Source: Candidatus Eremiobacteria bacterium (lineage in GTDB: Bacteria > Vulcanimicrobiota > Vulcanimicrobiia > Vulcanimicrobiales > Vulcanimicrobiaceae). From it: a stretch of 64,000 nt of DNA. Shown here one piece after another: positions 1 through 64,000 of this stretch. Every line of letters begins with the position of its first letter. Position 1 is the first letter of the stretch. The position numbers were made by a program, and so were the translations under genes. The stretch covers positions 672,001 through 736,000 of the forward strand of contig CAVTRC010000001.1 of assembly GCA_963737065.1 (NCBI GenBank), in the 5' to 3' direction. The notes under the pieces are model-generated. The model worked only from the letters and a program-made list of their open reading frames with translations, was not told the DNA's origin and did no database searches.

Positions 1-435
1 TGCACCGAAGCTTTGCTCAACGCCGCGCTTCTCGGCGTGCACGGCACGCCCGTAGCAATGGTCACCGGCGACCGCGCGCTCGTCGAAACGACGCTTGCCG
101 ATCTGCCGTGGGCGACGGGCGTGATCGTGAAAGAGTCGATCGGATACTACGCCGCAAACTCGCTCACGCCGCAAGCAGCCTGCGATGCAATTCGTTCGGG
201 TGCGCGCGAAGCGATTCAATCCGCGTCGCGCGCGAAACCATTCACGTTTGAGCCGCCGGTCGAGCTCGTGATCGAGACGGCCGGCGTCGAACACGCCGAC
301 TTCATCGAGTTGCTTCCGCGTTTCGAACGCACCGGGGGACGCAGCGTAAGATTCGCAAGCGACGATTATGCAACGGCGTTCAACGCCTTTCTCGTTGCGA
401 TGCGTCTCGGTGGCGCGGCCAATCTACCGGCATGA
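1..435 (+). CDS. dppA: M55 family D-aminopeptidase (DppA-like), 5'-truncated by window edge
   Basis: C-terminal half closely resembles the next gene (LNAALLG..GTPVAMVTGD, IVKESIG); stop overlaps next start (ATGA at 432-435). Confidence 0.85.
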   Translation, partial: CTEALLNAALLGVHGTPVAMVTGDRALVETTLADLPWATGVIVKESIGYYAANSLTPQAACDAIRSGAREAIQSASRAKPFTFEPPVELVIETAGVEHADFIELLPRFERTGGRSVRFASDDYATAFNAFLVAMRLGGAANLPA

Positions 436-1256
436 AACTGTACATTTCGAGCGACATGGAAGGCGTTGCGGGCGTAACCGCGTGGCAGCAAGTCGATGCC
501 CGTACGCCGCACCCCGAGTATCACATGTACAAGCAGCACTACACACGCGAGGTTGCAGCGGCGGTGCGCGGCGCGCAACGCAGCGGCGCGTCCGACGTGA
601 CGATCAACGATTCGCATGGTCCGATGCGAAACTTCGTCTTCGAAGAATTGCCCCGCGACGTTCGCGTCATCTTCGGAAACCGCAAACCATACTCGATGGT
701 GCAAGATTGCGACGGCGGATACGCAGGCGCGTTCTTCATCGGCTATCACGGCGGCATCGGTGACGCCGACGCCGTCCTCTGCCATACGTACACGCCGTCG
801 GTCATCTACGAGACGCGGCTCAATGGCATGATATGCAGTGAAGCAACGCTGAACGCGGCGGTCCTCGGGTATCACGGCGTCCCGTTGCTCTACGTCACGG
901 GCGACCGCACGACCGTTGACGGCGTGCAACGGCAGATGCCCTGGGTGCGCGGCACGATCGTGAAAGAGTCCATCGGCAACTTTGGCGCGAATACGATGTC
1001 GCCCGCTGCAGCCCAGCGTGCGATCGAAGAGGCCGCGGCTGCGGCCTTTGCCGCACGCGCCGACGCCGAACCATTCATCATCGAATCGCCGATCGCGCTC
1101 GAAATTACGCTCGCAAAAGTGGAGCAGGCGGATTATGTCGCAATGATCCCCGGATTTGACCGAACCGGTCCGCGCGCGGTTCGCTTTGTCGATGAAGACA
1201 TGCTGACGATTTTCAAAGCGTTCGTCGCGGTCTTCCGGCTCGGCATGATCGCATAA
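432..1256 (+). CDS. dppA: M55 family D-aminopeptidase DppA
   Basis: N-terminal MKLYISSDMEGVAGV, INDSHG, IGYHG and HT metal-binding motifs typical of DppA. Confidence 0.92.
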   Translation: MKLYISSDMEGVAGVTAWQQVDARTPHPEYHMYKQHYTREVAAAVRGAQRSGASDVTINDSHGPMRNFVFEELPRDVRVIFGNRKPYSMVQDCDGGYAGAFFIGYHGGIGDADAVLCHTYTPSVIYETRLNGMICSEATLNAAVLGYHGVPLLYVTGDRTTVDGVQRQMPWVRGTIVKESIGNFGANTMSPAAAQRAIEEAAAAAFAARADAEPFIIESPIALEITLAKVEQADYVAMIPGFDRTGPRAVRFVDEDMLTIFKAFVAVFRLGMIA

Positions 1257-1277
1257 GCTTCGGCAAGCCGAAAAACG

Positions 1278-2678
1278 CTACGACGCGATCGGGGCGCTCG
1301 TCGAACGTAACGCGATCGCAATCTCCGCAACGTCGTCTTCCGAGATCGAAAGCTCGCGCATCGCTCGTTCGTACGCGTCGATCGTCTCTTCGCTCTTGCT
1401 GGACGCCGCCCGGTCTTCACGCAGGCGTTTGATCTCTTCCGTAACCGCGTGCGCGAGCGCCGAATCAACCTGGATGCCGGCGGCCGCGAGGTTCTCTCTG
1501 CGCTTGCGAAGCGTGTCCTCGACGAGCGCGACGCCGGAGTGTTTGCCGAAGATGAAGCTCGTCTCGCCGCCGACGAGTTCACTCGGAACGGCTTCGTAAA
1601 TGCGGCGGTCGATGAGCACACCGTGTGTGTGGATGCCTGACTCGTGCGCGAACACTTTCGCTCCGACGATCGGCTCGTGCTGCTGCATCGGGATGCCGCT
1701 CATCCGTTCCATGAACCGCGCGAGCTCGCGCAACTTTTTGTATTTGAATCCCGGGATCTCGACCCCGTAAAGCACGCGCATCGCGACCGCATATTCGTGC
1801 AGTTTTACGTTGCCCGCGCGTTCGCCGTACCCGTTTGCGGTCACCGAAACCACGTTGAATCCGCACGATGTCGCGGTAATCGCATTGATCGTGCCCAATC
1901 CGTAATCGTTGTGCAGGTGCGCGACAACCGGAATCCCTTTCGGTAAGCCGCCGATGATTCGCGTGCCGTACCAGCGCATCGCTTCGGGCGTCAGACACCC
2001 GACCGTATCCGGCCATGCCGGCCGCGAACCGCCGGCCTCGATCCCGGCTTTGAAGTATTCGATGAAGTAATCGACATCGCCCCGGCTGCCGTCTTCGGCA
2101 CCGAATTCGATGCGCTCGACGCCGCATTCGCGCGCGTGTTTGATTGCGTCGCACTGCAGCCGAATGTTCGCGTTGCGGTAAAATTCCAGCGGAAGCTCGA
2201 GCCACTCCGACTCGTCGCGCCCTTCGAAGCGCAAGAGTGTCTTCCCGATCTTGTACTTCAAGTGCAAATCGCTGCCGCTCGTGAAAATAAAGAACGTCAC
2301 CGCGGACGGATCGACCCCGGCTTCACGTAATGTCGCGACGGTAACGTCGATGTCTTTGCGGTTGCTGCGGCACATCACGACGATCTCGGTATCACCGATT
2401 TCTCCGCGGCGCTTTGCGTCCATCACGAGTTGCAGCGTGCGCCGGTCGCCTTCCGATGCTGCGGGAAATCCGATGCTCATGATATGGACGCCTACGTCAG
2501 CGAGCGCCTTCGCGATCTCGAGCTTCTGTTGCGGCGTGTAACAGACGCCCGGCATTTGCTCGCCGTCGCGCAGCGTCTCGTCGTAGATCCGCAGTTCCGA
2601 AGGATCGGGAAACGCGACATTGCGCGTGAATTCCTTGGGATCGCGAATCAGCCGTTCGATCGGCTCGCGCAGTTCCAT
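1278..2678 (-). CDS. DRE-TIM metallolyase, homocitrate/isopropylmalate synthase family (no LeuA regulatory domain)
   Basis: DETLRDGEQ, HLHNDYGLG, NGYGERAGN, HESGIH, FGKHSG motifs; ATG at 2678 preceded by GGAG. Confidence 0.85.
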   Translation of the reverse strand: MELREPIERLIRDPKEFTRNVAFPDPSELRIYDETLRDGEQMPGVCYTPQQKLEIAKALADVGVHIMSIGFPAASEGDRRTLQLVMDAKRRGEIGDTEIVVMCRSNRKDIDVTVATLREAGVDPSAVTFFIFTSGSDLHLKYKIGKTLLRFEGRDESEWLELPLEFYRNANIRLQCDAIKHARECGVERIEFGAEDGSRGDVDYFIEYFKAGIEAGGSRPAWPDTVGCLTPEAMRWYGTRIIGGLPKGIPVVAHLHNDYGLGTINAITATSCGFNVVSVTANGYGERAGNVKLHEYAVAMRVLYGVEIPGFKYKKLRELARFMERMSGIPMQQHEPIVGAKVFAHESGIHTHGVLIDRRIYEAVPSELVGGETSFIFGKHSGVALVEDTLRKRRENLAAAGIQVDSALAHAVTEEIKRLREDRAASSKSEETIDAYERAMRELSISEDDVAEIAIALRSTSAPIAS

Positions 2679-2840
2679 AATGCTGGCTCCTATAATCGCT
2701 GACTGGAATGGATATTCCGCGTGCGGACGCGCGATTCCGCGATATTGGCCGCGACGGCGGATTCCACAGCCCGATGCAAGCAGCGGAGGAACCAAGCCGC
2801 GCGGGAGGACGCGTCGAGCCGTCGACGTGAAGAGCCCAAT

Positions 2841-3647
2841 GTGATCCAAGAACCCGATCCGGCCGAACCGGAAAAGAAACCGGTGGACGATCCCGCGCAG
2901 AAGACCACGCGCCGTGGCGGAATCGGCGCGCTCGTTGCAGCGATCGCCGTCGCCGCGACCAAGTTCGCGCTCGTCCTCAAACTGTTGCTGCCGAGTTGGA
3001 CGTTTTTGCTCTCGCTCGTTTTCTACGTGGCGTTTTTCGGGTGGCGCCTCGGGATTGTGATTCTGCTTGCGCTCGCCGCGCACGAGCTGGGTCACTACTT
3101 TGCGTATCGCGCGTACGGACTTGCGGCGCGTCTGCCGGTGTTCGTTCCACTGTTGGGCGCGTACACGCGCGGTGCGCTTGCGCCGAATCTGGAAGACGAC
3201 GCATACATCGCCCTGGCCGGACCGCTGACGGGCCTCGCGCTTGCGGCCGCGTGCTACGGCGTCGGCGTCGCGACGGGCGACCGCTTTTGGATTGCGTGCG
3301 CCGAGGTGTCGGCGTTTTTGAATCTCTTCAATATGATTCCGGTGCTGCCGTTCGACGGCGGTCGCGTCATCGGCGCTGTCTGGCCTCCGTTATGGGTTGT
3401 CGGCGTCATCGTTTTTCTCGCGGCCGCGGTATGGCTTCACGTACCGATCGTGCTCGTCGTTCTCATCGCGCTGCTCGGCGTACCGGCAATGTTTGCGTCG
3501 TTCCGCGGAACGCCGGATCCTCGCGCCGCCGCGATGACGAACGCCGCGCGTGCACGCGTCGGATTCTGGTACGTGGCGACATCGCTCGCGCTCATCGTGC
3601 TCGTCGGCCAAGCGCATACCGTACTTCCGTCGAATACCGGAGTATGA
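2841..3647 (+). CDS. Site-2 protease (M50 family membrane metalloprotease)
   Basis: HELGH, ALAGP and NLFNMIPVLPFDGGR motifs; several TM segments; GTG start inferred. Confidence 0.9.
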   Translation: MIQEPDPAEPEKKPVDDPAQKTTRRGGIGALVAAIAVAATKFALVLKLLLPSWTFLLSLVFYVAFFGWRLGIVILLALAAHELGHYFAYRAYGLAARLPVFVPLLGAYTRGALAPNLEDDAYIALAGPLTGLALAAACYGVGVATGDRFWIACAEVSAFLNLFNMIPVLPFDGGRVIGAVWPPLWVVGVIVFLAAAVWLHVPIVLVVLIALLGVPAMFASFRGTPDPRAAAMTNAARARVGFWYVATSLALIVLVGQAHTVLPSNTGV

Positions 3648-4213
3648 ACGAAGGCTCGACCCCCGATTTCGCGATGCAGCGGGCCGTCGAAATTCTTGCG
3701 AACATCTACGAGCGCGGGCAAAAGCAGAACGACGTTCCACCGCCGCCCGCCGACAAACCGATCGTCCTCTTCAGCGAAACGATCGCGCTCGACGTCGCGC
3801 GCACGCAACGCCCCGACGTCGAACGCGCGCTCGGCAGTGCATTCGCGTATCCCGCGCGCGGCTGGCACACATACTGCGTTCGCGGCCCGGACGGCGCACG
3901 GCTCTTCGCAAGCCTCTTTTACAGTGAGAGCACGCTGATTGCAGCCGAATTATACGTCCCGAAGGTCGATCGTGCACCGAAGCTCGCGCCGCGCGATGTA
4001 ACGTTTCGTTTCGTTCCCGGCGAAATCACCGTGGGAAAACCCATTACGACGCTCCCAAAACACTTCGCACGGATCTCCGCGCTCGCAGAGAAGTTCGGCG
4101 CCTACGCCGAGATGTTCGGCGCACGTTTTCCCGGCGGCTCCGCATATGCAATGGGCAACGGCGGCACGATCGAGCGATTGGCGATCTACGCGCTGCGCGC
4201 TAGCGAACCTTAG
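3644..4213 (+). CDS. Hypothetical protein (189 aa)
   Basis: ATGA overlap with upstream stop and GGAG upstream; abuts next gene; protein-like composition. Confidence 0.7.
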   Translation: MNEGSTPDFAMQRAVEILANIYERGQKQNDVPPPPADKPIVLFSETIALDVARTQRPDVERALGSAFAYPARGWHTYCVRGPDGARLFASLFYSESTLIAAELYVPKVDRAPKLAPRDVTFRFVPGEITVGKPITTLPKHFARISALAEKFGAYAEMFGARFPGGSAYAMGNGGTIERLAIYALRASEP

Positions 4214-5608
4214 GTGCAGCGCCGACGCGTTTGCGCCATCGTCGCGGCGGTCCTGGTTGCGATTGCGCTTCTTGTGACGCGGCCGCCGGGCGAACCCGGC
4301 GTAACGTTGCGCGACTTCGAAGCGTACTACACCGCGGGAGCGACGTGGGCCGCACACGGCGATCCGTATTCGCTTGCGATCTGGAGTGCGCAGTCGCACA
4401 TTCCGGGCGTGATTGCAGCACGATACGAAGTGCTCCCGTTCGTCGGTGTGCCGGCGACGTTGCCGCTCTGGTCGCTCTTCGCGCGGCTCCCGTACCAATC
4501 GGCGACGGTCGTGTGGAGCGTGGTGCTGGGCTGCGCGCTTGCAACATTCGTCATCGGGACGGCACGGCTCGTACGCCTCTCGCCGATGCAGACGACACTG
4601 GCGGCGATCGCGGCGCTGGCATTCGTGCCGATCACGAGCAACTTCGGTCTCGGGCAAGCCGCACTGCCTGCCTATGCGTGTGCCGTTATTGCGCTCGTGA
4701 CGCGGCCGGTCGTTGCATCGCTCGCCGTTGCGCTGAGCGCGATCCAACCGAATGTAGCGCTTGGCCTCGCGGCAATGGCGAGATCCAAACGCGCGGCCCG
4801 CGCGCTTGCGGCCGGTCTGATAATCGCGTACGGCGCGGGCGCATTCGCAGACGGTGCCGCCTGGCCTGCGCGATATCTCGCAACGCTCGCCGCGCATGGC
4901 GCAGCCGAACGGTTCGCTTCGATTCAGTACACGCCCGCCGCCGTACTCTATGGGTTCGGCGTGCCGCACGCGGCCGCGCAAGCGCTCGCGATCCTCGTCG
5001 GCGTCGCCGCATTCATCTTCGCGATCCGCGGCGCGCTCACCGCACGCAACGTCGCGCACCGCTTCGCGATTCTCTGCTGTGCGATTCCCTTCGTCGCGGG
5101 GTTCTTTCACGAGCATGATTTCGTTGCGCTCTTCGTCCCGGCGATCGTTGCGCTCACATATGCGCGGAATTCAATACTTGCCGTCGTCGCAACGGTGTGC
5201 GTCGGAGTGAATTGGCTTGACTTCGCGCAGCAACCGCAAGCACTGCCGCAGGACATCGTTCTCGCCGCCGGTCTCTTCGTTGCCGCGATCGGATTCGGGC
5301 GTTCCCGCGTCTCGCTCTTGGTCGCGATCCCGGTGACCGGCGCGATTGTGCTCGGCGCCTGGATCGGCCACGCGCATCCGCTTGCGATTTGGCCGAACGA
5401 TATGCAGGGCGCCGCGCATGGCGCGACTGTTGCGGACGTCTGGAAAAACGAACAGCTGAAGACCGGCCTTTTGCGCCCCGATGCTGCAGCCGCTGCGCTT
5501 CGAAGCTTCGCGCTGCTCGGCAGTGCGCTACTCTTTTATCTGGTCTTAAATGTCGACGTCCATCATATTGTCGAACGGCGTGACACCGTTGGGACGGAAG
5601 TCCCGTAG
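4214..5608 (+). CDS. GT87/DUF2029-like polytopic membrane glycosyltransferase
   Basis: RDFEAYYTAG..W..GDPY after first TM, NFGLGQ, HEHDF, many TM helices. Confidence 0.75.
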   Translation: MQRRRVCAIVAAVLVAIALLVTRPPGEPGVTLRDFEAYYTAGATWAAHGDPYSLAIWSAQSHIPGVIAARYEVLPFVGVPATLPLWSLFARLPYQSATVVWSVVLGCALATFVIGTARLVRLSPMQTTLAAIAALAFVPITSNFGLGQAALPAYACAVIALVTRPVVASLAVALSAIQPNVALGLAAMARSKRAARALAAGLIIAYGAGAFADGAAWPARYLATLAAHGAAERFASIQYTPAAVLYGFGVPHAAAQALAILVGVAAFIFAIRGALTARNVAHRFAILCCAIPFVAGFFHEHDFVALFVPAIVALTYARNSILAVVATVCVGVNWLDFAQQPQALPQDIVLAAGLFVAAIGFGRSRVSLLVAIPVTGAIVLGAWIGHAHPLAIWPNDMQGAAHGATVADVWKNEQLKTGLLRPDAAAAALRSFALLGSALLFYLVLNVDVHHIVERRDTVGTEVP

Positions 5609-7204
5609 GTCCTTGTTGTACACGTAGATATCTTCGCGTTCACTTGTAACGATCACTGGAACATCTCGCACGAACTCACGCACGAAAGCCCGCACGTCGG
5701 CGTTTCGCTGTGTTTGTTCGTAGTGTCGATAGAGCGAATCCATCGCCGCTTGCGCCTTCTCGTTACACCACCGCGGATCGTTTTGTCCGTTTGGAGGGAA
5801 CGCGTTGCAGCCGTAGATTTGTGAGAAATCGCCGATCGCTTCGTTCTGCCATGCGAAGAAAATGATATCCCACTTGTTACTGTATACGATGCCACCCTGC
5901 TGAAGTGGAGCAAACATCAGCGCAATCGGATAATGGCGGACGCTTATCCCGACGCCGAGTTTCTGCCAGTTTGCGCGGATCAACTCGATCATGTTGTCGG
6001 TATCCGCCGATCCGGTATTCGTGGCTACGTCGAGGACGAGACGGACGCCGTTCTTCGCGCGAATGCCGTCAGCACCGCGAACCCAACCGCCCTTATCGAG
6101 AAGATCGTTCGCCTTTGCGAGATCGAATGGCGTAATTGAAACGCCCGACACATAGTACGGCGCAGTCACCGGTGTGGGAACATCGGAAAGGATGCCGACA
6201 TCGTGGCCGATCTTATGCCGCAGTTCGGCTCGATCGATACCGTACCGCAACGCCTGCCGCACCACCTCATCTTTTAGAGCCGGCCGCAACAGGTTGAAAT
6301 CGAGGTGATTCCAGTAATAGCTGGGCTGCCGCAAGGTCGCGACGCCGGGGAGGCCCTGCACGCGAGAGAGATAGCTTCCCGGCACAAGATGCCACATATC
6401 GACATCATGCGTTTGTAATTCCGATACCATCGTGTTGCGATCCGGGATGATCTTGAAAACGACCTTTTGGAGCTTCGGCCGTCCGCGCCAGTAGAGCGCG
6501 TTCGCGACGAGGATCACATCTTGCGTACGATCCCAGCGGTCCACTTTAAAAGGACCAATTCCAACCGGCTTCTGATTGTACGGAATGTTGTTGATGTTGG
6601 GATACTGCGCGAGCAGATGCTTGGGGAGAATGCACGGATTCGCGCCCGCCGTTGAAAAGAACGTCTCGACGAACGGCGAGTACGGTTTCTTTAAATGATA
6701 GACAACCGTATATTTGTCGGGCTCGTCAATCTTCGCGATTTGGTCCCAGCCTTGACGACCCACTTCATTGTTCGCCGGGTTCAGCACGACTTTTGTAGAG
6801 AAAACGACGTCATCGGCATCAAACGGCACGCCATCCGCCCATTTAACGCCCTTACGCAGATGGTACGTGATCGTCAAACCATCTTTGCTCACGCCACCGT
6901 TGGCCTGAGTGGGGACTTCCGTCGCGAGTTCAGGTATCGGATTGTTGTGCTCGTCCCATTTGACGAGCCACGCCATCGTCATCTGCGCGATGAATCCGAC
7001 GTCGGCATATTGCCCAAGATGCGGATTCAATGTGTTGATGTCGCCGGCGTCGGCGAACGTCAGCACGTGAGGCTTCGTCCACGAATTTACCCGGCCGCCG
7101 GATTCGCCCGTCTGCGATACTTTCGCGCAGCCGGATACGAGAAGAGCGAGCGCGAGAGACGCGCCTACGACGCGTTTCAAATCGAGTACTCCCACGAATT
7201 CCAA
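5546..7204 (-). CDS. Peptide/nickel ABC transporter substrate-binding lipoprotein (family 5)
   Basis: Lipobox LVSGC; PELATEVP, DGLTITYHLRKGVKWADG, GIGPFK motifs; exact start uncertain. Confidence 0.92.
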   Translation of the reverse strand: MEFVGVLDLKRVVGASLALALLVSGCAKVSQTGESGGRVNSWTKPHVLTFADAGDINTLNPHLGQYADVGFIAQMTMAWLVKWDEHNNPIPELATEVPTQANGGVSKDGLTITYHLRKGVKWADGVPFDADDVVFSTKVVLNPANNEVGRQGWDQIAKIDEPDKYTVVYHLKKPYSPFVETFFSTAGANPCILPKHLLAQYPNINNIPYNQKPVGIGPFKVDRWDRTQDVILVANALYWRGRPKLQKVVFKIIPDRNTMVSELQTHDVDMWHLVPGSYLSRVQGLPGVATLRQPSYYWNHLDFNLLRPALKDEVVRQALRYGIDRAELRHKIGHDVGILSDVPTPVTAPYYVSGVSITPFDLAKANDLLDKGGWVRGADGIRAKNGVRLVLDVATNTGSADTDNMIELIRANWQKLGVGISVRHYPIALMFAPLQQGGIVYSNKWDIIFFAWQNEAIGDFSQIYGCNAFPPNGQNDPRWCNEKAQAAMDSLYRHYEQTQRNADVRAFVREFVRDVPVIVTSEREDIYVYNKDLRDFRPNGVTPFDNMMDVDI

Positions 7205-8833
7205 AACGGCGAGATGACGGGCGAGGGGGTGAAGCCCTTCAGGTCACTGTTGTAGACGTAGACCGGTCTTGCGAAGTATATGACGATCGTCGGCACGTCG
7301 AGCGCCATTTGCTGCTGAATGATCGTATATTGCGGTTTTCGCTTTGCTTCGTCGACCGTCGCGAGCGCGGCGCGCTCCGCAGCATCGACCTTATCGTTTT
7401 TCCAGAACATCGTGTTCTGTCCGGTCGGCCCAAAATTCCAGCTGGAATAGAGCGCACTGTCGTCCGGGTCCGCCGCCGCAACCCAGGCATAGAATGCCGC
7501 GTCATAGTGACCGCCTTCGAGGACGCCTGCCGTACCGTTTTCGAACATCTGCGCCGTCGAATAGTTCTTCACGTTCGCCTCAACGCCGATGTCGCGCCAC
7601 GCGCGCTGCACCAGCGCTTGAGTCGCGCGGCCCGGCGGTCGATTCCGTTTGCGTGCTAAACGTGAACTGCAACCGCTGTCCGTTCTTCACGCGCACGCCG
7701 TCCGGCCCGGCTTTCCAGCCGTCACTGTCGAGGATCTGTTTCGCCTTCGCGGGATCGTATGGATAATGCTGGATGTCGCTCGTGTACGCCCATGAGAGCA
7801 TCGGGTGTTGGTCGGTCTCGGCAGATGTCGCCGATCCGTGAAAGACCTTGTCGATAATTTCTTGGCGGTTCGTGGCGTACGCGAGCGCTCTGCGGACGTT
7901 CACGTCGGAAAGAATCGGATTGCGAAGGTTGAAGTCGATGTGCCCGAACTGAAAGGCGTATGGGCGAACCGTGACGAGCCCATTCTTCGGATCCGCTGCG
8001 AGCGCTTGATACCGCGGCCAATTCAATCCGCTGCCGCGCACGATCATGTCGATGTTGTGCGTCTGGAGCTGCGTCTCCATCGTGTTCTCATCCGGCTCGA
8101 AATAGTAGTCGATCTCGTTGAGTTTCGGCTTGCCCATGAAATAGTTTGGATTCGCGGCGAGGCGCACCATCGTGCCGCGCTGCCACTCGATGACTTTGAA
8201 GGGCCCGCTTCCGATCGGCATCGAGTTGTACGGCGCGTTATTGATCGACGTCGGACCATTCAGATAGCTCGCGAGCAGATGCTCGGGAAGAATTGCCGCG
8301 TTGCCGTTCACGCCCCACAACTGCTGCAAGAACGGCGCATACACGCGTTTCATATGCACGACCGCGACGTAGGGGTCGCTGCAATCGATATCTTTGATAT
8401 CGCGATAGCCGTCGGTCGCCGCAACGTTCGTATGCGGGTTGATCACGACTTGCCAGGTAAATCGAAGATCTTTGCACGTCAGCGCCTGGCCGTCTTGCCA
8501 TTTGATGGTGTGACGCAGCTTGTATTTGAGCGTCAATCCGTCTTTACTGACGTCGCCGTTGGCAAGGCTCGGCACTTCTGAGACGGCATCGGGCACCGGC
8601 TTCGCGTGGTCATCATAGAGAACGGCATACGAAAAGATCAGCGTCGATAGGTCACCTGTTACGGCGTTCGCCCCGATGACCGGATTCAGCGTCGTGATGT
8701 CTTGATTTTGAGCGACTCGTAAGACGCCCGGGCGCGTCCATGAGTGGCGCATTCCTGCGGTTTGCTCGTTTCCGACCTTCGTGCATCCTGCGGCGGCAAA
8801 CGCAATGACTCCGGCGGCAAGCGCCGCGCGCAT
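7177..8833 (-). CDS. Peptide ABC transporter substrate-binding lipoprotein, interrupted by a +1 frameshift near 7632 (probable sequencing error)
   Basis: ORFs 7580-8833 and 7177-7611 are the two halves; removing one G from GCCGGGC restores ..ESTAGRATQALVQRAW..; lipobox AAAGC. Confidence 0.85.
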
Positions 8834-8841
8834 ACGCGTGT

Positions 8842-10005
8842 TCAGACAGAACCTCCCTCTTCGCCTGGCGAAACTTTCATCGTGTCCGGATCGATGCCCT
8901 GACGCTCGTAGAATTCGCGAAACGCCTGCGGCGCGATTTCCGACGGTTTGATCTCGCTGCGTCCTCCCCAGAACACGTTGGTGTAGCCGAAATCGATCCC
9001 CGCTTCACGCAAGTGTTCGTCGATTGCAGCTTTGTGCGCGAGCACCCGCTCTTTTTCCATGCCGTGAGCGACGGCCATGATATTCACGTTGCGGAACTCG
9101 GGTCCGCCTTCCCGCCAATAGGCATGCGTGATGATATAGTGACGGCCGACTTCGCGCCCCGCTTCCATTTCGCGCCCACGCGGCACAGCCCAATGGAACA
9201 ACGCATTGTATCGCGTGACGCGTTCGTTGTTCGCGCCCGGTTTCACATGCTCGAGAAAGGTCGAAAACCGGCCGATGACGCGTCGCGCATTGAGATCGCG
9301 CGCCACGCGCGCAAACTCTTCCGACGACACACCGGCTTCGTCTGCCCGCGCATCCCAGATATTCCGGACGATTTCGCCCGCTTCGAACTCGCGTTTGAGC
9401 ACGGTGAGGACGCGCCACTCCAAATCGCTGAGTTGCACGATCGCGGTATCCTTTGGTTGCGCCATGACTTCGGCGCGCTCACCGGGCTCGAGCCCGCGGC
9501 GACGCACGTGACCGACGCCCAGCGCGAAAACGAACTTTGCGGGCATCAATCTGAAGGATTCCGCACCCGTTTGCTTCGCGAGAAACTCAGCGTGTTTGCG
9601 CAGCGAATAGCCTTGCGGAACTTTGGCGGTCGTCCACAAGCGATACGTGCTGCCCGGCGTGACCGCGTCCGTCGTTCGGATGACGATGTGCCCCGAAAAC
9701 GGATCATCCTTATACATGTACTCGAAGGCTGCATCGAGCCGGTCGTTGGGGATCTGCCACGCGCAAAGCGCGCCTTGCGCGAGGTTCGTCGACATCAGCG
9801 TCTGTCGCACGCGGCGGATCGTCCCGGCGCGCAGCATCGCGACGACCCGTTCGATAACCGTCTCAACCGGGACGCCGCTCTGCTGGGCAATCGCGCCGAA
9901 CGGATCCTCTTGAAATCCGGTAAGGCGGTCTTCCGAGACCGCGAGAATCGCGGCGTTCACCGGATCGGAAACCGCCGCTGGAACCGTAGGATGATCGGGA
10001 GCCAT
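8842..10005 (-). CDS. Lrp/AsnC-fold siroheme decarboxylase-like protein (fused AhbA/AhbB, NirDL type)
   Basis: Two tandem HTH + AsnC-like repeats (DPFGAIAQQSG..IRRV; R..IGRF..H, THAYWR, NIMAVAHG). Confidence 0.7.
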   Translation of the reverse strand: MAPDHPTVPAAVSDPVNAAILAVSEDRLTGFQEDPFGAIAQQSGVPVETVIERVVAMLRAGTIRRVRQTLMSTNLAQGALCAWQIPNDRLDAAFEYMYKDDPFSGHIVIRTTDAVTPGSTYRLWTTAKVPQGYSLRKHAEFLAKQTGAESFRLMPAKFVFALGVGHVRRRGLEPGERAEVMAQPKDTAIVQLSDLEWRVLTVLKREFEAGEIVRNIWDARADEAGVSSEEFARVARDLNARRVIGRFSTFLEHVKPGANNERVTRYNALFHWAVPRGREMEAGREVGRHYIITHAYWREGGPEFRNVNIMAVAHGMEKERVLAHKAAIDEHLREAGIDFGYTNVFWGGRSEIKPSEIAPQAFREFYERQGIDPDTMKVSPGEEGGSV

Positions 10006-10054
10006 ACGCCGCTCTTTAGACGACCGCTCCCCATCACCCGTCCCGCACCGCGGA

Positions 10055-10168
10055 TTGGCGCAAAGCGCCAACCGTAACCGGTTCACGCGAACCGTGCTTC
10101 AAATCGCTCATTAAAGCTGCGGCTTGGCCCGAAGGGCCAAACGCGACGGGTTCGCCGGAGGCGAATCC
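10055..10168. repeat. Cluster of three short palindromic hairpins with 3-nt loops (REP-like)
   Basis: TTGGCGC-AAA-GCGCCAA (10055-71), TTGGCCC-GAA-GGGCCAA (10124-40), GGGTTCGCC-GGA-GGCGAATCC (10148-68). Confidence 0.6.
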
Positions 10169-10169
10169 T

Positions 10170-11642
10170 CTAGAGCTTCAAGTCGCTCGCCCCGATCGAG
10201 AACGTGTAGCGTTCCTCGGAGACGCGCTCCGCGTAGAGCGCGTTGACGTAGGTGCTCGACGCCGTTGCAAAGAGTGACTGCGCCGTGACGATATCGGTGA
10301 TCGTTGCGGCGCCCACGCGATAGCGAGCTTCCGTCGCTTGCACGTTCACAACCGCGCTGTTCAATCCCGATTGCGCTTCTACGAGAGCCGCGCGCGCCGA
10401 GATGACCTGCGACAGTGCGGTCCGCACGTCGGACTCGACGGTCAGTTTCGTCGACACCAGCGCCGCATTCGCTTGATCGAGTTGCGATGCCGCGAGCGCG
10501 ACGTTGTAGTTCGTCAACCCTTGGTCGTAGATCGGAATCGAGATCGTTGCGCCGAGCTGTCCACTTCCGCTATAGGGCAGCGCGCCGTTCGCACCGGGCG
10601 CGAGGATCCGTCCGGTACCGGATGACGCATTTGCGTTGATCGACGGAAAGCGCGCCAGCTTTGCAAACCGGACATTCTCTTGCGATGACTCGACCGTATG
10701 AATCGCCGCCAGGTAGTCGGGACGCAAATTCAACGCTTCGTTGAGCGCCTGCTGATAGGGAAGCGTTTTTACTTGCGGCGGCGAGGACGACAGACGCTGC
10801 GGCTGAATTGCCGTATCCGCATCCAATCCCAGCGTCGTCGCAAACGTCGCTTGTGCGCCGATCGCGGAACTCTGAGCCGCGACGAGCGCACCGCGCGCCT
10901 GCGCGGTTTGCGATTCTGCGGCTGCAAGGTCGGAACGCGCTGCGGCGCCTGCGCGAATCTGCGCGGAAATCGCCTTCTCTTGCGTTTCGAACTGTCGCAC
11001 GACGAGCGCATCCGCATCAACGGTTGCATCGGCTTGGAGTACGCCGTAATAGGCATTCGCGACGTTGAATGCGAGCGTTTGCACTTGCCGAACGAGCGTG
11101 TCTTTACCGGCGATATCGGCTTCACGTGCCGAATGGATGCCCGCGATGACGCGCCCGCCGTCATAAATCAACTGCGTGAGCGCAACGTCCGCTCGTTCCT
11201 GCGTAACCATCGAGCCGCCGGTATTCCCCGTGCCGCCCGTATTTGTACCGCTGCCGGCGCCGTAGCTTCGCGTGATCGAACCGTTGGCGCTGATGTTGGG
11301 GTAGAGCGCACCCAATTCCGAACCGTACCGCGCATAAATTGCACGGTACTGCGCGCGCTCGGATGCGAATGCGGGTGACTGCGCGACCGCGATATCAACG
11401 GCCTGTTCGAGCGAGACGTTCGTCGGCACACCTGCGCGCTGGCGCTGCGCCGCGACGTCGGGCGCAGGTGTGCCGTATGCGGGATACGGGATCGGCGTGC
11501 TCGACGTGGTCGGAAGCGGCATTGCGGATGGCGCCGTAACCGGCGCTTGGTGCGGCTGCGCGCTTGCGTGTAAAGGCACAGCGGGAGCCAGCACGAGCGC
11601 AAAGGCGAGCGTTCGCGCGAAAACGTTGAGCGCGCGACTCAC
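10170..11642 (-). CDS. TolC family outer-membrane efflux protein
   Basis: Signal peptide; SLEQAVDIAV, QLIYDGG, LRPDY, SIPIYDQG, RYRVGAAT repeats. Confidence 0.9.
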   Translation of the reverse strand: MSRALNVFARTLAFALVLAPAVPLHASAQPHQAPVTAPSAMPLPTTSSTPIPYPAYGTPAPDVAAQRQRAGVPTNVSLEQAVDIAVAQSPAFASERAQYRAIYARYGSELGALYPNISANGSITRSYGAGSGTNTGGTGNTGGSMVTQERADVALTQLIYDGGRVIAGIHSAREADIAGKDTLVRQVQTLAFNVANAYYGVLQADATVDADALVVRQFETQEKAISAQIRAGAAARSDLAAAESQTAQARGALVAAQSSAIGAQATFATTLGLDADTAIQPQRLSSSPPQVKTLPYQQALNEALNLRPDYLAAIHTVESSQENVRFAKLARFPSINANASSGTGRILAPGANGALPYSGSGQLGATISIPIYDQGLTNYNVALAASQLDQANAALVSTKLTVESDVRTALSQVISARAALVEAQSGLNSAVVNVQATEARYRVGAATITDIVTAQSLFATASSTYVNALYAERVSEERYTFSIGASDLKL

Positions 11643-12904
11643 TGCGAGTTCGATCCTCCGTTCGATCCACTCGCGGGAGCCGCGCCGTTAATCGCAACGA
11701 CGCTGCCATCCTTCAGCGCATCCGGGCGTGTCGTGATGACCTTCGTGCCTGGTTGAACCTGCGGTGAATCGACTTCCGCAAGCGTGTCGGTCTGAATGCC
11801 GACGCGCACGGGGACTTCCTTGGCTTTGTTGTCGGCGCCGACGACGTAAACGGCGTTTCCGTTTTCGGTTTGCGCGACCGCCGTACGCGGAACGACGATC
11901 GCGTTGTTACGCGCTTCCTTTGTAATCGTCGCCGTCACCAGCATGCCGCCGCGCAGGATATCGCTCGGGTTCGCCATTTGGATACGAGCGAGATACGATA
12001 GCGTGCCTTGCGTCGGTACGGCGTTCACCGTGCTGATATTCGCCGAGAAGTTTTTTCCGGGAAGCGAACTGGACGTAAAGCGGACGCGCGTACCCGGACG
12101 CACGTAGGCAAGATCTTCATCGGGCACGTTGATATTGACCCAGACGGTGTCGATGCGCGAAATCGCGAGCACCGGCTGTTGCGGACTCGCGTACGCGCCC
12201 GGATCCAACAGGCGCTGCGTGATCACGCCTGAGTACGGCGCGTATAACGTCGTCTGCGAGATCTGCGTGCGCAACGTGTTCGCGTTCGCCGCGGCCGCTT
12301 GTGCGCCGGCTTGCGCCGCTTTTACGTTTTGCGCGCTGACCGTATTGTTCAACAGTCCCTTTTGCGCGTTCTGTACTGTGTTTTGCGCTTGGACGTATGC
12401 GGCGCGCGCGGCCTCCAGCTGCGCTTGCGAAACGTAGCCTTCCTTGAAGAGCGCTTGATCTTGATTGTAGACGAGCTTTGCATTATTGAGCGCCGCTTGC
12501 GCCGTTGTGACGGCCGTATTATTTTGTTCCATCTGCGCGGGCAGTCCGACTTGCGCGCCGGTCGCGCTCGCACTCTGCTGCGCCGCCTGCGCTTCGGCTT
12601 GCGCCAGTTGGGCGCGCAACGTCGAATCGTCGATCTTCGCAAGCACTTCGCCCGTCACGACACGATCGCCGACATTGACGTTGATTGCCGTCAGCGGTCC
12701 GCTTTGCTGAAACGCGAGCGTCGACTGCTGAAGCGGCGCGATCTGTCCGTCGAGTGAGATATATGTCGCAATGTCGCGGCGCTGCGCGCTCGCGACGTCG
12801 ACGTTGAGCGGCATCGCTCCGCGTTGCTGGCCGCCGCCTTTGCCGCATCCGCTCAAAAGAATCGCCGCGATCGTTCCGACGACCGCCGCACGTTGATATC
12901 GCAT
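11639..12904 (-). CDS. Efflux periplasmic adaptor (membrane fusion protein), lipoprotein
   Basis: Lipobox LLSGC; VNVGDRVVTGEVLAKID, LYAPYSGVI, LRGGM, IVVPRTAV motifs. Confidence 0.9.
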   Translation of the reverse strand: MRYQRAAVVGTIAAILLSGCGKGGGQQRGAMPLNVDVASAQRRDIATYISLDGQIAPLQQSTLAFQQSGPLTAINVNVGDRVVTGEVLAKIDDSTLRAQLAQAEAQAAQQSASATGAQVGLPAQMEQNNTAVTTAQAALNNAKLVYNQDQALFKEGYVSQAQLEAARAAYVQAQNTVQNAQKGLLNNTVSAQNVKAAQAGAQAAAANANTLRTQISQTTLYAPYSGVITQRLLDPGAYASPQQPVLAISRIDTVWVNINVPDEDLAYVRPGTRVRFTSSSLPGKNFSANISTVNAVPTQGTLSYLARIQMANPSDILRGGMLVTATITKEARNNAIVVPRTAVAQTENGNAVYVVGADNKAKEVPVRVGIQTDTLAEVDSPQVQPGTKVITTRPDALKDGSVVAINGAAPASGSNGGSNSQ

Positions 12905-13104
12905 CGTTCTCCTACCGTCCACAACAAACAAAAGCCGCGTCTGTTCCTTCAGTGAGTCAACGTAGACTATACGGCCGCGAGGCGAAAATTGATTCATACC
13001 TTGGGCCGCAAACCTGAAAACAGCCTGTTATGCTGTTCGTCGCTTCCGCGTTACCTTCGGTAACTCCCGAGGAGCGCGTGGGGTTTCCTCGTATCCTCCC
13101 CCGC

Positions 13105-13500
13105 ATGAGCGCGAAACTGGACATTGGCCGCTCGTATAGTCTGCAAACTCGCGTCGAGGAGTGGATGACCGCCGATAAAGCGGGAAACAAGGGAGTCGAA
13201 GCGCTCTCGACCTCGGTGCTGGTTCAATTGGTCGAAAACGCGGCGATCGCGTGTTTGGAACCAATACTCGGAACGGAAACCGTATCGCTCGGAACGCATA
13301 TAGACGTCGAGCATCACAAACCCGTGCCGGTAGGCTTCATCGTTCGAACTGAGGTGGAGATCGTAATGATTGACGGTCCTCGCGTCAGTTTTGCCGTCCA
13401 GGTCTTCGACGAGCAAGAGGCCGTTGCGGAGGGAACACACGAACGCTATCTGATCGAGCGTTCGAAGTTTCTCGCCAGGCTTGAGGAAAAGCTTGCGTAA
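13105..13500 (+). CDS. Hotdog-fold thioesterase (fluoroacetyl-CoA thioesterase FlK-like)
   Basis: ALSTSVLVQLVENAA, SLGTHIDVEH, EGTHER motifs. Confidence 0.85.
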   Translation: MSAKLDIGRSYSLQTRVEEWMTADKAGNKGVEALSTSVLVQLVENAAIACLEPILGTETVSLGTHIDVEHHKPVPVGFIVRTEVEIVMIDGPRVSFAVQVFDEQEAVAEGTHERYLIERSKFLARLEEKLA

Positions 13501-13536
13501 CCGTTTGGTCCAAAGAAACCGAGAACTTGCCCGGCT

Positions 13537-13694
13537 CATACTGCAGGGTGGGCAATCGTCCTCCCGAACAGATGAACAAAGATTGTTTTGGGAGCACCTT
13601 TGCCCTTAGCCCGAGTGGCTGGCGCACGGGTTTTCCGCGTGGTAAACACGCGCACCCGGACAAGCTAAGTTCTAGAACTTACTAGGAGGAAACA
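13537..13694 (+). promoter_or_regulatory. Putative -10 box and structured 5' leader of the stalk/beta-barrel gene
   Basis: CATACT 13537-42; nested stems GGGCAA/TTGCCC, CTCCCGAACA/TGTTTTGGGAG, CTTAGC/GCTAAG, CGCGTG/CACGCG; AGGAGG RBS before TTG. Confidence 0.45.
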
Positions 13695-15008
13695 TTGAAG
13701 CGACTGAGCACCGGAGTCCTGGCCGCGGTTTTGGCCGCCGGCTTCGGACTTAACGCGGTCGCAGCCCCTGCCGGCGCCTCGCATGGAAACATTGGAACCA
13801 ACGCGATCGCGCAAGCGGGTGGCTCGACCTCGGCTCCGCCGGCGAACTTCGGTTCTCCGCCGTCGGGGCAGATCCCGATTCTCTTCAACGACCACCATGT
13901 CTATGCTAAGCCCGACGTCCTGAAGCAGGGTCGCGTGCTTGCCGCACTCGTTCGCGGCGGTACGGTTTTGATTCCGCTTCGTTCAATGTTCGAGCAGATG
14001 GGCGCGACCGTTTCGTACGACGCGGCCAACAAGACGGTGGACGTTAGTAAACCGGGCGCCGACGTGAAGGTCACGGTCGGTAAACCCGAAGTTATCATCA
14101 ACGGCGAAACGCGTCCGCTCGACGTGCCGCCGATGATGTACCAAGGTCACGTTCTCGTTCCGGTTCGTGTTATTTCGGAAGGCATGGGAGCCTACGTGCA
14201 ATGGGTGCCCGACAAGCAAGTCGTCGTCGTGCGTTATCTGCCGCCGACGCCTCCGCCGCCGCCCACGCCGGCTCCGACCGAAGCACCGACCGTTGCGCCA
14301 ACACCGACTCCGACGCCCGCACCGACGCCGTACTTCGATCACTTTGTGGTGGGCGACTATCTATTCTCACCGAAGGTGTATAACGAGTTCAACAACGGCG
14401 CGACGCAGAGCAACACCAACGGATTCTCATATGCAATTCGTGGTGGGCTCGAATTCCCGCTCTTCAACATTCCGTGGATGCTCGAGGGCGATTATCGTCA
14501 ATTCAACTATCCACACAACTGTAACGGAACCGCCGGCGATCCGTCGTGCTACGTCACGACGATCGGCTCAACGGGACAAACGTTCGTCCCGCAGTTCACG
14601 GTTCGCGACTACGACTTCGATGTGCGACTCGGCCTGCGCGTTTTGCAACCGCGCATCTACATCGGCGTCGGTTACATGTGGAAGGGCAACAACGCCGGCT
14701 ATCCGCGCATGAGCAACATCGGTTTCGGCATCGAAAAACTGCCGGATCTGAATCAACCGTTCTCCGTGTACGGTAGCGCCTGGTATTACCCGAACGTGAA
14801 GGGCAACTTCACGGATCCGGGCACCGGCGTCGGCTATCAACTCGCGTACAATATTCTCAAGACGCAACTCGGCTTCACGTATGCGTTCCAAGGCAGCCCG
14901 CTGTTCCTGGAAGCCGGCGTGTTGGGCGAGAGCCAGAAGAATAAGAGCAACGCTCCGACCGACGGTTCGAATATGGCGATCTACGCCGGTATCGGACTGA
15001 AGTTCTAG
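13695..15008 (+). CDS. Secreted Cu-amine-oxidase N-terminal (stalk) domain + Pro/Thr linker + probable outer-membrane beta-barrel
   Basis: Signal peptide; GTVLIPLRSMFEQMGATVSYD and LDVPP..GHVLVPVRVISEGMGA stalk repeats; PTPT linker; aromatic alternating strands ending IYAGIGLKF. Confidence 0.8.
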   Translation: MKRLSTGVLAAVLAAGFGLNAVAAPAGASHGNIGTNAIAQAGGSTSAPPANFGSPPSGQIPILFNDHHVYAKPDVLKQGRVLAALVRGGTVLIPLRSMFEQMGATVSYDAANKTVDVSKPGADVKVTVGKPEVIINGETRPLDVPPMMYQGHVLVPVRVISEGMGAYVQWVPDKQVVVVRYLPPTPPPPPTPAPTEAPTVAPTPTPTPAPTPYFDHFVVGDYLFSPKVYNEFNNGATQSNTNGFSYAIRGGLEFPLFNIPWMLEGDYRQFNYPHNCNGTAGDPSCYVTTIGSTGQTFVPQFTVRDYDFDVRLGLRVLQPRIYIGVGYMWKGNNAGYPRMSNIGFGIEKLPDLNQPFSVYGSAWYYPNVKGNFTDPGTGVGYQLAYNILKTQLGFTYAFQGSPLFLEAGVLGESQKNKSNAPTDGSNMAIYAGIGLKF

Positions 15009-15083
15009 ACGGTTCGGCCCGCCGCGAACGCAGCGGGTCGCATCGCTTGCTCCGAACCTTCACCCGCATCGTGCGGGCACCCC

Positions 15084-15126
15084 AAAAAAGGAAGAACGGC
15101 TCCGCGAAAGCGGGGCCGTTCTTCTT
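15084..15126. terminator. Bidirectional rho-independent terminator
   Basis: AAGAACGGCTCCGC-GAAA-GCGGGGCCGTTCTT hairpin flanked by A6 and TTCTT between convergent genes. Confidence 0.85.
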
Positions 15127-15149
15127 GTAACATCGTTTGCCGTACGGCG

Positions 15150-16043
15150 TTACGCGTGCGTCGTCGCAGATGCCGACGGCGCGGTCGCGGCGGACGACGG
15201 CGCCATCGTGGCGGGCAACGGCGCGGTCGTCGCCGGCGACGGAGCGGTCGTGGACGGCGCAGCCGTGCTCGCCGGTGATGGGAAGTTCGACGGTGCCGGC
15301 GTCGGTGATTCGAGCAGCGGTGACGGTTTTACGCACGGCGGTTGAATGACGTCGACCTTCGGTTGTCCCGGCTTCGGCGTTGGTGTGGGCGCGGGTGTCG
15401 GCGTTGGAGTCGGCGTCGGTGTCGGCGATGGCGTCGGGGTCGGTCTTCTGTTCGGAGGACCGGACGTCGGAGTGTCGGTGGGTTCCGGCGTCGGACAAAG
15501 CTCCGCATTCGCAAAGTAGTGTTCGGTGAACCCCTTCGCCATATCGGTTTTCTCGAGTTTTCCGAAATATGTCGTCGAGAACGTGGGGCTCGTCAGGATG
15601 TGCATGTACTGCCAAGCTTTGTCCTGATAGCTCTTGATGTAGATCTTCTTATACATCCTGATTGCCAGGAAGTAGCTGCGGGCGAGTTGCGGATCGCCCG
15701 GATATTTCTGCGCCCACGCTTGCAAAGCTTCATCCGCGAAATTGACCTTGTTGATCACGTTCGCATCGGTCGTATAGTCGCCCGCGCGAATGAATTCGTC
15801 GTGGAACGTGTTGTTGATGCCCAGATAACTCAGCTTCATCCGGCCGAAATACTCGTCACCCGGCGCTGAGTTCTGAAAGCGCTCGCAAACGTCGTGCGCG
15901 TATTTGCTCTTTGCAGTAGAGCAAGGGTCCTTCGGCGTTGCGGTCGGTTTCGCCGCCGGTGCGGCGGCGTTCACCGTGCCATAACCGGCGTTTGCGACGG
16001 CGACCGCTGCGGCAGTCGCAATTGTGAGTAACGTGCGCTTCAC
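15150..16043 (-). CDS. Secreted hypothetical protein with Pro/Thr/Ala-rich C-terminal region
   Basis: GTG start after AGGAG/GAGG; signal peptide MKRTLLTIATAAAVAVA; helical core (APGDEYFGRMKLS); PTPT repeats. Confidence 0.75.
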   Translation of the reverse strand: MKRTLLTIATAAAVAVANAGYGTVNAAAPAAKPTATPKDPCSTAKSKYAHDVCERFQNSAPGDEYFGRMKLSYLGINNTFHDEFIRAGDYTTDANVINKVNFADEALQAWAQKYPGDPQLARSYFLAIRMYKKIYIKSYQDKAWQYMHILTSPTFSTTYFGKLEKTDMAKGFTEHYFANAELCPTPEPTDTPTSGPPNRRPTPTPSPTPTPTPTPTPAPTPTPKPGQPKVDVIQPPCVKPSPLLESPTPAPSNFPSPASTAAPSTTAPSPATTAPLPATMAPSSAATAPSASATTHA

Positions 16044-16152
16044 GTATAGCCTCTGTCTCCTAATGAAAGCGGCAGTAGCTTTTGAGGGGCCTATTCGCTT
16101 CAGGGAACGTCTGTCCCATGCCGGAATGTCACAGCGGCGTTTCGTAGAAGCG

Positions 16153-17412
16153 ATGGGCGTGGCAACGACGTTACGCGTGGCCGCGCTGCAACTTGCGGCG
16201 CACGATCGCGCCGATTTCGAAAAGGCAGAGCGATCCTTGCGCGTCGATGTCACGAACGCAGCGCGCGAGCACGATGTGCTCGTGCTCCCTGAAGCGACCC
16301 TTCCTGCATATGTTCTCGGCGACGATCGCGTTGATGATGAGTCAATTGCGCGCGCACTCGGCCGTTTGCAAGCCATCGCTCGCGAATCGACATGCGTCAT
16401 CGTTGCCGGCGCAGCGATTCGCCGAGCAGGCAAGCTCTATAACAGCGCGGTGATTATCGATGCCGACGGCACGATCGCGGGAAGCTCCGAGAAGATTTTC
16501 CTCTGGCATTTCGACCGGAAGTGGTTCGCGCGGGGCGAGCGGATCGCGCCGGTGGAAACGCGCGCCGGGCGTTTGGGCGTGATGATCTGCGCGGACGGAC
16601 GCATGCCCAACATCGCGCAGACGCTGGTCGATCGCGGTGCCGACCTTCTCGTTATGCCGACCGCGTGGGTGACATCGGGACGCGATCCCAACGCGCTCGA
16701 AAACATTCAAGCCGATTTACTTGCGCGCGTTCGTGCATTTGAGAACGGCGTACCGTTCGTCGCCGCGAACAAGTGCGGCGCCGAAATGAACATGGTCGCG
16801 TACTGCGGCAAGTCGCAAATCATCGATTGCACGGGTGAAGTCGTCGCAATCGCCTCGCAGCACGAGCCAGGCATCATCGAGGCTTCGATCGTGCTCGGTG
16901 TAGGATCACGTATCCCCGCGCCGGTGCTGAAGCCCATAGAACGGTTGCCGCGCGCCGACGCCGTGCGCGTCGCATTCTCGCTTGACGGTGTCGGCGATAT
17001 CGCGCGACGTCTGGAGATCCTCGACGCCGAAGAATTCATTACGCCGGCGAGCGATGAGTGTATCGACGCGGAGATCGCGCTCGATCCAGGCGCACTTCCG
17101 AAATATCGTGCCGCCGGCTACCGCCGGGTCGTTCTCGACGCGCAACGTTCGCATCCGTGGCTCGAACGCATCGCTCGCGCTCGCGCGGCGGAACTGCGGA
17201 TCTTCGTCGTCGTTTTCGATCGCGAACGCGATCGCGCGTATGCCGTCGACCCGGACGGCACAATCATCGCGGGTACGTATGACGGCTTGCGGATCGCGAG
17301 CGCCGCGATGGACTTCCGGCGCACGAACGAAACGATGGTCGCGCCCGGGACCGACGTGGACGTCGGCCTCGCCACGGTCGCCTCGATCGCAAACGCGGAC
17401 GAACGCGTGTGA
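16153..17412 (+). CDS. Carbon-nitrogen hydrolase (nitrilase superfamily) with C-terminal extension
   Basis: E-K-C triad in LPEA, SEKIFLW, MICADG; ARAFENG. Confidence 0.85.
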   Translation: MGVATTLRVAALQLAAHDRADFEKAERSLRVDVTNAAREHDVLVLPEATLPAYVLGDDRVDDESIARALGRLQAIARESTCVIVAGAAIRRAGKLYNSAVIIDADGTIAGSSEKIFLWHFDRKWFARGERIAPVETRAGRLGVMICADGRMPNIAQTLVDRGADLLVMPTAWVTSGRDPNALENIQADLLARVRAFENGVPFVAANKCGAEMNMVAYCGKSQIIDCTGEVVAIASQHEPGIIEASIVLGVGSRIPAPVLKPIERLPRADAVRVAFSLDGVGDIARRLEILDAEEFITPASDECIDAEIALDPGALPKYRAAGYRRVVLDAQRSHPWLERIARARAAELRIFVVVFDRERDRAYAVDPDGTIIAGTYDGLRIASAAMDFRRTNETMVAPGTDVDVGLATVASIANADERV

Positions 17413-17978
17413 CGACGCCTTCGAAGGTGTACGAAGAGGCGACCGAGCGCGACGAGCAAATCGCGCACGGCCAGCGCTTTATCCCGCTCGTTGCGGCGAT
17501 CATCGCCGTGCTCGCGGCACTCGGCACGATGCTCTCACATCATCGTTCGGTGGAAGCGCTCAATCTCAAGAACAACGCGATTTTGACCACGACGAAAGCC
17601 TCCGATCAATACACGACCTATCAGACGAAACGCGTGCGCGTGGCCGTGTACTCGACGCTTCTGCTCGGCGACGTCATCCGTGCTCCGAAGGGACGTGCGA
17701 ACACGCAGAAGGCGCTCGATCACGAACAGGCCACCTCCGTCGCTATCCTCAAGGAAGCGCAGCGGTTGGAACAGCGCGCCGCCGAGGAGCAACAAGAATC
17801 GGAAAAACTGATGGCGTCGTTCGTCACACTGGAAGTCGGCACGACCCTCTTCGAAATTGCGATCGTACTCTCGTCGATCTCGGCAATGACGCAATCGCGC
17901 GCGTTGCTTTGGGTTGCGATAGGAACGTCGGTAATCGGAATTATCCTACTCGTCATCGGGTACGCTCCGGCACATTGA
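17409..17978 (+). CDS. DUF4337-like membrane protein
   Basis: AAIIAVLAALG, KASDQYTTYQTK, LFEIAIVLSSIS pattern; GTGA overlap. Confidence 0.75.
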   Translation: MTTPSKVYEEATERDEQIAHGQRFIPLVAAIIAVLAALGTMLSHHRSVEALNLKNNAILTTTKASDQYTTYQTKRVRVAVYSTLLLGDVIRAPKGRANTQKALDHEQATSVAILKEAQRLEQRAAEEQQESEKLMASFVTLEVGTTLFEIAIVLSSISAMTQSRALLWVAIGTSVIGIILLVIGYAPAH

Positions 17979-19222
17979 TCCGACGCCTGCTCGCCGCCGC
18001 GTTGCTGATCGCGGTTACCGTTGGCGCATCGCCGCATCGCGCGCACAACCGAAAAGCCGTTGCGTCATTTACGCTGCCGGATCTTCCGCTGGTTCCCGGC
18101 AGCGTCGTGCCGATCGACGTGCAAGGTTTGGCGCCGCCGTACGATGTCGATATTCTAGGCCCCGGCCGGTTCAGCGCCGGCGAATACTGGGTCCCGAGCG
18201 TGGTTGGCGGGACCGCGACCGTACTCGCGGCCGGCCCGAGCGCGCTCGCCATGCGATCCATCACATTCGCGCCGCCCCCGAGCGCGCAACAACCCTTCGT
18301 TGCGGTCGCCTCATACGATGACGGCGTCGTGTTCCACGATGCTGCGCCACCGTTTGCGATGCGCGCCATTCTCGGTGTGGGCGGCGCGCCGAGCGATGTC
18401 GCGATCGACCCTTCCGGTGAGATTGCGGCCGCCGCGACGAACGGCACGATCGCCGCAATCGCGACGTTACAGCCATGGAACGTATCAACCTACTCCGCCG
18501 TGCCGTTCACCGACGAGCTCGCCTTTGATACGTCGACGCACGCGCTCTACGCTTCCAATCGTGACGTGAACGGTGCCGGTGCGGTCACGCGAATCGCGCC
18601 CGACGGCACGATTCGTCAACGTGTGATCGGATTGACCGCCGAAGGAATCGCCGTCGACGCTCGCCGGCGCCGAGTGTACGTCGCGAACGTGAACGACGGC
18701 ACCGTTTCCATCGTCGACGCCGATTCACTCGTCGAGCTTCGCCGCTTCAAGGCCGTTCCGCGCGTTTTCTCGCTCGCGCTCGACGACGACGGCTCGCGGC
18801 TCTATGCCGTATCGAATCAAAGTCTGACGTCGCCCTTCGGATCCGCGGGCTCCGTGATCGCGATCGACGTCTCGCGCGACGTACCACGTATCGTCGCCCG
18901 CACCCGCGCCTTGACGTTTCCCGTCGGCGTCGCGGTTGACGACCGGCATCACCGCATTTTCGTCACCGACGAGCACGACGACGATGTCGATGTGTTCGAT
19001 TCGCGCACGCTGCACCCGGCGCACGCGCCGCTGCTTACGTGCCGCACGCCGTGGAAGCCGCTCGTCGACGAAAGCCGCCTCTACGTTCCGTGCGCGCGAT
19101 CCAATAACGTCGACGTCATCGACACCACGACGTTGAAACGTGAGGCGGGAGCACCGTTCGCGACGGGCGGCTATCCGCTCGCCGTCGCGGTATGGCACCC
19201 GCACGCCTCCGTCGTACGTTAG
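17975..19222 (+). CDS. Secreted YncE/YVTN-like beta-propeller protein
   Basis: TTGA overlap start; signal peptide; repeats GIAVD..RVYVAN..GTVSIVD, PVGVAVD..IFVTD. Confidence 0.8.
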   Translation: MIRRLLAAALLIAVTVGASPHRAHNRKAVASFTLPDLPLVPGSVVPIDVQGLAPPYDVDILGPGRFSAGEYWVPSVVGGTATVLAAGPSALAMRSITFAPPPSAQQPFVAVASYDDGVVFHDAAPPFAMRAILGVGGAPSDVAIDPSGEIAAAATNGTIAAIATLQPWNVSTYSAVPFTDELAFDTSTHALYASNRDVNGAGAVTRIAPDGTIRQRVIGLTAEGIAVDARRRRVYVANVNDGTVSIVDADSLVELRRFKAVPRVFSLALDDDGSRLYAVSNQSLTSPFGSAGSVIAIDVSRDVPRIVARTRALTFPVGVAVDDRHHRIFVTDEHDDDVDVFDSRTLHPAHAPLLTCRTPWKPLVDESRLYVPCARSNNVDVIDTTTLKREAGAPFATGGYPLAVAVWHPHASVVR

Positions 19223-19250
19223 CAACCTCCGAAGGAGAAAATCCTGATCC

Positions 19251-21321
19251 GTGATTGCAGCAGCTTTGCTTGCCGTGCTTCCTTTGCGCCTGATGCCGCA
19301 GGCGCCGTTTCCGCGTGTAGTTACGGCGCCGCGTACGGCGCAACGCGTCACGTCCGGAGTTGAGTACGCGCGTTACACGATGACGACCGAACTCGGTCCG
19401 ATGGTCGTGAACGTGCTCGCGATCAAGCCAAACCGGTCGCAGATCCGAATCGATTCGGTGCTCGCGCACGACGCATTGACGTCGAGCGGCGAGACGATCA
19501 CGTCGATGGCGCAACGCACCGGTGCGGTCGCCGGCATCAATGGCGATTACTTCGACATCGGCGCGACGAATCAGCCGACGAACATCGTCGTGACGCATCA
19601 TACGTTGCTGCGAACGCCGCGCAAACGATTTGCGCTGTTGATCACAAACCAAGGTCCCGAGATCGCGGAAACGAGCTTTAGCGGACAACTTCAGATCGGC
19701 GCGCGGACGTTTGCGCTTGATGCCGTCAACGAAATGCTGCCCCCGCACGGCGGCATCTCGCTGTTGACGCCGGCGTATGGATCGGTCGCGCCGGGCGATG
19801 CGTTGACGTTAGTCGCGATACGACCGGTAAACGGCACACCGCCGTTCGCGACATACGCGGTCGTGAATCAAGCGAACAACTTCGCACGGCAACCCGCCGG
19901 GTATTACGTCGCCATTGGACCGACCGCAATTGCAAACACCGGTGTCCCGAATCCGGGCGATACGATCGTTGCAACCGGTGATCTCGATGGGACCGATTTG
20001 TCGAACGTGCGAGCAGCCGTCGGCGGCGGGCCCTTGATTCTCGAAGACGGAAAGTGGTACGACGATCTCGACGGGCCGCGCGGCGGAACGTACTCGATGC
20101 GCGCACCACAAAGCGGCGCAGCGCTTACGCCCGACGGGACCCTGCTGCTGATCGAAGTCGATGGACGCCAGCCGGATGAATCGATCGGTGTTACGCCGCA
20201 AGAATTTTCGGCGCTGATGCGGTCGTTCGGTGCGACGCGCGGTATGGAATTCGATAGCGGCGGTTCGTCCGAGATGGCAGTTCGTATCCCGGGCAACGGC
20301 GTTGCAACGCTGGTCAATTCACCGTCGGACGGCAAAGAACGTCCAGTCTCCGACGGCGTCTTCATCTACAACGACGCTCCGGTGAGCGCGCCTGCGCAGA
20401 TCGTCGCACAGCCGCAAGCCGTGCGCGCAATCGCCGGCGCGCGTGTGCCGCTGCGCCTCGCAGCCGTCGACGCTGCGGATCATCCCGTCGCAGCACCGGG
20501 CGCAATACACGTGCGCGTCGAGCCCGCATCGCTCGGCGCGTACGGCGACGGCACGTTCGTTGCGCAGCACACGGGTTCGGGTTCGCTCATCGCGCGCAGC
20601 GGCACGCTGCTCTCGCGCATACCGGTGGACGTCGTCGAGCGACCCGGCGCGGATCGTTATTCTGCCGCACGACCCGATCGTTGGTAAAAACGCACACGTT
20701 ACGCTCGAAGCGCGCGCGTACGATGCCGCGGGCTACGAGCTCGCGCTACCGGCGCACCTACCGTGGCGCGCGAGCACGGGAAATATCGACGGCAGCGGAC
20801 TCTTTTCCGCGGGAACGCACGACGCCGTAATCTCGCTTTTGGTCGGCGATCATCTCGCGAACGCGCGCGTAAGCGTCGGTTTCCGCGACGTTGCGCTGCC
20901 TTTCACGAACCACGTTCATTTTATGACGTCGCCGAGCGGCGGCGAAGGCGCAATCAGCAGCGAATGCGACGGATGCGTCGAGCTGCAGTATCGGCTCGGG
21001 AAAAAAGAGCGTGCGGCATATGCCGCCTCGGATACGCCATTGCCTCCCCGATCGGCCGGCGTCGCGTTCGACGTTCGGGATGACGGGAACGGCGCGCAGC
21101 TCAAAGTCGCGCTGCACAACGCGCTCAACGAGGAAGTGTTGCTGCCGGCGACGGTTCTCGTCGGTCACGGCTGGCGGCACGTCGTGGTAACGTTTCCGCA
21201 GTCGCTCTTCCAGCCTGCGCGTTTGACCGCAATATACGTGATCGGATCGGTTCCGGGCGAAGCGCACGCAGGCACGATCGGAATCCGAGACGTGAAGGCG
21301 GTCGTCGGCGGCTCGGAGTAG
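19251..21321 (+). CDS. Phosphodiester glycosidase (NAGPA family) with Ig-like/carbohydrate-binding C-terminus; +1 frameshift near 20637
   Basis: GAVAGINGDYF, AVGGGP, EVDGRQ, FDSGGSS, ERPVSD motifs; protein continues in ORF 20443-21321 (SDPARIVILP..). Confidence 0.8.
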
Positions 21322-21344
21322 TCGCGCGTTTAAGGAGGCTCCGA

Positions 21345-22796
21345 ATGCAGTTCGAAGACCTCGGGCGCAGGGCGCTCGATACCGCGACCGCCCGCGGCGC
21401 GCGCTATACGGACATCCGCTTCGAATCCGTGCGTAGCGAACGAATCGAGGTGCGCAATGCCGTCGTCGCTTCGCTGGCCGATTCGCGCAGCGTCGGATAC
21501 GGCATCCGCGCTCTCGTCGACGGTGCGTGGGGCTTCGCGGCAAGCGAAGATCTTACGACGGCCGGCATCGATGCTGCGGCGGCGCGCGCGGTCACGATTG
21601 CGCGCGCGAGCGCTTCGATCGCGCGACGTCCAATCGGCGAACCGCCACCTGCTCCGTACGTCGACACGTTTACTACCCCGCTGGAGCGCGATCCGCAAAG
21701 CGTTCCGCTCGGAGATCGCGTCGCATTGCTGCTTGAAGCGGAAAAGGCGCTGCACTCGACGGCGGCCGTCGGGGTGGGGCGCGCGTGGCTCGATCTCTGG
21801 GACACCGAAAAATTCCTTTTCAGCTCCATCGGTTCAGCGATACAACAACGCATCGTACAGACGGGCAGCGGGATTCAAGCACTCGCGGTAGGCGAGGGAG
21901 ACGTGCAAGCGCGCACGTTCCCCGGCGACGTCGGCCTCTACAAATCGGGGGGATGGGAGATCGTCAAGGAGGCGGCACTCGTGCAAAACGCCGCGCGCAT
22001 CGGTGAAGAAGCGACGGCGCTGCTGAACGCGCCGCAGTGTCCGAGCGGCACGTTCGACATCGTTCTCGGCGGCTCGCAAATGTCGCTGCAAATCCACGAA
22101 TCATGCGGACATCCGGCCGAACTCGACCGCGTCATGGGATGGGAAGCGAACTTCTCCGGAACGAGTTTTCTCGAAATCTCTCAGCTCGGGAAACTGAAAT
22201 ATGGAGCGGACATCGTCTCAATCGTGATCGACAATACGTTACCGTTTGGAATGGCGACGTGCGGCTACGACGATGAAGGAACCAAATCAGGCGTCTCCGA
22301 CATCATTCGCGACGGCACGCTGGCCGGCTACGAGATGAGCAACGATACGGCGCGCGCGATCGGACGCACGAGTAACGGGTGCGTGCGCGCGCAGAGCTGG
22401 GAATTCGCACCGATGATCCGCATGTGCAATCTCAACTTGCTGCCCGGGAACGTTGCCTTCGAGCATCTCTTTGACGACGTGCGCGACGGCGTTTACATGG
22501 AGAGCAACCGCTCGTGGTCCATCGACGATCGGCGGTTGAACTTTCAGTTCGGTTGTCAGATCGGGTGGGAGATCAAGAACGGGAAACGGGGGCGAATGCT
22601 CAAGAATCCGACGTACGGCGGAATGACGCCGCAGTTTTGGAACGCGTGCGACGCGATTGCCGACGAGCGATCGTGGAACGCCTGGGGGACGCCGAATTGC
22701 GGCAAGGGTGAACCGATGCAAGTGGGTCGCACGACGCAAGCAGCAGCACCGGCGCGATTCCGCGGTATCGCGGTAGGAGTCGGCTACGGTGGATAA
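21345..22796 (+). CDS. tldD: TldD/PmbA family metalloprotease, catalytic subunit
   Basis: GYGIRALVDGAWGFA, HESCGHPAELD, YDDEG, CGKG motifs; AGGAGG RBS. Confidence 0.92.
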   Translation: MQFEDLGRRALDTATARGARYTDIRFESVRSERIEVRNAVVASLADSRSVGYGIRALVDGAWGFAASEDLTTAGIDAAAARAVTIARASASIARRPIGEPPPAPYVDTFTTPLERDPQSVPLGDRVALLLEAEKALHSTAAVGVGRAWLDLWDTEKFLFSSIGSAIQQRIVQTGSGIQALAVGEGDVQARTFPGDVGLYKSGGWEIVKEAALVQNAARIGEEATALLNAPQCPSGTFDIVLGGSQMSLQIHESCGHPAELDRVMGWEANFSGTSFLEISQLGKLKYGADIVSIVIDNTLPFGMATCGYDDEGTKSGVSDIIRDGTLAGYEMSNDTARAIGRTSNGCVRAQSWEFAPMIRMCNLNLLPGNVAFEHLFDDVRDGVYMESNRSWSIDDRRLNFQFGCQIGWEIKNGKRGRMLKNPTYGGMTPQFWNACDAIADERSWNAWGTPNCGKGEPMQVGRTTQAAAPARFRGIAVGVGYGG

Positions 22797-24120
22797 GGCG
22801 CAGCGCGAAGGCATCGCACGCCGCGCGCTTGCGGCCTCGAACGCCGATCAAACCGAAGTCATCGTGAGCGGATCGAACAAGGCGTTGACGCGCTTCACGC
22901 ATGGCGTATCGAATCAAAACGTCGACGCAATCGATGTCAACGTTTCGGTTCGTGCAATCGTCGACGGGCGTACCGGCGTTGCAGCGAGCAATCGCACCGA
23001 GGACGGGGATCTCGAAGAGCTGGTGCGGCGTGCAATCGACATGGCCGCCTTTGCTCCGGCCGATCCGCTGCGTCCAACGCTCCCGTGCGGTGGCGCAATG
23101 CTCTCTCCGCCGGACGCGTTCGATGACGCCACGGCGCGCGCGGACGCGTTTGCACGCGCGCATATCTGCGATTCGATACTCACCGAAGCCGAGGAAGCCG
23201 GGTACTGGTGCGCCGGCTACACTTCTACGGCGCGCGAGGGCGTCAGTATCGCGAATTCTTCGGGCGCGCTCGCGTCGTTCGACGGAACCGACGCGCAAGC
23301 AAACGTCAAGATGATCGGCTCGGATTCGTCGGGATTCGCGGAGTTTTATTCCACGAAAATGGGCGCGGTGAACGGGCGCGACGTCGGACGGCGAGCCGCA
23401 CATAAAGCGCGCGAATCGGCTGAGCCGAAGACCGTTGAACCCGGTGAATGGACCGTCATCCTCGAACCGCCTGCGTTCGGCGAACTACTCGCGTACCTCA
23501 TCGGCCACTTTTCGGCGCAGTCGTTCGACGAAGGCTCGTCGTTCTGCAGCGACGGGCTCGAGCGCTCGTACTTCGCGGACGCCGTTACGATCCATGACGA
23601 CTATGCGAACCCGCTCGCGCCCGGCATGCCGTTCGATTTCGAAGCGCAGCCCAAGGAGCGCCTGGCGTTGGTCGAATCGGGCGCCGTTCGGAACGTCGTG
23701 ACCGACAGCTACTATGCGAAGAAGCTCGACCGTCGGAATACGGGCCACGCGCTTCCCGCGCCGAACGCGTGGGGGCCGCAAGCGCTCAACATCGTCGTTT
23801 CACCGGGAACGAGCTCGACGGAAGAATTGATCGCGCAAACATCACGCGGCCTCCTGATCTCACGGTTCTGGTATATCCGGAACGTGGACCAAAAGAAAAC
23901 GATCGTTACGGGGATGACTCGGGACGGAACGTTTCTCATCGAGCACGGGCGCATTACCGGCGGCGTCCGCAATCTGCGTTTCAATCAAAGCATCGTCGAA
24001 GCGCTCGGCGCGGTGTCATTCTCGAACGATCAGCACCGCACGGGACAATATTCGTATTCGCTCGTCGTTCCGACGGCGAAAATCGAACGCTTCAATTTCA
24101 CGAGCACAACGGAGTTCTAG
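22789..24120 (+). CDS. pmbA: TldE/PmbA family protein
   Basis: LTRF..N, GEWTVILEPPA, PFDFE, NTGH, TGMTRDGTFLIEHG; overlaps tldD; lacks HExxH. Confidence 0.88.
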   Translation: MDKAQREGIARRALAASNADQTEVIVSGSNKALTRFTHGVSNQNVDAIDVNVSVRAIVDGRTGVAASNRTEDGDLEELVRRAIDMAAFAPADPLRPTLPCGGAMLSPPDAFDDATARADAFARAHICDSILTEAEEAGYWCAGYTSTAREGVSIANSSGALASFDGTDAQANVKMIGSDSSGFAEFYSTKMGAVNGRDVGRRAAHKARESAEPKTVEPGEWTVILEPPAFGELLAYLIGHFSAQSFDEGSSFCSDGLERSYFADAVTIHDDYANPLAPGMPFDFEAQPKERLALVESGAVRNVVTDSYYAKKLDRRNTGHALPAPNAWGPQALNIVVSPGTSSTEELIAQTSRGLLISRFWYIRNVDQKKTIVTGMTRDGTFLIEHGRITGGVRNLRFNQSIVEALGAVSFSNDQHRTGQYSYSLVVPTAKIERFNFTSTTEF

Positions 24121-24124
24121 CGCC

Positions 24125-24841
24125 GTGCTAACGTCTCTCCTCCTGGTACTGCTCTTACGTCTTCCATCGGTGCTGATGTACCATCAAGTCGATCTGCAGG
24201 CGCCGCGGGATGCGATCGGACGCGCGCTGACCGTTTCGCCCATCCAACTCTCGCACGATCTCCAGTATCTCGCCAGCCACAATCTGCGCGCCGTGAGCGT
24301 CGACGATTATTTGGAGGCCGTCAAGGCGCATCGCTCGACGGATGACATGGTGATCCTTACGTTCGACGACGGCTACGCAGACCAGTTCACACAAGCGCTT
24401 CCGGTACTGCTAGCTCATCACGCGCATGCCACGTTCTTCATCACGACCGGTAACGTCGGCAAACGAAATCACCTCACGTGGGGTGAGATCGACGAGATGC
24501 ACCACGAGGGGATGTCGATCGGCGGCCACAGCGTCGAACACGTCGATCTCGCGGCGCTCTCGCCGCAACAGCAGCGCTCCGAAATCGAAGGCTGCCTGGC
24601 CGCGCTTGCGCAGCATGGCGTCACGGCAGATACGTATGCGTATCCCGGCGGAACGTTCAATCGCGCGACGGAAGCAATACTCGCCAAGGAACCCGTCGCA
24701 CTGGCATTTACGACCGATGCATCGCATCGCATCGGTATCTATGCCCGATTCGAAATCGCACGCCTGCGCGTGAAAAACGTTACGACGATCCACGAACTCG
24801 CGCGGGAGCTCGCACAACCATCAAAGCAGCACCTGCAATAG
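24125..24841 (+). CDS. Polysaccharide deacetylase (CE4/NodB)
   Basis: VLMYH, LTFDDGY, GGHSVEH, YAYPGG motifs. Confidence 0.9.
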   Translation: MLTSLLLVLLLRLPSVLMYHQVDLQAPRDAIGRALTVSPIQLSHDLQYLASHNLRAVSVDDYLEAVKAHRSTDDMVILTFDDGYADQFTQALPVLLAHHAHATFFITTGNVGKRNHLTWGEIDEMHHEGMSIGGHSVEHVDLAALSPQQQRSEIEGCLAALAQHGVTADTYAYPGGTFNRATEAILAKEPVALAFTTDASHRIGIYARFEIARLRVKNVTTIHELARELAQPSKQHLQ

Positions 24842-25706
24842 CGAGCGCGACTGCGAACCCCACGACCCGGATGTCGGGAACGGAAACGAGATTTACCGCC
24901 GGGTAGTTGAAGACGTGCGGTTCGAGCTGGAGTCCGCCGAGCGTCACGCGTGCACCATCGCGCGCGATACCGATTCCGTTCTTCACTTCAACTTCGTTGT
25001 CGTTTTCGACGTCGAAGAGCACGACGGGTACCGCGGCGCCGATCGACGGCATTCGCGCCGCTTCTTGCGCGCTGAAGTACACCGCTTTGACGACGCGATG
25101 CGCCGCGGGAACGGCGAACGAGTCATACGGCACCGTCATGCCGGCAATCGTTTGTTGCGACTGCATGAGCAGGACCGGTGAAAGGAACGTATTCCCGGTC
25201 GGTTGCGTCATCGTTAGGTGTCCGCCGCGCACATCCGAAACGTCGACGGCGACAACGTCTCGCGCTACCGCTTCAAGGAGAAACGGCCCGTCATAACGGC
25301 GTCCCGTTATCGTTTGCGCGTCTCCACCGCGCACGAGTTGGACGCCCGATTGGGCCGAGCGGTTCGACGGCGCAATTGGAAACACGAGCGAACCACCGAG
25401 CGCATCGACTCGTACGGTCGCGCCTGGCGCAGCGACGAGCAGCTGGGAGTCCGGGCCGAGCAGCCCCGACGCAATCGTTGCGAAACCCGCAACAACGCCC
25501 CCGGCGATACACGCGGCAAGCGCAGCTCGCGCGCGCGGTATTTTGATTGCACCGACCGCTCGTGGCAGCGGCATGAGCGCAACGGCGATCAGGGCGGCAA
25601 GAAGCACGTTGAACCAACCGTAATGGTACACGTCGTTGCCGGGGAAGAGCAGCTCGATCAGCGCACATAGGATGAGCGCGGACGCACAAACGAGGCTCGT
25701 GATCAC
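24780..25706 (-). CDS. Membrane protein with ResB/Ccs1-like topology
   Basis: 3 N-terminal TMs with DVYHYGWF, large soluble loop, C-terminal TM; directly downstream of TlpA/ResA. Confidence 0.45.
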   Translation of the reverse strand: MITSLVCASALILCALIELLFPGNDVYHYGWFNVLLAALIAVALMPLPRAVGAIKIPRARAALAACIAGGVVAGFATIASGLLGPDSQLLVAAPGATVRVDALGGSLVFPIAPSNRSAQSGVQLVRGGDAQTITGRRYDGPFLLEAVARDVVAVDVSDVRGGHLTMTQPTGNTFLSPVLLMQSQQTIAGMTVPYDSFAVPAAHRVVKAVYFSAQEAARMPSIGAAVPVVLFDVENDNEVEVKNGIGIARDGARVTLGGLQLEPHVFNYPAVNLVSVPDIRVVGFAVALAIAGAALMVVRAPARVRGSS

Positions 25707-26233
25707 GAATTCAGGTACGGCCCAACGGCGGCTTGCATCTGCGAGAGCGTCAATGCACCGTCGAATCCCTTGACGACGTTTCCGTCGCGACCGATCACAA
25801 CCGTGGTCGGCATGCCGAGTGCCGCATAGAGACGTCCGTATCGCTGCTGGTCATCGATCCAAATCGGAAAACGAATGCCGAGCGACTGTGCAAATGCGCG
25901 CGCGCGCGAAGGCGACTCACCTTCGTTGACGCCGACCACGACGAGCCCCGCCGACGCGTATTGCTGTGAAAGCCGCTGAAGATCCGGCATCTCAGCGCGG
26001 CACGGCGGACACCACGACGCCCAGAGATTCATCACGATGATGCGTCCGCGATACTGCTGCAATGAAACCACCGTGCCGCGATCGTCGGCTAATGTGAAGG
26101 CAGGAGCGGCCGTTCCCACGAGCGCCGAGGGTCCCGTTGCGTGCGACGTGTCGGAGCGAAAGAACGGAACGATGATGACCGCCGCGATGATGACGACCGC
26201 AATGATGAGCAGCCAGCGCATTTGGCGATTCAC
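25703..26233 (-). CDS. TlpA/ResA family thiol-disulfide oxidoreductase
   Basis: N-terminal TM; APAFTL, NLWASWCPPCRAEMP, GMPTT. Confidence 0.93.
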   Translation of the reverse strand: MNRQMRWLLIIAVVIIAAVIIVPFFRSDTSHATGPSALVGTAAPAFTLADDRGTVVSLQQYRGRIIVMNLWASWCPPCRAEMPDLQRLSQQYASAGLVVVGVNEGESPSRARAFAQSLGIRFPIWIDDQQRYGRLYAALGMPTTVVIGRDGNVVKGFDGALTLSQMQAAVGPYLNS

Positions 26234-26514
26234 CAGTCGCCCATCCGGTCTTCGTCGACTTCGCCTTCGAACGCAACCGTGCCCGCGGGCATCACGGCAG
26301 CGTAGAGCGGGACGCCGCGGAAGCTGACCTCACGCTTTCGCGCCGCGTCATCACCCGACTCGAAGAGGCGGCAATAGCGCGAAAGAACATCGGGACTGCA
26401 GCGCGCAAGTTTCGGCGAAACGTTATAGATTTGGACGAAGCGGTCGAAAGCGCGTTCGAAACTCTCGGCTGCGAAATTCGACCCCAGGCGCACTTCGCGC
26501 CGCACGTGTTCCAG
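26230..26514 (-). CDS. Small hypothetical protein (~94 aa), probable CTG start
   Basis: GGAGG 8 nt upstream of in-frame CTG; stop overlaps tlpA start (GTGA). Confidence 0.55.
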   Translation of the reverse strand: MEHVRREVRLGSNFAAESFERAFDRFVQIYNVSPKLARCSPDVLSRYCRLFESGDDAARKREVSFRGVPLYAAVMPAGTVAFEGEVDEDRMGDW

Positions 26515-26548
26515 GTGACCATCCTCCGACGGACGAAACGGCGACCGC

Positions 26549-27415
26549 GTGTCCGCCCACATCCTCGACGGCAAGGCGTTGGCCGCCGATCTGCGTACGG
26601 AACTAATCGCACGTACGAGTGCGCTACGCGAGGTCGCGATTCATCCCAAGCTCGTGATCGTTTTCGTTGGAGAAAACGAGTCGAGCGTCGCGTACGTTCG
26701 CAACTTGGCGAAAACCGGCGAACGCGTCGGCGTGGCGGTCCAGGTCGACCGCCTTCCGGAGCATGCATCCGCCGCCGACGTTCGCGCGTGCTTGGAACGC
26801 TTGCGCGACGATCCCGCCGTGCACGGCGTAATGTTACAGCAGCCGCTTCCCGCGCATCTGTCCATCCGCGAAATCGCCGATGCGATTCCCTTGCACAAGG
26901 ATGTCGACGGAACGCATCCCGTGAACCAAGGTCATCTCGCGTTTGGAAGCGGCACGGAATTCGTTCCCGCGACGCCGGCTGCCGTGATGCTGCTCCTCGA
27001 ACGCAGTCCACACTGGCCGCTGCGCGGACGCCGCGCAGTGATGATCGGCCGATCGATCGTTGTCGGCGCGCCGGTTGCGATGTTGATGCTCGCACAGGAC
27101 GCGACGGTAACCGTGCTTCATAAGGAGAGCGCGGATCTTCAGCCCTACGTCCAAATGGCGGAAATCGTCGTCGTCGCAACCGGCGTTCCAGGACTCATCG
27201 GCGCTAACGACATCTCAGCCGGTGCCACCGTGATCGACGTCGGCACGACGGTGGTCAACGGCGAACTCAAAGGTGACGTCGATTTTTCTTCGGCTGTGGA
27301 AGTCGCCGGTGCCATTACGCCGGTTCCCGGGGGAGTCGGGCCGGTTACGAACGTCGCACTGCTTCGCAACGTCGTCAAATCGGCGGAACACCTCACACAC
27401 GCGATTCTGCGCTAG
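26549..27415 (+). CDS. folD: Bifunctional methylenetetrahydrofolate dehydrogenase/cyclohydrolase
   Basis: ILDGK, VHGVMLQQPLP, KDVDG, GRSIVVG, VIDVG, ITPVPGGVGPVT. Confidence 0.95.
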   Translation: MSAHILDGKALAADLRTELIARTSALREVAIHPKLVIVFVGENESSVAYVRNLAKTGERVGVAVQVDRLPEHASAADVRACLERLRDDPAVHGVMLQQPLPAHLSIREIADAIPLHKDVDGTHPVNQGHLAFGSGTEFVPATPAAVMLLLERSPHWPLRGRRAVMIGRSIVVGAPVAMLMLAQDATVTVLHKESADLQPYVQMAEIVVVATGVPGLIGANDISAGATVIDVGTTVVNGELKGDVDFSSAVEVAGAITPVPGGVGPVTNVALLRNVVKSAEHLTHAILR

Positions 27416-27436
27416 TCGCGTCGAGGCTCATCTGCG

Positions 27437-28156
27437 TTAGTTCTGCGAAAATGCTTTACCGAAGAATTTTTCTTGCTCGGCTTTGAACGCGTCGTCGTCG
27501 CCGGCATCCCCCCGGCGTTCCAGTTCCGCTCGTCGGCGTTCCAGCAAGTTCCGCAGTTGCGGTAAGAGCCGCTCGAGGAACTCGTTCTCGGCGCGCAAGC
27601 GTGATTTCGTATCGTTCAGTTCGAGTAGCCGTTGCTTCACGGCTTCCGTGATCTGCAGTGAATCGGCGATGAGAAACGACGTGCCAAGCGCGTCCATCGG
27701 AAGTTCGACGGACGTTTCTTGCCCGGAGAACTCAACCATCATTTCGAGATATCGATCGAAGAGCTCGCGCACCGCGGGCAGCAATTCCTCGATTTCATGG
27801 TCGTCCTCCGGCGGGTCGTCTTCTTCCACGGTTTCCGCCTCGACGAGCAGATACGGTTCGCGGCTGACGATCTGTTCGATGCGGAATCGCTCGCGTCCGA
27901 TCGTGGAGATGAAATACCGGTCGAGCGGCAGCGCCTGAACCTCAACGATTTCCGCGATCGACCCCATCTCGTGCGGCATGACGTTGGGATCGCCGGCCTC
28001 CGAACCTTCGGCGATCAGCGAAACGCCAAACGTTTCGCCGCTCTCGAGACATTCGGCGATCAACTGTTTGTAACGCGGCTCGAAAATATGGAGGTTGAGG
28101 ACGGCTCCGGGAAAGAGCACCGCGTTGAGCGGAAACAACCGAAGGCGCCGACGCAT
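27437..28156 (-). CDS. LON peptidase substrate-binding (N-terminal) domain protein
   Basis: LFPLNAVLFPGAVLNLHIFEPRYKQLI. Confidence 0.9.
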   Translation of the reverse strand: MRRRLRLFPLNAVLFPGAVLNLHIFEPRYKQLIAECLESGETFGVSLIAEGSEAGDPNVMPHEMGSIAEIVEVQALPLDRYFISTIGRERFRIEQIVSREPYLLVEAETVEEDDPPEDDHEIEELLPAVRELFDRYLEMMVEFSGQETSVELPMDALGTSFLIADSLQITEAVKQRLLELNDTKSRLRAENEFLERLLPQLRNLLERRRAELERRGDAGDDDAFKAEQEKFFGKAFSQN

Positions 28157-28212
28157 AGGGTCGCGTTCCTTCTAGGAGGTCGGCGACGGTTCCCCGCTAA
28201 GATTGTTCGTAA

Positions 28213-28791
28213 ATGGATGACGTGTTGCGATATTTGGAGTCGGTACATCCTGCGCCAAATCCGCTCTTGCTCGAATTGGAACAGCACGCGCGCAAGGACG
28301 GCATCCCGATCGTCTCACGCGAGACCGGACGACTCTTATCCGTGCTCGTGCACATGATGCAAGCCAACCGCATTCTGGAGATCGGGACCGCATACGGCTA
28401 TTCGACGTTGTGGATGGCCCTCGCTCAACCGCCGGTCGGGAAGATTTGGACGAGCGATACGGATAGCAGCCGCACCGACGTCGCGCTCTCGTATTTCAAG
28501 CGCGCCGGTGAAGACGACCACATCACGATTTTTAACCAAGACGCACGCGAACTATTGGAAAACTTCCAACAACGCAACCTCGACATCGTTTTCATCGACA
28601 CCTATAAGCGCCGCTACCGCGATTACCTGGATCTCGTCATTCCGATGCTCAAACGTTCCGGCATCGTGATCATCGACGGCCTGCTCGATGATGACGATCG
28701 GTTCAATGAATACTTCCTCTCGCATCCGCAGCTCAATGCAACCATCCTTCCGCTCGGCGAAGGCACGGGGATCGGCGCTCGGATCGAATGA
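28213..28791 (+). CDS. Class I SAM-dependent O-methyltransferase (YrrM/TrmR-like)
   Basis: ILEIGTAYGYSTLW, DIVFID motifs. Confidence 0.85.
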   Translation: MDDVLRYLESVHPAPNPLLLELEQHARKDGIPIVSRETGRLLSVLVHMMQANRILEIGTAYGYSTLWMALAQPPVGKIWTSDTDSSRTDVALSYFKRAGEDDHITIFNQDARELLENFQQRNLDIVFIDTYKRRYRDYLDLVIPMLKRSGIVIIDGLLDDDDRFNEYFLSHPQLNATILPLGEGTGIGARIE

Positions 28792-29282
28792 ACCGTCGTC
28801 CGGTCGACGCGTCGGCGTTCAGAGCGGTCATGCGCCACTATCCAACGGGCGTCACCGTCGTGACCAGTCTGCGAGAAGGCGAACCACGCGGCATGACGCT
28901 CAACGCGTTCTCGAGCGTCGCCGTCGATCCACCGCTCTTACTCATTTGCGTGAACCGCGAGGCGCGCAGTTATCTCTACATCGCGACGTCACGGATCTTT
29001 TGCGTCAATTTGCTTTCCGCCGGCCAGCGAGAACTTGCAGAACGTTTCTCGGGGAAGATTCGCGAGCGTCAATTCGAAGGAGTGCCGTTCGACGTCGACG
29101 TTACCGGTGCGCCCGTACTTGCCGAGACGATCGGTCACTTCGACTGCGAAGTGGCCGAAGAGCATCACGCGGGCTCGCATTCAATTATCATCGGCCGCGT
29201 GGTCGCCTGCACCGCGCGTCCGGGCATCCCCCTCGGTTACTTCAATGCCGGCTACCACGATTTCGGAATGCGCGTTGAATGA
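28788..29282 (+). CDS. Flavin reductase family protein
   Basis: FRAVMRHYPTGVTVVT, SVAVDPPLLL, AGSHSIIIG. Confidence 0.92.
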   Translation: MNRRPVDASAFRAVMRHYPTGVTVVTSLREGEPRGMTLNAFSSVAVDPPLLLICVNREARSYLYIATSRIFCVNLLSAGQRELAERFSGKIRERQFEGVPFDVDVTGAPVLAETIGHFDCEVAEEHHAGSHSIIIGRVVACTARPGIPLGYFNAGYHDFGMRVE

Positions 29283-29914
29283 TCTTCGAAACGTTTGCCG
29301 TCGGTTTGTTGTCCTGCAACTGCACGATCGTCGGCGACGAGACGACGCGCGAAGCAATCGTTATCGACGGCGGCGACGGCGTTGCAGACGTCGTGCAGCG
29401 GCTCGAACGCTTATCCCTGCGCGCAACGTATTTGATCCACACTCACGCGCATTTCGATCATATTGCGGATGTTGGCGCTTTGCGCGAGCGAACGCGAGCG
29501 CACGCGTTGCTCCACCCCGCCGATCTGCCGATTTACCACGAGCAGCCGACGCTAGCGCGCGCGTTCGGCTTTCCGCAACTGCCGGAAGTTGTTGAACTGG
29601 ACGGCGATCTTGCCGACGGCGATCGCATGGCGATCGGGTCCGTGCGGGTCGAAGTGCTGCACACGCCGGGCCATACGCCCGGCAGTGTCTGTTTCGCAGT
29701 GCGTCAGGATGACGACCAGCGGCTCGTTACCGGCGACACGCTTTTTGCGGGCGCGATCGGCCGTTGGGATCTCGGCGGCACGTCGATGAGCGACATCGTC
29801 GATTCCATTCACCGTAAATTGATGGACTATCCGGACGCAACGGCGGTAATCCCGGGACACGGAGCGTTCACGACGATCGGAAAAGAACGCGTTACAAACC
29901 CATACCTGCAATAA
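29279..29914 (+). CDS. MBL-fold metallo-hydrolase (glyoxalase II-like)
   Basis: THAHFDH, HTPGHTPGS, TGDTLF, PGHG. Confidence 0.92.
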   Translation: MIFETFAVGLLSCNCTIVGDETTREAIVIDGGDGVADVVQRLERLSLRATYLIHTHAHFDHIADVGALRERTRAHALLHPADLPIYHEQPTLARAFGFPQLPEVVELDGDLADGDRMAIGSVRVEVLHTPGHTPGSVCFAVRQDDDQRLVTGDTLFAGAIGRWDLGGTSMSDIVDSIHRKLMDYPDATAVIPGHGAFTTIGKERVTNPYLQ

Positions 29915-30525
29915 TGCGGCGGCTCTTCGCCGGTATCGAGCTCGACGACGCAACGTGCGCGCTCTGCGTCGACGTCCAGCAGCGTTTGCAGCGAGCCGCA
30001 TTCGACGCGAAATATGAGGCGCCCGAGAAACTGCACGTCACGCTCGCATTCTTGGGCAACGTGGGTGAGGAAAAGGTCGCAAGCGTCGAAGACGTGCTCG
30101 CGGCAACGGCCGCCTCGGCGTCGCCCTTCGAACTGACGCTCGATCGGGTCAGCGCGTTTCCGAACGAGCGGCGGCCGCGAATCGCGTTTGTCGGCTCGCG
30201 CGGCGGCAGCGTCCCGTTTCGTTCGCTGTGCGATGCGTTGCGCGAACGCTACCGGCGGCTCGGGTTCGCATTCAACGAAGACGCCGTCGCGCACGTTACG
30301 ATCGCGCGCGTAAAAGGTGGATCGCTACGCGCTCTACCGATACTCGAGCTTGCGGCTCACGCACTGGCCGTCCGCAACATCGTGCTCTTCGAGTCACTGC
30401 CCGCGCAGAACACGACCCGCTACGAAGTTCGCCGAAGAGCGCCCTTTGCAAGCCCGCCGTATGAAGAGCCGATCGACGACTTTGAAAATCGACCGTACCG
30501 CGGCATATACGACGACGATCATTGA
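29914..30525 (+). CDS. thpR: RNA 2',3'-cyclic phosphodiesterase (2H family)
   Basis: RLFAGI start; two HxT motifs (LHVTL, AHVTI); LFES. Confidence 0.88.
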   Translation: MRRLFAGIELDDATCALCVDVQQRLQRAAFDAKYEAPEKLHVTLAFLGNVGEEKVASVEDVLAATAASASPFELTLDRVSAFPNERRPRIAFVGSRGGSVPFRSLCDALRERYRRLGFAFNEDAVAHVTIARVKGGSLRALPILELAAHALAVRNIVLFESLPAQNTTRYEVRRRAPFASPPYEEPIDDFENRPYRGIYDDDH

Positions 30526-31104
30526 AGCGGGTAAAACGGATCGCGGTTCGGAGAAGCTTCGGAAGCGGTTCGTTGAGGCTTGCGCCGACGCGGCAGCGCA
30601 GCGTCGAACGCCGGAAGAAGCCGCGATTGCACGTGCGCATGTTCGCGCTCGACGGGGCGTCATGCGCCGGCGCGCGATCGTGATTTCCATGGCGGTAGTG
30701 ACGAGAACTTTGAAGGACGCGTTCCGCGCCTTGCCGGCGCGGAAATTAGCGTCCAGCACGTCGGGCTCGGTGATGCGCTTTTGACGGCGCTCCTCCGCGA
30801 CGATCCGTCCAAACTCTACACCATCCCGCCCTAGCATGAGGTGAACGTCGGCACGTTGACCGTGTTTCTCAACGCGATACTGAGGAAAGTGCGCCCGCAA
30901 ACTCTCCGCGAGGCGCTGCTCGTGCGCGAGACCACGTTTACTTGGCGTTATCGCGCGCTTCGCGAGGTTCAGATTTACGTGGTGCGCAATTTCGTCGGCG
31001 TGCTGTTCTTTGAAGCGTTGCCGTTCTGCGCGTGCGCCGGCTTTGCGAGCGTCTGCGGGGTTTAGCTTCGCGCATCGTAGCGCGCGCTGAACGTTTCGCC
31101 GCAT
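30394..31104 (-). pseudogene. Degenerate DUF2130-like (PD-(D/E)xK nuclease-like) remnant
   Basis: Core GLAHEQRLAESLRAHFPQYRVEKHGQRADVH..GRIVAEERR..VLVTTA resembles DUF2130; ends are not protein-like and the ORF overlaps thpR by 132 bp. Confidence 0.45.
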
Positions 31105-31329
31105 CCGCAGACCGCCTTACCGTGGTCGCTGCTCCTCAACCCTGGTCAAGCGACACAGCTCCTGCGCAATGCGTTTGTTCTCGGCGTCACAGATGCGTCG
31201 ACGTACTCATCGAAGAAGCGTACATCCGCGACGTGCGAGCGCGGTGGCATTACCCCGGTGGCCGCCGAGTGTCGGACCACGCGAAAGCGGGCGCCCGCCT
31301 ACCGAAAGTCGCCGGACCCGTCAGCCACC

Positions 31330-31393
31330 CTTGCGTCTAGCTTGCTTTGAGCTTGCAGTTTACTTGCAGTCGCGCCTGTGTCATTGGTACACT
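31330..31393 (+). promoter_or_regulatory. Sigma70-like promoter with four phased CTTGC direct repeats (putative operator)
   Basis: CTTGC at 31330, 31341, 31352, 31363; TTGCAG (31364)-18 bp-TACACT (31388) with upstream TG. Confidence 0.6.
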
Positions 31394-31402
31394 ATGCAGG
31401 TG

Positions 31403-31969
31403 ATGAGCAAAAGTAAGTCCGGCAAGCGCGGCAAAGTCACGACCCGCAAGACTGTGGGTCGAAAGGCCAACGTCTACACCCACACCGGGCCGCGACGGAT
31501 CGAGGGTCCTGGTATCTCGTTTCCCGTTGTAAAACTGGACGCGCGCCGAATGGCGAGTGCTTTGGAACGCACGTACCGGACTCAGGGCTCGCGCGAGTTG
31601 GTTACAATCAAGGATCTCTTCCAATTGACATCGTCCGAACTCGGCGTGCTATTTGGCAATGTCAGCCGTCAGGCGATTGACCAATGGTTTGAGAATGGTG
31701 TTCCGACGGAACGCGTTGCCGACGTGGATCGCGTAGCCGAAGTCGCGGAGGCTCTCGGACGCACGTTCAAAACGCAGCGTCTGCCTGCGATCGTGCGCGG
31801 CCCGATGGCCGTTTTCGACAATCGAAGCATCTTTGATGTTCTACGCACGGACGGCGTTGGACCGTTGCACGAGTTTTTCCGGCGCTTGGAGGCACTGATC
31901 CCCGGTGCGGAGCCAATCCGCGCGGGAGAATATGCGACAGGGAAGGTCGCGCACGTTGCTTCGGGTTAG
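31403..31969 (+). CDS. Xre/MbcA/ParS-type antitoxin (HTH + C-terminal toxin-binding domain)
   Basis: HTH-like LTSSELGVLFGNVSRQAIDQW; C-terminal IVRGPMAVFDNRSIFDVL; directly upstream of RES gene; alternative ATG at 31394. Confidence 0.7.
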   Translation: MSKSKSGKRGKVTTRKTVGRKANVYTHTGPRRIEGPGISFPVVKLDARRMASALERTYRTQGSRELVTIKDLFQLTSSELGVLFGNVSRQAIDQWFENGVPTERVADVDRVAEVAEALGRTFKTQRLPAIVRGPMAVFDNRSIFDVLRTDGVGPLHEFFRRLEALIPGAEPIRAGEYATGKVAHVASG

Positions 31970-32603
31970 ACGCGGCGGTTCGTACCTTCGTGCCCTTGGA
32001 CCGAGAAGCAGCTGGAGCGGCCGTCCCGATGATACGAGTTACTCGAAATCGAGCGGCGGCCGCTGGAATCCCAAGGGAGAGTTCGGCGCGCTTTACCTGA
32101 GCCGCGGTGCCGACGTTGCGCTTGCGAACGGCATTGAAATCGTCAACTCGATGCTTGCGGGCGTCGCGTCCGTAGCTGATTTAATTGCAGACCCGAGGAC
32201 GATGTTCGAGGTTCAAGAGTTCGCGGTGAGAACGAGCGCGTTTGTCGATGCTGTGACAGCAAAGGGCTGCGCTGCGCTATCGCTTCCGGCTGCTCCCAAG
32301 AAGGGCGTCGGTTATACTAAGACCCGAGCGATTGGTAAGGCTGCGTACGCCGCTGACGAGAACGGTATCGCCTGCGTGTCTGCGGTGAAGAACCACGATG
32401 AGGAGCTCGCGATCTTTGACTCGCATTCACCAACGCTCGCGACGACGCGCGGCGCTCGCGTTACATTCGCCGCATGGACGGCCGCACACGTGTCTACGGC
32501 GCGTGGAACGAGAAAGAAGAAAAAGACGACTCGCCCTGCCGGGAAAGGTACGAGCACAAAATCGACTCGCGGACCCGCGGCGCGGACTAAGAAAAAAAGC
32601 TAG
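31956..32603 (+). CDS. RES domain toxin-like protein with Lys-rich tail
   Basis: YLR, GGRWNPKGEFGALYLS, GIACVSA, LAIF motifs; TTG start after GGAAGG, overlaps antitoxin. Confidence 0.8.
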   Translation: MLRVRRGGSYLRALGPRSSWSGRPDDTSYSKSSGGRWNPKGEFGALYLSRGADVALANGIEIVNSMLAGVASVADLIADPRTMFEVQEFAVRTSAFVDAVTAKGCAALSLPAAPKKGVGYTKTRAIGKAAYAADENGIACVSAVKNHDEELAIFDSHSPTLATTRGARVTFAAWTAAHVSTARGTRKKKKTTRPAGKGTSTKSTRGPAARTKKKS

Positions 32604-33061
32604 CCTTTCCGTTGCGACAAGTACGCACCTAATTCGGCAACAACGTCGCGCGGCATACGCGGGGCGTCTTTCGTGCCGCTTAGCGCTTCAGCGCGCGGAT
32701 CAGACGTTGCGATCATCCACTTGCATTTTGACACGAGCATCATTACGCGAAGAAAGTCGCGATCCGGTCTCAGATATCGTGCAGTACGGAACGTAGCCCG
32801 TGCTGCCCGCCGTGTCGTCAATCATCCAGCCGATTTCCTGGTCGAAGCAAGCCTGCGTGTTGTTGAAACCACAGAGGCCTAAGTCTTCCTTGCCGCTCTT
32901 TTGGTGCCATATGTAACGTTGACTTGCCACTGTCACGTTTGCGCTCGTTTCTGGCCACCGTTACGAACGGCGTGACCGCTTGCGGGTCGACGACTACCGT
33001 AACGTTCGCCGTTTCTCCGGCGGTGGAAGCAACTCGCATTGAGCAATTATCCGTGTGAACC

Positions 33062-34330
33062 CTAACGCGAACCGCCTCGACGTGTAATCATCATTTGCGC
33101 GAAAAGCGCGTTCGGCCAAGCGAAATCGTCACGCGTATAGTGTTCGGGCCAATCCGCATCAAACGACTCATGCAACCGGTGATCCCCTACGTCAGCTGCA
33201 GCGAGATAGCGCAGAACGCGCGTGATCTCACTCTGATCCGTCGATGTGAGGATCTGGATGATGAGCGCGAGCGGCCAGACGTATCCACGCGGAGTGTGCG
33301 GGCTGCCGATGCCTGAAGCGAACTTGCCTTCGAAGTAATACGGATTGCGCGGAGAGAGAATAAACGAGCGCGTCGCTTGATAGACGACATCGCGCGCGCC
33401 GGCGTAGCCGAAATACGGAATTGACAAGAGCGACGGGATATTGGCGTCGTCCATCAGCCGCGTGTGTCCGTAGCCGTCGACTTCATACGCGTACATGCGC
33501 CCGACGCCGGGGATGTTGACGACGCCGTACCGCTCGATTGCGCGATGAATTTGAACGGAAAGCCCCCACGCGTTCGCCGCCATGCGATCGTTGTGGTAGA
33601 TCGCCTTTTCGATTTCGGTGAGATCCTGCAGCACGACGACGCCGAACATGTTGTCGGGAATGTTGAAGTGATAACGCGCCGCGTCGTCCGAAGGTCTGAA
33701 CCCGGTCCACACGAGGCCCGTATACGCGGTCGGTGTTCCGCGACCGCCGTTTCCGAGTTGCGGATGGCGATAGTGCGACCGTTGCGTGTGCCGTTGTTCG
33801 GTGCGCAGCGTCGCGACCACCGTTGAGAACGCGCGCTGCAGTTGCGGCGTGAAGATCGTCCGGTCGTCGGTTGCTTTCCAATACTGGTACGCGAACCAAA
33901 CCGGATAGAGGACCGAGTCCATTTCGAACTTGCGTTCGTCGACGCGGTAATGCTCGGTAAACGCGTTGGCATACGGATCGATCAGAATGTAACGCGCCTG
34001 TCGCGCGATCGTACCGCGCAACATTCCCCGGACGTACGGATCGGTATCGGCCTGGGCGATATACGGCGTCATCGTTGCGCTCGAATCGCGCAGCCACTCC
34101 TCGTCGATATCGCCCGTCGATACGAAGGTCGTTCCGTCGTCTTCGATCGTCGCGTGCCGGCTATACGCTTCGTCGTACGCCACGCGGAAAATGCTTTCCA
34201 GCGTGGCGGTCACTTTCGACATGTGCGCGACGCGATGCGCGCCTGACGAAACGCCGGCGAGTACTAAAATCCCGCACGCAGATGCGAGGACCGTTGTAAC
34301 CGCGAGGTAAGCGCGTTTGAGCGGCTGCAT
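33062..34330 (-). CDS. Glycoside hydrolase family 125 (metal-independent alpha-mannosidase-like), secreted
   Basis: TGDI..WLRDS, DPYANAF, ERKFEMDS, FRPSDDA, YEVDG, MDDANIPSLLS, GSPHT, FAWPNALF. Confidence 0.92.
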   Translation of the reverse strand: MQPLKRAYLAVTTVLASACGILVLAGVSSGAHRVAHMSKVTATLESIFRVAYDEAYSRHATIEDDGTTFVSTGDIDEEWLRDSSATMTPYIAQADTDPYVRGMLRGTIARQARYILIDPYANAFTEHYRVDERKFEMDSVLYPVWFAYQYWKATDDRTIFTPQLQRAFSTVVATLRTEQRHTQRSHYRHPQLGNGGRGTPTAYTGLVWTGFRPSDDAARYHFNIPDNMFGVVVLQDLTEIEKAIYHNDRMAANAWGLSVQIHRAIERYGVVNIPGVGRMYAYEVDGYGHTRLMDDANIPSLLSIPYFGYAGARDVVYQATRSFILSPRNPYYFEGKFASGIGSPHTPRGYVWPLALIIQILTSTDQSEITRVLRYLAAADVGDHRLHESFDADWPEHYTRDDFAWPNALFAQMMITRRGGSR

Positions 34331-34390
34331 TACCTCATAATGCCCAAGCTTCGCTACACGCGCCACGACCAAGGGAGCGCACGCCGTGCC

Positions 34391-35869
34391 CTATCGCCAG
34401 ATCGTTGACTGGTTCAAGATCGCAACGCTTCGACCGTCGAACTTGTGGCAGCGGCTAAGCGAAAACGCGTGAATGATGCGACCGCCCTGCGAGATTTCGA
34501 TCCCCGGCATCGGATCGATCGAACCGCATGCGAGTTGCAAGAGGCGCACCATATCGGGCCGTCGCCAGAGTTGCACGTGATCGAGGTAGATCGTCTGCGT
34601 TGCATGCGGCGCCGTGGGCCATTCCAGTGCTTCACGGCCTTGACTGTTGTATCCGATCACGTAGGGCGGGATGCCGCCGTAGAAATCCAATAGGCTGGAG
34701 AGCCCGTACTCGTCGGTGACGATCAGCGAGCTCGGATACCGCGCTGCCAACGTTGCCGCAAGTGCGCCGTCGCTATAGATTTCGAGCGCGCTCATCGTCG
34801 ATACGTTGCCCGGCAGCGTGTTCGCCAGCCGAACAATAAAGGAGAGCGGCGCGCACGCCAGCAGTAGCGCAGCCGTCGCGACGACGGCCGACGGGACGAA
34901 CGCAGCGATCGACCAGCGCCGCAACACGCTCCCCTGCATGCGAACCGTGAACGGCAGCACGATCAGCGAACACATCGGTCCGGCAAACCAATACACTTCA
35001 ACCGGCTCGAAGAGCGAGAGCGCGACGAGCAGCACACCGAGCGGAGCGGCGCTCGCGCCGAGAAGCCATGGCGCAAGCGCGCTTTCATCGCGCTGCGCGA
35101 AGAGCGAGCGCAGAATCAACGGCGCAAAGAACAGCGCGCCCAGCGCGAGCGCACCGGCGATCGTCGCGAGAAATCGTTCCGGCGAAACGCCCGTAAAATG
35201 ATGGCGTGCCATCACCGCGAATTCGACGCCGGCCCAGCGGTGCAGCGCGTTCCACATGATATACGGGACAACTATGGCGGCGGCCGACATGAGCCCGACC
35301 ACCGCATTGCGCCAATGCGTCCGGCGCAACCGCCGATCGCCGAATACGACCCAAATGATTCCGGCAGCGAGCCCAACGGCGAAGACGCGCGCAAGTCCGG
35401 CGAGCCCGAGTGCAATGCCGGCAAGAACCCACCAGCGAAGTGCACCCTCGCGCAGCGCTCGCAGCGTGCACGCAAGTGACGTCATCCACATTGCGAGAAA
35501 CGGACCGTCGGGCGTCGCGAAATTGAACGCGAGAAGGCCGAGCGGTGTAAGGTTTACCGCGAGCGCCGCCAGTACCGCGCGGCGCGACGATCCCGTTGCA
35601 ACGCGGACGAAATCCCATGCGGCGATCGAAGCGACCACGCCGCACATCAGAAACCCGGCACGCAGGCGAAGCGCGTCGTGCGACACCGACGTAAACGCCG
35701 CGATCAACCACGCAACCATCGGCGGATGGTCGATGTAGCCGAAGGCGAGCCGGCGGCTCCATTCCCAGTAATATGCCTCGTCGCCTCCCACCGGGAAACG
35801 GACGGCGGCGGCAATGCGCAACGCGAACACGCCGATGACGGCGATGTAGAGGATCAGCCCGCGGCGCAC
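34391..35869 (-). CDS. GT39/ArnT-like membrane glycosyltransferase
   Basis: DEAYYWEWSRRLAFGYIDHPPMVAW, TPDGP; many TMs. Confidence 0.88.
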   Translation of the reverse strand: MRRGLILYIAVIGVFALRIAAAVRFPVGGDEAYYWEWSRRLAFGYIDHPPMVAWLIAAFTSVSHDALRLRAGFLMCGVVASIAAWDFVRVATGSSRRAVLAALAVNLTPLGLLAFNFATPDGPFLAMWMTSLACTLRALREGALRWWVLAGIALGLAGLARVFAVGLAAGIIWVVFGDRRLRRTHWRNAVVGLMSAAAIVVPYIMWNALHRWAGVEFAVMARHHFTGVSPERFLATIAGALALGALFFAPLILRSLFAQRDESALAPWLLGASAAPLGVLLVALSLFEPVEVYWFAGPMCSLIVLPFTVRMQGSVLRRWSIAAFVPSAVVATAALLLACAPLSFIVRLANTLPGNVSTMSALEIYSDGALAATLAARYPSSLIVTDEYGLSSLLDFYGGIPPYVIGYNSQGREALEWPTAPHATQTIYLDHVQLWRRPDMVRLLQLACGSIDPMPGIEISQGGRIIHAFSLSRCHKFDGRSVAILNQSTIWR

Positions 35870-35873
35870 GCGA

Positions 35874-36362
35874 TTAGCGCAGACGAATTAGGAGCTTTCC
35901 GTCGTCTGGACTCGCAGGTTCAGACGTTTGCGCGACGGGTTGCGCGTTGCGTTCGGGCGCCGGCATTGCACCATAATCGGGCACTTCGCCCTTCACGACC
36001 TTTTCACGATAGTCGTCGATCGCGACTTTTAACGCTTCGAGCGCGCGCTCGGGGTAATCTTTCTTCTTCTCGGGGTAACCGGCGAGTTGCGCTTCGATGT
36101 CGGCGTTTGTGATCGCGCTCGCTTCAGCGATCGTTTTGCCTTTGCTGAGTTCGACGACGAGACTACACGTCGCGGTGCCGAAGCCGCACCCGGTCGTGAA
36201 GTACGAGATGTCCTCGATAACGGCGCCGGGACCGATCTTTAAAAAGAAGTTGTACATATCGCCGCACGAGTCGCTGAAGTACTCGCCGCTCGCGGTCGGG
36301 TCGTCCATCGTGTGGAAGCCCGGACGGGCCTCGACCAGACGCTGAAACTTGGCAAAATCCAC
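35874..36362 (-). CDS. IscU/NifU-N-like Fe-S scaffold homolog
   Basis: SCGDMY, FTTGCG, KGKTIAEA; third canonical Cys absent. Confidence 0.8.
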   Translation of the reverse strand: MDFAKFQRLVEARPGFHTMDDPTASGEYFSDSCGDMYNFFLKIGPGAVIEDISYFTTGCGFGTATCSLVVELSKGKTIAEASAITNADIEAQLAGYPEKKKDYPERALEALKVAIDDYREKVVKGEVPDYGAMPAPERNAQPVAQTSEPASPDDGKLLIRLR

Positions 36363-36368
36363 GAAAAG

Positions 36369-36998
36369 TTATACTCCCTTGAGTTCGAATTTGCAGCTCT
36401 TACCGCCCTCGCGCAGCGATTCGACTTGGCGGTGTTCGCCGCCGATCGTTTCATCGAGCACGTGGTGGATGACCGAACAGACTTCCGGGTGATCTTTCGC
36501 AACGCCCGAATACGGACAATTGTGCTCTTGGAGCATGAACCCGCCGTCGATCAGACTGTATTCAGCAACGACGCCGCCGTCGCGTAAGACTTCGGTGAGC
36601 TGCGCAACTTTGCCCTCGGCGTCGCTTGCCGTTACTTTTGCTTTCGCTTTCTCCACCGCACGTCGCGCGATGGAGTCGAAAATTTCCTCGACGGCGCTCC
36701 TGCCGTACTTGTCCTTTAGCTCGCGTAACACGGCTGAGAGCATCTTGTCGTACGCTTGCGGAAAGAGTTTATCGGCTCGCGCGGTCAAGGAGAACTCGAG
36801 GGTTGGTTTCGTCGGTCCGCGCCGGACCGACGCCTCTTCAACTAATCCGTCGCGTTGCAGCACGACGAGTTGCTGGCGCACCGCATTGGGGGACAGACCG
36901 AAGCGCGCAGCAAGTTCTGCAGCGGAGGCGGGGCCCCGCCGGCGCAGTTCGGCGACGATCTTGCCGCGTGTGGTCTGAAAAAAGCGGTCGAGCTGCAT
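36369..36998 (-). CDS. sufR: SufR-like HTH transcriptional regulator
   Basis: ELAARFGLSPNAVRQQL..L.RDGLV, LFPQAY, HNCPY..HPEVC..C; divergent from suf operon. Confidence 0.8.
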   Translation of the reverse strand: MQLDRFFQTTRGKIVAELRRRGPASAAELAARFGLSPNAVRQQLVVLQRDGLVEEASVRRGPTKPTLEFSLTARADKLFPQAYDKMLSAVLRELKDKYGRSAVEEIFDSIARRAVEKAKAKVTASDAEGKVAQLTEVLRDGGVVAEYSLIDGGFMLQEHNCPYSGVAKDHPEVCSVIHHVLDETIGGEHRQVESLREGGKSCKFELKGV

Positions 36999-37038
36999 GG
37001 GGTTTCGTGGGTATCCTATCACGGCTCGCCGAGATAGT

Positions 37039-37077
37039 AAAGTAAATCCTTGACTTTCTGCCCTTATCGGCTATAAG
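37039..37077 (+). promoter_or_regulatory. suf operon promoter with inverted repeat over -35 (putative SufR operator)
   Basis: TTGACT (37050)-16 bp-TATAAG (37072); AAAGTAAA-TCC-TTGACTTT 7/8 palindrome at 37039-57. Confidence 0.65.
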
Positions 37078-37138
37078 CTACTCAGGCACCGTTCCGCGCG
37101 GTCCCGGTGCCAATATTTTCCGACAGGAGTGAGCACGC

Positions 37139-37909
37139 GTGTCCGAACAGGGCCTCCGAATTTCCGGCCTGCACTGCAGCGTCGACGGCAATGAAATCTT
37201 GAAGGGTATCGACCTCACGGTCGAACCCGGCAGCGTCCATGCATTGATGGGCCCGAATGGCAGCGGCAAATCGACGCTCGCGTTCTCTCTGACGGGACAT
37301 CCAAAATACGATGTGACGAGTGGAACGGCGACGCTGGATGGCGAGGATCTGCTCGCGCTTCCCGCGGACAAGCGCGCGCGCGCCGGACTTTTTCTATCCT
37401 TTCAATATCCCGCTGCGATCCCGGGCGTTAAGGTCCCCAACTTTCTCTATGCCGCGCGTCAAGCGGAGCGTCCCGGTCAGCTCACGCCGTCGAAATTCCG
37501 CGCGCTGCTGCTTGAGAAGATGGACGTCCTCGGCATGGATCCCTCGTTTCTCGGCCGGTACTTGAACGACGGCTTCTCGGGCGGTGAAAAGAAGCGGCTC
37601 GAAATGCTGCAAATGACCGTGCTGGCGCCGAAATATGCGATTCTCGACGAAACCGATTCCGGTCTCGACGTCGACGCGCTCAAAGATGTCGGCGAATCGG
37701 TGAAAGGCCTGCGAGAGAGCGACGAAGGCAAGAACACCGGCTTCCTCATCATCACGCACTATCCGCGCATTTTACAGCACGTCGAACCCGACGTCGTGCA
37801 TATCATGATCGACGGCCGGATCGTCAAGACCGGCGATGCCGCACTCGCGCACCGTATCGAACGCGAAGGGTACGATGTCATTCGCGAGGAGACGCGCGCT
37901 CTTGCCTAG
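37139..37909 (+). CDS. sufC: Fe-S cluster assembly ATPase SufC
   Basis: GPNGSGKST, FLSFQYP, GFSGGEKKR, LDETDSGLDVDAL. Confidence 0.96.
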   Translation: MSEQGLRISGLHCSVDGNEILKGIDLTVEPGSVHALMGPNGSGKSTLAFSLTGHPKYDVTSGTATLDGEDLLALPADKRARAGLFLSFQYPAAIPGVKVPNFLYAARQAERPGQLTPSKFRALLLEKMDVLGMDPSFLGRYLNDGFSGGEKKRLEMLQMTVLAPKYAILDETDSGLDVDALKDVGESVKGLRESDEGKNTGFLIITHYPRILQHVEPDVVHIMIDGRIVKTGDAALAHRIEREGYDVIREETRALA

Positions 37910-39038
37910 CCAACTGCTCGAGAGCGACCGGGAGAGCGCGCTCGAACGCTTTCGCACAACGCGCAGCGGACGCGAAAAACCGAGCCGTTATTGGAAGTTC
38001 GACGTCGAGACGCTCGACGTACCGATCCCGATCGGAACGCCGGGCGGTTCGGTCGAGATCACCGCGCCGCCAGGACGCATCATCGCATGCGATCTGCAGA
38101 CGGCGCAGCGCGAACATGCGCCGCTGCTCGAGCGCGCGTTCGGCAAGGCCGTTGAGCCGTCGATGAAGTTCGCGCACCTCGCGCGCGCGTTCACGCATCT
38201 GGGAGCGTTCGTCTATATTCCGCCCGATTGCGCGTCGGACGATCCGATCGTCATCCGCTATCGCAGCGCGGGGAGCGAGGCGATCTTTCCGCACACCGTT
38301 GTGTTCGCCGAGCGTGGTTCCCGCGCAACCGTCATCGAACATCTCGACGTCGACGGCGGCACGTTCGTATGCGGTATCGCCGAGATCGTCACTGGCGCAT
38401 CGGCCGACGTCACATACGCCGCGCCGCAACTCGCCCCGGAGAGCGCGCGAATTCTCTTCACGCGTGCCGCGCTTCCCGGCCGCGACGCCCGCATCGCGTG
38501 GGCAACGGCGGATCTCGGCGCTTCGCTCAGCGTCGCGGACATTGCCGTAATTGCCGAACAGCCGGGCATCGACGCGAACGTCGCCTCACTCTTCTTTCCC
38601 GGCGGATCGCAGCACGTCGATATCGTCAGCGCGGTCGACCATCGCGTCGGTGAAACGACGTCGCAGACGGTCGTCAAAGCGGCCGCGACCGGCGCGGGCC
38701 AAGGACGGTATCTCGGCAACATCCGCATCGCCGCGCGCGCGCAACAAACGCAGGCGAGCCTGCGCGACGACGCGCTGCTGCTATCCAAGCGCGCGCACAT
38801 TGATTCCATTCCGGCCCTGGAGATCGCGGCAAACGACGTGAAGGCATTTCACGGCGCGACGGTCGGCGCGCTCGACGACGACGCGATCTTCTACATGACG
38901 AGCCGCGGTATCGATCGCGCAAGCGCCGAGCGGATGATCGCGCTCGGGTTCTTCGAACCCGTCATCGAACGTTTTCCGTCAGAATCGCTGCGCGAGACGA
39001 TCCGCGAAGCGCTCCAGCGAAAAGTGCAAGCGGTATGA
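37902..39038 (+). CDS. sufD: Fe-S cluster assembly protein SufD
   Basis: PALEIAANDVKAFHGATVG, FYMTSRGI, LGFF; TTG start after GAGGAG. Confidence 0.88.
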   Translation: MPSQLLESDRESALERFRTTRSGREKPSRYWKFDVETLDVPIPIGTPGGSVEITAPPGRIIACDLQTAQREHAPLLERAFGKAVEPSMKFAHLARAFTHLGAFVYIPPDCASDDPIVIRYRSAGSEAIFPHTVVFAERGSRATVIEHLDVDGGTFVCGIAEIVTGASADVTYAAPQLAPESARILFTRAALPGRDARIAWATADLGASLSVADIAVIAEQPGIDANVASLFFPGGSQHVDIVSAVDHRVGETTSQTVVKAAATGAGQGRYLGNIRIAARAQQTQASLRDDALLLSKRAHIDSIPALEIAANDVKAFHGATVGALDDDAIFYMTSRGIDRASAERMIALGFFEPVIERFPSESLRETIREALQRKVQAV

Positions 39039-40279
39039 TCTCTCTCGACGAACGTAAGGTCGAACGCATCATTGCGGACTTTCCCATCCTCGCGAAACCG
39101 ACGTCGCGCGGCAAGCGGCTCGTGTATCTCGATTCGGCCGCAACGTCGCAGAAGCCGCAGAGCGTGATCGACGCGCTCGTCACCTATTACACCGAATACA
39201 ACGCGAACATTCATCGCGGCGTTTATGAACTCGCTGCGCGCGCGACCGACGCATTCGAAGCGGCGCGCGAAACCGTCGCGCGTTTTATTAACGCGGACTC
39301 GCGGGAAGTTATCTGGACGCGGAACGCAACCGAGGCGATCAACCTCGTCGGCTACAGCTGGGGATTGACGAACATCCGAAGCGGAGACGTTATTTTGACG
39401 TCGCAACTCGAGCACCACTCGAACCTCGTCCCGTGGCAGCTGCTCGCGGAGAAGACCGGTGCGACGCTGCGCTTCATTCCGGTCGATAGCCGCGGAGTGC
39501 TGCAACTCGAGAATCTGGACGCGCTGCTCGACGGCGTAAGACTGCTCGCCATTTCGCACGTGAGCAATACGCTCGGCACGATCACGCCGCTCGAACGCAT
39601 CGTTCCGAAGGCGCACGCAGCGGGGGCGACGGTTCTCGTCGACGGTGCGCAAGGCGCGCCGCACCTCGCGGTAGACGTGAAAGCGCTCGACGTTGATTTC
39701 TATGCGTTCAGCGGACATAAAATGCTCGGCCCGACCGGCATCGGCGTCCTCTACGGCAAGCGCGCGCTGCTCGAAGCAATGCCACCGTTCTTGGCAGGCG
39801 GCGACATGATCCGCAAAGTCGAATACGAGCAGACCTCGTTCAACGATCTGCCGTGGAAGTTCGAAGCGGGCACGAGCAATATCGCGGATGCGATCGCCCT
39901 CGGCGTGGCCGTCGAGTATCTGGAGTCGCTCGGCATGGAGTGGGTGCGTGAGCACGAGCAAGAACTACTCGCATACGCACTGGAGCGGCTCGCGCCGCTC
40001 GAACGCCGGCGTCTGGCGCTCTACGGTCCGAAGGATCCCCAACTGGTTTCGGGCGTGCTTTCGTTTAACTTTGCCGACATTCACGCGCACGATCTCGCGT
40101 CGATCCTCGATACCGAAGGCGTCTGCGTGCGCGCGGGTCATCACTGCACGATGCCGTTGATGGAGAAGATGGGCTGGCCCGCTACCACGCGCGCATCGTT
40201 CTACGTTTACAATACGCGTGCGGACGTCGATGCACTCGTCGAAGGGTTGGAAAAAGCGGCGCAAGTCTTCAGGCTTTAG
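39035..40279 (+). CDS. sufS: Cysteine desulfurase SufS
   Basis: YLDSAATSQKP, NIHRG, FSGHKMLGPTG, RAGHHC. Confidence 0.96.
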   Translation: MISLDERKVERIIADFPILAKPTSRGKRLVYLDSAATSQKPQSVIDALVTYYTEYNANIHRGVYELAARATDAFEAARETVARFINADSREVIWTRNATEAINLVGYSWGLTNIRSGDVILTSQLEHHSNLVPWQLLAEKTGATLRFIPVDSRGVLQLENLDALLDGVRLLAISHVSNTLGTITPLERIVPKAHAAGATVLVDGAQGAPHLAVDVKALDVDFYAFSGHKMLGPTGIGVLYGKRALLEAMPPFLAGGDMIRKVEYEQTSFNDLPWKFEAGTSNIADAIALGVAVEYLESLGMEWVREHEQELLAYALERLAPLERRRLALYGPKDPQLVSGVLSFNFADIHAHDLASILDTEGVCVRAGHHCTMPLMEKMGWPATTRASFYVYNTRADVDALVEGLEKAAQVFRL

Positions 40280-40295
40280 GGAGCCACCGTAACGC

Positions 40296-40688
40296 ATGGA
40301 CGATTTCTACCGCGATTTCATTCTCGATCACTACCGGAACCCCAGGAACTTTGGAACGCTTGAGGGCGCAACCGCGACTGCGGAAGATTTGAACCCGCTG
40401 TGCGGCGATCAGATCCGGATCGATTTGCGCGTCGACGCGAAGGGGATCGTCGAAGACGTTCGCTTCTCCGGAAAAGGCTGCGCGATCAGTCAAGCGTCGG
40501 CGTCGATGCTTACCGAAGACGTCAAAGGCATGAAGCTCGAGGACGTAGCGAAACTCGGGAAAGACGTCGTGCTGGAAAACGTCGGCATCGGGATCAGTCC
40601 GACGCGCATGAAGTGCGCCACGCTGGGTTTGCGCGTACTCAAGAGCGCCGCGATCGGTGAAATCGCCGGCTGGCCCGACGAAGAGTAA
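40296..40688 (+). CDS. sufU: SufU-type scaffold/sulfur transfer protein
   Basis: ILDHYRNPRNFG, NPLCGD, GCAISQASAS, RMKCA. Confidence 0.92.
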   Translation: MDDFYRDFILDHYRNPRNFGTLEGATATAEDLNPLCGDQIRIDLRVDAKGIVEDVRFSGKGCAISQASASMLTEDVKGMKLEDVAKLGKDVVLENVGIGISPTRMKCATLGLRVLKSAAIGEIAGWPDEE

Positions 40689-40694
40689 CGCGAT

Positions 40695-40985
40695 CTGATC
40701 GCGTTCTTCGTCGACGAGTTTTCCCGCCTCGTCGCGGCAACGCTCTGCGCCGCATGTGCGGTCATTCTTTGGGATCTCATCGGACAATCGCGTCTGGCGC
40801 ACCGTATCGCGCGCGCCGTCGTCGGATCGGTGTTTGGATTCGTCGCGCTCGCCCTCGTCGCTACGGTATCGGGACGCGTGCGACTTGACTTTTCGATTAT
40901 CGCGATCGGCGTCTTCGTCGCCGCGTTGACCGTTGACGCGCTCATCGGCGATGCCGTTCGTGCGGGAATCGGGTTACGACGTTAG
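40695..40985 (+). CDS. Small 3-TM membrane protein missed by ORF track (CTG start or read-through of sufU stop)
   Basis: Open frame LIAFFVDEFSRLVAATLCAACAVILWDL..GIGLRR* fills the gap between sufU and the next gene; same frame as sufU. Confidence 0.55.
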   Translation: MIAFFVDEFSRLVAATLCAACAVILWDLIGQSRLAHRIARAVVGSVFGFVALALVATVSGRVRLDFSIIAIGVFVAALTVDALIGDAVRAGIGLRR

Positions 40986-40999
40986 AAAACAAGCGCGCG

Positions 41000-41329
41000 A
41001 TGCAGCATCACCATTTGTCGGCAAGCGAATGGGACCAAGTGGCCGCAGACGCGGATTTTCAGTCGCTGTTGCGAGCGCGCCGGCACTTCACGATTCCGGC
41101 CGTCATTTTTGCTCTCGCGTTCTTTCTTGCGCTGCCGGTCGGGATCGCGTGTGCTCCCGGCTATATGCGCCAGCCGATCGCGGGCGGCATGAGCCGCGCG
41201 TGGGCGTTTGCACTCTTGCAGTTCGTGATGGCGTGGTTGTTGCTCGCCCTTTACATGCGTGAAGCGCGAACGTTCGACGAGCGCGCGGCGAAGATCGTCG
41301 AGCGCGCGCGCCGGGAGTTCGCGCAGTGA
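41000..41329 (+). CDS. DUF485 (YjcH-like) membrane protein
   Basis: DFQSLLRARRHF, LYMREARTFD; standard partner upstream of actP. Confidence 0.85.
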   Translation: MQHHHLSASEWDQVAADADFQSLLRARRHFTIPAVIFALAFFLALPVGIACAPGYMRQPIAGGMSRAWAFALLQFVMAWLLLALYMREARTFDERAAKIVERARREFAQ

Positions 41330-42957
41330 GCATCCCTGCACCGCTCGTCATGTTTGCGCTCTTCGTCGCCATCGCGCTCGTCATTACGATGTGGGCGGCG
41401 GCGCGAAGTACCTCGAGTCGCGGGTTTTATACGGCGAATCACAAGATCAGCGGCGTGCAAAACGGCTGGGCAATCGCCGGTGATTACATGTCGGGTGCGT
41501 CGTTCCTCGGCATCGCGGGCCTCATCGCATTTTATGGCTTCGACGGATTCCTCTACGCCGCGGGATGGCTCGTCGCGTATCTCGTGGTTCTGTTTCTTCT
41601 TGCCGAACCGTTACGAAACGCAGGTCGGTACACCGTGGCGGACGTTATCGGTTTTCGACTCGGCGGACGCGGCGTGCGTGCAATTGCGGCGCTCACGACG
41701 ATCGCCGTTACGCTGTTCTATATGATCGCGCAGCTCGAAGGAGCGGGTTCGATCGTGAATCTTTTGATTGCGCGTTTCGATGAACCGATCGCGATCGTCG
41801 TCACCGGAATCCTGATGATGATCTACGTGCTCTTCGGCGGGATGCTGGCGACCACATGGGTGCAAATCTTTAAGGCCGCGATGCTATTGATCGCCGGCGT
41901 TGCGCTCTCTCTACTCGTGCTCGTGCATTTCGATTTTTCGTTCGCGCATCTTTTTGCGGCAGCCTCGAACGTGAAACTTCGCACCGGCTCGATCGATCTT
42001 CTTCAACCCGGACACTTCATTACGGGACCGCATGCCGCGCTCGATCTGATCTCGCTCTCGCTCGCACTCGTGATCGGGACCGCGGGGCTGCCGCACATCC
42101 TGATGCGATTTTTCACCGTTCCGTCCGCCGCGGCGGCGCGCACGTCGGTCAGCTGGGCGATGGCACTCATCGGCGTTTTTTACTTGATGACGTCGATTAT
42201 CGGGCTCGGCGCAGCGACGCTCGTCGGACCCGAACACATCGGAAAACACGTCAGCAACGTACAAGCGATCCGGTACATCGCCTATCGCGATCCGCAAAAC
42301 GCACGGCAACTCAACAAGGACCTCGCAAAATACGGGTACATCGTTCCGCGCACCGACAGCAACGTCGCCGCGCCGCTGCTCGGCAACGAGCTGGGTGGAC
42401 AAACGCTCTTCGCGTTTGTCGCCGCGATCGTCTTTGCAACGATTCTGGCGGTCGTCGCCGGCCTCATGATCGCGGCATCCTCGGCGTTCTCGCACGATAT
42501 TTGGTACATGCTCATACGAAACAAGGCGGGCAGCGACCGGGAGTATCTGATCGTCGCGCGGGCCACGGCAATCGTCGTCGGTATCGCAGCGATCTTCTTG
42601 GCCGTGAAATTGCGCGGCGCAAACGTCGCGTTTCTGCTCGGGCTCGCCTTCGCCGTTGCAGCGAGCGCGAACGTTCCGGCGCTCTTGCTCTCACTCACGT
42701 GGCGGCGCTTCACACGAACCGCCGCGATCGCGTCGATGATTACGGGTTTGGTCTCGTCACTCGGACTTATCTTGGCCGGTCCGGACTCACTGCACGAACA
42801 CGCCGTCTTCCCGCTGCGTAATCCCGCAATCGTGTCTCTTCCGCTCGCATTGATTGCCGCCGTCATTGCCACTGTCGTCACCCGCGACAAGCAATCCGAG
42901 GAGATGTTCAATCAATTACGCGTCCGCGCCGAAACAGGTCTAGGCGCCGAAGTCTAA
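41326..42957 (+). CDS. actP: Cation/acetate symporter (SSS family)
   Basis: QNGWAIAGDYMSGASFLG, AEPLRN.GRYT, FGGMLATTWVQI, GTAGLPHILMRFFTVP. Confidence 0.92.
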   Translation: MSIPAPLVMFALFVAIALVITMWAAARSTSSRGFYTANHKISGVQNGWAIAGDYMSGASFLGIAGLIAFYGFDGFLYAAGWLVAYLVVLFLLAEPLRNAGRYTVADVIGFRLGGRGVRAIAALTTIAVTLFYMIAQLEGAGSIVNLLIARFDEPIAIVVTGILMMIYVLFGGMLATTWVQIFKAAMLLIAGVALSLLVLVHFDFSFAHLFAAASNVKLRTGSIDLLQPGHFITGPHAALDLISLSLALVIGTAGLPHILMRFFTVPSAAAARTSVSWAMALIGVFYLMTSIIGLGAATLVGPEHIGKHVSNVQAIRYIAYRDPQNARQLNKDLAKYGYIVPRTDSNVAAPLLGNELGGQTLFAFVAAIVFATILAVVAGLMIAASSAFSHDIWYMLIRNKAGSDREYLIVARATAIVVGIAAIFLAVKLRGANVAFLLGLAFAVAASANVPALLLSLTWRRFTRTAAIASMITGLVSSLGLILAGPDSLHEHAVFPLRNPAIVSLPLALIAAVIATVVTRDKQSEEMFNQLRVRAETGLGAEV

Positions 42958-43031
42958 CTTCAACGTGCCGCCGGTTCGTTCGGCCGCCGATGCGAAGATT
43001 CCCGACGAATGCGAATAAGAAAAAACGTCAG

Positions 43032-43808
43032 CTAGTGTGACGCGCTCGGCGTATGATCGGTAATCTGGAGACCTTGCGGGCCGTTGACGACGCGAAAGTT
43101 TTCCGTGTATTGGCCGCTCGGCGCCGTCATCGCGGCGGTGACGAAGAACGAGCCGTCGCCGTTTGCCGTCGCTTGTACGTTCGTGACGCGTCCGCCCTTG
43201 ATGAAGTCTTCGGTCGGCAATCCGCTCTGCAAATAGCCTGTCGCGAACGATGATTGACCGTTCGCAAGTGCGGTGAGGTATGAACGAACGATTGAAGCTG
43301 CATGATCGGCAGTCGCCGGACCTGCGATCAATGCGGGTGATGCTGCAGGCGCCGACGTTGGTTGCGGCGTTGCTTCGCGCGTCGGTTTCACGGCCGGCCT
43401 CGGCGGTACGGCGCGCGTTACAGCCGGCGCGGCGGTTGCAGTGGCGGCAGCCGTTGCAGTCGCAACGGCTGCCGGCCTTGCGGTCGTTCTCGGTGACGGC
43501 GTTGCCGTTGCGGCAGGGGTCACCGTCGCGCGCGGCGTCTTCGAGGGCGAAGGCTCCGGCGTCGGCGATGCCTTTGCGACGCGCGTTGCTTGCGGGGTTG
43601 CGCTCGCGGCTTCCGTTGGAAGCGGCGTAAACGTTGGTGCGGACGACGGAACGGCAACGCCGCCACCGCGGCCGCCCAAAAACTTTGCGAGAACGCCGCC
43701 GAGTAACAGTCCCGCGAAGATGACGAGCACGATCAGCGGGAAGATCGGAAGTCCGCCCTTGCCTTTCGGTTCATGGGGCTGCAGTCGGCGCCGGCGATAA
43801 TCGGACAC
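43032..43808 (-). CDS. Single-pass membrane protein with Pro/Thr/Ala linker and small C-terminal domain
   Basis: Basic N-terminus, one TM, long low-complexity linker, globular C-terminus. Confidence 0.7.
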   Translation of the reverse strand: MSDYRRRRLQPHEPKGKGGLPIFPLIVLVIFAGLLLGGVLAKFLGGRGGGVAVPSSAPTFTPLPTEAASATPQATRVAKASPTPEPSPSKTPRATVTPAATATPSPRTTARPAAVATATAAATATAAPAVTRAVPPRPAVKPTREATPQPTSAPAASPALIAGPATADHAASIVRSYLTALANGQSSFATGYLQSGLPTEDFIKGGRVTNVQATANGDGSFFVTAAMTAPSGQYTENFRVVNGPQGLQITDHTPSASH

Positions 43809-43814
43809 GAAGAA

Positions 43815-44204
43815 CTATAACCGTTGCGCGACGCCGTCGACGAACTGACGCGGAAGCGCGTCGAAGTGTTCGCGATGCGCTTCCGCGAAGTGCGTCATCG
43901 CCTTTTTTAGCACGCCCGTATTCTCGCGTGCGTACATTACGAGTGCCGCGAGCGCTCGCCCATCGCCGCTTTCTAAATCGTTCAGCGAAGCGTTCGCGCC
44001 TTCTGCAGCGTCTTCGGACGATTCACCGCGGTCGCGGAACGCATCGAAGATGGACGAACGCAGCGCGCAGCGTGCCGCATCGGGCATCGTCGAAACACCA
44101 CCGGCCAATAGCGACGCGAGTTCGCCCTCGTCCATTTTTGCGACGTGCTTCTCAACCGCGTCGACGATGCTCTCGGCGGGCACGTTCCCGAATTGGGACA
44201 TCAC
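43815..44204 (-). CDS. Hypothetical protein
   Basis: GGAG RBS; helical, protein-like composition; co-oriented with downstream gene. Confidence 0.65.
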   Translation of the reverse strand: MMSQFGNVPAESIVDAVEKHVAKMDEGELASLLAGGVSTMPDAARCALRSSIFDAFRDRGESSEDAAEGANASLNDLESGDGRALAALVMYARENTGVLKKAMTHFAEAHREHFDALPRQFVDGVAQRL

Positions 44205-44261
44205 GGGCTACGGTACTCCCTCGATGCAGGCGGCTCCTCGAACTGCGCCAAAAGAGACAGC

Positions 44262-44582
44262 GTGATTCGCGTTCGCGTGCCGCTCGATCTGCATGCCGTC
44301 GCCTCCTGTGGCTCGGCGGCGTTCGCGCTTGCCACGCCGTTGCGAGTGCGAGAACTGCTCGCTCTCGCCGTTCGCGAAGCGATCGGTGCGCGCGCGCCGC
44401 ACGATAAATTTCAGCGCAGCATGAAGCGGACGCTGGCGGGTTTAGCCGCAGGCGACTTTACCGTCGACGTCAACGGCCGCCACTTTACCGACGGCGACGC
44501 CGTCGTCGTCTGCGCCGGCACTGCGGACGTTCGCTTTTTCCTCGCGCACCGCCGCAGCGCCGGTATCGAATTCCACCCGTAG
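44262..44582 (+). CDS. Hypothetical protein (~106 aa)
   Basis: GTG start after AGAG; protein-like MIRVRVPLDL..FTVDVNG..VRFFL. Confidence 0.55.
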   Translation: MIRVRVPLDLHAVASCGSAAFALATPLRVRELLALAVREAIGARAPHDKFQRSMKRTLAGLAAGDFTVDVNGRHFTDGDAVVVCAGTADVRFFLAHRRSAGIEFHP

Positions 44583-44584
44583 AG

Positions 44585-45268
44585 CTTCTCCGACGCACGT
44601 TCTCCCACGTCGCTCGTCACGCGCCCTTATACGCGGGAGTCGCTGCGAGTGCGATCGCGCTCCAGTGGCTGATCTATCGCCTCACGCAGGCGCCCGCCGT
44701 CATCTCCACTTCGGGTATCGTCATCGACGCGGCACTCATAACGATCGTCTGCGCCGAAGCGAAAGGCGATGTCGACGACTCGGACGCGGTTGACGTCTGG
44801 GCGCGCGTGCTCGATCGACTGTGGGCCGTCGTTATCGTTGACTTTATCGTGACCTTCGTAAGTTACACCGGCCTCGGAGTACTCTCCGTCGGTGATCTCG
44901 TGGACCGCGTCATCGCCATCCCGATCTTGCTGATTGCTGCCGCAACCGTCTTCGCCGAGGCGATTGCAGTTGTCATCGACGGCGAACAGTGGTGGTTCTT
45001 GGTCGTATGCGCGATCGGCACGAGCGTGCGTACGTCGTGGAACGGTTCAACGTTGTGGCGCGCTATCGTGCTCTTTGCGTTACAGTTCGTTCCAATCACG
45101 GTTGGTGGCGCAGTGGCATCTGCAAGCGCGCAACATCACGTCACGGTGACGTCGTTTTGGACGGACGTTCCGTTGGGTATACTGTATTCAATACCGCTGG
45201 ACGCATTGATCGTACTAGCGTTTTTTGATGCGACGGGCTACGAACCGAAACGCACTTGCGGCGAGTGA
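44585..45268 (+). CDS. Polytopic membrane protein, start uncertain
   Basis: Frame of ORF 44807-45268 stays open and hydrophobic upstream to about 44570-44585 with no ATG/GTG/TTG. Confidence 0.55.
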   Translation, partial: LLRRTFSHVARHAPLYAGVAASAIALQWLIYRLTQAPAVISTSGIVIDAALITIVCAEAKGDVDDSDAVDVWARVLDRLWAVVIVDFIVTFVSYTGLGVLSVGDLVDRVIAIPILLIAAATVFAEAIAVVIDGEQWWFLVVCAIGTSVRTSWNGSTLWRAIVLFALQFVPITVGGAVASASAQHHVTVTSFWTDVPLGILYSIPLDALIVLAFFDATGYEPKRTCGE

Positions 45269-45285
45269 TACGCTAGAGACAGAAC

Positions 45286-46038
45286 ATGGGAGCCCGAGCA
45301 CGCGCAGTGGCCGTTTTGGCCGTCCTTTTGGCCGTAGCACCGGCATGCGCGCGAGCCGATGAAACGTACGCCGTAGCGGGGCAAGACGTCTATCGTATCG
45401 GCGATGCCGTTCCAGAAACAAAAATCGCATATACCGGAACGCAACATCTTTCGGTCGCGCGCGACGGCAACGGCGCGCGCTTTGTCGCTGAGGCGACGTA
45501 CACGCGGACGGACGATTCCGGAAAGTCCACCGTGCACGCGCGATTCGTTCAGCAGATGAACCGCGACGGCAGTTTCCAAGATCGCGTCGACGACGATCCG
45601 GACTTTCTAACGATTTTGAACCAGCCGTTTGCGATCCAACTCGATCCGACGACGATGCACGATCTCCAGCGCCTGCACGGGTCGGTTCCCTTCGAAGCAA
45701 CGTCGCCGCTCGGCGGTGCCCGTCTCCACGGGTTTTTGCGGCCGGCGGGCAAAGGACGCATTCGCAACGTGCCGTCCACGGGTGTGCGCTTCACCGCGCA
45801 GGGACCAATGACCGGCTCGCTACCGCAGCACCCGGAAGACCGGCTCAACGGTTCGATTCGGATGGACGGCACGGCGTACTACTCGCAACGCGACTCGATG
45901 CTCGTCGCCCTCGATGCAACGTTGACGATCGAAGGGAAGCTCGCAAATGACGGCACTGCCGTCCCCGTGCGCATCGTCTATCATCGGACGATACGCGCGG
46001 GTCAAGGCAGTGTCAGTTGGTCGGAAGCTAAACGCTAA
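45286..46038 (+). CDS. Secreted hypothetical protein
   Basis: Signal peptide ending ARA-DE; beta-rich mature region. Confidence 0.7.
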   Translation: MGARARAVAVLAVLLAVAPACARADETYAVAGQDVYRIGDAVPETKIAYTGTQHLSVARDGNGARFVAEATYTRTDDSGKSTVHARFVQQMNRDGSFQDRVDDDPDFLTILNQPFAIQLDPTTMHDLQRLHGSVPFEATSPLGGARLHGFLRPAGKGRIRNVPSTGVRFTAQGPMTGSLPQHPEDRLNGSIRMDGTAYYSQRDSMLVALDATLTIEGKLANDGTAVPVRIVYHRTIRAGQGSVSWSEAKR

Positions 46039-46427
46039 AGCGCGCCCACGAGTTGAACTTCGAGCGGATGCCGGAACGGCATTTCGCTCAAATGCGTTAG
46101 TGGCGTAAATGCTAAGTGGTTTTGGTGACAGTCGATCAGCATTTCGATGCCGCGCTTCACGGAGCCCGATTCCTCGACGTACTTTGAGAGCTTCTTCGTG
46201 AAGTAGGTATGCGGATCGTGCAGAACTTTGGCGTAATAGGGGTCGTCGGTTAAGCCTGCAGCGCTAATGCCTTCTTTCGGAACGAGCCAGACGAACCACG
46301 GATCTTGATTGCGACGGTGGCCGATGAGCACGAGGGGTATTGCACGGGCCGAATCGAGATTCGGTAAGAAACTGCACATCGTGTACGCGTCGAATGAAAT
46401 CTCCGTCGGTTCGATCACCTGCTGCAT
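46035..46427 (-). CDS. Hypothetical protein (130 aa), divergent from ECF operon
   Basis: GAGGA RBS before ATG; protein-like composition. Confidence 0.65.
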   Translation of the reverse strand: MQQVIEPTEISFDAYTMCSFLPNLDSARAIPLVLIGHRRNQDPWFVWLVPKEGISAAGLTDDPYYAKVLHDPHTYFTKKLSKYVEESGSVKRGIEMLIDCHQNHLAFTPLTHLSEMPFRHPLEVQLVGAL

Positions 46428-46639
46428 CGGCGTTCCTCGTCTTCATAACGAATGTGTCCGTGTGCCGTAAACAAAAACCGCCGCGTCGCTCGCTGCGACC
46501 GGCGGTTCCTCGAGATGGTGCGTGCGGCACTTCATGTACCATAGCGCGGTGTTCTCGGACGCGCTCACAGCGCCCCTTCCCGCGGAAACATCCTGAGGGC
46601 CTGATGAGTAAAGCAGAAGCAAGAACTTTTAGCGCCGTG

Positions 46640-46665
46640 TGAAACCACGCGCGAGCCGGGAGTTG
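46640..46665 (+). promoter_or_regulatory. Candidate ECF-type autoregulatory promoter
   Basis: TGAAAC-N17-GTT just upstream of the sigma gene, resembling AAC/GTT ECF consensus. Confidence 0.4.
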
Positions 46666-46678
46666 TTTGGTGTGAGGT

Positions 46679-47353
46679 ATGAGCGCGCTCGCACCATTGC
46701 TCCACACGGGAGTATTTGTGCCACCAGCGGTCCAGCAACCGCCGCAACCGCCGTCCGCCCGGAAGGCGGGCGAAGCGGTCCCCAGCGTCGACAATTTCAA
46801 CCGCATCGTCGACGATTATCAGCGGCGCCTCTATGGCTTTGCGCTGCGCATGACCGGCAATCGCGAAGATGCCGAGGAGATCGTGCAGGACGCCTTTGTC
46901 CGCGCCTACCGGGCGCTGGGAAAGATGTCGCTGGAGCAACGTAGCGAGCTGCGCTTGCAGCCATGGCTGTATACGATCACGCTGAACGTCACGCGCAATC
47001 GCCTGCGCAGCAAGCGTCCGGCAAATGTCGCACTCGATGCGCTTGCCGACCCCGACGCGCTGTTGCGCGAATCGAACGAAGGGCCGCCACGACCCGAGAC
47101 CATCGTCGAGCAGAACGCCGAAGTGGCACTGGTCGAAAAAGCGCTGCTTCAACTCCCGATGCACCTTCGTGCAGCGGCGACCTTACGATTCATCGAAGGA
47201 CGCAGCCATCCGGAGATCGCCGAAATTCTCCATCAACCGATTGGAACGGTGAAGTCCCACGTACATCGCGCGGTTCGCATTCTGCGCCGGATTCTCGGCC
47301 CACAGATTGGACGAATCGCACCCGAAGGAGCCGCTCTTCATGCGCTGTCGTGA
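46679..47353 (+). CDS. ECF RNA polymerase sigma-70 factor
   Basis: Region 2 DAEEIVQDAFVRAY, WLYTITLN; region 4 EIAEILHQPIGTVKSHVHRA. Confidence 0.95.
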   Translation: MSALAPLLHTGVFVPPAVQQPPQPPSARKAGEAVPSVDNFNRIVDDYQRRLYGFALRMTGNREDAEEIVQDAFVRAYRALGKMSLEQRSELRLQPWLYTITLNVTRNRLRSKRPANVALDALADPDALLRESNEGPPRPETIVEQNAEVALVEKALLQLPMHLRAAATLRFIEGRSHPEIAEILHQPIGTVKSHVHRAVRILRRILGPQIGRIAPEGAALHALS

Positions 47354-48074
47354 AGTCGAGGAATTATGGGACGAGGTACGCGCCGAATGCAGGGCCTCCG
47401 TCAAAGAAGCCGTCGACGCTCATCTGCGAGCGTGTCCGCCGTGCCAACACCTCTACGAAGAATATGAAGGCATCGCGTATTGCCTGGGGTGTTTGCCGCA
47501 ACCCGATGCGTCGTGCGACTTAGCGAAGAAAGTCGTCGAACATATCGCCGCGATTCGCCGTAAGGATCGCGTAACGCCGATCGTGCTCGCGTCGGTGCAA
47601 ACGCCGATCGGGCGGCTTTATGTGGGATCCAAAGAAGCGCGGATCGCCTATATCGGCGTCGACACCGGTGAGCGGTTTGAAGACGTGCGTTCGCGCATTG
47701 AAGCGCGCTTGCGCCGTCCTGTCATCGCCGGTGAAGCGCCGGCGTGGCTTCGCGAAACGCTGGATCAGTTCTTCAAGACGTGGCGCATCGACGACACGGT
47801 CGTCGACATCGACGATCTCACGCCGTTCGAACAGGCAGCGCTACGCGCCGCAGCAATGATCCCGCCGGGTGAAGTGCGTTCTTATTCGTGGGTTGCCTCG
47901 CAAATCGGCCGTCCGCGTGCCGCGCGCGCCGTCGGGCAGGTAATGGCGCGCAATCCGCTGCCGTTGCTCTTTCCATGTCATCGGGTCGTCGACGCGTCCG
48001 GCGACTTGCACGATTATGGATACGGCTTGGAGATGAAGGCTCGGCTCCTCAAACTGGAAGGCTACAGAGGTTAG
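47340..48074 (+). CDS. Zinc anti-sigma (zf-HC2) domain fused to methylated-DNA--protein-cysteine methyltransferase (Ogt/MGMT)
   Basis: MRCREV..HLRACPPC (Hx3Cx2C); C-terminal IPPGEVRSY, AARAVG, NPLPLLFPCHRVV, KARLLKLEG; AAGGAG RBS; overlaps sigma gene. Confidence 0.92.
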   Translation: MRCREVEELWDEVRAECRASVKEAVDAHLRACPPCQHLYEEYEGIAYCLGCLPQPDASCDLAKKVVEHIAAIRRKDRVTPIVLASVQTPIGRLYVGSKEARIAYIGVDTGERFEDVRSRIEARLRRPVIAGEAPAWLRETLDQFFKTWRIDDTVVDIDDLTPFEQAALRAAAMIPPGEVRSYSWVASQIGRPRAARAVGQVMARNPLPLLFPCHRVVDASGDLHDYGYGLEMKARLLKLEGYRG

Positions 48075-48103
48075 GTCCGGTCACCTCGTAAAACACTACG
48101 AAG

Positions 48104-48823
48104 GTGGCAAAACGTGTCCTCATCGCCGGCTTCGAACCGTTTGGCGGCGAAAAAATCAACCCCGGTGAAATGGTCGCGCGTAGTCTGGAAGGGCGAACGC
48201 TAGCGGGCCGGCCACTCGCCGTGCGCATCATCCCGGTCGAGACCCGTAACGTTCGCGAGCGCTTCGAGCGCGCGCTACTCGAGACCGATCCCGATATCGC
48301 GATCGCGCTCTCTCAATGCGCCGGGCGTACGGCGCTCTCATTGGAGCGCGTGGCGGTGAACGTCCTGGATTTCGAGCACCCCGACAATGTCGGCGTCATG
48401 CGCAAAGCCGATGTCATTTCGCGCGGCGGTGCCGACGCGCGCCTTTCGAATCTGCCATTCGATCGGATCGTCGATGCATGGACCGCGCGCGGCGTTCCGG
48501 GGTACGTCTCGAACTCGGCCGGCACGTTTATCGGAAACCAGGCGCTTTACGAAATGCTCGGCTTGACGCAACATGCGACGCCGCCCGTCGCAAGCGGCGT
48601 GGTCCATTTGCCGTATCTTCCTGCGCAAGCAATTGCGGCCGGAAGCGAATCCAATCCCTCGATGACGCTCGAACTGATGAAGAAGGGCGTTGAAACGCTG
48701 ATTGAAACCATCGTGGCGTGGGTCGAACAGCGGACGCCTGACGCGCCGAACGTCCGCGAACCGGGCAAGTCTGCGACGTGGATCCCGCGCGGTGTACGCG
48801 GTGTAAAGGAAGTAGAACGCTGA
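48104..48823 (+). CDS. pcp: Pyroglutamyl-peptidase I homolog lacking the catalytic Cys
   Basis: VLIAGFEPFGGEKINP, LERVAVN, VHLPY; AGTFIGN where family has AGTFVCN. Confidence 0.85.
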   Translation: MAKRVLIAGFEPFGGEKINPGEMVARSLEGRTLAGRPLAVRIIPVETRNVRERFERALLETDPDIAIALSQCAGRTALSLERVAVNVLDFEHPDNVGVMRKADVISRGGADARLSNLPFDRIVDAWTARGVPGYVSNSAGTFIGNQALYEMLGLTQHATPPVASGVVHLPYLPAQAIAAGSESNPSMTLELMKKGVETLIETIVAWVEQRTPDAPNVREPGKSATWIPRGVRGVKEVER

Positions 48824-50499
48824 GCGACCCACGCCTTTTGGCCATCCCCGATATTCATGGACACGCGAAGGGCGAGCACCGTGCTTTTGCCGAGGAGCGT
48901 CCCATCGCGTATTCACCGCGCATGCTCTTTCTGTGGTTTTATCACGCGTGCCGTCGCAACTCGCCGCGGTACATGATGGTGAGCGACCACGTGAACTATT
49001 TGACGTTTGAAGATCCCGGTGCGGTGCACACCGTGCGGCGCGCGCTCAAACTCGCGCATGCCGGCGACTTATACGGTGCGGCGGAAACAGCGGGCGTCGA
49101 CGTTGCGCATGCCGCGGTCGTAAGCGAAGGTTTGCGCAGGGGCATGCGCTTCTCCATTGGTGCGGAGGTCGACAACGATCCGCGTGCGAGACCCGATGCG
49201 CAGAATATCGTTGATGCAATGCGGCCGGACGGAATCATTCGCTCGGTCCATTTCTTGTCCGTCGATCACCCGGAAAAGGGCGCGGATTTCCAATGGCCCT
49301 ACGATAGCGCAGAGTTTGCCTTTTTGTGGGATCACGTGGGCGTCGAGCGCGCGTGGGAAGTTTATGTCGACCGCCTCGTCGACGATGTGGAGAAACTTCC
49401 CGGCCATGTCGTCGGACACTTCTATAAGCCGGCGATTTTGGGACACTGGCCCGACGACGTGAAGCTGCAGGCGTACGAGGATCGTATGCTCGATGCGGCG
49501 GCGGCGCGCGGCATGGCGGTGGAGATCAATACGCGTCCGCTCTACCGCGAATATTCTGACGAAGACCGCCAAAAGTACATCGACGTCAACAAGCGGCTGA
49601 TGCGCAAGGCGCAGCAAAAGGGTGTCGGCATCGCGATCGGTTCGGATGCGCACAGTCCGAAAGATCAGGCCGGTGCGTTCGAGGTCGTGCTGCAGATGCT
49701 CGACGAATGCGAGATCAACGAGATCGTGTTTCCCGTCAACGGACGGCTCGCGCGCGTTGTGCTGCGCGCAACGCGCGAGCATCTCGAAGCGCAACAACGC
49801 GCGCCCGAACCGTTGCAACCGGGAAGCAGCATCAGCGGTCTCGGGCGCGCGGAACTCGGGCTTCCCGAAGAACCGGAACGTCCGGCGGAAAAACCGCCGC
49901 GTGAACCGGCCGTTGCAAAGACCGCACGAGACACCGGTCCGAAGAAACGCGCGAGCAGTCCGGCACGCACCACGAAGAAGCCGGCCGCCGAAGAGCAGCC
50001 GGCAAAAGCAGCGACGTCGTCGTCGAAACGCAGCGCCGAATCAGCGGCATCCTCAGCGAAAGCGAAGGACACAAAAACCGCCGTAAGACCTGCCCCCGCG
50101 GTAAAGAGAAGCGCGGCTCCCGAGAAAAAGGCATCTGCCGAAAAGAAACCGGCAAAGAAATCACCGAACGCGTCAAAAGCCGCGCCCGCGAAAAAGGCGA
50201 ACGCAAAGAAAGCGAAGGCGCCCGCGAAAAAGACCGCTGCGAAGAAGGCTGTTCCGGCTCCAAAGAAAGCAACGGGCAAAAAAGCGGCGCCGAAGAAGCT
50301 TGCCGCGAAAAAACCCGTGCGACCAAAGAAGTCCCCGGCGAAGCCCGCCGCGAAGCCCGCGGCAAAGCCCGCCGCAAAAGCAGCTGCGAAGAAGGGCACC
50401 GCGAAGAAGCCTTCATCGACCGCAAAACCGGTGAAGAAAGGCTCGAAGCCGTCTAGCAAAGGGACGACGAAGAAAAAATCGACTAACAAGAGACGTTGA
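48820..50499 (+). CDS. PHP-domain phosphoesterase (histidinol-phosphatase-like) with histone-H1-like Lys/Ala/Pro tail
   Basis: DIHGH, SDH, GAEVD, SVH, GH, EIN, GSDAH; about 190-aa AKKP-rich C-terminus; CTGA overlap with pcp stop. Confidence 0.85.
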   Translation: MSDPRLLAIPDIHGHAKGEHRAFAEERPIAYSPRMLFLWFYHACRRNSPRYMMVSDHVNYLTFEDPGAVHTVRRALKLAHAGDLYGAAETAGVDVAHAAVVSEGLRRGMRFSIGAEVDNDPRARPDAQNIVDAMRPDGIIRSVHFLSVDHPEKGADFQWPYDSAEFAFLWDHVGVERAWEVYVDRLVDDVEKLPGHVVGHFYKPAILGHWPDDVKLQAYEDRMLDAAAARGMAVEINTRPLYREYSDEDRQKYIDVNKRLMRKAQQKGVGIAIGSDAHSPKDQAGAFEVVLQMLDECEINEIVFPVNGRLARVVLRATREHLEAQQRAPEPLQPGSSISGLGRAELGLPEEPERPAEKPPREPAVAKTARDTGPKKRASSPARTTKKPAAEEQPAKAATSSSKRSAESAASSAKAKDTKTAVRPAPAVKRSAAPEKKASAEKKPAKKSPNASKAAPAKKANAKKAKAPAKKTAAKKAVPAPKKATGKKAAPKKLAAKKPVRPKKSPAKPAAKPAAKPAAKAAAKKGTAKKPSSTAKPVKKGSKPSSKGTTKKKSTNKRR

Positions 50500-50511
50500 G
50501 GAGTCGTAGCT

Positions 50512-52569
50512 ATGGCGGAGATCGATCGCCGGCGCAATATCGCTTTCGTGGGCCCGCATCACGCCGGCAAAACCACGCTCGTGGAGGCCGTGCTCGCGCA
50601 TTGTGGGGCGATCGGCCGCCGCGGTTCGATCGCCGACGGTACGACCGTCACCGATCACGAACCCGAAGATATATCCCACGCGCAGTCCACGACCGTCGGA
50701 TTCGCGCACTGCTCGTGCGGACCGATCGATGCCACGATCGTCGATTGTCCCGGATTCATCGACTTCTTCGAGGAGACGAAGATGGTCCTCGGCGGCGTCG
50801 ATGCTGCCGTCATCGTCGTCGATGCGGATCCTTCGCGTGCTTCGCACACGCAGACGCTCGTAGATTATGTCGAGTCGCGGAAGATGCCGCACTGTTTCGT
50901 CGTCAATAAAATGGATCGGCCGGGCGCGGATTTCGAAGGTACGCTGCAAGCGCTACAGGCGCTGTACGGACGCCACGTCGTCGCGGAACAATGGCCCGTC
51001 GTCGACAAGTCGAAAGCGAACGATAAATCGAGCGGATTTGCCGCGTACGTCGACCTCGCCGACATGACCGCGCACGCATTCGCCGGCGACGGCGAAGCAG
51101 ACGCCGCCGTCCCGGGTGAGATTCTCGATCGGGTCAAAAGCGCGCACACCGAGTTGCTCGAAGCGATCGCCGATTTCGACGACCATTTGATGGAAGAGTT
51201 ACTCGAAGGCGTGGAGCCGGCGCTCGAGGAGGTGGAACGCGACCTATGCGATGAGTGCGCACACGACCAAATCGTGCCGGTCCTCGTCACATCCGCAGCA
51301 ACCGGTAACGGCGTCGGCGCACTCGTGCGCGCGATCGAGAAGTGGTTGCCCTCGCCCGCGCAAGCGCCGCAGCTCGACGCCGAAGGACGCGAGATCGCAG
51401 CCGACGCAGATGCACCGGTCGTGGCGCGCGTCATCAAGACGATCAATCATCCGCAGTCCGGCAAACTTTCCGTCGTTCGCGTGCTCTGCGGGACCCTCAA
51501 AGCCGACGCAACACTCACCGACATCTCGGCAAACGATGAAAAAGCGCGCTCCGGCGGTCTCTATCGGTTGCAAGGAAAGAAGCAAGAAGCGATTACCGAA
51601 GCGGGGCCGGGATCGATCGTGGCGATCGCGCGCCTGGAACCGGTCAAAACGGGAGACACCCTCACAAGCAACGGCCACAAGGTTCTTCTTCCGCGCGCAC
51701 CGGTCGCCGAGCCGTGCTTTGCAATGGCGATCAAGCCCAAAGACCGCATCGACGAAGCAAAAATCTTCCAGATGCTGGCCCGGATCGTGGACGAAGACCC
51801 GGCGTTGCGCTTAGCACGTGCCGATATCACGAACGAATTTCTCCTTCTCGGCAGCGGCGAGCAGCACGTTACGATCGCAGTCGAACGTCTCGCACGAAAA
51901 TATAAAGTCGAAGTGGAGATGGCGGCGCCTCAGATTCCGTACCAAGAGACGATCACGACGGGCACCGAGATTCACTCGCGCTACAAACACCAAACGGGCG
52001 GTCACGGACAATTCGGCGACGTGTGGCTTCGCTTTGAGCCGCGCGAACGCGGCAACGGCGTGACGTTCGACGAGAAAATCGTCGGCGGCGTCGTGCCGAG
52101 GCAATTCATCCCGGCGGTCGAAAAAGGCGTGCGCGAAGCGCTGATGCATGGTCCGAACGGATATCCGGTTACGGACATTCACGTGACGCTCTACGACGGG
52201 CAGTATCATGACGTCGACTCGAGCGAACAATCGTTCAAGACCGCGGCCGGTATGGGCGTTCGCGATGCGCTTCCGAAGTGCCATCCGGTCGTGCTCGAAC
52301 CGGTCTCACGCGTGACGGTCACCGTGCCGACGCATTACACGTCGACCGTGATTCAGCAACTCACCGGAAAGCGCGGGCAGATCCTCGGGATGAATCCCGC
52401 GGATCGAAGCGGATCCGATGTCATCGAGGCGGACGTGCCGCAAGTGGAGCTTTCACGCTATATCACGGAGTTACGCACGGCGACGCAGGGGCTGGGTACG
52501 TACGGCGCTCGCCACGACCGCTATGACCCGGTGCCCGGAAATCGCGTAGGACCGAAGGCCGCCGTGTAG
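50512..52569 (+). CDS. Elongation factor G paralog (EF-G2-like)
   Basis: GPHHAGKTT, DCPG, NKMD, KHQTGGHGQFG, YHDVDSSE; divergent G1; outside str operon. Confidence 0.92.
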   Translation: MAEIDRRRNIAFVGPHHAGKTTLVEAVLAHCGAIGRRGSIADGTTVTDHEPEDISHAQSTTVGFAHCSCGPIDATIVDCPGFIDFFEETKMVLGGVDAAVIVVDADPSRASHTQTLVDYVESRKMPHCFVVNKMDRPGADFEGTLQALQALYGRHVVAEQWPVVDKSKANDKSSGFAAYVDLADMTAHAFAGDGEADAAVPGEILDRVKSAHTELLEAIADFDDHLMEELLEGVEPALEEVERDLCDECAHDQIVPVLVTSAATGNGVGALVRAIEKWLPSPAQAPQLDAEGREIAADADAPVVARVIKTINHPQSGKLSVVRVLCGTLKADATLTDISANDEKARSGGLYRLQGKKQEAITEAGPGSIVAIARLEPVKTGDTLTSNGHKVLLPRAPVAEPCFAMAIKPKDRIDEAKIFQMLARIVDEDPALRLARADITNEFLLLGSGEQHVTIAVERLARKYKVEVEMAAPQIPYQETITTGTEIHSRYKHQTGGHGQFGDVWLRFEPRERGNGVTFDEKIVGGVVPRQFIPAVEKGVREALMHGPNGYPVTDIHVTLYDGQYHDVDSSEQSFKTAAGMGVRDALPKCHPVVLEPVSRVTVTVPTHYTSTVIQQLTGKRGQILGMNPADRSGSDVIEADVPQVELSRYITELRTATQGLGTYGARHDRYDPVPGNRVGPKAAV

Positions 52570-52590
52570 CGGGCCGCAAAAGACAGGCGG

Positions 52591-54219
52591 GTGAAACGAG
52601 CCTTTGCTCTCGTGGCAATGACCGCCATGATTTGCGGTTGTTCGAAAGTCTCCACGTCGAGCGGCGTGACGAGCGGAGATCACTCGTGGACGAAACCGGG
52701 CCTGCTTCGGGTGTCGATTCAGTCCGAGCCGAAGAGCCTCAATACACTGCTGTCGTCGAACACAACGGACGGCATGATTGATGAGCTCATCTTCGATCCG
52801 CTCGTTAGCGCGGATCCGAAGGGCAACCTTGTGCCGGTGCTGGCGACGGAGGTTCCTACAGAGGACAACGGCGGCATCAGCAAAGACGGTTTAACGGTCA
52901 CGTATCATCTCCATAAAGACGTCACGTGGAGCGACGGCCAGCCGCTGACGAGCAAAGACGTGAAGTTTTCGTGGCAAGCGATGATGATTCGAGACAACAA
53001 CGTGGTGTCGCGCCACGGTTTTGATGAGGTCTCATCGGTCGACACACCCGATGATACGACGGTCGTTCTTCATCTCAAAGAGAAGTTTGCGCCGATCATC
53101 GTCGAGTTCTTCGGACCCAGCGACAACCCCGAAGAGGTCGCGCCGGAACACGTCCTCGCCAAGTATCCGAACATCAATCAAATTCCGTTCAATAACGAGC
53201 CGATTGGGTCGGGCCCCTTCAAACTCGCAGAGTGGGTCAAAGGCGATCATATCACCCTCGTCGCAAACGACAAGTACTTCCGCGGCGCGCCGGCCGTCAA
53301 GCAAATCATCATCCGCGTGGTTCCCGACGAGAACACGTCGTTGAACTTGCTGCGCACGCACGAGATCGACTGGATGTTCGAGCCGTCGTATGCCACGTAT
53401 GCGGCGTTGCGCACGATGCAAAACGTTACAACGCATTTCAACGACATCAACGGCTGGGAAGGCATGTGGATCAACACCTCACATGCGCCGCTCAATGACC
53501 TCCGCGTCCGTCGCGCGATCGCCTACGCGACCGATAAGAAACAGTTGCTCGACGAGCTGACGTTCAGTCAAGAAAAGCTTGCGACGGAAGATTTGCCCGA
53601 CTGGATCTGGGCCTACAATCCAAACGTCACGACGTATCCACACGACGTCGCGAAAGCGCGCCAACTATTGGAAAGCGACGGCTATGCGGCCGGCGCCGAT
53701 GGAACGATGAAAAAGAACGGCGAGAAAATCTCCCTGCTCATCGTGACGAACGTCAGCAACGCCACCCGCCGCAAAGCAAGCGTGCTGCTGCAATCGATGC
53801 TTCGGCAAGTGGGAATCGAAAGTCAGATCAAGTACTTCGATGGTGCCACGCTCTTCGCGCCTGCGCCGGTCGGCATTCTGCAAACGGGAAAATTCGATCT
53901 CGCACTGGCCGGGTGGTTCTCCGGCGTCGACCCTGACAATTCGTCGCAGTACGTCTGCAAGAACATCCCGCCCGCGGGCTACAACTACACCCGGTACTGC
54001 TCGCCGCGGATGGACGCGGCGCAGCGTCAGGCGCTCGAAAATTACGATCAGCCGACGCGGAAGAAAGCGTACGCGCAGATAGAAGAACTCTTGGCGACCG
54101 ACGTGCCGCAGGTGTTTTTCTGGTGGAATCGGCAAGCGCAAGCGATAAACCCCGATTTCAAAAACTTTGATCCTAATCCCGTCTCGGAGTCGTGGAACGC
54201 GTATCAATGGAGCATTTAG
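52591..54219 (+). CDS. Peptide ABC transporter substrate-binding lipoprotein (family 5)
   Basis: Lipobox ICGC; PVLATEVP, DGLTVTYHL, IGSGPFK. Confidence 0.92.
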   Translation: MKRAFALVAMTAMICGCSKVSTSSGVTSGDHSWTKPGLLRVSIQSEPKSLNTLLSSNTTDGMIDELIFDPLVSADPKGNLVPVLATEVPTEDNGGISKDGLTVTYHLHKDVTWSDGQPLTSKDVKFSWQAMMIRDNNVVSRHGFDEVSSVDTPDDTTVVLHLKEKFAPIIVEFFGPSDNPEEVAPEHVLAKYPNINQIPFNNEPIGSGPFKLAEWVKGDHITLVANDKYFRGAPAVKQIIIRVVPDENTSLNLLRTHEIDWMFEPSYATYAALRTMQNVTTHFNDINGWEGMWINTSHAPLNDLRVRRAIAYATDKKQLLDELTFSQEKLATEDLPDWIWAYNPNVTTYPHDVAKARQLLESDGYAAGADGTMKKNGEKISLLIVTNVSNATRRKASVLLQSMLRQVGIESQIKYFDGATLFAPAPVGILQTGKFDLALAGWFSGVDPDNSSQYVCKNIPPAGYNYTRYCSPRMDAAQRQALENYDQPTRKKAYAQIEELLATDVPQVFFWWNRQAQAINPDFKNFDPNPVSESWNAYQWSI

Positions 54220-54761
54220 GTCACCCCGACCAACCTACAGGTCCGCTTCCCGAACTCATCTGGTTGAAAAAGATTATCGTCGAACGCGCGCTTACGCGCG
54301 GAGAATACATGCTCTCCGGCGGCGCGCGCAGCGACTACTACATCGATAAATTCCGGCTCTTCTCCGATCCGCACGTCCTCCGCCGCATCGCACGCATGTT
54401 CGTCCCCGTCCTGACGGAGACCAATCCGGACCTCATCGCGGGCACGGAGCTTGGCGGCGTCGTCATCGCAACGGCCGTTTCGCAGTTATCGGGAATTCCG
54501 ATGATCGCAGTGCGCAAATCGCCGAAAGCCTACGGCGCGTTCGCAAACGAATACGTCGAAGGCCCGTTCGATGCCGGGCAACACGTGCTGCTGCTCGAAG
54601 ATGTCGTCACATCGGGACGCGAGTTGCTCGCAGCGAAGGCACGGCTGGAAGAACTCGGGCTGCGCGTCACCGCATGCGCGGTCGTCAGCCGCGGCCTGGC
54701 TCCAATCCGCGCCTTGATTCAATTCTCACTGCCCCGCGGCCAAGCAAAGACGGAAAACTAA
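54207..54761 (+). CDS. pyrE: Orotate phosphoribosyltransferase
   Basis: LSGGARSDYYIDK, VRK..K.YG, LLEDVVTSG PRPP motif. Confidence 0.85.
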   Translation: MEHLGHPDQPTGPLPELIWLKKIIVERALTRGEYMLSGGARSDYYIDKFRLFSDPHVLRRIARMFVPVLTETNPDLIAGTELGGVVIATAVSQLSGIPMIAVRKSPKAYGAFANEYVEGPFDAGQHVLLLEDVVTSGRELLAAKARLEELGLRVTACAVVSRGLAPIRALIQFSLPRGQAKTEN

Positions 54762-54774
54762 TAACTGCAGGCCA

Positions 54775-55233
54775 TTACGGCAGCGAGGCGAGCACCTCTT
54801 GAGCGTGTCCGTCGACTTTCACCTTCGGCCACACTTTCACGATCTTGCCTTTCGGATCGATCAAGAACGTCGAACGCGCCACTCCTTTCGTGATCTTTCC
54901 GTACATATTTTTCTCTACGATCACGCCCATTGCGTCGCAGAGCTTTGAATCCGTATCAGCAAGCAACGTAAACGGGAAGCCGAACTTCTTTTTGAACTTC
55001 TGATGCGATTCGACCGAATCGCGGCTAACGCCGACGATCGTCGCCTTCTTCTTTTGGAATTCGGCGTACAGATCGGCAAACTGCGTGCCTTCGTTGGTTC
55101 AACCTGGTGTATCGTCTTTCGGATAGAACCACATCACCACGTTGCCCTTACCGAGAAGATCGTGAGTCGACACACGAATTCCCCGGTCGTCGAGCAACGT
55201 GAGGTCCGGCAACGTATCACCTTCGGTTAACAT
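54775..55233 (-). CDS. bcp: Bcp/PrxQ peroxiredoxin with in-frame UGA at catalytic position (probable selenoprotein)
   Basis: WFYPKDDTPG-TGA(55099-101)-TNEGTQFADLY..GVSRDSVESHQKF..RSTFLID in one frame; UGA is codon 45. Confidence 0.88.
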
Positions 55234-55327
55234 CCGCATCTCCTCCCCTCCCGCGATGACGAGCGAAGCGATTCGTACGCAAGGTACTCTCCGTCGACGA
55301 CGATAATGAGCGTCTCGGTCGCCATAG

Positions 55328-55885
55328 ATGTCGCCTGATTCGCCGCAACCCGCGCTTCGCCCGCCGCATCCGCTCGCGCTCGAGTTGGTCGATTGCCTTC
55401 GCGATCGCGCGGGCGCGTCGGTTCTCGAAATCGGGCGCGGCAGCGGCCGCAATACGCGCGTGCTTCAAGCGGCCGGCTTCCGCGTCATCGGTCTGGACGA
55501 CGAAGAAACGGCGGCCGGCGCATTGAGCACGCATACGTTTTTGCACGGCACACCGGCATCGATGCATGCAATGCTTGCGCGCGTAGCGGAAAGGCTCGCG
55601 CACTCCGCACCGTTTTTCGTCACATTTGGCTCCGTACGTGACGCGCGCTACGGCCAGGGAACGCGGATCGACGAACATGTGTACGCGCCTGATTTCGGAG
55701 ACGAACGAGGCGTGCCGCATGCATTTTTCAATGCGCGGACGTTGCGGCTGTTCCTAGCGCAAGCAGCGTGGTGCGTGGAATCGCTGCGCGAGGAGCCGGT
55801 CGACGACGTAGCGGGGACATGGGCGCACGAGCAGTCGCCGTTGCGCGGTGCGTTCCACTGGTTTACGGTACTGCGCCGTCAATAG
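55328..55885 (+). CDS. SAM-methyltransferase-like protein (shortened)
   Basis: VLEIGRGSGRNTRVLQAAGFRVIGLD motif I. Confidence 0.65.
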   Translation: MSPDSPQPALRPPHPLALELVDCLRDRAGASVLEIGRGSGRNTRVLQAAGFRVIGLDDEETAAGALSTHTFLHGTPASMHAMLARVAERLAHSAPFFVTFGSVRDARYGQGTRIDEHVYAPDFGDERGVPHAFFNARTLRLFLAQAAWCVESLREEPVDDVAGTWAHEQSPLRGAFHWFTVLRRQ

Positions 55886-56196
55886 CGCGGAATCGAAGCG
55901 TCGATCTCCAGCGCATAGGCGTCGATCCCGCCATCGACGTTGCATACATCGGCGAAACCGCGCGCCTCGAGGAACGCCGCGACACGCTCGCTTCGACCTC
56001 CATGGTGACACATCACTGCGATCGGTGTATTTTGCGGCAGCTCACCGACACGCGCCGGAATCTCGCGCATCGGAATCATGACGCTCTCGGGCAGCGCCGC
56101 GGCTGCAACTTCATCCGGTTCACGGACGTCGAGCAGCACGAACGCTTTTCCCTCCCGCCGCCAACGAGCGAGATCTTTCACGCTGATCTCGCGCAT
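55879..56196 (-). CDS. Rhodanese-like sulfurtransferase
   Basis: LLDVREPDE, CHHGGRS, NVDGGIDAY; downstream of thiG. Confidence 0.92.
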   Translation of the reverse strand: MREISVKDLARWRREGKAFVLLDVREPDEVAAAALPESVMIPMREIPARVGELPQNTPIAVMCHHGGRSERVAAFLEARGFADVCNVDGGIDAYALEIDASIPRY

Positions 56197-56984
56197 TACG
56201 TCGCGCTCCGTGTCGAGATAAGATTACGCAACGGACTCGACGCGTTCGCATAGAGCCGCTTCTCCATACGTCCGGCGAGAAACGCTTCGCGACCGGCAAC
56301 GACGGCATGTTTCATCGCGCGTGCCATGAGTACCGGATCGTTCGCGGCCGCGATGCCGGTGTTCATCAGCAAAGCATCGACGCCGAGTTCCATCGCGATC
56401 GCGGCGTCGGAAGCGGTACCCACGCCCGCGTCGACGATCACCGGGACCTGTGCGCGTTCTTTGATGATCCGAATCGTATATGGATTGCAGACCCCGAGCC
56501 CGCTGCCGATCGGCGCGGCGAGCGGCATCACGGCCGCGCATCCGAGTTCTTCCAATTGTTTGCATACGACCGGATCGTCGCCGATATACGGCAATACCGT
56601 GAATCCGTCCGCGATCAACTGCTCGGCCGCCGCTAAGGTTTCACGCGCGTCCGGATGCAGCGTTTGGGCGTCGCCGATGACTTCGAGTTTGACTAAATCG
56701 GTTTCGAGCAACTCACGCGCGAGTTGCGCAGTGAGCACTGCGTCTTTTGCGGTGTAGCAGCCGGCGGTGTTCGGAAGAATGCGAAGCTTCGCGCGGTCGA
56801 TGTAATCGAGCATCGTCTTGCCGGTCGGATCGTCGAGATTGATCCGGCGAATCGCGACCGTCACCATCTCCGCGCCGCTCGCGGCATGCGCTTCCTGCAT
56901 CACTTCAATCGACGGATACTTTCCGGTCCCGACAATCAGACGCGAGCCGAACTGGTACTTTCCGATACTGAGCGTGTCGTTCAT
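56196..56984 (-). CDS. thiG: Thiazole synthase
   Basis: [47 protein letters not shown]. Confidence 0.97.
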
Positions 56985-56991
56985 AGGGTTC

Positions 56992-57192
56992 CTATCCGCC
57001 GGCGACGGCCCGAATGATTTCGATCGTATCGCCGTCGGCGATCTGCTGTGTCTTGAATTCCGCGCGACGCACCACTCGGTCGTTGTGCGACACCGCTATA
57101 CCCGATCGCGGTGCACCGACATCTTCGAGCAGCTTCGAAACGGTCGTTCCGTCCGCAAGCTCGCGCAGCTCACCGTTGATCGTCGCCTTCAC
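56992..57192 (-). CDS. thiS: Sulfur carrier protein ThiS
   Basis: 66 aa, INGE start, C-terminal AVAGG. Confidence 0.95.
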
Positions 57193-58334
57193 GGTTGCGA
57201 CATTCGCTTCGGCGCTGCGCCTTCTTTTTCAAACCGAGCGAGCAGCCACGGTTCCAGCGCAGACACGTCGCCACGTTCGATAAAATTCGCAATGAGGCGC
57301 GCCGTGACGGGCGTCAAGACGATGCCGTTGCGATAATGACCCGTCGCGACGATAAGTCCATCAACGGCGGTCGGGCCGAGAATGGGCCGCTGATCCGGTG
57401 TACCGGGGCGCAGTCCTGCCCACGTTTCGGTCAGCGCGAACCCACCCAGCGCGGGTGCGGCGTCAAGCGCTGAGTCAAGCAGCGAACGCATGCCCTCCGC
57501 GGTTACGCGCTCATCGAATCCGACGCGTTCCACGGTTGCGCCCACCAGTAGCCGGCCATCGTCGCGTGGAACGAAATACGCGCCCGGAACCCACGTCGTG
57601 CGCTTCAAAAATCCGCGCGGCATCGCAAGCGCGAGCATCTGTCCTTTGATCGGCTCGAGCGGCAACTCGCACGCGCGCGGTATCCCCGGCAACGATCCGC
57701 TCCATGCTCCCGCCGCGACGATCACGTGCGAGGCTGATGCGAAGCCTAGCGCGCTGCGCACACCGAGCACGCGCCGCGCGTCCGTTTCCACGGCAACGTC
57801 GCGCGCTTCACGTACGATCGACACGCCGGCCGATTCACAGGCGGCGGTCAACGCGCGCCCTAAGCGTCGATTATCGACCGCTCCTTCGCCGGAAACGACG
57901 ATTGCGCCGCGTACGTGACGTCCGAGTGACGGCTCGGCGAGCATTACATCAGCGCGCTCCAACACCCGGCACGCGACGCCCTGCGCGTTGAGCCGGCCGG
58001 CGTACGAGCATAGCTCTTGCATGCGCGCGTCATCGAATGCAGCGCTTACGATTCCGTCGAGATGGAGATGGACGCTCAGGCCGCTCGCCTCTTCGATGGC
58101 TCGAACGAATCTCGGGTAGAGCGCCAGTGAGTCCGCGCAAAGACGCGTAAGCGCTCCGTCGTTCATGCGTTCCGTGTACGGCGCGAGCATGCCCGCGCCG
58201 GCCCATGATGCGGCGCGGCCCGGCAGATCGCGTTCGAAAACCCGCACGGTTGCACCGCGCATCGCCAACTCGCGCGCGATAGCGAGACCGATCAATCCGC
58301 CGCCGACGATCGCAACGTCACCCGAAAGTTTCAC
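57189..58334 (-). CDS. thiO: Glycine oxidase ThiO
   Basis: GGGLIG, ASWAGAGML, PIKGQM, WAGLRPGTPD, GHYRNGIVL. Confidence 0.93.
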   Translation of the reverse strand: MKLSGDVAIVGGGLIGLAIARELAMRGATVRVFERDLPGRAASWAGAGMLAPYTERMNDGALTRLCADSLALYPRFVRAIEEASGLSVHLHLDGIVSAAFDDARMQELCSYAGRLNAQGVACRVLERADVMLAEPSLGRHVRGAIVVSGEGAVDNRRLGRALTAACESAGVSIVREARDVAVETDARRVLGVRSALGFASASHVIVAAGAWSGSLPGIPRACELPLEPIKGQMLALAMPRGFLKRTTWVPGAYFVPRDDGRLLVGATVERVGFDERVTAEGMRSLLDSALDAAPALGGFALTETWAGLRPGTPDQRPILGPTAVDGLIVATGHYRNGIVLTPVTARLIANFIERGDVSALEPWLLARFEKEGAAPKRMSQP

Positions 58335-58341
58335 GCCGGCG

Positions 58342-60021
58342 CTACATTCCGGTATAAACCGGACCCTCGCCGCCTTGCGGCGGAACCCAGGTGATGATTT
58401 GATACGGGTCGGCAATGTCGCACGTCTTACAGTGCACGCAGTTCGTGAAGTTGATCTGCAAGCGCCCGTCGACTTTACCGCCGCCGTTCCCATCCTGAGC
58501 CTGTCGAAGAACGAACAGCGGTTCGTACACCGCGGCCGGACAGAAGTACGCGCACGGATTCCCGTACTCGACCGTGCAGCGGTCGCGGCAGATGTTCGTG
58601 TCGGCGACTTTCAGATGGCACGGCTGATCTTCTTCATGTATCGTGCCCGAGTTGTACACGTCGGTCAGTTTGTCGAACGTGAGCACGCTGTCGATCTTCG
58701 CGCGCGGCGTTTCTTTCGGCCTATACCCGGCTTTTTCCATGCGTTCGTAACCGGGCTTCTGCGAAAGTCTGTCGACAATGCCGAATGCGCGTCCGCGGGT
58801 GAACGTCGCAAGTCCTGCGTTAAAGACGCCGGCCCACATGCCGCGTTCAAAGCCTTGGTGGAAGTTCCGCGCGCTGCGCATCTCGGTGTATGCCCACGAG
58901 TTGCGAAAGCGTTCCTCGTACGCGGAGAGCGTCTTTGCATCATATGTGCCGGCTTGCAGGGCATCCCACGCGGTTTCTGCCGCCATCATCCCCGATTTCA
59001 TCGCGAGGTGCACGCCCTTCAAGCGCATACCGTTCAGGAATCCCGCCGAATCGCCCGCGATCATCAGTCCGTCGGCGTACGGACGAATCATCGCAAAGAA
59101 TCCACCTTCCGGAATCGCCTTGGCGCCGTAGCGAACCAGCTTTCCGCCCTCGAGCAGCTTACGAACATCGGGATGTTCCTTCATCCGCTGTAACTCGTTA
59201 TGCGGATCGGTCGTCGGGTTTTTATAATCGAGTCCCGTGACGTGTCCGATGTCGATGATCCGGTCCGCCATGCCATAAATGAAGCCGCCGCCGAACGTTT
59301 CCGGCGGCAACGGATATCCGAGCGTGTGAACGACGGTACCGGCGGGGAAACGATCGTCGGGGACTTGCCACAATTCTTTCACGCCCGCGGCATAGACCAT
59401 CGGCTCTTTCCCGGCATCGAGATCGAGGCGCGGAATCGCCTGCTTTGCAAGCGTGCCGCGCGGGCCTTCACCGAGAATCACGATCTTCGCGAGCAGATCG
59501 GCACCAGGTTCGTAGTTCGATTTCGGATTGCCGTCGTGATCGACGCCTTTGTCACCGGTACGCACCCCAATGACGCGATCGCCGTCCCAGAGCAACTCTT
59601 GTCCGGGAAATTCGCCGAACACTTGGATACCGAGTTCTTCCGCTTGCGCGGCCATCCACTTCGTTAACCGTTGCAGCGACGAAACGTACTTGCCATGATT
59701 GTTGAGCGGCGGCGGCGTGAACGGCGCTTTGATCTTGCCGCCTTTGGTAAGCAACCACATTTCATCGCGACCGACCGGCGCTTCAATCGGTGCACCCTTA
59801 TCGAGCCAGTCGGGGATCAGTTCCGCAATTGCGCGCGGATCGAGAACGAGGCCGGAGAGTCCGTGATTGCCGATCTCCGCGGCCTTCTCGATGACGAGGA
59901 TTTCGAGATCGCGGCCTGCGCTTTTCGCGAGTTGGCCGAGACGGATAGCACCGCCGAGGCTCGCCGGGCCGGCTCCTACGAAGAGAATATCGACTTCGAG
60001 TTGATCGCGCTGCGCTGCCAT
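58342..60021 (-). CDS. Electron transfer flavoprotein-ubiquinone oxidoreductase
   Basis: VGAGPA, YGAKAIPEGG, GDSAGFLN, HEEDQPCHL, FCPAAVYE, NCVHCKTCDI. Confidence 0.95.
   Translation of the reverse strand: MAAQRDQLEVDILFVGAGPASLGGAIRLGQLAKSAGRDLEILVIEKAAEIGNHGLSGLVLDPRAIAELIPDWLDKGAPIEAPVGRDEMWLLTKGGKIKAPFTPPPLNNHGKYVSSLQRLTKWMAAQAEELGIQVFGEFPGQELLWDGDRVIGVRTGDKGVDHDGNPKSNYEPGADLLAKIVILGEGPRGTLAKQAIPRLDLDAGKEPMVYAAGVKELWQVPDDRFPAGTVVHTLGYPLPPETFGGGFIYGMADRIIDIGHVTGLDYKNPTTDPHNELQRMKEHPDVRKLLEGGKLVRYGAKAIPEGGFFAMIRPYADGLMIAGDSAGFLNGMRLKGVHLAMKSGMMAAETAWDALQAGTYDAKTLSAYEERFRNSWAYTEMRSARNFHQGFERGMWAGVFNAGLATFTRGRAFGIVDRLSQKPGYERMEKAGYRPKETPRAKIDSVLTFDKLTDVYNSGTIHEEDQPCHLKVADTNICRDRCTVEYGNPCAYFCPAAVYEPLFVLRQAQDGNGGGKVDGRLQINFTNCVHCKTCDIADPYQIITWVPPQGGEGPVYTGM
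58491..58510 (-). repeat. REP-like element TCTTCGACAGGCTCAGGATG inserted in frame in ETF:QO
   Basis: Encodes LRQAQD in a loop between VYE and LQINF; matches a small repeat family I recognise from other bacteria. Confidence 0.6.
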
Positions 60022-60084
60022 GGCGCACCCTTTCGAGCTACGTCAAAATCTATCATTTCATGGAAGTCTGAGAGCGCGACGACG

Positions 60085-60759
60085 CTATCGCAACGAGGCG
60101 ATCGCCGCTTGCACCATGCAAACGTGCGCGCGTACGCGCGCATCGAGCGCGTCGCGTGCCGCTGTCTCTAACGTCAGCACGTGGGCGGCCGCGCCGCGGC
60201 GCAACAGCAGCGATAACGACAGACCGCCTAAGAGCTGTGCTTCTTCGAGAGCATCCGGTCGCAAACACCGCGGGGCAATGCGTTCGCCGATTACGCCATC
60301 TCCGTACTCGTAGCAGTACGTCTCCTGCGCTTCGTCGTCTTCATGCAAATCGAGCGCAAGCACGAATTTGCGATCGCGGTTGGACATAACGATTGCGCGC
60401 GCTTCCGGTGAAGTGCCACCGCGCGCAAACGTGCGATTGATGTCGACGCCCTCGCCGCTCGTGCGCGTTCGGGCATCGAATCCGGTCGGATTCGTGCAAG
60501 GCCAGATTCGATACGAGAATGCGTCATCGAGTGCGCGGTTTTCCACGAGTTGGAGCAGCGCAAGCACGCCGGCCGGTTCGTCTCCGTGAACGCCCGCGCT
60601 AAGATGAATCGACCGCGCTGCTGCATCGCCGAGTTCGGCGCAGAGCAATGTGCGCGGCGCACCGGCGCATGCTACTTCTCGCACGCGAACGTCATGTGAG
60701 CTGCGCAGGTTTTTCCAGCGCTGCGCAACTTCGCGGTAGGTGGGCAGCAAGACCGACAT
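60085..60759 (-). CDS. M14 family metallopeptidase (succinylglutamate desuccinylase/aspartoacylase-like)
   Basis: SAGVHGDEPAG, NPTG, DINRTF, LDLHED, TLET. Confidence 0.88.
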   Translation of the reverse strand: MSVLLPTYREVAQRWKNLRSSHDVRVREVACAGAPRTLLCAELGDAAARSIHLSAGVHGDEPAGVLALLQLVENRALDDAFSYRIWPCTNPTGFDARTRTSGEGVDINRTFARGGTSPEARAIVMSNRDRKFVLALDLHEDDEAQETYCYEYGDGVIGERIAPRCLRPDALEEAQLLGGLSLSLLLRRGAAAHVLTLETAARDALDARVRAHVCMVQAAIASLR

Positions 60760-60773
60760 AAACACACCCCTCC

Positions 60774-61391
60774 ATGAAAATCCAGGTCGGCGTGATGGGT
60801 TCAGCCGGCGGCCCGATCAGCGCTCGTGAACTCGAACTTTCCCGGCGTCTCGGGCGGCACATCGCGGAACGGGGCGCAACGATCGTCACCGGCGCATGTC
60901 CGGGGTTGCCGCACGCCGCCGTCATCGGTGCGCACGAACGCGGAGGCGACAGCCTCGGCGTTTCGCCCGCGCTCTCGCGCGAGGAACATGTGAACGTGTA
61001 CGGCTCACCGCTGCAGCCGTACACGACGATCGTCTTTACCGGTTCCGGGTTGATGGGGCGCGAGACGCACAACATTCATAGTTCCGACTTCGTCCTCTTC
61101 GTCGGTGGCCGAAGCGGAACACTCGGTGAGTTCTGCATCGCGTACGACGAAGGCAAATTGATCGGCGTGCTCACGAACTCCGGCGGAATTTCGAACGAAT
61201 TCGAACGTATTGCGGGCATCGTACGCAAAGAAACGGGATCGATCATCATCACCGACGACGATCCCGAAGGCCTGGTTGACCGCTGTATGGATTTATATTT
61301 ACGCTCTGCGATCCCATCGTCAGTGGCCTTCAATCGAACGGCCGAATTCCCACTTCGCACACCAAGAGTAACGCAGGAGACCCGTGGCTGA
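60774..61391 (+). CDS. LOG/SLOG family protein
   Basis: VGVMGS, TGACPGLP, GGRSGTLGE. Confidence 0.85.
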   Translation: MKIQVGVMGSAGGPISARELELSRRLGRHIAERGATIVTGACPGLPHAAVIGAHERGGDSLGVSPALSREEHVNVYGSPLQPYTTIVFTGSGLMGRETHNIHSSDFVLFVGGRSGTLGEFCIAYDEGKLIGVLTNSGGISNEFERIAGIVRKETGSIIITDDDPEGLVDRCMDLYLRSAIPSSVAFNRTAEFPLRTPRVTQETRG

Positions 61392-62742
61392 GCTAACATT
61401 CGTCGGCGCTGCGGGGACGGTTACCGGCAGCAAACATCTTCTGACCATCGACGGAAAGCATCTCTTCGTCGACTGCGGTCTCTTTCAAGGCGTCGTCGAC
61501 GTGCGGACGCTCAACGACGTTCCGCTTCCCGTCCCGGCTCGCGACATCGCCGCGGTGGTTCTCACGCACGGGCACCTCGATCACGTCGGATTCTTGCCGC
61601 GCCTCGTTCACGAAGGTTTCGACGGCCCGATTTACTGTACGCCGCCGACGCAAGCCGTCATGGGTATCGTGCTTGACGACGCAGCGCATCTGCAGCAAGA
61701 GTTACAAGAGCGCGGTTTTGGGCACCAGCGTCCGTATGCACCGCCGGTGTACTACGATGAACGCGACGTCGAACGCGCAAAGCAGTGTGCGGTCGCCCGT
61801 GACCTTCACAATTCGTTTGACGTCGCAGGCGTGGCGAATGCGACGTATTTCAATGCGGGTCACATCTTAGGGTCCGCATTCGTCGCGCTTGAATTCGAGG
61901 GCAAGCGCGTCGTCTTTTCCGGGGATCTCGGCCGTTATAATCGTCCGCTGCTCTTCGATCCGGAACCGCTCGGGGCGGCCGACGACATCATCTGCGAATC
62001 GACGTACGCCGACCGCGTCCACCCGCCCGATGCGCTCGACGATTTCCGCGCGGCCCTGACGTCGGCGATCGAGCGCGGCGGCGCGATCGTCATCCCCGCG
62101 TTCGCGATCGAGCGTTCTCAAGATATTCTGCTTGCGATTGCGACGCTGCAATCGCGTGACGCGAAGATTGCATCCGTGCCCGTTCATTTGGATAGTCCGA
62201 TGGCGGAGAAGGTCGACGACGTCTTCGAAGCTTTTCCGAACGCGCACAAACCGATCCCGAACGATTCCGCCGCGCATCCGTTCGGGGTGAGAAATCTTAC
62301 GGTGCACGTTAGCGCGGAAGAGTCGAAACAACTCAATCACCTCAACGGCCCGCACATCATCGTATCGTCAAGCGGCATGGCGTCGGGCGGACGTATCTTG
62401 CATCACCTGCACAACCACCTGAGCGACGAAAATTCGACGATCGTGTTCACGGGATATCAAAGCGCCGGAACGCTCGGATACATGCTTACGCACGGCGCGC
62501 ACACGGTTCATCTCTACGGCGACAACCTGCCCGTTCGCGCGAATATCGTGCAGCTGAGCGGCTTTAGCGGCCATGCCGATCGCGACGAACTCAAGCGTTG
62601 GTTGGAGACATGCACGTCGAAGCCGCACCTCTACGCGGTGCACGGCGAAGCGCAATCGGCGGCGGCGCTTGCGGCAATCGCCGACGCTGCGCTGGGATGG
62701 GATGCCGAGGTTGCGCGCCGGGGGATGACCGTAACGCTATGA
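61384..62742 (+). CDS. MBL-fold beta-CASP RNA-processing nuclease
   Basis: GAAGTVTGS, THGHLDH, AGHILGS, SGDLG, ESTY, SGMASGGRI, SGHAD, VHGE. Confidence 0.93.
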   Translation: MAELTFVGAAGTVTGSKHLLTIDGKHLFVDCGLFQGVVDVRTLNDVPLPVPARDIAAVVLTHGHLDHVGFLPRLVHEGFDGPIYCTPPTQAVMGIVLDDAAHLQQELQERGFGHQRPYAPPVYYDERDVERAKQCAVARDLHNSFDVAGVANATYFNAGHILGSAFVALEFEGKRVVFSGDLGRYNRPLLFDPEPLGAADDIICESTYADRVHPPDALDDFRAALTSAIERGGAIVIPAFAIERSQDILLAIATLQSRDAKIASVPVHLDSPMAEKVDDVFEAFPNAHKPIPNDSAAHPFGVRNLTVHVSAEESKQLNHLNGPHIIVSSSGMASGGRILHHLHNHLSDENSTIVFTGYQSAGTLGYMLTHGAHTVHLYGDNLPVRANIVQLSGFSGHADRDELKRWLETCTSKPHLYAVHGEAQSAAALAAIADAALGWDAEVARRGMTVTL

Positions 62743-63769
62743 GCCGCAGCTTTGCGAGCGATAACACCGCGCCGATTGCGCCGGAGATCCTCCAAGCGAT
62801 CGTCGACGCGAACGACGGTGATGCGGTCGGCTACGGACACGATCCGCTGACCGCGCGCGCAACCGAGTGTTTTCGCGCCGAGTTCGGTGCCGGAACCGCG
62901 CGTCTATTTCATGTTGAACGGAACAGGTGCAAACGTCGCCGCGCTCAGCTGCCTCGTGAAGCCATGGGAAGCAGTGCTCGCTCCGTCTACTGCACATCTG
63001 CAAACCGACGAATGCGGCGCGTTCGAACGCTTCACGGGCTCAAAGGTTGTACCGATCGCGACCCCCGACGGCAAACTCCGGCCTGCCGATCTAGAACCGT
63101 ACCTGCGCGCGGAGCGCGACGAACACTTTCCGCAACCGCGCGTCGTGACCGTCTCGCAAACGACCGAGTACGGCGACCTGTACGAGCCGGACGAACTGCG
63201 CGAACTCTGTCGCTTTGCGCACGAGCACGGACTGCTCGTCCACGTCGACGGCGCGCGCATTGCAAATGCGGCAGCAGCTCTGAGCAGCACGCCTCGCGCA
63301 ATTACCAAAGACGTCGGCGTCGACGTACTGAGTTTCGGCGGGACGAAGAACGGCTTGATGCTCGGCGAGGCCGCATGCTTCTTCAATCCCGAGCTCGGCG
63401 CCGAAGCGATGCCGTTCGCGCGGAAACAGGCCATGCAACTGCCGTCGAAGATGCGCTACATCGCCGCACAATTCGAAGCGCTGCTGAGCGGGGATCGCTG
63501 GCTGAAATACGCGTCGCACGCCAACAAAATGGCGCAGCGCCTGCTCGCCGGCGTACGCAACATCGCCGGGCATCGAAGTAACGCGCCCCGTGCGCGCGAA
63601 CGCAATCTTCGCGAAGATGGAACGCGCCGCAATCGCACGCGCGCAGGAGCAGTTCTTCTTCTACATCTTCGACCAGTCGGTTCCCGAAGTGCGCTGGATG
63701 ACGCACTGGGCGACGACCGAAGCGGACGTCGATGCATTCGTCGCAGCGCTTCGCGACGCGACCGGATAA
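62739..63769 (+). CDS. Low-specificity L-threonine aldolase, two +1 frameshifts (near 62896 and 63569)
   Basis: SFASDN, NGTGAN, HVDGARIAN, SFGGTKNG, SKMRY, VRWMTHW motifs distributed over three frames. Confidence 0.85.
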
Positions 63770-64000
63770 CGCGAACGCATTTGTGTCGTCCGCGCGTCTT
63801 ATTTCGAATCGTTTCGTGGAGGCTTCTCGCATTGCCGCGCCTTGAAAATCCGCTCACGCACCGAGCCGCGCAACGGGCGTCAGTTACGAGAGAACCTTCA
63901 TCGCTAAGATCCGCGTGCAGCCGGGCGTAGCGCCGTCGCGCGCGACTTGCAATGCAAAAACGTCGATTCAATCGCGGAGCACCATGCCGTGCTGCGGCGG

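Follow-up and report, generated by a model that had tools for sequence, protein, structure and literature searches.

The ECF sigma factors SigW, SigL, SigR and RpoE are paired with the anti-sigma factors RsiW, RslA, RsrA and ChrR, respectively, each of which has an N-terminal helical domain with the pattern C..Hx3Cx2C and is encoded just after its sigma gene. A position 3' of an ECF sigma gene, and overlapping it, is the standard location of an anti-sigma gene. The remainder of these proteins varies, with RsiW and RslA being membrane proteins, ChrR having a cupin domain and RsrA having no second domain, and none of the four includes a DNA-repair enzyme. Among the alkylation repair proteins, Ada of E. 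coli works by way of a DNA-binding domain of the AraC type, and what activates it is methylation at the zinc site in its N-terminal part; for human MGMT and bacterial Ogt we know of no regulatory domain and no sigma partner. Alkylated MGMT is destabilised and degraded, and this is the property that the switch proposed below would exploit.

Two groups of ECF sigma factors, ECF203 and ECF122 (the latter reportedly first defined by Huang et al. in 2015), have a connection to alkylation repair. According to the supplement of Casas-Pastor et al. 2021 (PMC7826278), both have an O6-methylguanine methyltransferase (MGMT) gene at position +1 and are described as 100% actinobacterial and without an anti-sigma factor; the ECF203 neighbourhoods also contain an Ada zinc domain, and the promoter of ECF122 is given as CTCAC / CGTCTAC. 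Both groups are placed under "unknown mechanism" in a review (PMC8999054), and the Streptomyces sigma factor of a preprint (10.1101/247056) is, from the part of its text that was accessible, unrelated. Adjacency of sigma and MGMT genes is therefore already published, for Actinobacteria only in the parts of the literature searched. The initial annotation had known of no characterised example of the system described here. That statement agrees with our search, in which subscription journals were thinly covered and no characterised sigma factor with an anti-sigma–alkyltransferase partner was found, but the gene adjacency itself had been in print for ECF122 and ECF203.

Our analysis of a 64-kb window (the window being the whole stretch of DNA analysed), whose host belongs to the phylum Eremiobacterota, identified an ECF sigma gene that overlaps a gene for a fusion protein with a ZAS-type anti-sigma-like domain followed by a complete alkyltransferase (Table 1). 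As in ECF122 and ECF203, the window sigma gene has an MGMT gene at +1. Unlike in those groups, the pair is from Eremiobacterota, its MGMT carries a ZAS-type domain and its promoter-like site is TGAAAC...GT; in addition, the fusion protein lacks the Ada zinc domain of the ECF203 neighbourhoods. Kinship to ECF122 and ECF203 was judged by this layout and by an identity of 35–37% between the window sigma factor and three actinobacterial sigma factors encoded beside MGMT genes, not by group models. With RsiW, RslA, RsrA and ChrR, the fusion protein has in common its cysteine and histidine pattern, in an N-terminal domain that is predicted to be helical, and the position of its gene, and it differs from them in being soluble and in ending in Ogt.

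Table 1. Features of the sigma–alkyltransferase locus, in positions of the 64-kb window
Feature	Position	Strand	Details	Basis
Promoter-like site	46640-46667	+	TGAAAC 46640-46645 (-35-like); GTTGTT 46662-46667 (-10-like); conserved GT 46665-66	
Sigma gene	46679-47353	+	ECF-type sigma-70 family factor, 224 aa	ORF list, Pfam, NCBIfam
Coupling region	47325-47353	+	AAGGAG 47325-47330; fusion ATG 47340; sigma stop 47351-47353	sequence
Fusion gene	47340-48074	+	244 aa; ZAS-type helical domain, then complete Ogt/MGMT	
ZAS-type anti-sigma-like domain, residues 1-75	47340-47564	+	C3/H28/C32/C35 plus conserved C17, C48, C51, C59; four predicted helices	
Two-domain O6-alkylguanine-DNA alkyltransferase, residues ~80-244	47565-48074 (incl. 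stop codon)	+	PCHR with Cys213	Pfam, NCBIfam, profile, Foldseek

The two genes probably represent a translationally coupled module that is transcribed by its own sigma factor. The stop codon of the sigma gene is located inside the fusion gene, and the resulting overlap of 14 nt suggests that the genes are co-transcribed. The fusion reading frame is already open at TTG 47307, and the 244-aa product starts at the ATG at 47340, which is preceded at a distance of 9 nt by the Shine-Dalgarno-like AAGGAG; all 81 of the 81 fusion orthologues have the N-terminus MRC. No membrane segment was detected in the fusion protein, the highest mean Kyte-Doolittle value over 19 residues being 1.04, and the description of a sigma gene overlapping a soluble 244-aa protein, from which our analysis started, was thus correct. 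No alkA, alkB, tag or other repair gene was found elsewhere within the 64-kb window, and a scan of positions 45900–48200 against Rfam produced no real match (the single match had 16.5 bits, compared with a threshold of 153).

The sigma factor is small and has regions 2 and 4 only, as is characteristic of ECF (group 4) sigma factors, with matches to Sigma70_r2 (1.1e-15) and Sigma70_r4_2 (3.4e-12) in Pfam and no region 3. The NCBIfam model for ECF sigma factors, TIGR02937, was matched with 94.9 bits, its cut-off being 42.9, and the top-scoring named NCBIfam model was that of SigW, although the match was under that model's own cut-off. The alignment revealed an N-terminal extension of ~37 residues, the first ~15 of which are conserved. 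A stretch of the form L(Q/R)(L/P)(R/Q)(P/A)WL is common to the window sigma factor and the three actinobacterial sigma factors linked to MGMT.

High levels of conservation were observed in the N-terminal domain of the fusion protein. The putative zinc ligands C3, H28, C32 and C35 are invariant across 19 diverse full-length relatives, and none of the 81 Eremiobacterota sequences lacks C3, C32 or C35. The extra cysteines that had been noticed in this domain are conserved as well, as C59 is present in all 81 sequences, C48 in 76, C17 in 71 and C51 in 70. Over the same set, the mean share of the most frequent residue is 0.81 in this domain, compared with 0.73 in the N-domain of the enzyme. The window protein itself does not reach the Pfam threshold for zf-HC2 (16.4 bits against 22.2, E 0.01), and our assignment of a ZAS-type domain rests instead on its relatives, on a profile match and on predicted helices. 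The zf-HC2 model was matched at E<=0.05 by 28 of 37 aligned family members, and its threshold of 22.2 bits was reached or passed by 9 of the 26 distant relatives scanned. A broad family profile matched the chain of RsiW (5wuq_C) with an E value of 3.2e-7 over residues 1–76 and RslA (3hug_B) with 0.0027. Helices are predicted at residues 3–14, 19–31, 33–50 and 61–74 in the full-length model (pLDDT 80–93). The architecture of zf-HC2 plus DNA_binding_1, which the initial annotation had named as a check, is borne out by the invariant ligands, by DNA_binding_1 in the window protein and by zf-HC2 in its relatives, but zf-HC2 stays under threshold in the window protein. The narrower searches gave less: a profile built from the Eremiobacterota N-termini alone matched PDB chains weakly (RslA, E 0.095; RsiW, E 0.31), and the domain modelled in isolation from a 23-row Eremiobacterota alignment was poor (pLDDT 50.6). 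The top PDB match of that narrow profile, 4lhs (E 0.045), was rejected as an unrelated chain.

The C-terminal part of the fusion protein is, judged by its sequence, a complete Ogt/MGMT with intact catalytic residues, as had been proposed. Pfam DNA_binding_1 matches residues 162–241 with an E value of 1.7e-28, the NCBIfam model for Ogt (PRK10286) spans residues 85–242, and TIGR00589 passes its cut-off. The family profile matches Ada-C (1sfe) with 2.1e-38 over residues 76–241 and also M. tuberculosis OGT, with residues 81–243 aligning with 4bhb. The top Foldseek matches of the predicted model were 4wxd, 4bhb and 1sfe, at a target TM-score of ~0.75 over ~165 residues. Profile and Foldseek together identify the two-domain Ogt/MGMT fold, in which a ribonuclease-like N-domain precedes a helix-turn-helix C-domain. 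Y182, R196, the hinge asparagine N205, P212-C213-H214-R215 and E240 are invariant in the 19 diverse full-length relatives, and Cys213 is retained in 81 of 81 Eremiobacterota sequences, so that the window protein has the same fold and the same catalytic residues as human MGMT and bacterial Ogt. Neither Ada_Zn_binding nor an AraC-type helix-turn-helix was identified in the fusion protein using Pfam and NCBIfam.

Upstream of the sigma gene, the promoter-like site ends ~12 nt 5' of the ATG, which suggests that the mRNA has little or no leader. Of 77 upstream regions, 76 have an exact TGAAAC within 70 nt 5' of the sigma start, compared with a background of 0.013 per 70 nt, and in 75 of the 77 it lies 37–40 nt ahead of the start; these regions also share a conserved G/GGT(C/T) at +22 to +27. 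These counts are from a search anchored on TGAAAC, because a strict regular expression (TGAAAC-N15-18-GTNGT), which found the upstream site in 50 of 76 loci, had missed variant -10-like ends such as GCGGTC and GGTGTT. The site had been annotated as TGAAAC-N17-GTT; the motif proved to be conserved, but in the window GTT follows after 16 nt (46662–64) or 19 nt (46665–67), not 17. TGAAAC is also the -35 element of SigW. No second TGAAAC...GT site was found elsewhere within the 64-kb window, and the lone site is in keeping with the module's own operon as the main target of the sigma factor.

Conservation of the sigma gene next to the fusion gene, a check suggested with the initial annotation, was evident in the Eremiobacterota. 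Each of the 80 related loci that we examined has the sigma gene directly 5' of the fusion gene with identical overlap geometry, and the sigma factors are 74–98% identical to that of the window. A pyroglutamyl peptidase gene follows the pair in 37 of the 80 loci, and the pair is intact with or without it. This agreement largely reflects shared descent and is not independent evidence, because a single phylum, with a syntenic neighbourhood, is the source of the 80 loci.

Beyond the Eremiobacterota, the distant full-length relatives are partly from Chloroflexota. Ada_Zn_binding, a methyl-acceptor domain, follows the MGMT domain in 15 of the 26 distant relatives scanned, and a three-domain form (ZAS, MGMT and Ada zinc) was found 7 times among the best 120 relatives of protein P0159, those with names being Chloroflexota. 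Consequently, both methyl-accepting modules of Ada are linked to an anti-sigma domain in the wider family. Records of Rubrobacter, Nonomuraea and Streptomyces have a sigma gene that overlaps a gene for an MGMT–Ada zinc protein by 4–11 nt, and the ZAS motif is absent from the partner in those three Actinomycetota records. Sigma adjacency of the ZAS-bearing fusions was counted in Eremiobacterota loci, the ZAS-bearing relatives from other phyla being protein sequences. The Ada zinc domain in relatives, together with the actinobacterial sigma–MGMT pairs, makes the link to alkylation more plausible.

Several sequences in the searches had unusual arrangements. Two proteins of 461 aa have sigma, ZAS and MGMT within a single open reading frame, and these may be due to frameshift errors in the assemblies. 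P0263 (425 aa) was rejected as a sigma–anti-sigma fusion of another lineage, as its sequence proved to be the same Eremiobacterota locus in a garbled frame, and P0428, likewise garbled, was also dropped. A tblastn match in Neisseria gonorrhoeae (95% query cover) was also rejected, since this Ogt differs in its N-terminal extension and has an AraC-type neighbour and no sigma gene. A tree of the MGMT domain was made from 65 rows chosen by hand out of >400 proteins, and 32 of its 62 inner branches lacked resolution. Among the Eremiobacterota fusions, this tree places two rows of "plain Ogt", P0131 and P0136, which look like truncated gene calls.

Taken at the level of sequence, the locus very probably encodes a sigma/anti-sigma pair whose anti-sigma factor bears Ogt. 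How such a pair would work can be outlined more tentatively. At rest, the ZAS domain would sequester the sigma factor, with a 1:1 stoichiometry. O6-alkylguanine would pass its alkyl group to Cys213 of the Ogt part, and the spent fusion protein would then change shape or be degraded, alkylated alkyltransferases being destabilised. The freed sigma factor would transcribe its own operon from the TGAAAC...GT site, and each used-up enzyme would be replaced, which makes the proposal a feedback loop that senses consumption. With reserve, we favour the possibility that the sigma factor is released in response to alkyl transfer to Cys213, and the same reserve applies to the chain as a whole, from the fusion protein as anti-sigma factor through its use as a suicide enzyme to renewed transcription; that the sigma factor is bound, what triggers its release, what becomes of the alkylated protein and which genes form the regulon are points that we infer. 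Such a protein would resemble Ada of E. coli and AdaA/AdaB of Bacillus as a methyl-accepting suicide repair protein that may regulate its own gene, and would differ from Ada in having no AraC-type domain and no Ada zinc site, with its output running via a sigma factor. With regard to the trigger, it is an observation against Cys213 that Ada is activated at its zinc site and not at the cysteine of its O6-alkyltransferase, and a zinc domain of the Ada type is absent from the window protein.

Other readings assign the signal, or the function of the N-terminal domain, differently. The ZAS domain of RsrA is a sensor of thiol stress, and the zinc-thiolate site of the fusion protein could similarly be the sensor, with oxidants, electrophiles or S-methylation expelling zinc and freeing the sigma factor while Ogt is co-made cargo or a DNA tether. 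The invariant CHCC ligands and the four additional conserved cysteines speak for such a sensor, and Ada_Zn_binding in relatives indicates that the family makes use of zinc-thiolate methyl chemistry. By profile, however, the closest structural relative is RsiW, which is regulated by proteolysis, not redox. A sensor of this type also leaves unexplained why the catalytic residues of Ogt are invariant in all relatives, why the fusion is retained when co-expression would suffice, and why the actinobacterial partners have no ZAS motif, and we regard it as rather unlikely.

It is also conceivable that no damage signal is involved and that the sigma factor drives its own inhibitor in a plain negative feedback, which would fix the level of Ogt and leave induction to general turnover of the anti-sigma factor. 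The only promoter-like site of the 64-kb window precedes the operon, no other repair genes were found nearby within the window, and the gene overlap gives coupled 1:1 synthesis, all of which are in keeping with such a loop. A constitutive promoter would nevertheless be a simpler route to a fixed level, and a dedicated sigma factor together with Ada zinc sensor domains in relatives suggests a regulated input; we consider this feedback unlikely. A further idea is that binding of a lesion or of DNA by the Ogt part, and not alkyl transfer, reshapes or moves the anti-sigma factor, so that the sigma factor is freed or is delivered to damaged DNA. In its favour, the residues that bind DNA (Y182, the arginine finger R196 and N205) are invariant, and all domains are placed in the full-length predicted model (pTM 0.70). 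Alkyltransferase-like proteins that are limited to lesion binding lack the cysteine, however, and its retention in 81 of 81 sequences argues that transfer matters, which makes a role for lesion binding alone improbable. Finally, it is highly improbable that Ogt carries the N-terminal domain as a zinc ribbon-like appendage and shares the sigma operon without interaction, as might be read from the sub-threshold zf-HC2 score of the window protein and the weak narrow profile and isolated-domain model, given the family's match to RsiW, its many zf-HC2 matches, the standard anti-sigma position of an overlapping gene 3' of an ECF sigma gene, and the recurrence of sigma–MGMT coupling in another phylum (Actinomycetota).

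The reading that we prefer, in which alkylation of the fusion protein releases the sigma factor, can be extended to the wider family, although at that breadth it is doubtful. A soluble family of anti-sigma factors, composed of an MGMT domain with an optional ZAS domain before it and an optional Ada zinc domain after it, would be distributed over Eremiobacterota, Chloroflexota and Actinomycetota (in the last without the ZAS motif) and would represent an Ada-independent adaptive response in which the role of anti-sigma factor falls to the suicide repair enzyme itself. One alkyl transfer would consume one inhibitor and free one sigma factor, lesions would thereby be counted, and the enzyme would be replaced in proportion.

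Potentially, a protein pair of this type could be used to report damage in a compact form or to build a genetic switch that limits itself. If our proposal is true, covalent self-inactivation of a repair enzyme would be a new type of input to a sigma factor of the ECF family, and this module would represent, beside Ada, a second and unrelated way of achieving an adaptive response to alkylation damage. It would also account for the description of ECF122 and ECF203 as groups with no anti-sigma factor and a mechanism that is unknown. The proposal provides a concrete and testable mechanism for these two published ECF groups, for which culturable Streptomyces and Rubrobacter make testing practical.

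Open reading frame analysis of 46640-48074 identified two overlapping genes on the plus strand, the first encoding an ECF sigma factor, the second a protein joining a candidate zinc-binding anti-sigma (ZAS, zf-HC2-type) domain to an Ogt/MGMT alkyltransferase, as the initial annotation had described. The sigma factor matched Pfam Sigma70_r2 (residues 44-113, 1.1e-15) and Sigma70_r4_2 (residues 152-200, 3.4e-12), with no region 3 in the Pfam scan, and passed the NCBIfam ECF superfamily model with 94.9 bits (cut-off 42.9). Its top named NCBIfam model was SigW, yet the match lay under that model's own cut-off. An extension of ~37 residues (46679-46790, +) precedes region 2, the first ~15 residues of which (MSALAPLL.GV.VP) are kept across loci while the remainder is variable; the extension might serve as a tag for regulation or degradation. 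The frame of the fusion gene is open from TTG 47307 onward, but ATG 47340 is almost certainly its true start, because AAGGAG lies 9 nt 5' of this codon and all 81 orthologues begin with MRC. From that start the product has 244 residues and the gene overlaps the end of the sigma gene by 14 nt.

Coordinates of the sigma-fusion gene pair, its neighbourhood and other features of the window
Feature	Position	Strand	Basis or remark
ECF sigma factor gene, 224 aa	46679-47353	+	Pfam and NCBIfam
Fusion gene, 244 aa	47340-48074	+	Start from AAGGAG and orthologue N-termini
TGAAAC	46640-46645	+	5' of sigma gene
Pyroglutamyl peptidase I gene	48104-48823	+	Downstream of fusion gene
HisJ/PHP-like phosphoesterase gene	48778-50499	+	Matches under family cut-offs
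Divergent 130-aa ORF	46035-46427	-	Upstream of sigma operon, opposite strand
Strong hairpin (AACCGCCG...CGGCGGTT) then UUUUUGUUU	46467-46507	-	Fold z-score -2.99
ORF with RES domain	31905-32603	+	3.7e-14
Two adjoining ORFs	13-1256	+	Both M55 D-aminopeptidase family matches

The alkyltransferase part appears intact as far as sequence and fold tell. Residues 162-241 matched Pfam DNA_binding_1 (1.7e-28) and residues 85-242 the NCBIfam model of E. coli Ogt, while in the family profile search Ada-C (1sfe, 2.1e-38) covered residues 76-241 and M. tuberculosis OGT covered residues 81-243; the same two structures headed the Foldseek results (target TM-score ~0.75). Y182, the arginine finger R196, the asparagine hinge N205, P212-C213-H214-R215 and E240 were invariant in an alignment of 19 members, and Cys213 was kept in all 81 Eremiobacterota sequences. 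No hydrophobic segment was found in the fusion protein, whose 19-residue Kyte-Doolittle mean peaks at 1.04. The earlier proposals of a complete Ogt/MGMT domain and of a protein without a transmembrane segment were thereby borne out.

The proposed ZAS domain is supported at the level of the family, whereas the window protein itself fell under the Pfam threshold (zf-HC2, E 0.01, 16.4 bits against 22.2) and far under the cut-off of an NCBIfam anti-sigma model (E 0.0016), and by itself is only suggestive. Evidence at the family level is stronger. Among 1.84 billion representative proteins searched, full-length relatives were found at 29-48% identity; 9 of 26 relatives scanned reached or exceeded the zf-HC2 threshold, 28 of 37 aligned family members matched it at E<=0.05, and C3, H28, C32 and C35 were invariant in 19 diverse full-length members. 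Over residues 1-76 the 37-member profile matched RsiW (5wuq_C), an anti-sigma chain of solved structure (E 3.2e-7), and it also matched RslA (3hug_B) at 0.0027; a profile from Eremiobacterota N-termini alone gave weak matches (RslA, E 0.095; RsiW, E 0.31). In an AlphaFold model of the full-length protein (pLDDT 88.5, pTM 0.70), four helices span 3-14, 19-31, 33-50 and 61-74, and the alkyltransferase fold comes after them; the N-terminal domain modelled in isolation was poor (pLDDT 50.6). We interpret this region as a ZAS-type anti-sigma domain that would bind the sigma factor.

The source names of homologues assign the window to Eremiobacterota, for which Vulcanimicrobiota is another name. Scanning a single genome of each species gave 546 confirmed related stretches, and in all of the best 80 the sigma gene lies directly upstream of the fusion gene. 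In 79 loci the aligned sigma sequence reaches 10 nt into the fusion gene, and in the remaining one (L013) it stops two residues short. Across these 80 of 546, identity is higher for the sigma factor (74-98%) than for the fusion protein (68-86%). The adjacency expected initially is therefore conserved, within one phylum; since the whole neighbourhood is syntenic, the 80 loci reflect the history of one lineage rather than 80 independent tests. The pair is intact whether or not the peptidase gene is present, and because only 37 of the 80 loci carry that gene, it is an insertion or deletion polymorphism in an otherwise syntenic block. In 77 of 80 loci the HisJ/PHP-like gene comes after the fusion gene, immediately so where the peptidase gene is missing, and its product has a ~200-residue C-terminal tail rich in Lys, Ala and Pro, histone H1-like. 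Co-transcription of this gene is possible, but no promoter motif was found before it. Two 461-residue proteins from the window's phylum carry sigma, ZAS and MGMT in a single ORF; they could be genuine fusions or could result from frameshift errors.

The TGAAAC motif noted initially upstream of the pair is kept: of 77 regions compared (the window and 76 loci, four further loci being excluded by a contig end), 76 have the exact hexamer within 70 nt upstream of the sigma gene's start, against a background of 0.013 per 70 nt, and in 75 of the 77 it lies 37-40 nt before the start codon. G..GGT(C/T) is conserved at +22 to +27 after TGAAAC, the window version being GTTGTT (46662-46667). This ECF-type promoter-like site would fit autoregulation, and also a near-leaderless transcript. 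It occurs once in the 64-kb window, no second consistent site was found across the best 80 of 546 loci, and no recognisable alkylation-repair gene was found among 54 other window ORFs scanned. The divergent 130-aa ORF matched no Pfam or NCBIfam family; it is kept at 71-96% identity in 74 of 80 loci, better than its 250-aa neighbour (45286-46038), and a protein atlas linked it weakly to DUF3037 (score 0.92-0.93). The hairpin, 40-80 nt 5' of the start codon of this ORF, has flanks conserved in 67 aligned intergenic regions and no match in Rfam; it resembles an intrinsic terminator or a leader attenuator placed before a gene. Elsewhere, the RES-domain ORF overlaps an upstream 266-aa ORF without a family match, possibly as a RES-type toxin-antitoxin pair, and the first M55 ORF, which runs from the window edge, matches the model in its C-terminal half only.

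Gene context outside Eremiobacterota came from plasmid records. In Rubrobacter radiotolerans a sigma gene and an MGMT-Ada-zinc gene overlap by 11 nt, and in both Nonomuraea gerenzanensis and a Streptomyces plasmid such a pair overlaps by 4 nt; the N-termini of the partner proteins are short and lack the Hx3Cx2C motif, and the window sigma factor shares 35-37% identity with these three MGMT-linked actinobacterial sigma factors. In Streptomyces sp. NBC_01022 (plasmid locus L083, 2857-4289), the sigma-linked protein is highly divergent, with RAVG replaced and the longest branch in an MGMT-domain tree of 65 selected rows, and a separate ordinary ogt gene follows; it looks as if the sigma-linked copy has turned into a dedicated regulator. 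A ZAS-MGMT-Ada-zinc form was present in 7 of the best 120 relatives of P0159, a related protein, and the named rows among these 120 are Chloroflexota.

Adjacency of sigma factor and MGMT genes is already known. ECF122 is said to have been first defined by Huang et al. in 2015. According to the supplementary material of Casas-Pastor et al. 2021 (PMC7826278), ECF122 promoters are CTCAC / CGTCTAC, and ECF203, like ECF122, is actinobacterial, with an O6-methylguanine methyltransferase at +1, an Ada zinc domain nearby and an anti-sigma factor described as not identified; the article's main text does not use these terms. The review PMC8999054 places ECF122 under unknown mechanism. As had been supposed, a full-text literature search, with most subscription journals outside its scope, found no characterised anti-sigma-alkyltransferase. 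As far as could be seen, no publication describes the ZAS-bearing form, the spread of this form to other phyla, or the mechanism.

In the conserved pair, an ECF sigma factor is encoded alongside a ZAS-domain protein that carries a seemingly intact suicide alkyltransferase, and the pair would most likely act by sequestration, alkyl-triggered release and re-transcription. The ZAS domain would sequester the sigma factor, alkyl transfer to Cys213 would destabilise or reshape the spent protein and free the sigma factor, and the free sigma factor would re-transcribe the operon, so that the used-up enzyme is replaced. A link to alkylation is supported by the methyl-acceptor Ada zinc domain that many relatives carry, with the caution that Ada is switched by its zinc site and not by its O6 cysteine; the window fusion protein has no such zinc domain. 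The main competing explanation is that oxidants or alkylating agents are sensed by the ZAS zinc-thiolate site itself. Alternatively, the pair could form a feedback loop without a signal, or sigma release could be driven by lesion binding. The last alternative is that the two proteins do not interact.

The initial observation was confirmed, and its reading as an alkylation-sensing switch is supported in part. With the alkyltransferase as a new partner domain, the window fusion protein would be a ZAS anti-sigma factor, and its gene pair would be related to those of ECF122 and ECF203. The proposed alkyl-triggered release of the sigma factor offers, from sequences of an uncultured phylum, a clear and testable idea on a mechanism that is listed as unknown.
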